A stretch of 39,293 bases of DNA. Source: Phoronis australis (lineage: Eukaryota > Animalia > Phoronida). The notes beneath the pieces are model-generated. The model had not been told where the DNA came from, made no database searches, and saw only the letters and a program-made list of their open reading frames with translations. The stretch spans positions 328,021-367,313 of the forward strand of contig NMRA01000452.1 of the NCBI GenBank assembly GCA_002633005.1, read 5' to 3'. Below are positions 1-39,293 of the stretch, piece after piece (within the stretch, counting starts at the first letter, position 1; each line of letters begins with the position of its first letter). A program made the translations under genes and the position numbers.

Positions 1-1112
1 TGTAGTGCCAAGACATGATCACTAGAATTGTTGTATGCACTGCCAATGTCACTTAAACAAGACGCAATGTCGGGATGGTCAACGTCACCATATATCCTCT
101 TTCTCATTTTCAGTGACTCTTGCAAATACTGTAGTGCCGAGACATAATCACTAGAATTGTTGTATGCACTGCCAATGTCACTTAAGCAAGACGCAATGTA
201 GGGATGGTCAACGTCGCCATATATCCTCTTCCTCATTTCCAGTGACTCTTGAAAATACTGTAGTGCCGAAGCAGGATCTTTTGAGTTGTTGTATGCAATC
301 CCAACGTCACTTAATCCTGACGCAATGCCGGGATGGTCAACGTCGCCATATATCCTCTTCCTCATTTCCAGTGACTCTTGATAATACTGTAGTCCCGAGA
401 CATAATCACATGATTTGTTGTATGCAGTGCCAACGTAACTTAAAGAAGACGCAATGTCGGCATGATCAACGTTACCATATATCCTCTTTTTCATTTTCAG
501 TGAGTCTTGCAAATATTGTAGTGCCAAGACATGATCACTAGAATTGTTGTATGCACTGCCAATGTCACTTAAACAAGACGCAATGTCGGGATGGTCAACA
601 TCACCATATATCCTCTTTCTCATTTTCAGTGACTCTTGCAAATACTGTAGTGCCGAGACATAATCACTAGAATTGTTGTATGCACTGCCAATGTCACTTA
701 AGCAAGACGCAATGTAGGGATGGTCAACGTCGCCATATATCCTCTTCCTCATTTCCAGTGACTCTTGAAAATACTGTAGTGCCGAAGCAGGATCTTTTGA
801 GTTGTTGTATGCAATCCCAACGTCACTTAATCCTGACGCAATGCCGGGATGGTCAACGTCGCCATATATCCTCTTTCTCATTTCCAGTGACTCTTGATAA
901 TACTGTAGTCCCGAGACATAATCACATGATTTGTTGTATGCAGTGCCAACGTAACTTAAAGAAGACGCAATGTCGGCATGATCAACGTTACCATATATCC
1001 TCTTTTTCATTTTCAGTGAGTCTTGCAAATATTGTAGTGCCGAGACATAATCACTTGAATTGTTGTATGCACCGCCAACGTTTCTTAAATAAGACGCAAT
1101 GTCGGGATGGTC
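1..1112 (-). repeat. Coding tandem array of ~8.6 x 129-bp (43-aa) TPR units with a 516-bp four-unit higher-order duplication
   Basis: Consensus DHPDIASSLSxVGxAYNNSSDYVSALQYxQESLxMRKRIYGDV. Units start at 1112, 983, 854, 725, 596, 467, 338, 209 and 80. Bases 1-516 nearly match 517-1032. Confidence 0.95.
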
Positions 1113-3403
1113 AACGTCGCCATACATCTTCCTTGTCATTCTCAATGACCTTTTATGGTATTCTAATTCTCTATCATGCTTACTCATTTTACCGTAGATT
1201 GTCCCTATCTGACCCAATGTCTTTGCAATACTCGGATGGTCATTGTTTGAATGGATTTTCCTACTTAACCTTTCTGAATCTTCGGCTGCATCTGTTGCTT
1301 TATCGTGTTCTCCCATCGCACAATGCACCGTAGCAAGGAGACATTTAACTGAAACGGTATCATCTTGTTCGCCTTCTTTCAAAAGTTTCAATGTTTTAAT
1401 CGATGATAAACACCATTTCAACGAGTGTTCGTAGTTCCCATGATTATAGTACGCCATGGCTATCAGCTGCTTCAGTGTGGCTAATGTTCGGAGATATAAG
1501 TCCTCGTTCATGTTCATTGATTCAATGGAAAACTCTTGAACAAATGGTTGTCTGCTTAACGCTTTCTTGAGATCTTCAAGTAACTGGTTTGATAGTCTCT
1601 TTCCAGCCTCTTCATGCTTCTTCGTAATTTTTAATGCATGTATGTAATAATTAATTGCAGTACCATTTTGTCCTTTAAGGAAATACGCTTGCCCTATTAA
1701 CTGAAGACAATGACATACAAATCTGTCTTCGTGGTCACAGAAAACATCCTGTCCCTTGTGGTGCACCACTATGTCTTCTGTCTGTCTGTGTGGCGATTTC
1801 TTCTCCCAAACATATTCAATGTGGGTGAAAAATGTATCTAACGCGTTGTCATAGCGAAAGCAGCAAAGCTCTATGCAACCCTCGTAAAAATAATTTTTCT
1901 CAAAAAATGGCGCCTCAATCATTTTAGTTATGGGTGCAAGAACGAAGGACACATCTGTAATATAGTTAACTAACGGGTAGATAGAATAATAGTATCGGAC
2001 TATCAAATGTTTGAAATCGTCATACGGCTTGCCTAGCAACACAACGTCTTCCATTTGTCTACGCTGACTGCAATACTGTACAAGTCTGAATATACTTACA
2101 AATGAGACTATAAAGAGTAAGTTGTGCCTGCCATCAGGTGACAAAATGGCAGTGGATTTCATTTCATCAATGAGATCCCAAGTGTTGTCCTTAGTCAAAT
2201 TGAAAATAGCTTTAAATAAGGTAAGGACCAAGGTGGGCAGTCTGTACATTTCCTTTTTTATGTCATGAACATTTCCTGGCTTGTTGTGGAAGCTAAGCTC
2301 ATACAAGAACTCGTCCACAACATTGCGTATGTCACTGAAATATTTCAACCGTGCTTCTTCCTCCTTCTGGTGACGCGCTCGCTCTTGCCTGAATTCCTTC
2401 AGCAAGGATTCGTCTCCGTCAAGTTGCACTGTTGACATAAGAACGCGATCGAAGTTATACCCCTCTTTAATTGCTTGCCTGACTTCACACATTTCAGCCA
2501 TGTGTTTTGGTGTCTTGATTAATTCTATTCCGGCTTTACCTGGTCTATCAGGTCGCCCAAGTGGTGTCTTGCATGCGAATGGTACTGCACTATCAAATTC
2601 AAACCCACGAGCTACCACGTCATCAACAAACCAATTTCTACCTGGCGTGTCGTAGTCATTAAGCGACTTGATATGCATACTCTTAAGGTTTGTTTCTCGA
2701 ATATTTAAGACAAACAAGTGCATAAGTCTAGTCATGTTCCTGAAGTACTCAAGATCTTGTGCGTCATCCTTTACCAAAATGGCCCATTCCAAGTCCGAAT
2801 AGGGTGTTACCTCTCCCCTTCCCAAAGAGCCCATGGCAAACGCTGCGTAGTCCTGTGGGGGTGGGCCTAAAATTTCTCTGCATTTTGAGAGAAGGTATTT
2901 GTTCAAACCTTGCATTTGTGAGCACAAGGTCCGAAATATCGTTCTAGTTTCATCAACGAATACATGTTCTAATTTCAATCGCTCACTATCGGATGCTTCT
3001 AAATTGAATTCAGTGGCAAAAGTGCTCAGTAGTTCACCGGCTCCTGGAGAGGTCTGGATTCTGACATTTCTCAATTTTTCTACCACTTCGGACCTAAAAT
3101 CCATTGGTATTTTGCTACCAGACAGACAAAGCGTGGTACAGAATGCCGTTTCGTTGTCTCTTATTAAGATCTCCAACTCCTCAGTCATTTCAGTTTCAAC
3201 TCTCAGTATAGCGGCGTTATATAAGGCTGAAGCAGTAACGAAGTGTTGAGTACATTTTTGTAATAGCCCTCGCTTTTTGTAAATATCACCCATCTTTTGA
3301 AGGATTTTTCCACCTGACTCTGATTTTCTGTCATCCTTGCTTAGTTTTTTAAGCTTGGATGCTAATGAGTCTTCATCCTTGACCAGCCGTGATGACACTT
3401 CAT
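1..3403 (-). CDS. Large exon (3'-partial) of a nucleotidyltransferase (GlnD/DUF294-like) + TPR-array protein
   Basis: Hand translation of the minus strand is open from the acceptor ttgcag|AT GAA GTG (3403, phase 1) to the window edge: DEVSSRLVKDEDSLASKLKK...ILQKMGDIYKKRG..HFVTASALYNAAI...LGPPPQDYAAFAMGSLGRGEVTPYSDLEWAILV...GFEFDSAVPFACKTPLG...HDIKKEMYRLP...NTWDLIDEM...FRLVQY, then TPRs. Absent from the ORF track because no stop lies inside the window. Confidence 0.92.
2040..2900 (-). other. Pol-beta superfamily nucleotidyltransferase domain (GlnD/GlnE/DUF294-like) followed by a DUF294_C-like helical domain
   Basis: hGS-x10-DLE signature at 2772-2867, preceded by GPPP..YA..AM. Candidate third acid in GFEFD (~2592-2606). 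DIKKE.YRLP (~2264) and NTW.LID....LS......L......FRL resemble the DUF294 C-terminal domain. Confidence 0.8.
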
Positions 3404-4445
3404 CTGCAAATATGTTGAACTGTTAATTGAAATAAGATTGTACAGGCATTTAATGTATCCCACTACCACTCTAATAGGTATGAGTTTTTAGTTTAGAGTG
3501 TTCTTAGCTAGGTCTTGTCGTCCAAGTACATGTATTTGACCTACAAGACACTGGACTAACAATGACAAAAGCAAAAATGTATCAAAATTTGGTAATGAAA
3601 TATTTTGAAAGAAATCAGCCCATCTCTTCAGTATTTTTACTTTTAAAGTGACTTTTTTTTCAGAGACAGCACACGTGTCAGAACATTGAAGTAATGAAAT
3701 GGACTGGCGGAGGAGGCGGGGTCTTGAATCTTTTCAGATTGGCAATTCTGCATTCTACAAAAATTGTGTGGTTAAACCACGTGCCTTATTTATTTTGTGT
3801 TGTCATGATTACACCTCACCAAGTCTTAAAGTCTAATATTAACGGAATGTTGCTATTTTAGGTGTATATGGCTAACCAGATAGTCCTACGCTCTTCAAAA
3901 TAATTGGTGAGGCTGCCTTTTCGTACCGTGTTGTATTTTCAGGTGTTACTGTTCAAGGTAGGCTTTAGGACTTAAATTTTCAGCACCCAATTCACAGAAG
4001 AAGGCATGAAATAACTTATGAACACACACGTGTCATCTATGATTTTGCACATTTTAAGATGTATACTTTACAGGATTGTATTATGCCATACGAACATGGC
4101 TTGAATTCAGACACATGTTTAATGATTTATTGACCAAAATAAAGCTCATCACCTCTATATAACCACTATAATTTCGATTGCATTCCACAAAGTTAGGGTA
4201 TTTTTGATAATGTTGATATGAATTGCGTATAGTTGTTTTTGGAAATAACCATACTAGAAATTGGAAGCGTGTTCTGAACAAGACAATCTTGTCTGATTTC
4301 ATGGCATTTTGTTTCCTCATTAGAACGAGAATAAATCTCATTGATCTATGGTCAAAATATACATGTAATTTTGCCACCTCTATAAAATCACCCCAAATTC
4401 GATTTTCCACAACATTACAACACGATTGCTTTCTTTTCGTTATAC

Positions 4446-4604
4446 CTGACACGTCTTTTGCTTCACCCTCGTCGGCCTGTTTATCGCTGTCTGATGAAGG
4501 ACAGACTGATGATGGTCCATCTGCCGGCTCCTGCGCTTCCTTTCCTGACGTAGTACAGACCTCATCTACAGACCTGTCTTCTGTGTTCTTGATGTCGTCA
4601 TATT
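4446..4604 (-). CDS. Internal 159-nt phase-1/1 exon, acidic low-complexity (copy 3)
   Basis: Acceptor atacag|AATATGAC, donor GTGTCAG|gtataa. Encodes EYDDIKNTEDRSVDEVCTTSGKEAQEPADGPSSVCPSSDSDKQADEGEAKDVS. Phase matches the 3403 acceptor. Confidence 0.82.
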
Positions 4605-5417
4605 CTGTATACACATTCAATGACTGCAGTTATGTTGAACTGTTATGTAAACAAGACTACAAAATTTAAATTATCATACACTGTATTTCTATCCACTTTA
4701 ATAAAGGTTTGAAATTTTAATAATTTTCTTATAGTCCCAGTGCTTGATCAGCTAGTCACTTGATTTATAATGACACAAGCAAAATGTATCAACATCAGGT
4801 ATTAAGATATCTTGTAGGAAACCAGTCGGTGTTTACAATAATTTTTAAACTCATTTTATGTTTGAAAATGTAGCCAGAAACAATAAATGTATCATAGCAG
4901 GAAGGAATTTTCTTCCGGTTTGAAGACTGAATGAAAAAATCATATTAGTAGATTACTTCATGGGGGTGCTTAAATGGGGGACTGGAATTTCATGTCTTGA
5001 TTAGATGTAGCGATAACAATCAAAACTAAAACAGGCATGTAGTCAACCCACACTATTTTTGTAGAACGCAGAGATGCCGAAAAAGGATCAAACTACCGCT
5101 TCCGCCGCCAGTGCTTCTCATAACTAAACACGAACGTGGCCTGAAATTAGACCCATGTTTAATGACGTATACATCAAAATAAAAGTATATCACCTCCAAT
5201 CAACCACGCCGAAACATTCGAAATTTGAATCATGTTTCGCTCAAAACAAGTTTCCTTTTACGACTAGAGTCAATTTCAATGAAGTGTTATAATACAACCA
5301 ACACGAGAAAAATCGTCCAAATGCATTGTGCAGGTACTACACGTGTTTTCAATCTGATATGATGTTTAGTTGATTAAATTGTTACCCTGCAACTTGATTG
5401 CTTTCCTATGGTTATAC

Positions 5418-5576
5418 CTGAGACGTCTGTTGCTTCACCCTCGTCGGCCTGTTTATCACTGTCTAATGAAAAAGAGCGTGATGATGGTCCATGTGCCAGC
5501 CGCTCCTCTTTCTTCCCAGATTTGGTGCAGACCTCATCTATACACCTGTCTTCGGGGTTCTTGCTGTCGTCACATT
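5418..5576 (-). CDS. Internal 159-nt phase-1/1 exon (copy 2)
   Basis: Acceptor catgcag|AATGTGAC, donor GTCTCAG|gtataa. Encodes ECDDSKNPEDRCIDEVCTKSGKKEERLAHGPSSRSFSLDSDKQADEGEATDVS. Confidence 0.82.
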
Positions 5577-6265
5577 CTGCATGCATATTGAACGACTGTC
5601 TTGGTTATGGAGAAATTGCTTTCAATTGCACAAAAACTGCTTGCATATTCCGCAAACCTAAAGTGTAGGGTGTTAAGGGTAAAATGACCAACTTGATCTA
5701 AATTTCCAACTTCAGAGACTGCTTATACCTTTTGCACAATAATTATAATTCCATTCAATGTGCAAGCAATCCTAATCCATTTGAAACAAGACTGTGTCAA
5801 AATTTAAAAATTCACTTTAATAAAGTAGTGAGTTTTCAATATTAAGCCTACACCGCCTCTCATCACAAAATATAAACGTGACTTGGACTTAGTTCTATTT
5901 TTCATGACCTATATTACAAAATGTAAATAATATCACCTCCACACAATCACCGTAAATTCGATTTTCTACAACGTTAGGGAGTTTTTGATAGTTTTGCGAT
6001 GAAAAGGCGTTTTTTTTTTCGTAAACAACTCCACTAAATTTGAAGCGTGTTTTGAACAAGACAATTTCGTCTCATTTACTGACATTTTGTCATCTCATTA
6101 GGACATGAGTGAATCTCATTGACATCAGGTGACACTATCGAAACAACAAAAACCGCTCAAATACTGTACATCTTTTGCAGGCACTATGATTACTGTTTTA
6201 TCTGATTATGAGTTTTGTTGATCAAATTGTTACATTATAAGCTGATTGCTTTCCTGACATCATAC

Positions 6266-6424
6266 CTGGCACATCTGTTGCTTCACCCTCGTCGACCTGT
6301 TTATCGCTGTCTGATAAAGGAGAGCGTGATGATGGTCCATGTGCCGGCCCTTGCGCTTCGTTTCCAGATTCGGTATGGACATCATCTATACACCTGTCTT
6401 CGGGGCTCTCGCTGTTGACAGATT
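6266..6424 (-). CDS. Internal 159-nt phase-1/1 exon (copy 1)
   Basis: Acceptor catgcag|AATCTGTC, donor GTGCCAG|gtatga. Encodes SVNSESPEDRCIDDVHTESGNEAQGPAHGPSSRSPLSDSDKQVDEGEATDVP. Confidence 0.82.
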
Positions 6425-7220
6425 CTGCATGCATATTGAATAACTCTCCTGTTATGAAGGAACTGTTTTGAATTGTGCACAAAAAGCGCACATGTTTTAA
6501 ACCTACAGTGCCCGTGTGCGTTTGTTACGGGTAAAATGGCCAATTTAATGCAAATTCCAATTTCATTCTGCTTGTTACGCCCACTTCATCGTTAATTTTT
6601 CTAAATACACATTTATTGGCAGCCATTTTGTATGACGTGAGATTTTTGTGGCTTTGGCGTCATTTTGTATGATGGCTATGCAGGAAGGACATTTTACGAT
6701 TATTATTTCAGAAACTAATCTACGTGGTGGCTCCTTGACCATACTCAGATAGAGTCCAGTAGCGGTATGACCTCGCTAAAAAAAGCAAAACTTCGCGAGA
6801 TAACGTGAGATATTGCCGTGTATTTCAAATGAGGACACGTGATTTAAGTTAGATTTGAGCGAGGTCCTAGAAAAGGTCCAAGAGTTACTGAGCTAGTGTT
6901 TTGTTGCAAGTCCTAACATTTGCTAAAGCCTTGGGCACACTAGCCTAGCCAGAGGTATTCAGTAAGTAGAGCCAAATTTGGGAGCCGATTAATCGACCGT
7001 ATGGGCGTTTTGGAGAATATTTAAGTGACCGTGCTACACACTCTCGCTGAAGAGCTCCTGTGGCACTGAGTAGGAGGACCATGATCCCCTTATGCACCGC
7101 CGTAAAGTACATCTGTGCAAGAAACTCTAGTCTGTTTGCCACAATTAGCACTAACTCTGACCGAATAACAGTGCACAAACTATCTTCATTAGTCAGTGAC
7201 ATCGTATGAAACAGCATCCC

Positions 7221-7501
7221 CAGTGGCGGATTTAGGGGGTGGCCAAGGGAGCCATGGCCCCCCTAAAATTTTACAAGATACCATTTGGCAGTTCGGGTGC
7301 GAATTGCTTACTAGCACATAAGCCCAACCAGGGGAGAGGGGGCTCTTGGGGGGGGGGTGTTTTTTAAGTCAAAAGGTCCGCAAACCCAAAAATTCGAAAC
7401 CGCTACATCCCTACATTTTAGACTGGGCGCGCGCAACTGACAAAACTGTGGTTATTCCTCTGCCCCGGCCCCCCTAAGTCAAAATCCTGGATTCGACCCT
7501 G
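7221..7501. mobile_element. Non-autonomous hAT-like MITE
   Basis: Degenerate terminal inverted repeats CAGTGGCGGATTTAGG / CCTGGATTCGACCCTG. Flanking 8-mers AGCATCCC / ATCACCCC (6/8) fit a decayed target-site duplication. Confidence 0.55.
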
Positions 7502-8157
7502 ATCACCCCTACTTGTTATGCTATCTTTGGTAGAAGAACCAGTGATGGCTACAGGACGTTTAAAATCTTTGAAATTTCGTTTTGATGTGATGTGTGCAGG
7601 TTTCTAAACTTTTGTAATTCAAACATATCTGATTTACATAGGAAAGGTGTTAGTTCAAGTGTGATAACCACACTTAGTTTTTAGCGATTGTCTCTAAAAT
7701 GATTTGAGCAAAACTTCTACTGGTATACAGCCACCAAGCCTAAAATTGGTGATTGTGATCGTAGAAATACCTGATTACCATGGTAGCGATACCCAATTCA
7801 GCACAGCAAAAGATCTAATTTTTAAAAATAATACCCCCGCCCAAATCCTTTTGTCAATGTTTCTCTCTTATAAAATGAATTTGACCCCAAAACCTAAAAC
7901 AGCTGAATTATTTTCGCAGACAAGCTACTTCTTGGTAACCGTAACAACGGCACATACTCAAGCTAGTCAACCCCCTAGGTTTCCTTGAAGGAAGATTCAC
8001 CATAAATACTTAAGAATGACTTTGTTATCACACTTAAATTTGCTGATGTTAACCAATTGACCGCTATTAACTATCAAAATTAACTGCACATAGAATATAT
8101 AACCCTATTTTCACAACCAACCCATTTATCTAAGCATTAAGAACAACGTACCTAAAC

Positions 8158-8387
8158 TACACGGTTAACGGAGTCATGAACACGGTAACGTACTCATGAA
8201 CACGACTCACGTACCTTCAAACACCGTTCACTGACTCACAAACACGGGAACGGACTCACAAAACACGATCCATTCACCGAAAGACACGGCACACGGACTC
8301 AAATTCACGAAGAAACACGGTTAACGGACCGCCAAGCACTGTTCACTGCGATAAAGCATGTCATAAAAACACGGGTCACGGACTCAT
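8158..8387. repeat. Degenerate ~21-bp minisatellite (AACACGGTtAACGGACTCA-like)
   Basis: ACACGG...GACTCA motifs recur at roughly 20-22 bp spacing. Confidence 0.65.
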
Positions 8388-8749
8388 CGGCTTCCTGGGT
8401 CAGCTGACACCGACATTTTGTCCGTAAACTGAAAAAGGATTGAACTACCGCTTCCGCCGCCAATGCTTCTCATCACTAAATACGAACATGGCCTGAACTT
8501 AGACCCATGTATAATGACTCATAGATCAAAATAAAAGTACATCACCTCTATGCAAGCACGTCAAATTTGACAACCGATTAATCGACCGTCTGGGTTTGTT
8601 GAAGAGTAGTCAAGTTACCCATTATCTACGCGCGCATAGACCGGGATCCCAGAGCTTTTTTGGGCATGAAAAGGCAACCAATTTTCTTTGGTGCCAAAGT
8701 GTTCTATGTGTATCCTCATGATTGGAAATGGCCGTCTGGCAGGTTCGCT

Positions 8750-9560
8750 CTGGTGGGTGTGGTGAGGGGAGCCAAGAGAATGACACTCAAAAATTGAGCT
8801 AGATCAACTTTTCTGGTAACCACATAATCTGCCGTCGATACCTGCTACGTCATCCATTGTATCAAAATTGGTCACTGCGAGACAATTTCTGTGGTGGGAA
8901 GTACCCGCCAGACAAACATATACAGGGTACAAAAATTGAGCTAGATCAATCCAAGAGGTAACCGCTTGAAACCAGTCGCAAAATTTATTATTCATCGTAA
9001 GCACAGGTACCACGAATGAGCACTGCCAGAAAAATCTAGTGGTGGGTTACCCTCGCCAGACACGCCTAAATACCAGAATTGAGCTAGATCAATCCATCAG
9101 GTAACCGTTTGAAACCAATTGCACTACGTTCAGCATCACTGAACAGTTTGATGCCAGACAATTTCAATGGTGGGGTGCCCCTGCCAGACGATTATCAAAA
9201 AGGGTTAAAAATTGAGCTAGATCAACCCAAGAGGTAACCGCCTAAAACCAGTTCCAAAATATTCACCGTAAGCCCAGGTATCACGAATTAACACTGCCAG
9301 ACAAATCTAGTGTTGGGTTAGCCACGCCAGACACGTCCAAATACATGAATTGAGCTAGATCAACCCAAGAGGTAACTGCATGAAACAAGTAGCAAAATAT
9401 TTGCCGTAAGCCCTGGTATCAAGAATGAATACTGCCAGACAAATCTAGTGGTGGGTTATCCCCGCCAGGCACGCCCAAGTACCTGAGTTTAGCTAGGTCA
9501 ACCCACAAGGAAACCGCTTGAAACCAATCGCCCGATGCTCAGCATCATTGCACGTGGCAA
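8750..9560 (+). repeat. Tandem repeat of about six ~140-bp units
   Basis: Core AATTGAGCTAGATCAA (last copy degenerate) at about 8792, 8934, 9077, 9210, 9348 and 9487. Each unit also carries GCCAGACA..GTGGTGGG..GCCAGAC. Confidence 0.85.
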
Positions 9561-10029
9561 AACAGTAAGATGCCTCCATCAAACAAATAGGGAGTCGAAA
9601 CAACATTGATTATAAGCCCATTCACGCTGAATAAGCATCACAATCAGGAACCAGGCACTTCGATTTTCAATAAAGCCACTAAGTCTGTACGACATAGGTC
9701 ACCGCACAAGGTGAGAGATTTTTGTCCGCAAGTTTATGTCTGGGCATGAACAATAGAAAAACCGCGCCTGAGGTTGGAGCGATCTCACAAGTCCATGCGA
9801 AAACAGCAGAATACTCCACATAATTCACTATTAAAACGAAACCTAAAAACTCGTCCAAGACGGATACCACATTTTTTCGTTATCCTATTTTACCAGTCTA
9901 AACTGCCTCCCTTTGTTTTCGGACGAGTCATTTGATGCAACTGCTAAAAGGAATAATAATCAAAATGCCGTCTTTTGCTGTCCCCTGCGTCATCTACCTT
10001 CATTTCACACGGTGATGAATTGCAAATTT

Positions 10030-10335
10030 GGCAAAACTGATCAGTTTTGGGCAGTCTTCGTCTTTCTCGGCATAAACCGAGCCCACAGACATCTCCGGAG
10101 ATCCGTCAAGAACAATGACTTCAGTGGCTATATCAACATTTTCCCGACTACGCTAGAAGTATTCTTTGCCCTGAACCGCCCAAACTACGCCGGATGGGGA
10201 ACATTGTTTTACCAAAAGTTGAAATTGGCAAACCCAATATTACATGAAGTGCTGGAAAACGGTGCGTTATCAGTGCTAGGTACGAGGAAAAACTTTAATA
10301 GATCGGCTGCTGACCTCTCTTTGAAACAGTCCGTA
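10030..10335 (+). pseudogene. Degraded transposase core fragment, Academ-like
   Basis: GKTDQFW...LRRSVKNNDF.GY....LEVFFALNRPNYAGW...GALSV..T.KNF.RSAADLSLKQ resembles the R.gDw.lh...FFa.dh.NYARW...G.F.v..t...fs....D...EQ block of invertebrate Academ-type transposases. Confidence 0.6.
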
Positions 10336-10816
10336 TTTTTATGTTTGATATGGTGTTCTCCAAAAAGGCTGAAAACACCTCTGCGGCACCTGATATTGGG
10401 TACGTATGGTCGTGTTAGATTTCATGGAAAAAAACCATCAAAGCTGTAACGTAGATAAAAAATTCTGTTCATGCTGCGAACATGTTATTCACAACTGATT
10501 CATGGATATAACGAGTTCTGATAGTTTTCAGTTTAGTTAGATTGACAATCATTTCACTTGCACGACACAGATAAGCGGGCAATGGAACTGTTCGCTTTTT
10601 GTCTTCATAGTGAATATAAAACACGTTCGAATTAATTATCCATAGATGTTGTATGTGATGCTCAGCCACCGTGGCGACAGCCTCGGCATCCACATTGAGG
10701 AAGGGGGTATCCAACCACTATGTATACTATTTTTGGAAATAGTGACTGAATTGCAGTTGAATTAAATAAAGATTCGAGTTTATGCTTCACCTTTTTACTG
10801 TTATTATTTCATAGTA

Positions 10817-10890
10817 CAGGCCCGTAGCCGGGGGGGAGGGTTCGGAGGTTCGATCGAACTCCTACCCCGCTGAAAAGGTCCACCCCCCAG
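10817..10890 (+). mobile_element. Isolated terminus of a hAT-like MITE
   Basis: CAGGCCCGTAGCC-G-run-GGTTCG..CGAAC..CCCC...AAAAGGTCC, similar in style to the 7221 element. No matching opposite end found. Confidence 0.35.
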
Positions 10891-11745
10891 CATATTCGTT
10901 AAAGATAGGGTTTAATTGGACAATAACAACAAAATTGTTGCAGCTACTGGTGCTAACTACAATGATAACTAAGTTAGCAATAATTTTGAATTCGCTTCTG
11001 ATTCAAACCGCGTCACGTGGCGTTGGGCCGAACTCGGCAAACTTCGCCCGAATGCCGCTGTTAGTGTAGATGACAGGATTGTGCATACGATAAGAGAAGC
11101 ATTTATGTTATTCATAACCCACGCGAGTGGTGGCTACAACAAAGGCTAACAAGTGAGTCCAGAAGTGAATGTCTATACCTAAGCATAAAAGTCTAGCCCT
11201 AAAACCTAAGTAAACTTCATGCTAATGTAAATAGCAACGAGAGAGCTCCCAAAAAGTAGTGCGGTGTGAATGCCTTAAACTCGGCCAATGAAGAAACAAA
11301 ACAGCAGAAAAATTGAAATTTGTTATTCTGCTATTTTTGGTTTAATTGCAACCATAGCACGGTGGAGGTGTAGGCATTTTCAAATTTTGAATTGAAAGTG
11401 ATCGTCAAATATGCAAATATGTTGTTCAACCAGTGTCCACTTTGATTGTGGATTGATGGATCATGCATGCGTGTACACGTTTGAACGTTTCTGTTCTTTT
11501 AAATTCAGTACATGTTGACAGAATGTTCATTATAGTCAGTCCTCCGTCGTGCTAAAAGCCATACATTCAACTGCTGTGTTTTCTTGCACTGAGAATACAC
11601 CGTTGATCATTTTCACGTTATGATGGAAAGGTAGGCATAAACCTCAACTTTGGTCAATGAAAATCTTCTCTAGTCAATCAATGTCAATGGTGCCCAACCC
11701 TGCAGATTTCATACGAGCCAAGAACTAGATGGAAAAGATTTCCAG

Positions 11746-12502
11746 GGTTCCATGTCACTATGACGAAGGTTCAATACTCCGAAGGTCCAGTGCTCAGAAT
11801 GCCCTTTTCTCCGAAGGTTCGTTATCTTCTAAAGATCACTACTTTGAATTTCTACTATTCCAAAACCATCAGAACTCAGACAGTTCACTACTTTGCTATT
11901 GTGATCAAGACTCATTCTCAAGCAGAGACAATTACATCTGGGGCACGGCTGCGGCGACCAACGGCGGTTTCAAATTTAAGAAGACTAAATGGGACTCCCT
12001 GACTTCGTAAGGACTGGCAGGGACAGGGTGGCCTAGTAACTTCATTTAGTTTCGACCCGGCCGTGCGCGTCGCACTGCGATTCGATCTTGACATGGATTT
12101 GATGAATTGTGTCATGGCTGATAATTCATCAGTATTCCTACTTCATATCATTTTGAAATGCAAGTGCGTACTCATTTTTGACATGCGGGCAATTTCGCAT
12201 GCGCATGAAATCTGACTACCGTTTCTAGTTGTGCTGGCCAGCTGGAGACGCTGGTCACTGTCTACATCAAACCCAAACAAAGTGTTTTAGTGCCAGGGCG
12301 TTGTTTTCGGTATAGGTGCATCTAATAGACGAAATGTGGTTTATTTTAGCATGTAAACGTTTAAAAATCACATCTGAGTTTGAAAGTTTAGATATTTTTG
12401 AAGCGGTGAATCTTCGGAATGGTGAATCGTTGAAGTAGTTAACCTTCGGAATAGTCAGTGAACCTTCCGAGTAGTAAACTTTCGAAATAGTGGGATGTCC
12501 CC
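11746..12502. mobile_element. Non-autonomous DNA transposon (Mutator/foldback-like) with exact 8-bp target-site duplication
   Basis: ATTTCCAG at 11738-11745 and 12503-12510. GG...CC termini. Inverted subterminal ~17-bp repeats (TCCGAAGGTT left, AACCTTCGGAATAG right). Confidence 0.7.
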
Positions 12503-13030
12503 ATTTCCAGCGATGTAAGCAACTTAAGTAACACGCTAAAATACAACCAGATATACAATTTTGTTAAGTCATTCGCCAACTAGACTTCATATTTCCGTCT
12601 GAGTATGCAATGAGATGTAATCACTCATTTAAGCATGGCTGATTTGAAACTTCGGCAGGAAATAATACGACAATGTTCTCTTTTTGGACCACATTACATC
12701 CTAATTTATGTCCCGTCACAGCATCCTCATATCTGGTATTACAAATTCCGTCTCATCTCATGAAAATGAGTCGTCGTCATTTATACAGATTTCCCTTCCC
12801 CCTAATTAAGGTGCGTCAAAGGCATCACCGAAAACTCTACAGTGGCGACGTTTGCAAAATACGAAGATCCACCGTTCTTGAAATTCGAACCACCCCCGGG
12901 GCCTGAATAGCATACATGCATTTGAGTTGAGAGATAGGGGCGTCAAAAAAGTCGCCCTTGCATCGACCAAACCTCTGCACGCTACTGCCCCACCGCTAAA
13001 AATGTCTGTAAAGTACCTTTTGTTGCATGN

Positions 13031-13330
13031 TGTCTGGCGGGGCTAACCCACCACTAGATTTGTCTGGCAGTGTTTATTCGTGATACCTGGGCTTACTGTG
13101 AATATTTTGGAACTGGATTTAGGCGGTTACCTCTTGGGTTGATCTAGCTCAATTTTTAACCCTTTTTGATAATCGTCTGGCAGGGGCGCCCCACCATTGA
13201 AATTGTTTGGCATCTAGCTGTTGTGCCATGTTCAGTGATGCTGAACATCGTGCAATTGGTTTCAAACGGTTACCTCATGGGTTGATCTAGCTCAATTCTG
13301 CTATTTGGGCGTGTCTGGCGGGGTAACCCA
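13031..13330 (-). repeat. Inverted copy of ~9040-9335 (140-bp repeat family), next to the N at 13030
   Basis: Reverse-complement match over ~300 bp, e.g. GGTTACCTCTTGGGTTGATCTAGCTCAATTTTTAACCCTTTTTGATAATCGTCTGGCAGGGG. Confidence 0.85.
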
Positions 13331-13422
13331 ATTGGCAACCAAGTTCAAAACAGGAAATGTGTTTAAATTAAAAGTATTTTGATGGCCACAGGTTTAATGA
13401 CTACGTACTTAGAGGAAAGGTA

Positions 13423-13890
13423 GGGTGGACGAAAGATGAGATGCATTTTTCTGATATTTAAAAAATATTATAATTTTTATTTTAAAACCTTATTCTATTT
13501 ATCACCTGGGAGGAAAATATTACCAAACAGGTGGAGAGCATTTACACCTAGGTGAAAAACATTAGCAATCGGTGGAAATCATTTCCATCCGATGGAAAGG
13601 GTTTCAAATGTATGGCAGTGTCCTAATAACGGGAGAGGTTCGAGAAACGTGGAAATTAATTCCAAGTCTAACAGCGAGGTTGAAACATCTTTAGCAAAGT
13701 GTTAAAGGATCAGATCACGTGACTAAGATTATTAACGTTCGAGTAAAATCTTTCCACCCAGGTGGAATTGTTTCACGCCTGGAAAGTATTGTTTTCTACC
13801 TGGGTGCTAAAGAGAAAAAAAGTTTCAAAACAAGATGAACATTTGCATTATACAGTATGTCTAAAAATGCCAATCATCTTTTGGCCACAG
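13423..13890. mobile_element. MITE with ~28-bp degenerate TIRs, flanked by TA
   Basis: TA-GGGTGGACGAAAGATGAGATGCATTTTT ... AAAAATGCCAATCATCTTTTGGCCACAG-TA, with internal GGTGGAAA/TTTCCA repeats. Confidence 0.5.
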
Positions 13891-14119
13891 TAGAAAGGTG
13901 ATAATAATCTTCTTTGTTCTCTTTTTCACGTACATGTTGTCAGCAAGATATAAGGTGGTAATCTAGTAGCTGGTATTTTGAAATTTTGTGGAATGACTTT
14001 CTTTCGTAAACAAATTTAACATTTATCCAAGAAAATTCCACAATAGGGGGTACATCTTCTATACAGTTAACCCCGAAGTTGCGCTGTGCCATATTTTAAT
14101 GATAAATCTTTTTACTTAC

Positions 14120-14165
14120 TCGATAAGTCATTACCATCCTCAGCCGCGTCTTCTTGGTCGGCCAT
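14120..14165 (-). CDS. Probable first coding exon of the NTase-TPR gene (MADQEDAAEDGNDLS)
   Basis: ttttatttgtag|ATTTCGAAAATGGCCGAC...TTATCGA|gtaagt: good acceptor (exon starts 14174), AAAATGG start context, consensus donor. The 46 coding nt give phase 1, matching the downstream exons, and the peptide is acidic like them. Confidence 0.7.
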
Positions 14166-14521
14166 TTTCGAAATCTACAAATAAAAGCAGTATAGGTTGT
14201 GTATTCTTGGAAGTCGTCATTGAGACTCAGGTGTCTTTTTCTCCGTGAGAAACCGAGAGAGTTAGTGTATGGTTATATATGTGAAGATGAGGCTCTATTG
14301 CACCCCATGTTACAACAGCTCAAATAGAGATCGATGAAAAACAGGAGATCGGATATTTTTTGTTTGATGAAATGTTTGATGGTATTGGAACCATGTGCAG
14401 ATTTCCGTGTCAATCTTCATTTTGAAATTCGACGTTGAAGGCTTAGAATATTTCCGAAGTCCTTTCCACTCACAAACTTGCCTTAGAACAACTTGAACGA
14501 GTGCAACTAGTCTCATTTTAA

Positions 14522-14650
14522 GCGCAGCGCACAGCATACACACACAGACACACGCACACGCACGCACAAGCACGCACACAAACGCACAGGCGCACGCACG
14601 CACACACACGAACGCACACGCACGCACGAACGCCCCCCCCACACACACAT
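14522..14650. repeat. Compound (CA)/(CG) microsatellite
   Basis: Alternating purine-pyrimidine tract (cacacgcacacgcacgcac...). It explains the Cys/Val/Arg-rich ORFs here. Confidence 0.9.
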
Positions 14651-16159
14651 GTGATTACTAGGGTAAGTTGGAAGTTGTCGCTCTGTGCATGGCAATAGGT
14701 AGCTGATGCCAAAAATACGGCGCCCAAAAGAAGACCCGACGGTCTGTATGCAACCGCAGCATGCTATTACCTCAGCTTTGCATCAGGTTTGTGGCTTTAC
14801 AGCCATTAAAAGTGGAACAAGTTAACCCACCTCAAATCAGGTGGAGTAATATAACAAAATCGGGGCAAATTGCACTAGTTTAAGTAGTGCCCATGCAGAC
14901 AGTTCCCAAACCAATTGACAACTCGTTTCAGGAGTAACTTGTTTTAGATTCAGACCACGACACTACTTTGGTTACCTTTCAAACAGACGTCTATTGAGAT
15001 TGCTGGACATACATACAGTTATAACCAAATGCGACAAGTCAACAGGACATTAGGTAAGCCCGTACAAACGCCTTCTCTGATCATGTACACAGAGTTGCGA
15101 ACTAGGAGAATAAACCAGACAGACAACTTTCAACCAATCAAAATATTCATAAGAACTGCAGCGTCTTATTTGTTGCATGGTTCTTTAGTGCCACGATTGT
15201 AAAACTGAGCAAACGGAATATTGGCCGTCAAAATTTAATTTTCCAATTTCAAAATAACCTCATGTAGCTAAAAAATCACTTCATGACCACATGGACTGTA
15301 GCTCGAGCACTTCATTTGATTTTAATTTAGAGTATAACTGACTATGCTATTTTAGTATTTTTATTCATTTCGAAAGGTAAGTCCCTGGTCCATATCAAAT
15401 GTACAATACAAAACGCCTGAGATAAAAAATAAGGTAATATTTTGAATGGCGAATTCATTTTCTGAAGACATAAAATACGTAAAAGTTTAGTTCAGACGAA
15501 TTAAATTAAACATTCTCCGTTTTAAACCCTTTCCTAATGTCAGTCTATAACGTACAAATACATGTGACACTCATTTTCAGGTACTTTTACCTAACAAGTT
15601 TTAACAGAAAAAACACAAATGCTCCAGGTGTGGGAATGTTAACGTGTCTTCCTTGTTCTATACGGAGACAGTTACACGAACAATGAAAGCGGGCAAGGAT
15701 TGTCCCTAAGACCTTTGTTCTGGGTGGAGAACAAATATTCTCCGGATCCAACGAGGCATTAAAGTCCATTCCTTATAATTTTATGTCAGGCCTGTATAGC
15801 AGTCACGTATTCTCTGTATGAACTGGAATAACAAAACTTCCTTATTTCCACAGCTATTTTAGTGTCTCGTAAAGGTTACTGGAAAAGAACAAAATTCAAT
15901 TGAACGCTTGGAGCAACAACTGAATACATGGATAAATCTTAAAAACACAGACAATGTGAATAATGACAACCATCTTGAAATGCAGAAATACCTCATTCGG
16001 ATCTTAGATTAGTTTTTACAGATCTGACAAAATGGCCTCGTTTTCGAGTTATTTGCCAGACAGTAACGTCAATGGAGGCTAGATGACAGACTTGAGGCAG
16101 GGGAAATCGATTCTGTATCATTTTTGTTACAGCGGCGGGCTTAGCGATACGCCATCTTA

Positions 16160-16774
16160 AGGCCCAGTCATACAGCCGATTACGCATGAATCACGAACAG
16201 ATTTTCGCTTATGCGTGAAGCTTGCGTCGTGTGCGTAATTGGTCGGTGAAACCAACGTGGAGCATCAGTGAATGTAAGTGGATGTGCGTCGAGGGGGGTT
16301 TGTGCGCGATTTTGAGTTTTGAACGGTTCAAAAATTTTCCAACGCACAACTCTGCGTCGGTTTGCGTAATTCGTGAGTTGACGTGCGTAGTTTATGCGTC
16401 GAGTATGTGTGATTATGCGCTGGACACGCGTTTGCCACCAGTGCTTATGCGTCAGAACTGGTTCGAAATCACGCACGTCCACGTCCGTCCACTGACGCCC
16501 CACCTTCATATCACGCATGAAATACGCATATAGGACGTTCATTCCACTGACATCCACTGACAATCACTTACAAAAGTGTTTGAACGTGATCCGTCAATGA
16601 TTCATGCGTGAGGCATGCGTCGAAGGTTCGTAAGTGATATGTGCGTGGGCCATATGTGATTCGTCTCTACACCCGGAAAATTTGGTCAATTTCTCGACGA
16701 TCAAAACACGCACAAATTGAATTTGTGCGGGTTGTATGAGTGATTCATGCGTGATCGGCTGTATGACTGGGCCT
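16160..16774. mobile_element. PIF/Harbinger-type MITE
   Basis: 35-bp TIRs AGGCCCAGTCATACAGCCGAT(T/C)ACGCATGAATCAC with one mismatch. TTA duplication at 16157-16159 and 16775-16777. Confidence 0.88.
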
Positions 16775-19700
16775 TTAAGAGTGACTCCACGAGAACAGTT
16801 TCAGGCAAAAGTGACACGTCACAGATATTTTGACCTATGGCCATTTGGTACTGACACCTAAGTGCAATGATTAACGAGGTAAATATTTTAAACGACAGTG
16901 CAGCCTAATGCACGTGGCAGAGGATACTGTTAAATTAGTGTTGCACGAGCACTTTCACAAACTCATTGGTGAATCACGATTACGTTGTCTTTTCATTAAT
17001 CACCAAGCAAGCGAAGAGTGTTTAAGTAGGGCAAAATGCAGGCAATAGTTATCCAAAATAGAGTCATGCCTGTGGCGGCTTGAACTTCAATTCTAACCAT
17101 ACATGTCTGCCAATGTTTGCAGAAAACACAGTACACCTGAACTCCTCGAACAGCGTTATGCAACACAACTAATACGGTATCCAGACATCGAGAGCTTAGC
17201 CTATATAAGTTCGTGAACTTATATTCTGCTTCTAGTAATACGGTATATGAGCAGACAGCAGAAATTTGAACATCATAGAGGCACACGCTGAGACGTCACA
17301 CATAAAACAATACATTTATACGTCATATCTCCTTGAAAATACAACTTTTGAATTGGGTGGATTCTTACTTAGGGTAATCCAGCACAACGTTACAACGACA
17401 CAATTAGTAGTTAAGATAGTATCGATATTTTAAGTTTTTTGGTTGGGCCCTGATGCTGCGCCGTGTGAAACACTGTGTGTTCAATCAGTATTTCAGAAAG
17501 GGAACTTTAAACACCGATTTCTCAACTGCGCCCATGGCCTAAACTCACTTCACAAGGGTGGGTTAATTAAGATGCTAATGCCCAGTTTGTTAATTTATAT
17601 ATAAAAGTACCCTATTTGAAATAATCTAATGTTAAGACGCACTCCACTAAGCGCTTCTCAAAGCTCAAAATTAAACGAGAAGCTGTAACGTAAAAACATT
17701 AATGAGACACTGCGTACCCTTAATCAGGCCATCCGTAGTAAAGACACCCCAGTTTGCGGGGACGGTCGGTTAAGTTGTTTCTAATCTTTTTTAAAGTAAA
17801 CATTTGTAACTCACCGGAGATTCACAAAATTCGGAGCCTATATCTGTAAGATGGCGATATTGATTGATAAAACGTCGGTGAATATGACAGACGTGATTTT
17901 AGTCATCACTTCCGTGTAAATTTACAAAATTCAATTGAAACGAAAATTTAACTCTTAAAACTTATATCGGCAGTCTTTAAAAAGAACAACTAATTAAATA
18001 TTAATACAATTTACCTTTCAAGTTGCCTTCATGAATCCACAGCCAGTAGAATTGGTTGTACTAGTACGTTAGGAGAAGCCTACACAACCCTTCCTACTGT
18101 CACCGTGGTAAGAGACAAAACAAACACACCTCAAACTAAATATGTTATTGATAAAATACTTGATATGATGTTGTTTTTTTCCTGCCCTGGGACTTTGCCT
18201 TTGTGTAGTTAAAGGTTGGCTTTGTCCCTAACAAAAGAAAAAAGATACACCTGGCGCATCGTTTGGTTCAAGGAAACGATCATGGCAGGTTGCCAATTGC
18301 CACATTGTTATTGAAAGTGAAAGAAAAACACGATGGCATATCAGCGGAACAAAATGCAATTCAAATGTTTTTGTAACATAACACTGATTAAAAAATCAAG
18401 ACTATTTATATTTTATGCATATCTACGTATGTATTTTCCTCTAGATAGGCTATTTTCGTCTCTTACGGACACCTAACTTAAGTAGACACCTAAATTTGTG
18501 ATTGGCTTGTGCCTAACACGTGACTCAATGGTCTAAACAAGAAGTGTCATGGCAGTCCACATATGACTTTCCTTTAATGATATATGTCTATAAATTTACA
18601 CCGTCAAAATCATACATGTCAGAATCTTACATGTCCACCAACTAGTTCGATGAACACACAATGAACTCACAAGTCAGAGAGCGCGTGCCACGGTCCTCCA
18701 TATTTGTTGGGCGAAGAAATGAAAACAAAGGCACGCTCTCGCAAATACTCAGAATAAAATTTGAAATTTCAAATACAACAGGGGTTGTAAAATATTGCTA
18801 AAACAAAGCAACGTAAATAAGTGACCGCTCATTGCTTAAACGTGGTCATATAAGTCAATACACAGACAAACTTCCCAATGCTTTGGCTGGAATTCTTTGC
18901 TGCTAGGGTCTGGGAGGTCCCGGTCTGCTCCTGTCTAAAAGACAACTACACCGAAATTTAGACATTTATAAATTCTGGAAATTATTTCCTTTTATACCAT
19001 TAATTAACTTCATGAGAATCTATAATTTTAGTAATTATATAGAAAAATAACAGAAAAGGCGATCAGCTGTCAACGGACGACTCGCCACTGAATCACTGCA
19101 TTCCCGAAGTTTTTAGGCCAAGAGATTTATTCTTCTGTCATCTTTGGTTCATAGTGTAGTTAAAAGATCTAAAACCTAAAGTAAACCTTATGAACTTTAA
19201 CTGACCTCAATCCCAGTGAACTGAAATTTCAAACACAATGCTTGAATCATAGATTATAGATAACTATAGTCTACGCTTGGACGCTCAAAGTAGGATGTTC
19301 AAGTATGCACTTGGACGCACCCAAGTTCGCGAACACTGGATGGAAATTACTATTTCAGGCTGTGTTAAGGAGGAAAACTTCCATTGAAATATAGACAGTT
19401 TGCACAAATAAAACGCATGTAGGAGTGCTGAGGTGTCTAAATAAGGCGTTACTTTAGTGATACTCTCTATCTCTCATAACTCTCTGGTATTTGTCCCACT
19501 ACCAATTTTTTCTTGTCGTGTAGAACTAAGTTTGTATATTTTGAAACTCCATGGTCTCAAAATTCAAACGGTACTATCATAAACTCTGTTGTCAAAAGTG
19601 CTGTAAATTGAATTCATGTATATTTGTGGATCCAATATGCTAAAAAGGTGCCAAAATTGTAATTTCATACAAGTAAACATACTTCATCTCGAATGGGCAT

Positions 19701-22589
19701 CCACAAAATGATGCAAAAATAGAAACAACGCAATGATATGCGCCATCTCAAACAATTAAGTTTCGATTTATTTCAAAATATTCCCACCATTCAGCAAAAA
19801 CTCACATAAGTGGGATACATGTATGCCTAACTGGACAATGTTGCTGCCTTTGTACATGCACTCCACCGCACCCAAGTCTGATTTCAACAAACCCGAATTA
19901 AATCCCTCGATTCAGTTGGATCTGAGTATTTAGTGCTACACATTTTTGATACACATATTCCAATGTACATGTATGTCTTGTAATTGACTACAGACTGCCA
20001 CAATAAAAATAGGACAAAAGTCAATGGTCATAAACTCTATGCTGCAAACCCAGGCATTAATACTGAACAATCGTTTCTGCTATCGCATTCTCTCATGCAA
20101 AATCAATGTTTAAATCCCGTAAGGCCAAAAAATCGCATCATTGGTTCTGGGTCCGAGGACTAATCTTTCTAGTGGAAATCGAACTTGACGTTTTCTGCTC
20201 TACTTTACTTCAAACTTAAAACAAGTGTCTTGCTTAATAACTTTGAGGTCGAAAAGGTTAGGGTTTTCGTGTATAATAACATTAGTTTTCATTTGATGAC
20301 CCTAACAAAGAACGAAACAACAGACATAGATTAGATGCAAGAAGACTTTTTGATACCAAATTCAAAATATAAACTACAAACTTACAACACATTCTCTGAT
20401 ACACGTCATCTCCCCCCTCAGTTACTTTAGTTTGGGTGAACTCTAAAATCACATAAATCTTCAGGACAGAAGTTTAATAATTAAAAATGATTTTGAAAGT
20501 TAAAACCAATCCCTAAATTAATATAAATAAAAGTGGAGACACTTACCGCATAGATAGTAAACCCGATAGTATCCGAATTTCTCTGTCTGAAAGGTCTGAG
20601 AATGTTCCAAAGTACGCTACTTTGGAAGTTTAAAGTTTAAGGCAAAAACAATAAATATGTAAAGTGAAACTAGTGTCACAAGAAGTGGATTTATGTAAAA
20701 AACACCACATACAATGAACTAGGCCGGTCATTCCAGCAAAATTACCGCACACTCAAATTTATCTCTCATCCCGCCACAATAGTATTTGGCCACCAATAAC
20801 TCAACCAAGTCAAATAGTGATTGTCAGTTCCTTACTGTTTTCAAGTAGAATATTTTTGTCTTTACGATTTACACTTAATTTCTGAAAAAAGCAGATTGAA
20901 TAGGCAAACAAAGCATTCAAGCTTCTTCCCAACAACTGTCGCATTTTACATCATTTTCATATTGTACGTTGGCAAGCCTCTCCTAATTTTGCGTAATTGT
21001 TGCATTTTACGTAATCGTGACATTTGACGTTGGATGTGCGTGCGAGAAATGTACCAGTGTTACATTTTACGAAACCAACAGCATATCACCAAGTAAATTG
21101 ACAAAATCACCGACAAGTGATATCTGACACGGCCAGGTGTACTCACGTAATTATTGATGAGGAGTTCCGCCCGAAAATTTGAATACTTACACCCTGTACT
21201 CATTTTGAGAGTGGGCTCAGGCAAAAAGTGAGATATTAAGACAGTAATTTTGCGTAAAAATTACATTTTCACACAGTTCTGTTCCAGAAATTCAGAAAAT
21301 GCAACTTTTTAGATATTTTGTCAAAAATGGCACCATTGTGGAGAGCCTTTTTGATGTAAACACCCTTTTGGGCGACGCTTTTCGTATGCCTCTTCTGTAA
21401 ACATACCCTCTGGACTGTGACGGAATGAACTTATCTAAACAGCGAGAGCTGTTGCAAAGGTTTTAAAGGGGTTCATAGTTTCAACCTTAACGATATAAGA
21501 AATTTCTTGACAGCTGTGATTGCAGAGTAAGCCTCCTTTTTTGGAAACGAGGAGATTGAGATTTAAAATCTGATGTAGACATGTTCGAACTTCAAAAATT
21601 ATTTCCGAACTATCGGCAAGCACGGTAGGTATTATTTGTGACATAACTAATTATAAAACCCTCATGTAGTTTGCCATAAAAAAACTGAATCCAGATTGTA
21701 TTCTTTTCCTTGCAACTTGCTTCTAAACATGAGGATACACACCGTGTTATCATTTTTCAATTGTCTCTTTGTTGAAAACATAGTTCCTTTTCAAAGAACT
21801 GGGTCTCGTTCTACGAAGATGTGTAAGTTCAAAAACTGCGTTAAGTTAAAATCTGGAGGCAGACATTTTTCAAGCGAACCGGCAAACCAATAAAGGGCTT
21901 GGGAATATCTTTCACTCCCAATGACCAAGAAGGTTATTTCCTAATAGTTCAATTTAAAATTATATGGCTTAAAAAGTCTTTCAATGTCTATAAAAGTCGG
22001 AACACTTCTTTGCTGGATAGAATGGATGCACGCAATTTTTTTTACTTCTTAAGAATGTCTATGTAAAGTATCACATAAGGATGGAGAGTACCAATAGAAG
22101 GAAGGTAAACACAATCTAACAGAGCAAGTCTCCACTGAACATCGAAAATGTGTATTTCACCTCATCAGGCATAAGTTTCATTTCAGTTATATATATGCTA
22201 ACGATCAATTTCCATGAAAGCAAAGGAAGGAAACACCCTTCTCCTAAGCCTGTCGCTATCGAAGTGCCCGACACATACAGTCGCGCCCACGTACATGTAA
22301 CAAAGGCGCACTGAGACGAAAACAAAGACATTAGCACAAGAATAACTGAACATTTGCAACTAAATAAGAATAACAATAAGGGTTACTAAAATTCCGTCAT
22401 ATTCTCCCGCCTAACAAAAAATGTCGTCCCGACATCATTAACATACAATATGAAAACAAAGCGCAGTGAAATGGAAATCATTCAGTCTCCTCTGACTGGC
22501 TACAGACATCAAAACGCACATTCCACTTTCAGCACGGCAACGCCTGGCGCGTTTGCAACAGCAGCAAAACTCAAAATACTACAGACCTA

Positions 22590-22770
22590 CCAAGCTCCTA
22601 CCATCCAAGATCTCCGACCTATTTACAGTTTTAATCGGTCCGGCACCATCTGCCGCCAGCACAGAATACACATTATTTCTCCGAGAGACAATACGATAAG
22701 GAACTAAACCAAATGCATTCTGAATTTTACTCCTCTCTATTATGGTGGGGTCTCTAATAAAAAATCTCAC
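22590..22770 (-). mobile_element. Gypsy LTR-retrotransposon integrase C-terminal (GPY/F region) fragment
   Basis: RSKIQNAFGLVPYRIVSRRNNVYSVLAADGAGPIKTVNRSEIL resembles the KiqdrW...PY.V.....vY.v....g.g..rtvhR..L pattern. Confidence 0.55.
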
Positions 22771-22899
22771 TTGACATGAAATTACAACTGGAAACTTAGT
22801 TGTGTAAAATAACAAAACATTTTGATTGAAGGGAGATCTGCATTTTTCAGTTTCTTGAGGCAGGCATAATTTTGTGAACGTATAAGTTTTCAAAAAATG

Positions 22900-23300
22900 A
22901 GTTTTAACTAATAACATCATTTATTGTACATTGTAGGCTTTGCCTACTCATACATAAATACATAAATTCAAATGTATATTCAGAGTATTTACACAGAGAG
23001 CAGTTAAAGCCATGACCTTATGAATATACAATGCAAGGCGCTGGATACTGTCGTGGTTTTTCTGTTGGAATTACCTAATAAGAAAATAGTTAACATTCAC
23101 AAGCTCTGGTAGAAGAATTCTTCTAAGGTCTCCAAGAGCAGGGCATCGATACATGAAATGAGGCTCATCTTCAATTTCACCCAGACAGCATATGCCGCGT
23201 ATACTTTCAGTTCTAGGAATACCCATATGTCTGCCTTTCTCTATATTAAGAGAGTGTGACCTGAACATCGAAATTGCGCAAGTATTCTTCTCGAATAAGC
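22900..23300 (-). mobile_element. 3' fragment of a non-LTR retrotransposon (RTE-X-like C-terminus)
   Basis: SHSLNIEKGRH..IPR....ICCLGEIEDEPHFMYRCP, the same motif type as the 32995-33228 segment. Confidence 0.6.
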
Positions 23301-24119
23301 GCTTAAATAATTCACATATTGCTCGCTTACAAGATCACGTTTAATAAGACTATAAAATTCATATTGATATTTATTATTGCTGATGACAGTAGAAAATTGA
23401 GTTAGTTATGCTGAATCAGAGACCTATAATTAAGTTGAAACACAAAGTTTCCCTGTCGAAGTTTATTAGCTCTTTCCACCCATTAAAATATGTGCTCTTT
23501 AAGTTTTAGAAGTAGTTTGATTTCCAAAATTATCTAATATATGGATATACAGTAGAACACAGACAGTTTTTGGGAAGCTTTTATTACGTTTCTGCAACAA
23601 CCATGATAGTTAGATGATGACGACAATTACATGATAACGAGGCGTCTTGTGTATGGGTGGGGGTTTGTTGCGTGTGTCTCAGTATATATTTCCTACATCT
23701 ACATGTTATTCCGTAAATTTGTTTCAGAATTTTGCCCCACCTTTTGAAAATTTCTGGCTATTCACAAAAGACAAAAATCAATGCAATCCTACATGAAGTC
23801 GTATCTGAATAGATATGATAGCACATTAGAAATACGCAACGTTGTGAAGCTTCGTGTCAGTTGGACAAACACAGACGAAGCTCTGACCCTGACCTACATG
23901 TAGGCCAGAGAAGGCCAAAATGTTATCATCACTGGCCAGTGAGGCCGGCAGTGGAAAAATGACACCTTTAAAGTTGAGTACACAAAATGGGAAGTCTAAA
24001 GTCTATAAACGTATGTGCTTTTACGGGAATGGCAACTCTTCAGTTCCGAGAAATATATGCAACCACTTTTCACACTAAATAGGTGTTATTAGCTAGAAAA
24101 ATGAGTTTCATCGAGATCG

Positions 24120-24175
24120 GCGTCAGCGCGGAGTCGAACTTGCAACCCCTGCTTCGTAGACTATGGCTCTGCTGG
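24120..24175 (-). mobile_element. Possible tRNA-derived SINE head
   Basis: The minus strand has a B-box-like GCAAGTTCGACTCC in a tRNA-arm-like context, but no complete cloverleaf. Confidence 0.3.
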
Positions 24176-25882
24176 CGGAAGTAACCTACAATCTATGGGA
24201 GAGTATTGCAGCACAACTAACTGGTAATATTACCGGCGTGAATTGTTGATTTGTAAAAAAAATGCAAAACAACGATTTTGTTGTTATGTGGCTCTGATCA
24301 GGGGCAGTAACTTCAAGAATTCCATACTATTCAACAATAATTCCAAATGCGTGTTTCGTCAGTTAAACCAATAATAACCCTAGGAAACTTTTCGAAACTG
24401 AGCCTCGTCAAGCAGTTAAAACCACAAATTTGTTCTTATAAACTAATGCAAATACTTCTGAAATTGCTGGTATCCCAAAACATGGTAAGGTGCATTATGG
24501 GACATATTTTTATCAGGGTAAAAGGCATCAATTTATTTTCCTTTTGAACCAGTTAAACAGGGCAAATTGCAGCTTTTAACTATAGTTCTGTCAAATTTTT
24601 GAGATTTTTTCTTAAAGCACAGTTAGGTTCCTGTTTGTTTTTCTCCATTCTAAAAAAGTAATTATTCATAAAACATCTCAAAAACAATTTCACTTCATAA
24701 GTTTTACATATAAAACAGCATAAAAACGACAACCTAAAATACAGCACGGTGGAAGTGGAATACGATGTTCACTTATTAAAGGAATAAAATTTGTCTTGAT
24801 TCGCTTGTGTTTTCTGAGCGACATTCATGTTACATGGCACAGTGATTTACCAAAAAATGGTTATCGAGAACTTCTTTGTCTGTATTACCAAAGCGATTTT
24901 CCATCCAGAAAAGTTTTCTGGGTGGCTCATTCGGAAGAAAATAGTGGGATTCTTTCGGAAACATTTATTGTTTACCCCAGCGTCCTCGTTGAGCAGTGGG
25001 CTTTAATGTAAAAGACTAGAATAAGACATATAAGAATATTCAAATCAGTGCTGTTGGCGTCCGAAGCGGTGATTCGTTGACATTTACTACGAAAGTCAAC
25101 ACCAGCGGGTACACTCCTCAGCTGATTAGAACGACGTCTTTCGTGAAAACGGTTCGTTTATTTATAGATTGTAACCTTCGTTGACTTGAAACACCAGTCG
25201 TGTTCATATTAACCATAGAGTAGGTCGCCTCTATTGACATTCGGTGAGTTTAAATTATCATAAGGGCCATTTTAAGGACTATAAATGAATAGAATAATAT
25301 ATTTTTGCTAAATTTTCTATACATTTGTATTAATTGTGAAATATAAAAAGATCCCGAAAAACCCGCGTGTGGGTATTTCCGGTCTTTGTTTCTTCCTTGT
25401 TGGTGAGGCTCTTACGAAAATTCCGGTTCGTCGCCGGGATAGCTTTCCGTGGACTAAATTTCTGCCGAGAAAAATGAGATCACGAAGTGATGTTGCTTCA
25501 CAGTAAATGTGCAACGCTGCTCTAATGCTACAGAATGTACACTTATCTTTGTATTCTGTTGCTTAAGTTTTTGTATGACCCTAGAAAAATGTCCATATTT
25601 GGCTAATTTCGGAACATTATATCTCAAGGAACGACTAAATGGCTCTATGCGAAACTTTCAGACGTTTTGCTTTGAACATGCATTGTTTGCTGTTGGGGGA
25701 TATAACTGGAAACGGTGGAGCGACGAGTGCCGATCTACTTAATATCTGAACTGTCGAATGTTTGTAGCCGATAAACCATTTGCAGCATTGTGTACTTTTT
25801 CACTCGTTCGTATCGCATACGAGAGAACCATGGTGACAACTGATAGAAAGACTGAGTTAAGCGCTAAATATAAAATGCAAAT

Positions 25883-26854
25883 CTACAAACTTACATCTAC
25901 ATTAGCTTCCGTCGTCATCTGTTTTGCTTCACCGTATTTGCTGGCTTGTGCTAGGATTTCTCCCACATCTGTCTTAAAGGCAAGAAGAACATCTCGCCCT
26001 TGGTGATGATCTTCTAATTCTGGAATGTGGAAGAGCAACCGTTCTTTCAGTAGGGTAGCATGTGTGTCGGGTGATTCGATTCCTAGCTGCTCCAGCCTCT
26101 TCCTGTACAGACAAAACAAGTCTACAAGTCGGAAAACCGGTGGATCTGAACCATCACTTGCAGTTTTCACCTCAGTAATGTATGTCACGAGTTCCGAAAA
26201 AGTCATCGGATAAGCATTCTTTGTTTGGAGAGTCCCTTCTTCTTTCTTATGCTTTTGAGCATTCAGAAATGCCCTTTCTCTGTTGTACAGAGCTAACAAG
26301 CATGCTGGATGATATTTTACTTCCTGTGCGATGACATCTCCGGCACTAAGTTTTGCTAGGAGCTTACCATCATTGAGAGTCTTGGCACATTCATTGATAG
26401 TGTGGTTCAATGTCAAGGTCATAGCTTGTCTCAGGGTTTCCCCTTCCTCCTCAAACAAGAAGCATTCGGTAGTCTTGGGGTCTATGATTCTCCTTGGTAC
26501 TTTGCTGTAGTTGCTACTGTCACTAATGTATGATACAAGGGCTGATGATCTTTTTTCAGCTCGCTGCAGGTTCGTATTGCAGAAGAGCCACCTGCAGCTG
26601 GAATGGTACTGGGCATTGTTCTTTCTCAAAGTGTTCTCTATCCCGCTGCCATCGTCAAGTCTTGCGGGATCCAGATGTATTGGCAATTCATTGAGAGAAT
26701 GAAATTGAGGGTTATTCGCCCCTAACTGGCTGTATCCGCAATCTTGCCGTTTCGAAGGATTTGAAAGTGGAGACGTGAGATATTCCTTCATGTCCGTTTG
26801 ACAAAGACAACATTTGTCCAAGTTGGTGCGCCAAAGTGTTTTACTGGAAGCCAT
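25883..26854 (-). pseudogene. N-terminal part of an Academ-like transposase, truncated
   Basis: 323-aa ORF with CCLCQ, RLDDGSGIENTL..NNAQYHSSCR, LLAKLSAGDVIAQEVKYHPACLLALYNR and VFRL.DL..LY..RLEQLG....HAT.LKERLL. No catalytic core follows. Confidence 0.65.
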
Positions 26855-27929
26855 TGTTATTTTTACGATACGCAGGGTCGAGGATTTATCCTTTTACCAC
26901 CCTGTGTCCCGGGCACTTTACTGTATGGGATACGACTAGGTTCATGCATTTTGCCCTACTCCTAGCCCGACCGTTCATCCAACGCCATTTAAGTCCCTAC
27001 CGATCTGTACACCATCCGGATAACTATGAACCCCATTGTCTTTGGCTCAGCTTTCCCGCACTGCCACATCCTGTCAATTCAAGTGCGACTGCTTAACTGA
27101 TGGGGTAGATTAAGCAGCATTTGGGACACTAAACAGGTATATCTAATAAAAATTCCTCTTCAGTTGACATTGAGCCCCATGCTGAGTTTCACAGCAGTAA
27201 TTGTCACCAGTGTGCCCTGGCAGTGCCAGACAATTACTCACCAGACATTGTCTTCAAGTCATGGCCCGTCATCTTCATGTTCAGTATTTTTAGAGGTAGA
27301 CATACTTTAATTCACACACACACGGAGCTTTTGTGTGTTACTCTCACTTACGTTTTGCCCGCGAGCCAACGCGGTGTCCCGGGGTGTGGCCGTTGCTGCA
27401 CACCAGCAACTCCTTGGAGCCATAAGTGAGAGTTGGCAATAGAGGTGAGGACCAGTGTCAGAAGTCCATCCTGCTTAAACAAAGGTACTACCTCTACCAC
27501 TGCACCCGTACACACTATGCATAATTTATGTTCAGCTATTGATAAAAGACAAATGGATCATGACCAAAGCATTCGACCAGACAAAAATCATATAAACTGA
27601 CCGAATTAAAGTGTATAAGTGCCTATGTCCTGACAATATATACAATTGAGAGTGTTCACAATATCCAAAATGATTTAAGCATACCCAAAACTATAATATT
27701 TGATACCAAGATCGCTAAAATCGGTTTGGTAGATACTGATTTACAAGGAAAATCATTATCGCGAACACTGGATGGCGGCCATCTTGAAAAATGGCTGCCA
27801 TCTTGGATTTTCAGATGGTTAGTCGGACAGATCTCTTATGTATGCTATTATGCGTCATCATGGAAAATTTGGTGCTTGTATCATCATTTGCGTGATTCTG
27901 GTGCATATTTGCACTTATCTGCCCAGCTA
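25925..27929 (-). mobile_element. 5' part of a truncated Academ-like DNA transposon
   Basis: Minus-strand terminus TAGCTGGGCAGATAAGTGC at 27929 with GGCGGCCATCTTG-type subterminal motifs, followed by the transposase N-terminal ORF, which appears to break off near 25925. Confidence 0.6.
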
Positions 27930-28169
27930 TATGGGCTATAGTCAGGTGAACACCTAATGAGCTCGTGAGCAAGACAGCGCGTGCTACACGGTCCGCCATA
28001 TCGGTAAAGAGAAGAAATGTAAACAAAAGCGCGCTCCCGTTATGGCAGCTGGCAAATATCCAGAATATTTGAAATTTCCAATGCTGGAAAGCTTGTAAAA
28101 TATTTGCTAACACAAGGCAATGTAAACCTGTGGCAGGTTCACTGCTTAGACAAGAACATATAAGTCAGT

Positions 28170-31100
28170 GCACAAACAAAATTCCCAATGCTTTGACTGG
28201 AATTTTCGGTTGCTACGTTCTGGGAGGTCAAACAATTTCATCTAATGTAGACAATTTTCGCAAATAAAACGCATACATGAGAGTCGAGGTAAGAGTTATT
28301 TTAGTGATACGCTCTATTTTATAACTCTTGTACTTGTCCCAGCACCAAATTTATTTTATCGTGGAGAACTAAAATTGAAACGATTGTTCCATATACCCTG
28401 TTGTCAAAACCTCAGTAATTGAGAAGCATGTACATAGGGGAATCCTGAATTTTAAAGTGTCCGCAATATTACATGATATACCAATCAAGGCACCCGTTCG
28501 ATACGAACATGGTGTGCAGAATCGCAGAATTTTCAGTCAATAAGAAACACAGGGTTCATTCCGTATAGGCAATCAGAAGAAGGATAACAAAAATATTCAA
28601 CAACAGAAACAACACAATGAGATGCACCATCTCAAACAATTGTGTTTCGATTATTTCAAAATATCCCCACCACACAGTAAAACACACACACGTGGGACAT
28701 GTCTAGCTGGAAAAGATTACTTCCCTGGTCGGATTGCAACCAACTCGAATTAAATCCCTCGATTCAGCTGGATCTGACACATTTCTGCTCCACAGGTGTA
28801 TGTCTTTTAACTGACAACACCTTGCCACAATAGAAATAGGACAAAAGTCAATGGGCAAACTGAACCCACACATTACTACAGTGTAAGTACCAGAAGACCA
28901 CCGCCTTACACCAACAGGACTGACTAGAAAAAATACGTTTTTTCCCTAAGACAGTTGCAAATTGGAATAGCTTGCCGGGCTACACAGTATCTGTCCCAAA
29001 TCTACAACAGCAAGCTACCTGCCTTCCAAAAGTAACTTTGTGAGGTGTACCATTTTTGGGGCACTCCTTCTTAATTCCTGCCCTATTCTCAATGACCTGG
29101 CTATATCAATCAATCTTCAAAGTAATGTCCACAACGCAATGACCTGGCTATATCAATCAACCTTCAAAGTGATGTCCAATACGCAAAAATATAATTTTTC
29201 AAAATCTTATAATCATTTTGTCTTTGTTTCTTCGTCGCTATACACTGCAAGGAAATATCGTGGAAAGAATATGTTAAAAAACTCTTAGAATGCAGATCAA
29301 ATTACAAGGCCTGAATGTTCCTATTAGATGAGCACATCCAGCCTAAAAACGGGGGCTCGAAATTTTGAGAATGCGGATATTTTACTAAATTTTACCGGAT
29401 ACGTTCAGAGCTATGAAATGTGCATTCGCAGAATTTTGGTATTTCCTTCCTTCTTGTGGACTGTAGTCTCGTTTCCTACTTTTTCGGAGATTTTGTTTCT
29501 CTGAGGCGGACATTTTGTCCACTTCGCCAAATGGGAGCTCCTTCGAGCTTCCCGAGTCCCCCATGCGCAAATGTATTAAACGACCTCAGAGAATAACACG
29601 TCGCTGTGTAATCAAGGCATTGGTAAATGATGCATTGTTGGCATGTTTTAAAGCTTCATGTGGGCGAGACCAACATAAAACTTGTCACAATTGTTACAGG
29701 TCAAAAGATAAGAAAGAAAGCTTTTAAACAATAACTGCCAACCTGTTAAATCCACTGTCAGCGCTGTTCTGTTGTTTGCAAGTGTAGGCTATAAAAAATG
29801 TTAGCAAACGGTGTACATAGTCAAACAGTCACACAAGAAGCAAAATAAATTTCCTGATGGCCCACCCGAACAAAGCTACTCGGGCTAGCCACGGTTAGAA
29901 TGAAGGGCATGGTTTCCTAACATAGACTGAAGGCGGCACAGCTGTATTTATTTCTTTCAATATGGAAGGTTAACGCTCGAACCCTTACCCAGCTGTCCTA
30001 GGGATCAAATGGAGTAGAATAATTGTTTCTGCGATCGCATTCTCCACCGCAAAATCAATTTTTAATCATTGCAAGGCCATAAAGTTACACCATTGGTTCT
30101 GGGTCCGAGGTCTAATCTTTCTAATGGAAATTGAATTTGAAATTGTTACTTATTTTTAACGTTTTCATGCTCAAAATAACTGTCAGACTCAATAATTCTG
30201 CGCTGAAGTAAGTTAAGTTTTTTGTGGATGACTGTCTAATAATACTTGTTTGCACTTAATGACCCTAGCATTAAAGCTATGAATTTGAATCCGAACTTTT
30301 GAGTTGCCTCGAGTCACAGCTCGAATCTTGGAGTCTCCAAGGGCAAATCAGGACTAGAAACTAACGTGCATAAAGTATTATGTACTCGATCATATTATTT
30401 TAATTTGTATTCAAAGCAGGGCAAAAGTGATAAGAATAAGTTTGAGTAAAATTTCAGGACAAAATTGCAGACGCCTGATTGTTTACAAAGCGAGCACCTC
30501 ACTTGTTAAAGAAAAACGATTTCGACCTATATCACCCGACATCAGACGATGTTGGAAGAAGGATAGTAACCTATTTCAGTTGGCTTTTTCTACTCGACAA
30601 CTAAACACTGGCACATCATCCCATCAGTTTTCAAAAGAACACAGATAAAAACAATACCATGTTTTGTTAGACCCAACAGTATGAATTCACTAGCTTTTGA
30701 ACAAACCGAGCTTGGCCAGCTTCTGTCACACATTACCAGTGTTGAATGTCTCAGTGTGCAACATGGGTCTTTCTAACTTTATTGTGAGGAGAATCGGTGG
30801 AGCTTCCAGCTACGATCTATAATTTACTAACTTGACACTTTCGTCAGAGTAAATGTTCGCAGAGTCGTGCATTCTTTTAGCTAATTTGTATTGCACGCAA
30901 AGGAACCGTGGTGATATCTTTCAAAGAGATAAACCACAGATATATAGTAGATACATGCACAAGACGGTTTATTTAACACTAAATACAAAACACAAATTGA
31001 AAACTGACACACCCTCTGATACCCACGTCATCGTCCTTCAATTACTTTAGTTTGGAGCAACTTTAAAATCACATCAGATGCATTTGATTGCTCCTAAATT

Positions 31101-32000
31101 TGCTAATGTCTAGAAGGAACTGAACGAAAATGCTATTTGAACATCATAACGTTAAGAAAAGTGCATTTGTATTCATCAACAATTTGTAAATGTGAAAACA
31201 AAAATTCTGCAAATACATGTAGCTGACCTTTGCACTACTGAGTATCATGTGGGGGATCACTTTGTCACGATGCTTACTGGGTATGGTTGAGGGATTTACT
31301 GCAGATCATTTCGACACAACTCGTTCTAAAAAACAGTTCGCAATTTTCAAGATACTTCATACACACATCGTAGTTTTATGTCATGTTTCTAACTAATTTA
31401 ACCAAGAAATCACAGAGATAAGGAATTAGCGTGCTTGTTTCTCTTAACATAGAACCCTAATAACTATAACTTAAAGAGATACTAAAACCCGGAATGCTAG
31501 GCTCAAACCATGTTTACGGCGAATAGCGGCTAGTGAATCTTTTCTTTGAACCCCTTTCAGTCGATGGTATTACCGTACCTAAATAGGAACCCTAACTCGC
31601 CACATTAGACAGGCTAAACAAAACTTCCACCTCAAATTTATGGTTTTAAAAGATGGCGCCACATGTATAATTGGACGTTATTAGCGAGAAAAGAAGTCTA
31701 AGGCTATGCTGGCGAAAATAAATTACAATCAATGAGAGAGTATTTCAGCACAAGTAACTGATGATATTACCGACAAGAATTGTTGATTTGTGATAAAATC
31801 GCAAAACAGCAAACTTTGTTGTTTTATACCTCTGGTCAAATGTAATAACTTCAAGAAGTCTATCTCATCCATCAATAATAATAACTTCAAGAAATCTATA
31901 CCATGCAACAGTTATTCCAAATGCGTGTTTCTTCCGTAAAACCCATAATAATCCTTCGCGTGGCCAAGCAATTAAAAACACAATTTTTTATGATAAACAA
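28170..32000 (+). repeat. Copy B of the segmental duplication
   Basis: Same blocks in the same order, e.g. GAATTAAATCCCTCGATTCAG, CATTGGTTCTGGGTCCGAGG, GAATTGTTGATTTGT. Confidence 0.75.
29091..29184 (+). repeat. 47-bp tandem duplication
   Basis: AATGACCTGGCTATATCAATCAA(T/C)CTTCAAAGT(A/G)ATGTCCA at 29091 and 29138. Confidence 0.9.
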
Positions 32001-32030
32001 ACAAATCTACTTCTTAAATTACTAAAGTGC

Positions 32031-32557
32031 TCGCATCCCAAATAGCTACTACAAAGTTTAAGAGAGGCAACTTATGTTGAACAGAATGCTGTTATCTTCG
32101 TAATCCTGTGATCTCATCCAGATCATCAGCCGTCGGAAGCAGGTTTGATTTCAAAACCTGGTACGTGGCCTCTCAGTAGCGAGTCGACAGTGGCTGGCTA
32201 TGTCACTGTCCATCAGAGGATGGCTTCCAGTTGCGCTGTTCTCGTCTCCACCACAACCAGCATAATGCCTGTTCCGCCACTTCACTAAATTGCCTGACTG
32301 TTTCGCATCCCAAAGCACAATAGCTACTACAAAGTTTAAGAGAGGCAACTTATATTGAACAGAATGTTGTAATCTTCATAATCCTGTGATCTCATCCAGA
32401 CCACCAGCATTCGGAAGCAGGTTTGATTCCAAAATCTGGTACGCGGCCTCTCAGTAGCGAGTCGACAGTGGCTGGCCACGTCAAAGGATGGCTTCCAGTT
32501 GCGCTGTTCTCGTCTCCATCACAACCAGCATAATGCCTGTTCCGCCACTTCACTAAA
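32031..32557 (-). repeat. ~270-bp tandem duplication, probably the 3' end of a Hero/R2-group non-LTR element
   Basis: Copies at ~32031-32289 and ~32303-32557. The minus strand reads SEVAEQALCWLWWRREQRNWKP, like the AE.AS.WLW.RR...W C-terminus of restriction-endonuclease-type LINEs. The duplication is clear; the family call is tentative. Confidence 0.6.
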
Positions 32558-32709
32558 GCGCCTCACTGTATTGCGATGTTACTTGGCAGTTATGTTGTTA
32601 GACGTCGATGAGCCGCTTGACCAGGGAATCATCTTGTTCTTGTTTCCACAGCTTTTTAGTCACGTGTTATCGGTCTCATTATTTCAGAAGTTTTGTGACT
32701 AAGATAGCA

Positions 32710-34700
32710 AGTAATGAAGTAAAGTAAGTAATTTTTATCATAGTGACGTGTTCAAATGAATTTAAACAATTAATACGTTACAAAACAGGATCACCCAGCC
32801 CTCCACTGGGCTTATAAGTCACTTAAGACACATGATAAAAAAAGAAAAAAGTGTACACTCATTGCAAGCGGACCAAAGAGAGAACACGGAGATAACAGTG
32901 ATCATGTATAAATATAATTTTTCCTTACTTCAAAAATATTTTTGATGAAAACTGAAGTTTTTCTGTTAACATCTTTTTGCATAATTGTACGAAATCATGT
33001 ATATTTAATCTCAACTTGACAATAAAAAGTGTTTCTGGCATCTAAGAAAAACGGACACTCAAACAGAAAATGTAGTTCAGTTTCGACCTGACCAGTGTGA
33101 CAAAGACAGCAAATTCTATCATCAAATTCTAGCGAACAAAAACGCCCAACCTCAAGCAATAGCTGTAGGGTTCCGCTTCTAATTTGAGCAAGAATTGACC
33201 TACTAGGCAGAGTTAAGTCTAAATGCACTTAAGGCTCAACTTCAAAAACATGCTTCATCAAAACATAGGTACTTAACTTTCCTTTCGAACGGCATCCAAA
33301 AAACAACCCATTACAAGCCAAATCATGCAAAATATTCTTACAGTGAGAGATAAAATGAACATAAGTCATGAACAAAACTTCAGAAGATCAATTATTAGTA
33401 CAGGTAGTGTAAATGCACAAAAGTCTATCTTCTTCGAATTTTAAAACACGATTCCACATTCTCAAAGGCTCAATTTTCCGGAGAATTCCCACCCCATGTC
33501 ACCCATAACAGCATGATTAGGATCGAGTTCGTGAACGCCCAAAAAATCGCACGGCTCTATTCTGAATGACATCATAGTCCTGTAAACTAGAATCCCCAAA
33601 GACACCAACACAATAATCTTTAACAGGTACAACGCATGCATTGGATAATGTAGTGAATGTTCTGTACCTCAAATATTTATTCTTTTTAAATTTATTAATT
33701 AAAGCGCCCAAAGTTCTTCCGGCGGATTCGGACAGAGTTTTAGCAGTTTTCAGAAAACTTTAAAAAGTTCATTTAAAATCATTCCTAAATATTTATAATT
33801 AGGTACATACTTTAGGTCCAGTCGACCCAACCGAAATGGATATAGACTAGGAGAGACATGCTTGGATCTGAAGTAAATAATATTAGTTTTTTCCTGATTG
33901 ACAATTAGCCTCCATTTAGAGCACCATTTGTCAACTATATTCAATAAACCCTGTAAATTTTCTTCGCTCTCGGCAAGTACAACTATATCATCCACATAAA
34001 ACAAAGATTAAACATTATCAACACCCATAAGAATTCCTAAATTTAACTGTTTTAATTCCGTTGCCAAATCATTTATAAATAGTGCAAAAAGAGTGGGTGA
34101 TGAAACATCTCTTGTTTGACCCCATAAGTTGTATCAAATAAGTCTGTAATGGTATTAATTTTGAACACAGGATTGACTTTCGGCATAGATATTTTTAACC
34201 GATTCATGAAGCTTTCTAACTATCTAGCATTTGAAAAAAGTAAACTATTTCTATCTACCCAGTCAAAAGCTTTTTGCATATCAATAAAACTCGCAAATAT
34301 TGATTTTTTTGGTATTCAATCGGTTACGTATAACCGAGGTCAAAACAAAGACGTGATCAACACATGCTCTGTCACGACGAAAGCCATTTTGCTCTTCAAC
34401 AAGGAGCCCGATTTCCTCCGCGTACTCAACCAGTCTATTTTGTTCAATGCACTACTATACAACTTGTATATGTTGGACAGCAAGCTAATTCCCCTATAAC
34501 TCAACGGGACGTGCGGGTCCTTCTCTGACCCCTTTGGAATTGGCATAATAAGGGATTTATCCCATAAACTAGGAACCATGCCGTAACGAAAACCATTTGG
34601 AACAAATAAGTCAAAAGGTCAATAGCGGTATCATTTTTACATACTTGGTTAATTCCTACTTCTTTATAATAATTAGATTTCATCACTGCCCGCGTTACTT
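32710..34700 (-). mobile_element. Degraded 5'-truncated non-LTR retrotransposon (reverse transcriptase, RTE-X-like)
   Basis: Frameshifted RT motifs PIPKG..DP.VPLSYRGISLLS, FIDMQKAFDWVDR, SPTLFALFINDL, YVDDIVVLAESEENLQ, YKYLG, and C-terminal LEVGRF..RICCLC..VETELHFLFECP. (TTAC)-like tail near 32710-32740. Confidence 0.88.
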
Positions 34701-35134
34701 AATCGCGAGTACTATTCTCATGAAAGTCTTCGTATTCTGCTGCTTTAAAGCAGCAAGTTATAAGACCATAGAAAAATGTCCATATTCGAATAACATCAGT
34801 CAGTTGTATTGAGAGGACAATTGTTTTTTTATGTTAGCCACTCTATTGTGCATTGACTCGTGGCACCACAGTCAATATTCCACACCGCACGTCACTTTAA
34901 CCCCTTCACATTCTTGAAGCATTTTTTCATCATGATACTCAACAACATTATGAGGCAAAATGTGTTTATCCTCGGGTCTGTTTTACTTTGACACGTTTAG
35001 CACTCCAAACGAGAAGAGTAAACTCAAATTCCAAAACTCATCATTCTTGAAATTCAACACATGCGAAGCAAAAAATCACCAAGGACAATCCAAAACAATA
35101 CTCAAGAATCTCCTGTTGAAGATAAACCGAACCA

Positions 35135-35262
35135 TTTATACATATGTACATAATGCATACAAACATACATACACATATATAGATATATAAATACATAAAT
35201 AAATAAATACATACTTTCACACACACAAACACACACACACATACATACACACACACCTACAT
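35135..35262. repeat. Compound (TA)/(CA)/(TACA) microsatellite
   Basis: Low-complexity tract read directly from the sequence. Confidence 0.85.
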
Positions 35263-38075
35263 AAACATTACAATATCCGCATTACTACGTGGCAATGAGC
35301 CACAGAGATTACAAAATCTGTCCCCTGCTGTATTAAACTGTTTTACACACAACGCTTCCCAGAGTACAAATATGCAGCGTACAATAAGACCACCCGAATC
35401 CAGAACCCAAAAAAGCTCAAGCCGGCGATCGTCTGCTCCGTAATGCAGCAGCACATAATGAAAAGATGCTGCCTGTTTACCACGATAAACTGAACTTGTG
35501 GCTTATAGAAATGTTCTAAAAATCAAAGTTTATTTACCCTCAACACACGATGCAGCTTTATATGACTCACACTCCATACTCGTCAACATGATACACGGCA
35601 AAGTTGACTTATCCTCATACAAGACTGAGATTTCAAGTCCTAAATAAGAGAATATGTGTATAATTACTTGTACTTCTACACCTGCACACTTTTTCTGCAC
35701 TTGGAACCTCACGTACTGACGTCGACTCCCTCTGCATCGTCCACATGAACTATTGGTGTAGAAGGACACGGTGTGAGTTTGACATTTTCCTCATCCTCAG
35801 AGGACTGAGCAATAGGCACTGAAAAAGGTCACGTATGGAGAGCCTTCCAAAAAAGTTTAAAATTTAGATACACAGCTGGTAATGTTTTATGTAAAATACA
35901 CAACTTCTGAACTTGACTAGAATGGCAGGTAAAAACAATGGTGGTTTTCCTTAATTAAATGTTGAGCTGTAGATAAAAGCTGAGGTTATGTTCATGGAGT
36001 GTAACAGCCATCCAAAAAGCCGGGAAAACCCGCCCTTGGCTTGACGCTGTAACAATGTAGTTTGAATTCAACCCGAAAAGAAGAAAATGAGGAATTAACG
36101 TAACAAAATATACGAGTCTATTTGTTGACGTGATTTACAAGTGAAATAAAATTGATGATAGACATATATACAAACAATAAAACGTGCTATACAAGCTTTA
36201 CTTCCAGAGAATGAAAAACAAAACAGTAAGTTGACGAAGCATAATCCATTTATTAAGATAACATTTTTCTACTGATACAAATGGCACGATGTGTTTATGA
36301 TAAAACAAATAAAGTAATAACGTGTGTGGACAATAAAAAGCAAGGTTGCCTCAGCGCAATGAGTGGACTCAGGTAACTTGTGTAAGAAAATTGAAAGAGA
36401 AAGTTAATTGAGACATGATTCCAAATATAAGAACTATAACCCGTGTTCACCACCGGTTGCCTGAAATTCAGTCCCCTGCAACGTCTTGTACTGCAGGTCC
36501 TGAAGAACAGCAGACTGTTAGTATCAACGTCGTCATCTCCGTCATCAACTTTGTTCTCATCACCTTCGCTTCTTTCAATTACATCGTTGTTCGTCTCCCT
36601 CTTTGTTTTCCTTTCCTTCGTCATCAACACCTCTCTCATTTATATCGTTGATTTTTTCAAGCTCCATCGACTCGTCATATGCCCGTGAGTCTTCAACTTC
36701 CTCAACACCTCCCTCCTCTTGCTCAGGCTGTCCTTCACTCTCCGTGAAATCAACTAGGGCCGAATCGTCTTCAAACGCGGCGTTATCTGCCCTCACGCAA
36801 AATGCGCACGTTTTTCTTCTAGTGTAGAATTTGCATAACTCGTTGCCCACGCTACATTAGAGAAGTTTATCAAAATTGCGCGTGCTGGTGGTGCTGACGT
36901 GTTCATGGAGATATGACTTGGAGAGTTGCAGAACAAAATCATTCAGAAAACATGTTTCGGTGGTCTCTCAGGTCCCAGGATCTAACCTCCGGACTCAAAC
37001 TAAACCAATTCTGTCACATTCAAGCCAGAACAACTATTCGAAAAGTGCCAGGGTGTCACCATTCTGGAGGTGAATTTTGACAGATTTTCTGTTTCGACCA
37101 AGTTCAAGGGTACACCGATTTACCAGACCAATTAGATTGAAATAAAAAATGACGCAATTTGTATGAACCACGAAAATGCGGATTGTGGGCATGATTTTTG
37201 TTTCAACGTTTGTTGTCGTGATTCGTGCCTATAGGCCCAATGATTCAAGCATATAATTTAGTGGTTTTGATGTTTGATTCGAAATTCATGTGTAAAATTG
37301 AAGCTTTTGGACCTAAACCCTGATGATTATCCAGGTAGCTGTACCAGACCAAGTCGTAAAATTTCCCGAAAAATTAAAGATATGACGTGGCTTACGTAAG
37401 TTTTAACAATCGTTCGTTTTATGAATATGAATTCGATGTAATCTCAACAAATGAACTGTCAACCGAAAAGTAAGATTCTTGGAAAATGTAAATGTTGATT
37501 AGGTGGTAAATTTTACCATTAATTCAGGTGAAATATTTGAAGCGGAACATCTATAATTAAATCTTTTGTAATTTATTACAATATTCAAAGGACGTTACAG
37601 ATCCGAGTGACTCATTTCAGATCGTATCAAAGGTGCAATTTCGCGAAAGTTGTACAACGTCAAAGAAATATTGATGACAATTTTTGAATTTTGATTAATC
37701 ACGTTTGAAGTTTTCAAATTTTTACCCTTTATGTTATGTCAATGTAGCAAATCCGTTTCTCTACGACCATACTAAAAATAACATTGTTTTGTATTAATAC
37801 TTTTGAGAAATGATATGTGAAAGAAAACCCTGAAAATGAAATATAAACCCAAAACCGCTCAGTAATGACCTCACAGAAAAATTCACACGAACCAAATTTA
37901 AAAGTTCAACATGAAGCAACAATAGTCTTGTGTAAAAGTCGTATTTATACATAAACATCGGATTCGTACTTCAAAACAAGATCAACTAACGGAGGCAAAT
38001 TTCATCTTGCCCCTGTCTCATCAAACACAAACTAAATAATCGTACACCATCAAACCGTATCTTAGTAGTTTAAAA

Positions 38076-38077
<2 letters not shown>

Positions 38078-38111
<34 letters not shown>
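38078..38111. repeat. (AT)n microsatellite
   Basis: About 17 perfect AT units. Confidence 0.95.
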
Positions 38112-38115
<4 letters not shown>

Positions 38116-38127
38116 ACATGGCGAATT

Positions 38128-38246
38128 CGTTATCCCCCGTATTCTGGAGCCCGAGTGGATTTTGGAGAATTATCGCCCGAGGGGCGTTAGCCCCAAGGTT
38201 GATAATTCTCCAAAATCCACGAGGGCTCTAGATAAGGGGGATAACG
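38128..38246. repeat. ~120-bp imperfect palindrome (hairpin, likely MITE-derived)
   Basis: CGTTATCCCCC..GAGCCC..GTGGATTTTGGAGAATTATC..GGGG pairs with CCCC..GATAATTCTCCAAAATCCAC..GGGCTC..GGGGGATAACG. Confidence 0.85.
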
Positions 38247-38268
38247 ACTGAGAACAACTTTTATGCAG

Positions 38269-39293
38269 TTACATAATTAAAGTCTCTCCTTGTGTTTCTG
38301 CAATGTTAACGTGGTCTTCTTCACCAAATAATCTTTTGGTGATGCCCAGTGATTGAGTGCAGTAGTCCACAGCTTCATTCAGTTCATCCATTTTTAGATA
38401 AACCTCACTGTTGATAATACTGTAGTGCCGAGACATAATCACTTGAGTTGTTGTATGCACCGCCAACGTAACTTAAAGAAGACGCAATGTCGGGATGGTC
38501 AACGTCGCCATATATCCTCTTCCACATTTCCAGTGACTCATGATAATACTGTAGTGCCGAGACATAATCACTTGAGTTGTTGTATGCACCGCCAACGTAA
38601 CTTAAAGAAGACGCAATGTCGGGATGGTCAACGTCGCCATATATCCTCTTCCTCATTTCCAATGACTCTTGATAGTACTGTAGGGCCGAAGCATGATCTT
38701 TTGAGTTGTTGTATGCACCGCCAACGTTACTTCAAGAAGACGCAATGTCGGGATGGCCAACGTTACCATATATCCTCTTTCTCATATTCAGTGAGTCTTG
38801 CAAATACTGTTTTGCCAAGACATGATCACTTGATTGGTTGTATGAATCGCCAACGTTACTTAAAGAAGACGCAATGTCGGGATGGTCAACGTCGCCATAT
38901 ATCCTCTTTCTCATTTTCAGTGACTCTTGCGAATACTGTAGTGCCGAAGCATGATCTTTTGAGTTGTTGTATGCATCGCCAACGTTACTTAAAGAAGACG
39001 CAATGTCGGCATGATCAACGTTACCATATATCCTCTTCCTCATTTTCAGTGACTCTTGATAATACTGTAGTGCCAAGACAGCATCACTAGAATTGTTGTA
39101 TGCACTGCCAATGTCACTTAAACAAGACCCAATGTCGGGATGGTCAACGTCGCCATATATCCTCTATCTTATTTTCAGAGGCTCTTGCAAATACTGTATT
39201 GCCAAGACATGGGCGCTAGAATTGTTGTATGCACCACCAACGTTACATAAAGAAGACGCAATGTCGGGATGGTCAACGTCGCCATATATCCTC
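38269..39293 (-). pseudogene. Disrupted 3' end of a paralogous 43-aa TPR-array gene (5'-partial)
   Basis: Seven units (starts 39274 to 38500, 129-bp period). In-frame TAG at 39164-39166 (Lys position) and TGA at 38732-38734 (Leu position). A frameshift near 38410 puts the cap SEVYLKMDELNEAVDYCTQSLGITKRLFGEEDHVNIAETQ out of frame. Confidence 0.82.

Follow-up and report, generated by a model that had tools for sequence, protein, structure and literature searches.

A predicted gene joins an enzyme module to a TPR array

The window, a stretch of 39,293 nucleotides of the Phoronis australis genome, carries at one end a minus-strand gene predicted to link a nucleotidyltransferase module of the DrrA/GlnE type to an array of TPRs, and at the other end the broken repeat array of a likely tandem paralogue. 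Five predicted exons with AG/GT ends join into 3926 nt, or 1308 codons with zero stops, as expected from a first-pass annotation that had claimed an open spliced frame of more than 1300 residues. The frame exits at the window edge, and the gene's 3' end lies beyond it.

Exon 1 (14120..14165; 46 nt) runs from an ATG at 14165 to a strong GTAAGT donor and supplies 15 codons plus 1 nt of coding sequence; it is too short for homology and is the least certain of the predicted exons. Exons 2, 3 and 4 (6266..6424, 5418..5576 and 4446..4604) are three copies of a mini-exon, each 159 nt long with AG/GT ends and phase 1-1, the first of them stop-free and acidic/Ser-rich. The copies are 81-83% identical in DNA to one another with no internal indel, have weak acceptors, and give pN/pS values of 0.70-1.16 among the three. 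Exon 5 (1..3403) is large, contributes 1133 codons contained in a 1140-codon stop-free frame, and is open to the window edge. The phase of exon 1 (phase 1) is compatible with exon 5 whether exons 2-4 are used or not, so that exon 1 would splice in frame to exon 5 and the mini-exons are, as read from the sequence, optional for the frame. All four splice junctions are predictions, and exon-like patterns also arise by chance: 10.7 kb of intron sequence holds seven candidates, of which the mini-exons are three. Alternative acceptors 19 nt upstream of all three mini-exons were rejected, since their joint use would bring in five stops. The predicted N-terminus is acidic and of low complexity. The window also contains RT fragments, microsatellites, exon-like copies and long stretches of non-coding DNA, which make bacterial contamination unlikely.

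The enzyme module is predicted to adopt a DrrA/GlnE-type fold

The predicted structure and profile matches place the nucleotidyltransferase module at residues 39-492 of exon 5 (1926..3287, minus strand), with a helical lead-in, a Pol-beta core and a helical partner domain. It overlaps a set of N-terminal TPR-like helices (residues 1-91; 3129..3401), present in the model and conserved in homologues, whose matches to TPR-protein structures (Z about 8-10) are no higher than the helical-repeat background. The Pol-beta nucleotidyltransferase superfamily is marked by the pattern hG[GS]-x9-13-D-x-[DE] on a small beta-sheet. The corresponding sequence here is G191-S192-x10-D203-L-E205 (2787..2831), with modelled strands at 185-189 and 206-210, and the intact GS-x10-DLE motif claimed earlier is thus present, reading from 2831 to 2787. 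Among 158 homologues, picked by a motif-weighting profile that inflates such conservation figures, the glycine, the first acidic residue (D/E) and the second (E/D) were each conserved in 158/158; D270 (2592..2594), likely the third metal ligand, in 158/158; the alternative ligand D260 in 155/158; and, in the helical partner domain (residues 346-490; 1932..2366), the basic residues K382, R387 and R439 in 157, 156 and 155, respectively.

The enzyme part was modelled with confidence, and its best whole-module match was DrrA/SidM (6yx5_B; Z 22.3, rmsd 3.7, 324 residues aligned; VIA-align). Two GlnE domains came second among the matches listed (Z 17.6 and 17.3), and the next nucleotidyltransferase among them was kanamycin nucleotidyltransferase (Z 8.0). 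Foldseek gave a best E of 7.4e-8, with DrrA/GlnE matches spanning E 7e-8 to 4e-6, and a sequence profile search ranked DrrA first (E 1.1e-5), for the core and for the helical domain alike. These results, together with a DUF294 (PF03445) match at E 4.4e-8 (35.3 bits against a cut-off of 21), bear out the nucleotidyltransferase fold proposed in the first-pass annotation, and the enzyme part is predicted to have a DrrA/GlnE-type Pol-beta fold. The label "GlnD/DUF294-like" held only in part: DUF294 and the Pol-beta fold stand, but the nearest solved enzyme is DrrA/SidM, then GlnE, and GlnD itself was rejected, its full-length models scoring 11-18 bits against cut-offs of 519-1299. The proposed helical partner domain is likewise supported by predicted structure, matching DrrA 209-344 (3l0i) with Z 10.8, but not by PF10335 (DUF294_C), which had no match in the protein at E<=0.1 and matched homologue P0107 at 1.3e-7. 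SidM_N reached 17.2 bits, under its cut-off of 27. Below E 0.001 a single-sequence PDB search returned TPR proteins only, as did a full-length fold search among its matches listed. An active HEPN RNase was also considered and rejected: residues 346-490 hold no Rx4-6H motif, and GlnD/GlnE/DrrA-type domains are listed as being without it (PMC3710099).

Two other activities of Pol-beta enzymes bear on these matches. A synthase of the cGAS/OAS kind, releasing a cyclic or oligo-nucleotide second messenger upon TPR engagement, would be consistent with a Pol-beta core carrying D-x-E, and oyster proteins combine a Mab-21/cGAS domain with TPRs (PMC8195603). We consider it very unlikely, as the DrrA/GlnE clade was matched over about 320 residues, its own helical partner domain included, far above the other matches listed. 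The matches listed by Foldseek and VIA-align, at most 50 each, have DrrA and GlnE at the top and contain no cGAS, OAS or Mab-21 chain. The clan of DrrA/GlnE-type enzymes also holds aminoglycoside enzymes, and a small-molecule or RNA nucleotidyltransferase that detoxifies as kanamycin nucleotidyltransferase does, with TPRs for localisation only, is a further candidate. Aminoglycoside nucleotidyltransferases do appear lower among the matches listed (Foldseek probability 0.75-0.93; Z 8.0), but these matches are much weaker than those to DrrA and GlnE, and long variable TPR arrays suggest protein partners; to this reading we give the least credence.

With DrrA of Legionella pneumophila (PDB 6yx5, 3nku, 3l0i; Pfam SidM_N) the whole-module fold and the helical-domain basic residues align. 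The DrrA motif is G-x11-D-x-D (PMC8097203), compared with G191-x11-D203-x-E205 here, where E replaces the second D; a fourth DrrA acidic residue, D249 (PMC8097203), aligns by hand count with T390, a position that is D in 5/158 homologues. DrrA is bacterial, whereas this is an animal gene with predicted introns and a TPR array, and Pfam found no GEF or PI4P-binding domain in the 1308 residues read. GlnE (PDB 1v4a, 3k7d) has the Pol-beta core plus helical domain in common with the protein, which differs from GlnE and GlnD in having one enzyme module and no Pfam match to HD or ACT domains.

A recently duplicated TPR array and a broken neighbour

The enzyme is followed by a helical linker of diverged TPR-like sequence (residues about 500-763; 1113..1904) with Pfam TPR_2/TPR_8 matches at 573-603 and pLDDT partly <50, and then by an array of 8.6 TPR units of 43 residues (1..1112) modelled with pLDDT about 90-97. 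Pfam matches to the protein also include TPR_10 and TPR_12. Its units had been described as almost identical. This holds for a recent four-unit (516 nt) duplication, in which the block is protein-identical and the DNA differs by 2 mismatches over the first 520 nt, but near identity occurs at that period only; between different units, identity is 62-88% at the protein level and 81-95% at the DNA level.

A second array, of 6.9 units (38269..39293, minus strand), is 85-87% identical to the main one and likely represents the broken 3' end of a tandem paralogue, with two in-frame stops and then a frame change ahead of the capping repeat. The two arrays are different copies, because the window ends overlap inexactly (best 90%). 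No second enzyme domain was found by tblastn in the window; the paralogue's enzyme part would fall outside it. Since the neighbouring array is broken and the 3' end of the main gene lies outside the window, this gene copy too could be broken past the edge.

The array invites a reading in which the TPRs of a NOD-less immune receptor restrain the enzyme and free it on non-self binding, with NMP then passed to a fixed host target; we regard this as doubtful. Through its four-unit duplication, the main array falls under the fungal high-internal-conservation (HiC) rule, which asks that repeats share at least 85% identity across 100 residues; few metazoan repeats are of this kind (0.8%; PMC4986451). 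As in fungal NLRs with HiC TPR arrays, the units are long, KLC-type and present in near-identical copies (PMC4986451). The earlier statement that a P-loop is absent agrees with our finding of no Walker A in the 1308-residue product and no Pfam match to NACHT/NB-ARC; the C-terminus outside the window could carry more domains. The gene also departs from the fungal NLRs in that the enzyme is N-terminal and directly joined to the array, and in that groove positive selection was not significant in the 11 distinct units of the window: six groove codons had pN 0.18 vs 0.12 elsewhere (pS 0.17, permutation p 0.17), TPR positions 2 and 12 were invariant, and pN across repeats was 0.13, below a pS of 0.17. 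Positive selection at concave-face sites and repeat numbers that differ among individuals are further marks of the fungal HiC arrays. Variability in the groove is a general property of TPRs and so does not demonstrate an immune role. Across 51 arrays of homologues, variability was highest at five positions, TPR 2, 9, 12, 31 and 13, and positions 2, 9, 12 and 13 are published groove positions (PMC1261162). Median internal identity in these arrays was 67%, and identical repeats occurred in only 3/51, which also argues against the receptor reading.

A large, variable family shared with intracellular bacteria

The family comprises 1167 clusters at E<=1e-30. It is expanded in lancelets and occurs in sea squirts, an acorn worm, an annelid, a soft coral and intracellular bacteria, with 0 to 33 repeats among homologues; 57/243 proteins have no family-type repeat after the enzyme, a tally that overlooks diverged repeats and partial models. 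It is multi-copy and variable, not a single-copy orthologue of the kind named by the first-pass annotation as evidence against its proposal. Added Roc-COR-Death or Roc-COR-GT4-conflict modules were seen in 2/18 scanned proteins, both lancelet gene models; the fusions may instead reflect gene models that were merged.

The closest homologue is 35% identical, and the gene sits on a long isolated branch of the tree, departing from the family at otherwise conserved sites (G235R, P240K, P264A, G271S). With the stops and frame change of the neighbouring array and mini-exons that evolve near pN/pS 1, these features would suit a decaying or selfish copy, either a young pseudogene or a member without immune role of a family that spreads by duplication. 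The 1140 stop-free codons, the retention of all core catalytic residues and the excess of pS over pN across repeats argue against this explanation, which we judge improbable.

Other genes share the DUF294+TPR layout, which has been published for Neochlamydia and is seen in bacterial genomes. Bacterial relatives, including Parachlamydiaceae and Jidaibacter, are 27-32% identical, are intracellular, and carry F-box or OTU domains. The published layout of the NEX2 family, F-box/(OTU)-DUF294-TPR, likewise places TPR arrays that differ in length behind a DUF294-type enzyme, with lineage expansion (PMC4209131). Most NEX2 proteins have an N-terminal F-box and some an OTU domain, whereas neither was found in exon 5 and the host-encoded gene has acidic repeats in its predicted N-terminus. 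The Neochlamydia proteins were proposed as host-directed effectors, not receptors (PMC4209131), which weighs against a NOD-less receptor; the broken tandem neighbour, the large lineage expansions, an enzyme core that is invariant versus variable repeats, and the allosteric activation of DrrA (PMC7815794) are in its favour. The trees fix neither the deep nodes nor the direction of horizontal transfer, and animal monophyly was not rejected (AU p 0.217). A literature search, including term look-ups in PMC3482391 and PMC2794190, found no account of the animal family; supplements may list such layouts.

A candidate protein-AMPylating enzyme

Together, these results are best explained, with a probability of about 0.5, by a DrrA/GlnE-type nucleotidyltransferase that would put NMP, most likely AMP, on protein and whose TPR array would select its partner in a conflict between host and microbe. 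The predicted structure points this way in that the top whole-module matches among those listed, DrrA and then both GlnE domains, are protein-AMP enzymes; identity to DrrA is 13-14%, and the shared fold does not fix the type of acceptor. Further points in favour are the retained motif and acidic residues, the bacterial relatives with proposed effector roles, the extra modules of some lancelet gene models, the groove positions among the most variable sites of homologue arrays, and the spread in repeat counts; the T390 mismatch, the homologues lacking family-type repeats, the possible merging of lancelet models and the broken neighbouring array speak against it. Enzymes of the DrrA/GlnE class transfer AMP from ATP to a protein tyrosine. 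By analogy with DrrA and GlnE, the metal would be coordinated by D203, E205 and D270, the nucleotide site would be closed by K382, R387 and R439 from the helical partner, and the target hydroxyl would attack the alpha-phosphate. Going by TPR biology, the concave groove would bind a peptide or protein, either the substrate or an activator, the latter option being modelled on DrrA, which is switched on by Rab binding. The family pattern suggests that unequal crossing-over would alter repeat number and order and that gene birth and death would renew specificities.

A bolder extension, which we think rather unlikely, is a third class of animal protein-AMPylase in which a single protein serves as both immune receptor and enzyme. 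Its recombining TPR array would recognise microbial or modified-self proteins and directly switch on a DrrA-type enzyme taken from, or shared with, the effectors of intracellular bacteria, and invertebrates would have hundreds of such NOD-less sensor-enzymes. The relevant sections of a 2021 review give only two animal AMPylase classes, Fic and SelO (PMC8097203), and those of a 2025 review mention the GS-ATase/SidM fold in bacterial enzymes alone (PMC12409994). Were the family active, invertebrates would have a third and very large AMPylase class, with relatives among the host-directed proteins that intracellular bacteria carry, and a natural test of a repeat array gating an enzyme without a NOD switch; activity is testable directly with one expressed domain. 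The metazoan FICD also combines TPRs with a protein-AMP enzyme (Fic) in an animal (PMC8097203), as predicted here. FICD has an unrelated catalytic fold, is single-copy and carries one or two TPRs.

Enzyme Module and Proposed Activity

The large exon of the minus-strand gene (3403-1) encodes an enzyme module followed by a TPR array. Pfam searches of its protein recovered DUF294 above cut-off (E 1.2e-8), SidM_N below cut-off (E 0.003) and NTP_transf_2 (E 0.012). The first-pass annotation had described a GlnD/DUF294-like nucleotidyltransferase: the DUF294 part stands, whereas identity as GlnD was ruled out, GlnD models scoring 11-18 bits against cut-offs of >500. When a five-member family profile was compared to solved structures, DrrA (6yx5_B) was the top match (E 1.1e-5), aligning over one stretch of the core and another of the helical domain. 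An AlphaFold2 model was built for residues 1-560 from 73 sequences (pLDDT 84.7, pTM 0.87; numbering starts at 3401, and adding 175 gives the spliced product). Foldseek returned four matches to it at E≤0.001, all DrrA (E 7.4e-8) or GlnE domains (about 2-4e-6). VIA-align against 48,161 chains gave DrrA a Z of 22.3 (rmsd 3.7 over 324 aligned residues, model 39-492 against chain 14-348); among the matches listed, GlnE scored 17.6 and 17.3, and kanamycin NT 8.0. Profile search and structure prediction, proposed earlier as checks, thus both support a nucleotidyltransferase fold. The predicted product lacks a Walker A motif, in agreement with the earlier report of no P-loop in the part within the window, and a search of the helical domain (residues 346-490) for a HEPN RNase motif found none.

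Candidate catalytic positions were compared in 158 homologues (17 picked from the 100 proteins of the first search, 136 of the 137 new representatives and five bacterial ORFs; two rows were removed for short coverage). G191 and D270 are kept in all 158, D203 in 157 (E in one), E205 in 156 (D in two), K382 in 157, R387 in 156, and D260 and R439 in 155 each. DrrA employs D110, D112 and D150, according to extracts of PMC7815794; an extract of one review adds D249 (PMC8097203), which aligns, counted by hand on the profile alignment, with T390, a position holding D in only 5/158 homologues.

By predicted fold and motif, the protein would work like DrrA/GlnE; by the features tested, it is not a DrrA, GlnD or NLR. 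We favor, at a probability of about 0.5, a protein-directed NMP transferase: the module would transfer NMP, probably AMP, to a protein, and the TPR groove would pick a substrate or an activator. Rab binding at a site opposite the active center activates DrrA itself (PMC7815794, extract). Most of the evidence is common to this reading and to a receptor whose array, on binding non-self, would gate the enzyme; we consider that version unlikely. Messenger synthesis seems improbable, and transfer to a small molecule very improbable.

A Large Family in Animals and Bacteria

The 100 proteins listed by the first search (27-37% identity) comprised 92 from Branchiostoma, one each from Ptychodera and Dendronephthya, and six without an organism entry. 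Searching 1.84 billion representatives with a profile yielded 2794 clusters at E 1e-3, 2088 at 1e-10 and 1167 at 1e-30; 30 of these proteins, when looked up, included seven from Branchiostoma, two from Ciona, one from Owenia, two from Candidatus Jidaibacter and 18 without an organism entry. The family is multi-copy and variable, not a single-copy orthologue. At least two family-type repeats lie behind the enzyme in 75 of the 137 new representatives (counts 0-33). Atlas neighbors were mostly eukaryotic DUF294 clusters (0.92-0.96), with one Chlamydiota cluster (0.85). When 185,579 prokaryote genomes were scanned once with a strict pattern, four loci emerged, two of them from a Parachlamydiaceae genome. 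In a Parachlamydiaceae genome (L001, 1811-9678), two family members stand in tandem, and directly upstream lies the TPR tail of a further gene.

A 42-row tree puts the protein on a long branch, at an open fork shared with lancelet, sea squirt, annelid, acorn worm and Jidaibacter groups; animal monophyly was not rejected (AU test, p 0.217; 22 rows, LG+G4). Extracts of PMC4209131 describe Neochlamydia NEX2, a putative effector family of 50 proteins with F-box and sometimes OTU, DUF294 and TPRs. An Owenia fusiformis gene model (P0121) carries an OTU protease domain, two DUF294 enzyme modules and then TPRs, the order seen in ten NEX2 members in that source. Two Branchiostoma models fuse enzyme-TPR to Roc-COR-Death (P0110) and to Roc-COR-GT4-conflict (P0116); these may be merged gene models. 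Lancelet members are already annotated in databases as uncharacterised PII-uridylyltransferase-domain proteins. Literature searches aimed at the animal family, covering listings and extracts, found no paper on it; the extracts included those of PMC3710099, PMC8195603, PMC4986451 and PMC12409994, look-ups in PMC3482391 gave no description of the family, and PMC2794190 had no match for terms aimed at it.

TPR Arrays

The array comprises one diverged unit and then 8.6 units of 43 residues. The description of near-identical TPRs holds for units four apart, which are identical in protein with two mismatches in 520 nt, but not for the others (62-88% protein identity). This four-unit identity points to recent duplication, though it may be an assembly effect. 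A full-length model shows regular helix pairs in the array (pLDDT ~90-97), with a less certain linker. A neighboring array at 38269-39293 (-), 85-87% identical to the main one, is interrupted by two stops, near 39166 and 38734, and its frame changes at about 38407, ahead of a capping repeat. Both window ends fall within these TPR arrays. Among 11 distinct units (five main, six neighboring), pN was 0.13 and pS 0.17, and six groove codons named beforehand had a pN of 0.18 versus 0.12 elsewhere (p 0.17).

In 51 homologue arrays with at least five units each (427 units of 44 residues), median internal identity was 67%, and the most variable positions were 2, 9, 12, 31 and 13 (numbered by hand from the consensus). 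Positions 2, 5, 9, 12 and 13 are variable groove sites of TPRs generally (PMC1261162, extract). The variability thus shows a binding face, not immunity.

Gene Structure

Six-frame translation gave one long frame at 3422-3 (-), 1140 codons open to the window edge. The predicted exons are a 46-nt exon 1 with its ATG at 14165 (-), and three copies of 159 nt each, at 6424-6266, 5576-5418 and 4604-4446 (-), all in phase 1 with AG before and GT after; joined to the predicted acceptor of the large exon at 3403 (-), they give 1308 codons with no stop. The spliced frame of >1300 residues proposed earlier is open as described, but its junctions are predicted. The mini-exons share 81-83% identity with no internal indel, have pN/pS of 0.70-1.16 (three copies compared), and are stop-free in the gene frame only (0 stops, whereas each copy has 1-2 and 3-5 in the two alternative frames). 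Skipping the mini-exons keeps the frame intact, and the same pattern occurs seven times in the 10.7 kb upstream, three of these being the mini-exons themselves; we therefore rate the splice model as no more than plausible. That the gene is a decaying copy seems rather improbable. Exons 2 and 3 could be alternative first exons, since an in-frame ATG lies directly upstream of each predicted acceptor. Intron pieces beside the mini-exons are likewise duplicated (4088-8619, 70-88%).

Remainder of the Window

The window also holds microsatellites and reverse-transcriptase fragments, including broken ones at 33520-34618 (-), with an RVT_1 match at 33753-34007 (E 4e-12); its source is probably an invertebrate animal. 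A 336-codon ORF at 25886-26893 (-) has no Pfam or NCBIfam match; by language model, with low recognition, it lies nearest to unnamed clusters of eukaryotes (molluscs, cnidarians and arthropods; score 0.95-0.96), and our guess is that it is possibly transposon-derived. Within the first intron, a repeat family of ~138 nt, likely a small mobile element, occurs in both orientations at 8848-9574 and 13031-13330.

Follow-up and report, generated by a model that had tools for sequence, protein, structure and literature searches.

The window analysed here, the whole stretch of 39,293 nucleotides from the Phoronis australis contig NMRA01000452.1, carries two 129-bp tandem arrays of TPR units on its minus strand, array A at 1..~1149 and array B at 38405..39293 (85-86% identity at the DNA level). 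The question raised by this locus is whether the units have been homogenised while their ligand groove was diversified by selection, and to what kind of protein such a groove would belong. The original prediction took up the variation of the repeats and did not mention the enzyme domain that lies in the same reading frame.

Gene layout and the enzyme domain

On the minus strand, an open frame runs from 3398 off window position 1, giving at least 1132 amino acids, with its 3' end beyond the window. The large exon that contains it probably starts at an AG acceptor at 3405-3404, and its first part (3102..3403) encodes N-terminal TPR-like helices according to the frame and the structural model, residues 1-99 of which matched TPR folds. 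This is followed by a nucleotidyltransferase and helical domain (1941..3119), recognised by Pfam, the model and Foldseek, and then by a linking region (1113..1940) made of a degenerate TPR-like stretch and one diverged TPR unit (1113-1241). Array A itself (1..1112) consists of 8.6 near-identical 43-aa TPR units, A1 to A9, starting at 1112-129k, in an open frame. Within the 1132-aa frame, Pfam identified a nucleotidyltransferase domain, DUF294, at aa 160-224 (E 4e-8), as well as TPR_10/TPR_12 repeats. No NACHT or NB-ARC ATPase was found in this frame with Pfam, and there was no homolog match upstream within the window.

Three likely 159-bp phase-1 exons, with AG...GT ends and open frames, are located upstream at 6424-6266, 5576-5418 and 4604-4446 (within 4446..6424, minus strand). 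The segments encode an acidic repeated 53-aa linker and are 78-82% identical to one another, an exon-level duplication in the gene that also carries the TPR array. Judging from their phase, these exons would join the large exon in frame, and the large exon is likely the last one of a spliced gene. This part of the window holds the 3' portion of an animal-type gene, with an enzyme domain followed by a TPR array. A phage or bacterial origin of the window was ruled out by the likely GT-AG exons, microsatellites and a reverse-transcriptase fragment (33750-34004, minus strand, E 5e-12), which lies between the arrays together with a 323-aa frame without a Pfam match (25883-26854, minus strand) and a 270-bp tandem duplication (32031-32569). 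Elsewhere in the window, a 138-bp tandem repeat (8873-9574) has an inverted copy about 3.5 kb off (13031-13330), at 91% identity across 301 bases.

The model of aa 1-500 had a pLDDT of 90.6 and shows a pol-beta nucleotidyltransferase core with a C-terminal helical bundle. Foldseek matched it to the DrrA/SidM adenylyltransferase (6yx5) and to GlnE (1v4a and 3k7d) with E values of 6e-8 to 1e-6. The VIA Z scores were 25.8, 24.7 and 23.2 for the DrrA adenylyltransferase and both GlnE domains (304-326 residues, rmsd 3.3-4.1), with the next match at 11.8 and the small-molecule transferase ANT-4 at 7.7. For the Mab21/CD-NTase fold there was no Mab21 Pfam match and the best CD-NTase match had an E value of 0.54, absence from the fold list not being decisive against that fold. 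In 60 homologs, G190, S191, D202 and D269 were invariant and E204 was at least 90% conserved. The motif G190-S191-x10-D202-x-E204 (2787..2831, minus strand) agrees with what we take to be the G[GS]...D-x-[DE] metal-binding motif, which looks intact, and the G-x11-D-x-[DE] spacing is presumably common to this domain and GlnE/DrrA. The enzyme domain shares a predicted fold with GlnE and DrrA over about 310-330 residues (Z 23-26), but differs from them by its low identity (11-14%), by the E at the second acidic position and by its fusion to TPRs.

The enzyme region looks to be under purifying selection, as 10 of 13 read differences in aa 141-340 were silent and 3 were replacements among those listed (37 in the frame). 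Among the same listed differences, aa 481-762 had 5 of 15 silent and 10 of 15 replacement. In two RNA runs, chosen by species label, 84 and 257 reads fell on the array and 18-27 on the enzyme region. The first mate was on the plus strand for all array reads in both runs, which points to transcripts of the coding strand, provided that the libraries follow the common stranded design. Most of these reads were 85-99% alike to the locus, so paralogs or other alleles could be their source. The splicing described above is a prediction from exon ends and open frames.

Exchange between units and the position of their differences

Array A contains a four-unit, 516-bp in-register duplication (1..1041, minus strand), seen from the lag-516 mismatches and the codons. 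Positions 1-525 and 517-1041 have 2 differences in 525 bases, both synonymous, the duplication boundary is inside unit A1, and units A6-A9 are 1, 0, 1 and 0 nt apart from A2-A5. As A6-A9 are copies of A2-A5, only five coding units of array A are independent. Array B, the 3' end of a paralogous array, is interrupted in frame by stops at B1 codon 37 (39166-39164) and B5 codon 9 (38734-38732). These stops block read-through of B2-B7 in that frame, and array B is likely untranslated. B7 equals B6 over its repeat part, and the 16 units are thereby reduced to 11 distinct ones, 6 of which come from the interrupted array. Units A6-A9 and B7 were excluded from all unit counts as duplicates.

The protein identity among the five distinct units of array A is 73% over 38 columns and is higher when the duplicated units are counted; for comparison, the yardstick for TPR arrays of high internal conservation (HIC), as in fungal NLRs, is an internal identity of about 85% across at least 100 aa. 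The four-gamete test was failed by 74 of 171 informative site pairs, meaning that the units are mosaics. The repeats thus show the duplication and exchange that are a trait of HIC TPR arrays. The concerted evolution that had been predicted for the repeats is supported by the 85% tandem identity, the 516-bp duplication and these incompatible site pairs.

The residues and codons listed in the original prediction for positions 4, 8, 11, 14 and 29 are exactly those present in the units, with G and Y at position 4 contributed by one independent unit each and D found there throughout array B. The prediction also held that neighbouring codons and silent sites were largely identical, and for the silent sites this was not confirmed. 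Across the 11 distinct units, pairwise pS was 0.150 and pN 0.137, and the variable columns at codon positions 1, 2 and 3 numbered 18, 15 and 22 of 43, so that third positions varied most. Fourfold sites were invariant at 9 of 17. The minimum number of changes was 19 silent and 44 replacement, a pN/pS of 0.86. As pS and pN are about equal, homogenisation hits all sites rather than preserving a silent scaffold, and frozen silent sites are ruled out. The five codons that had been listed show a pN of 0.37 against 0.11 elsewhere, having been picked for varying. When all positions were ranked by variability the order was 14, 22, 29, 11, 8, 34, 20, 24, 42 and 36, with position 4 outside the top ten.

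The array model (pLDDT 95.8) matched consensus TPRs, LGN and kinesin light chain, and assigns unit positions 3-18 to helix A and 22-40 to helix B, which places position 29 on helix B. By alignment to the consensus TPR, the TPR position is the unit position minus 5. In the accessible part of Magliery and Regan 2005 (PMC1261162), TPR positions 2, 5, 9, 12, 13, 33 and 34 are given as the most variable and 2, 5, 6, 9, 12 and 13 as ligand contacts, corresponding together to unit positions 4, 5, 7, 10, 11, 14, 17 and 18. Positions 4, 11 and 14 are therefore groove sites (TPR 33, 6 and 9), while 8 and 29 are absent from those given there. Coupling analysis over 1740 adjacent unit pairs, used in place of burial computed from coordinates, linked 29 with 13, 17 and 36 within units and 8 with 36 of the preceding unit between units, and it also linked pairs along the groove (10-11', 17-18', 14-11', 10-7'). 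Position 36 couples in addition to 6, as well as to 8 of the next unit. From these couplings, positions 8 and 29 are predicted to be packing or rim positions, so the idea that the variable residues line the groove holds for 4, 11 and 14 and not for 8 and 29.

Of the 44 minimum replacement changes, 19 fell in helix A, where 17.4 were expected (p = 0.38), and 12 in the a-priori groove set, where 8.2 were expected (p = 0.12 pooled). With sites placed by alignment and coupling, the enrichment p for the groove set was 0.09-0.10 in array A, 0.42-0.60 in array B and 0.12-0.23 pooled. Per-codon replacement counts showed no clear over-dispersion relative to Poisson (p = 0.24 pooled, 0.08 in array A). 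A concentration on one helix face, as had been proposed, is rejected: helix A as a whole is not significantly enriched, the variable sites 22 and 29 are on helix B, position 8 is a predicted packing contact and the groove positions 7 and 17 are invariant.

Selection tests and the wider family

Codon site models (M0, M1a/M2a, M7/M8 and M8a/M8) were applied to array A alone and to A and B pooled. The M0 omega was 0.72 for array A and 0.78 for the pooled units, and two site classes were better than one (p = 0.049 and 0.0002, respectively). Under M1a, 38-46% of codons had an omega of 0-0.13 and the remainder an omega of 1. A class above 1 brought no gain in array A alone (p = 0.38-0.67). In the pooled units, p was 0.068 for M1a/M2a, 0.049 for M7/M8 and 0.02 for M8a/M8, with a positive class of omega about 3.2 for 12% of codons and posteriors of 0.96-0.97 at 14 and 29 and 0.88 at 22, followed by 8. 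A multi-base change inflates the omega of codon models, and this would affect position 8 in units A3/A7. At codons 7-8 of these units, four adjacent bases are unlike the common form.

Selection tests of this kind are inflated here because the units are mosaics. In neutral simulations with recombination and matched divergence (0.143), the observed statistic of 5.37 was reached in 23 of 125 (p about 0.18), and in a smaller neutral set it was reached in 6 of 34 with recombination against 1 of 34 without. When the fitted positive class was included in the simulations, the median was 5.8 and 29 of 94 runs exceeded the 95th percentile of the neutral ones (9.2), a power of about 30%. Compared with all codons, the family's top-8 variable positions were enriched in array A (p = 0.02-0.04), and this fell to p = 0.09-0.14 once family-conserved scaffold positions were left out. 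The predicted diversifying selection is thus favoured by the pooled M8a/M8 comparison but not by array A alone or by the neutral recombining simulations, and the site tests do not separate it from relaxed selection with recombination.

The enzyme part had 1551 representatives at E <= 0.001 in a full HMMER scan, against 2 matches in a word-based search. The 20 enzyme homologs that were looked up were mostly lancelet proteins, plus Jidaibacter, and a search with the array added Owenia, Hydra, Midichloriaceae and Tisiphia, with the enzyme present in 51 of the 120 array matches listed. At least 5 similar units were found in 78 of 122 proteins, the most variable positions being 14, 7, 17, 36, 4 and 18, then 29; at least 5 near-identical units were found in 50 of 200 fetched enzyme-bearing proteins, with the same variable positions. 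In these 50 proteins, many of them lancelet paralogs and hence non-independent, the groove set held a median of 38% of the variation against 21% expected, with p < 0.05 in 37 of 50 (lancelets, Owenia and intracellular bacteria). The helix-B pair 29 and 36, outside the classic groove set, is also hypervariable across the family.

The groove share of the window is 24% pooled and 31% in array A, which is below 49 of 50 homologs pooled and below 40 of 50 for array A; a subsampled comparison was also made. Positions 7 and 17 are both invariant in the window and in none of the 50 homologs. Positions 11 and 20 are variable in the window, as in 3 and 2 of the 50 homologs, respectively, and the window array has lost the Asn (position 11) and the Gly (position 20) of the family. 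Position 14 is the window's most variable site and also the family's most variable groove site. Groove-focused variation is a trait of the family that is faint at the window locus.

On one bacterial contig (G001:C17:14681-43800; L068 and L069) there were seven tandem enzyme-TPR matches, one of them split into two frames, and the same 1.7-Mb genome had six more on other contigs. Four bacterial arrays had an omega of 0.36-0.57, with position 7 in the fast class in every one of them and 4, 14 and 36 in two. Their likelihood-ratio values for an omega above 1 (7.7, 0.5, 2.3 and 4.7) are weak and uncalibrated for recombination. As the omega of the window is above that of the bacterial arrays, a decay of constraint fits too. 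A near-identical 42-44-aa TPR array was found in none of 45 metagenome loci with the enzyme domain (L001-L045), loci that form another branch of the enzyme family. Some homologs have several matched enzyme stretches per protein, or fusions with Death and ROC-COR, OTU or ankyrin domains (P0123-P0128, P0147, P0047 and P0017).

Possible explanations and comparison with known systems

The reading that we favour, at a probability of roughly 0.55, is that the array is a binding surface that has been remodelled through unequal crossover and conversion, its scaffold under constraint and its surface only loosely so, and that the enzyme likely AMPylates a protein. Unequal crossover and gene conversion would homogenise silent and coding sites alike, the scaffold (about 40-45% of codons) would be held by purifying selection, and the remaining codons, in the groove and on the outer surface, would change roughly as fast as neutral sites, with mild positive selection perhaps acting on 14, 29 and 22. 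A new order of units could then present new groove surfaces. The array would likely select the target or the trigger of the enzyme, and the enzyme would AMPylate either the protein bound by the array or one next to it, with defence as a plausible role. Against this stand the low identity to DrrA and GlnE (11-14%) and the departure of the window array from its family: in the window array 7 and 17 are fixed, 11 and 20 vary and the groove share is lower. The rival readings are not all mutually exclusive.

It is possible, though in our judgement doubtful, that positive diversifying selection drives the groove residues of the window gene and that the units form a modular recognition code. The pooled M8a/M8 and M7/M8 comparisons, a statistic close to the median of the simulations with positive selection, the enrichment of the family's top-8 positions in array A and a precedent in the accessible text on fungal NLR TPRs (PMC4986451) all argue for it, but the test fails in array A alone, neutral recombining simulations reach the same statistic in 23 of 125, and the enrichment fades once the conserved scaffold positions are removed. 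Furthermore, among the best-supported sites the groove holds only 14, and more than half of the units (6/11) come from the interrupted array. An array that is simply drifting, its likeness a by-product of duplication and conversion, its constraint structural only and without a recognition role in this lineage, would be consistent with the overall pN/pS of 0.86, with replacement counts near Poisson, with the lost Asn and Gly, with the interrupted neighbouring paralog and with the generally fast horizontal evolution of repeats under strongly relaxed selection described in the available part of PMC5120217. We consider this improbable given the 3.4-kb open frame, the conserved motif, the silent-biased enzyme region, the significant heterogeneity among sites and the coincidence of the most variable site, 14, with the family's top groove site.

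Similarly improbable is an enzyme that makes a nucleotide signal or tails RNA after the array has sensed a ligand, in the manner of cGLRs or MNTs. Membership of the same pol-beta superfamily, the sensor-enzyme layout and the Death, ROC-COR, OTU or ankyrin domains on some homologs could point to this, but protein adenylyltransferases account for every one of the three clear structural matches (Z 23-26), with ANT-4 and the CD-NTases far weaker (Z 7.7 and E 0.54). The 516-bp duplication could also be an assembly artefact that joined two haplotypes, making the real array shorter, since no contig was found spanning array A and the copies differ by only 2 nt. This would be a poor bet, as the in-register boundary inside A1 is what unequal crossover would give and higher-order periods (84 and 86) occur in the arrays of homologs.

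Beyond the reading of a reshaped binding surface, a broader proposal can be made. Animals may hold an undescribed, expanded invertebrate AMPylase family that they share with intracellular bacteria and whose shuffled TPR array redirects AMPylation by means of a groove code (4/7/14/17/18 together with 29/36 on helix B); this would be a third animal AMPylase class and an NLR-like diversifying sensor, a speculative idea that we put forward tentatively. The eukaryotic AMPylases named in the accessible text of a 2025 review are FICD and SelO only (PMC12409994). If the enzyme does AMPylate proteins, invertebrates hold large bacterial-type AMPylase families beyond these two, and an AMPylase would be aimed by a quickly changing repeat array, whose 43-aa units offer a direct handle on whether unit swaps change the target. 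No paper on the animal enzyme-TPR family was found in a literature search of freely available articles. The family is likewise undescribed in the available portions of PMC3710099, PMC3482391, PMC8195603 and PMC6321704, and supplements on comparative genomics may list the architecture.

Compared with the generic TPR groove, as far as the source text goes, the variable positions 33, 2, 5, 9, 12 and 13 correspond to unit positions 4, 7, 10, 14, 17 and 18, which is the variable set of the family; the enzyme-TPR family adds helix-B 29 and 36, whereas 7 and 17 do not vary in the window array. According to the available text of PMC5120217, it is common for repeats to evolve under relaxed as well as positive selection. 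For the TPRs of fungal NLRs, concerted evolution and diversification of the concave face have been published (Dyrka et al. 2014, PMC4986451; PMC13449251, each in its accessible portion). Like those HIC arrays, the locus has KLC-like TPR units within the 42-44-aa range, 85-86% alike at the DNA level, with gain, loss and exchange of repeats, and relatives of the window array vary on the concave face. Unlike the fungal NLRs, in which positive selection has been demonstrated, the window gene is without NACHT/NB-ARC and its partner is a nucleotidyltransferase. The NB-ARC-TPR genes of Ectocarpus, in the part of PMC3341825 available, similarly belong to an expanded family that includes pseudogenes and have 42-aa TPR modules that are shuffled, but with one exon per repeat, whereas the window gene has its whole array in one exon and no ATPase. 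Fungal and algal immune receptors have therefore already provided published cases of this evolutionary pattern, of which the window locus is a weak example, and the novel part is likely to be the coupling of a variable TPR array to a probable AMPylase in animals.

Follow-up and report, generated by a model that had tools for sequence, protein, structure and literature searches.

A broken TPR array upstream of a nucleotidyltransferase–TPR gene in Phoronis australis

The locus and its left gene

The stretch of DNA analysed here, referred to as the window, comprises 39,293 nucleotides of Phoronis australis (GenBank assembly GCA_002633005.1, contig NMRA01000452.1, positions 328,021 to 367,313, forward strand). 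By its composition (33–45% GC, microsatellites, few long frames and one N at 13030) it looks like animal-type DNA. The sole long open frame runs on the minus strand from 3422 past the left window end; its 1140 amino acids contain a DUF294 nucleotidyltransferase and nine TPR units of 43 aa. A second array of the same 129-bp unit spans about 38407–39293. As reported in a preliminary description of this DNA, the two arrays lie on the same strand, are very similar in DNA (86% by our comparison) and are ∼ 24 kb apart, position 38269 being 24,104 bases upstream of the left gene's candidate ATG. The same description called the left array intact, which holds for the visible units only: the frame is open but is cut by the window end at base 1, within unit 9 (L9). 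The right array enters the window at base 39293, mid-array, and the visible parts are thus the left array's beginning and the right array's terminal portion. Since both window ends cut arrays, any comparison sets the 5′ part of one (left) against the 3′ part of the other (right). No overlap joining the two window ends was found, and the unit phases leave a gap of 30 nt. The left gene comprises the following features.

1..1130, minus strand: left TPR array, units L1–L9, open and exiting the window (unit alignment)
1131..3403, minus strand: unique part of the large exon, with DUF294 nucleotidyltransferase, helical domain and divergent TPRs (profile, model and alignment)
4446..4604, minus strand: candidate 159-bp phase 1-1 exon, copy 3 of three related copies (frame and splice prediction)
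5418..5576, minus strand: candidate 159-bp phase 1-1 exon, copy 2 (frame and splice prediction)
6266..6424, minus strand: candidate 159-bp phase 1-1 exon, copy 1 (frame and splice prediction)
14135..14165, minus strand: predicted first coding exon, with ATG at 14165 and a phase-1 donor at 14134

The left array contains a 516-bp higher-order repeat of four units, such that L2–5 and L6–9 differ at 0–1 sites per unit. The enzyme part matches PF03445 with 33.5 bits (cut-off 21), and its motif of GS, DxE and a third D is encoded by the codons at 2831, 2828, 2795, 2789 and 2594. Pfam searches detected neither NACHT nor NB-ARC in the 1140-aa frame, nor an F-box or OTU head in the frame of the left gene; among the other frames, four had no match under E 0.01 and three more none above cut-off. 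Splice joints of the left gene were sought in the reads and none was found; the exon model remains predicted. The three candidate 159-bp exons are 77–82% alike and open, and encode an acidic low-complexity stretch. Contigs of the DNA run X1 jump between the copies (4480–6308, 5721–6563), whose number may vary between haplotypes or paralogues.

On sequence grounds we assign the left gene to the DUF294 / GlnD–GlnE nucleotidyltransferase–TPR family; the enzyme part of the right copy would lie past the window. Relatives of the enzyme region number at least 1,046 representatives at E 1e-10 or better, about 26–41% identical. The 20 that were looked up comprise ten from Branchiostoma, one each from Owenia, an amoeba symbiont and a metagenome, and seven unnamed. 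GS, DxE and the third D are invariant across 51 aligned sequences. Internal repeat identity reaches at least 0.7 in 18 of 155 fetched relatives (a non-TPR repeat in one of the 18), and the distance of the array from the C-terminus varies widely among the 22 of 150 representatives listed. Several relatives (P0006–P0011, P0097) match the enzyme domain two to five times within one protein; in the Owenia protein an OTU domain is present in addition, as it is in some of the Neochlamydia NEX2 proteins discussed below. The GlnD/GlnE/DUF294_C group is given as bacterial in passages of PMC3710099, and parts of PMC13449251 report HIC repeat proteins in animals. In the open-access literature searched, no description of an animal DUF294–TPR family was found; the one such family to emerge was chlamydial.

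In structural comparison the model of the enzyme region (pLDDT 91.4) aligns with DrrA and with the two GlnE domains. These give the only four matches under E 0.001, among them 6yx5 (E 4e-8), 3k7d (E 7e-7) and 1v4a (E 4e-6), and the fold matches are at 12–14% identity with a TM of about 0.45. Judged from this model and the motif, the region would transfer a nucleotide, probably AMP to a protein. A sequence search of solved structures was dominated by TPRs among the best 60 of 337 matches. The model of five left units is a TPR solenoid of KLC type (pLDDT 93.7; one of five models confident); its structural matches include KLC-type TPRs and 4y6w, a Podospora repeat structure. Both arrays classify as C-terminal TPR_10/TPR_12 arrays.

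Several other elements lie in the window. A 121-bp palindromic MITE-like element at 38127–38247, just downstream of the right array's tail and adjoining (AT)17, is present in very many copies (summed X1 depth over 400,000). On the minus strand, a 336-aa open frame at 25883–26893 has no Pfam match; it may resemble transposon-derived proteins known from marine invertebrates. At 36480–36900 (minus strand, two frames, no Pfam match) lies a broken, acidic stretch that looks coding and may be a decayed exon or a transposon remnant. A 138-bp tandem unit occupies 8873–9574, with an inverted 91% copy 4 kb away at 13031–13330 that ends at the N at 13030, which is likely a scaffold join. A long dispersed repeat is present in two decayed copies (69–73%), at 18643–20454 and 27939–31074, that are collinear across several pieces.

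The right array and the reads over it

The right array has the following features.

38411..39292, minus strand: right TPR array, units R1–R7 of 129 bp (43 aa) each in one frame, R7 cut at nt 108; its start lies past the window (unit alignment)
39164..39166, minus strand: in-frame stop TAG, last codon of R1 (one-base change)
38732..38734, minus strand: in-frame stop TGA, residue 15 of R5 (one-base change)
38410..38411, minus strand: frameshifting junction between R7 and the terminal TPR, register shift after nt 108 of R7
38269..38410, minus strand: divergent terminal TPR and stop, out of the array frame, ending in TAA at 38271–38269

The visible right array is the broken end of an array of TPRs. 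Two stops and a frameshift had been described here, and we confirm both stops and the out-of-frame terminal TPR. The position of the R1 stop reads AAG in 13 of the 15 other units, the remaining two being one cut by the window end and one past the junction; that of the R5 stop reads TTA in 15 of 15. From the register we infer that a deletion at the junction removed 74 nt together with an indefinite number of complete units. The whole units themselves are all exactly 129 bp long, with no stray indels. The terminal TPR matches TPR_10 at E 9.1e-5 with 22.8 bits, below the cut-off of 27.5. Two X1 contigs over the tail terminate at ∼ 38409, which fits a bubble end and is uninformative on the junction.

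Six right units carry 23 private changes (14 missense, 7 silent and 2 stops) and five left units carry 16. Changes at otherwise invariant residues number nine in the six right units, two of them the stops, versus three in the five left units; this right-side excess of damage falls short of significance (binomial p 0.13). R1, the final 129 bases of the window, has the highest count of private changes (nine), four of them at invariant residues if the stop is counted, including a proline in helix B. This unit bears directly on whether the upstream paralogue might still work, ending at or before the first stop and leaving R2–R7 and the tail as 3′ untranslated relics. Everything 5′ of R1 lies beyond the window, the tail and its downstream flank are covered by a small number of sense reads (depth 1–6), and the array ends of the relatives vary as described above. 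Yet it is R1, still coding on such a reading, that has changed most, with the proviso that it is also the contig end, and the reads over the tail carry alleles other than those of the window at three sites. We consider a shortened working gene of this kind distinctly improbable.

Sample S1 and the RNA samples are other haplotypes than the window, because at four sites of the tail all X1 and X2 depth departs from it; X1 contigs are identical to the window across 508 nt of flank. A private allele of the right array (38524) is absent from X1 contig depth, 1805 of 1805 reading otherwise. The same is true of a private allele of L1 in the left array (1083; 1706 of 1706 otherwise), next to a flank, 1131–1360, that is identical. 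One private allele per array is also missing from nearly all RNA reads. As private alleles of both arrays are missing alike, their absence from the reads separates none of the readings considered here; the allele at 1083 is either an array polymorphism between individuals or a consensus error.

Consensus error of a repeat at a contig end could in principle account for the stops and private changes as a whole. Both window ends fall within arrays, R1 being the last 129 bases, and the alleles at 38524 and 1083 were seen in none of the X1 contig depth. Against this, the exact 129-bp units and the near-identical copies of the left 516-bp repeat suggest an error rate far below 23 private changes in six right units, and the differences between X1 and the window extend to the four sites in the unique tail, X1 being another haplotype. 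An origin of the changes in the assembly is very unlikely in our estimation.

The reads also point to further members of the family. Summed X1 depth on the unique exon is 64–205, and eight contigs have another letter at 2769, pointing to further gene versions beyond the window. On the unit, summed X1 depth is ∼ 3,800 versus 40–120 on the flanks; such depth is not copy number but points to tens of units. Family-unit RNA is ∼ 90 deep on the expected sense strand versus 0–11 on the opposite one (library strandedness presumed), and unit RNA depth is 47–147 versus 2–14 for the enzyme core, mostly from X7. RNA is 1–3 deep over the right tail, where the reads carry non-window alleles at three sites. 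A look for RNA data sets containing the right region listed none, which is not evidence about its expression. On the left unique exon it is 0–4 deep, reaching 14 at the enzyme core, with reads differing at many sites; RNA reads at least 99% alike to the left gene numbered 0 of 574, 6 of 477 and 2 of 857. There is transcription of family units and very little of the left gene. Most of the expressed units derive from members of the family that are more distant, and the left gene is at best presumed to be a working copy. The window's units resemble the expressed units more closely than the left gene resembles the expressed enzyme region, a hint of family-wide homogenisation of units.

The excess of unit RNA over enzyme-core RNA would be compatible with other genes carrying the units, and the right array could then be an orphan piece without an enzyme exon, or belong to a gene that joins the same units to another N-terminal domain. 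Opposed to this are the second versions of the enzyme exon in X1, which are joined to an array start, and the tandem arrangement in one orientation, which is the expected product of gene duplication. The chance that the right array lacks an enzyme exon of this family appears to us slighter even than that of an assembly artefact.

Mosaic units and the likeness of the two arrays

Short modules recur in both arrays in new combinations, as the preliminary description observed. The head GNVDHAD is followed by SYVGT in L2 and L6 but by SNVGD in R3. SCLSDIGS occurs four times on the left and once on the right, SKD(P/H)AS twice on each side, SSDYVS three times and twice, and SSDHVL twice and once; VGD is confined to the right array (none on the left, two on the right). 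For an incompatibility test we used 11 of the 16 units, leaving out L6–L9 and R7 as near-copies. Of 26 informative sites in these units, 52% of the pairs were incompatible; incompatibility between neighbouring sites was 0.04 versus 0.55 in shuffled data (p 1e-4), and with one site per codon p was 0.002 or less. Since neighbouring sites are almost never incompatible, the units are mosaics produced by recombination below the level of the repeat.

The units carry no signal of locus. Mean distances are 0.140 within the left array, 0.147 within the right and 0.144 between them (exact p 223/462); 24 minor alleles are common to both arrays and no difference between them is fixed. A tree of all 16 units needs five changes of locus label, a number like that obtained when labels are shuffled, and the AU test rejects a clade made up of right units only (p 0.019), with the caveat that trees of recombining 129-bp units are weak. 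Strict clustering by locus without mosaic tracts, which had been named as the outcome that would speak against exchange between the loci, is thus not what the trees reveal on either count. In rebuilding the units from one another, five of six right units fit left units as well as or better than other right units, and four of five left units fit right units better than their own array. Both shared descent and exchange predict such cross-array fits, and a duplicated array that was mosaic beforehand would look no different from one that had undergone exchange.

Recent copying is visible inside each array and not between them. The longest identity between left and right is 51 nt versus 275 nt within the left array and 112 nt within the right. 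No unit is identical across the loci, the closest full pair differing at 9 of 129 positions. The GENECONV analysis that had been proposed was carried out as a similar run test on polymorphic sites, with low power on 129-bp units: none of 55 pairs was globally significant, and the best left–right pair gave a global p of 0.64. When each array is rebuilt as the best-fitting mosaic of the other, 5.9% and 5.3% of sites still mismatch. For comparison, second versions of the unique exon in X1 differ from the window at 12 of 230 and 18 of 294 sites (5–6%), and at 5.5% divergence the median longest identical run expected in 880 nt is 74 nt. The arrays are therefore no more alike than versions of the gene outside the repeats, and descent from one mosaic ancestor explains their likeness. 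The 5–6% version in X1 may be an allele rather than the right array's gene; one X1 flank piece differs from the window at 9 of 256 sites.

These results divide the earlier proposal of segmental exchange between paralogues, in which the broken copy would supply variants by gene conversion. The mosaic units and the lack of clustering by locus agree with exchange; a donor role of the broken copy is unsupported, there being neither an identical unit nor a long or significant tract between the arrays. The repeats of a donor pseudogene should be kept intact relative to the rest of it, whereas in the right array two of the repeats, R1 and R5, contain stops (the remainder of the pseudogene is past the window). 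A broader version would have all copies, the broken one included, still swapping short modules, with the pseudogene sometimes acting as donor, by analogy with the Podospora NWD genes. Arrays 24 kb apart on one strand that are so alike, that have minor alleles in common without fixed differences and whose units often find their better fit at the other locus would accord with it, and parts of PMC1805685 and PMC13449251 provide a precedent. Conversely, the closest units still differ at nine positions, the broken copy's own repeats carry the stops, the best tract falls far from global significance and two partial arrays give no direction of transfer. Tracts under about 50 nt are indistinguishable from shared descent. 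On balance we regard ongoing swapping as unlikely.

Variation within the unit is concentrated at positions 14, 17 and 20, in helix A. Going by the usual TPR numbering, we presume that these positions face the groove. Overall pN/pS is about 0.7, and in the left array pN is about twice as high at positions 14, 17 and 20, from few units; with pN below pS overall, positive selection on the units is not shown. The units are 84.5–84.7% similar to their consensus and 73–77% pairwise, measures that only approximate the T-REKS definition (85%, at least 100 aa).

Origin of the right array and comparison with known systems

We consider it probable that the right array is the decayed 3′ end of an upstream tandem paralogue, and that its modules were inherited from a shuffled ancestral array and not recently donated. 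Birth and death in a tandem cluster, which the preliminary description listed as an alternative, is the best-fitting reading; part of the upstream gene lies past the window. Out-of-register crossing-over and short conversion among 129-bp units would shuffle modules of 30–50 nt, and the same process would yield block duplications such as the 516-bp repeat on the left and R6/R7 on the right. The nucleotidyltransferase–TPR gene would have duplicated in tandem, and one copy would have lost function and now be accumulating private changes. In working copies the TPR array may bind a target while the GlnE/DrrA-fold domain transfers a nucleotide, probably AMP to protein, as fold and motif predict.

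As a broken tandem paralogue the right array is ordinary. The point of interest is an animal enzyme of GlnE/DrrA fold joined to TPRs shuffled below the repeat level, evolving like fungal immune receptors without their ATPase. A bolder and distinctly doubtful reading is that these genes are undescribed one-piece receptor-enzymes of invertebrates, with a GlnE/DrrA-fold AMPylase and a TPR sensor and no NLR ATPase, whose tandem copies swap modules of 30–50 nt and whose broken copies are a live module store. Should the enzyme prove to be an AMPylase that a variable sensor gates or aims, a further class of signalling or defence proteins would have to be recognised in animals; were pseudogene arrays to donate modules, the result would be a germline diversification system in an invertebrate.

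Among known systems, the fungal HIC NLRs (Podospora NWD genes) share the shuffling of near-identical units both inside and across paralogues, the presence of pseudogene members and variable positions in helix A of the TPR, to which passages of PMC4986451 map fungal TPR variation. The HIC definition given there is repeats 85% alike over at least 100 aa; recombination among units, another mark of these receptors, is found here as well (p 1e-4). In contrast to them, the Phoronis gene is not an NLR, has no NACHT or NB-ARC and its enzyme region models as a nucleotidyltransferase; it is an animal-type gene with predicted introns, and pN/pS is about 0.7. In Podospora, according to parts of PMC1805685 and PMC13449251, repeat exchange includes pseudogenes and is recognized by identical units across divergent genes and near-intact pseudogene repeats; in Phoronis no unit is identical across the loci and the repeats of the broken copy have not been rescued. 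Tandem expansions of TPR genes with birth and death are described for corals in parts of PMC12314368.

Closer in domain content are the amphioxus and annelid TPR proteins annotated as 'PII-uridylyltransferase N-terminal domain' (XP_078689555.1, CAH1270266.1, CAH1783117.1), which combine a DUF294-type enzyme with C-terminal TPRs of 42–44 aa, the Owenia protein even having 43-aa units. They are uncharacterised entries that are 26–37% identical to the left gene, and most have 44-aa units. The Neochlamydia NEX2 proteins (F-box/OTU–DUF294–TPR), as presented in passages of PMC4209131, are likewise an expanded family with DUF294 and C-terminal TPRs, but are proteins of a bacterial endosymbiont with F-box or OTU heads, of which none was detected here. 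GlnE, the glutamine synthetase adenylyltransferase, and the AMPylase domain of Legionella DrrA are the best structural matches of the enzyme model; the Phoronis enzyme differs in being fused to a shuffled TPR array. Finally, parts of PMC3341825 on exon shuffling in the ROCO-LRR and NB-ARC-TPR genes of Ectocarpus propose that non-coding repeat copies form a reservoir of diversity; in those genes every repeat is a separate exon, whereas the Phoronis units lie in one uninterrupted frame and are shuffled below the level of the repeat.
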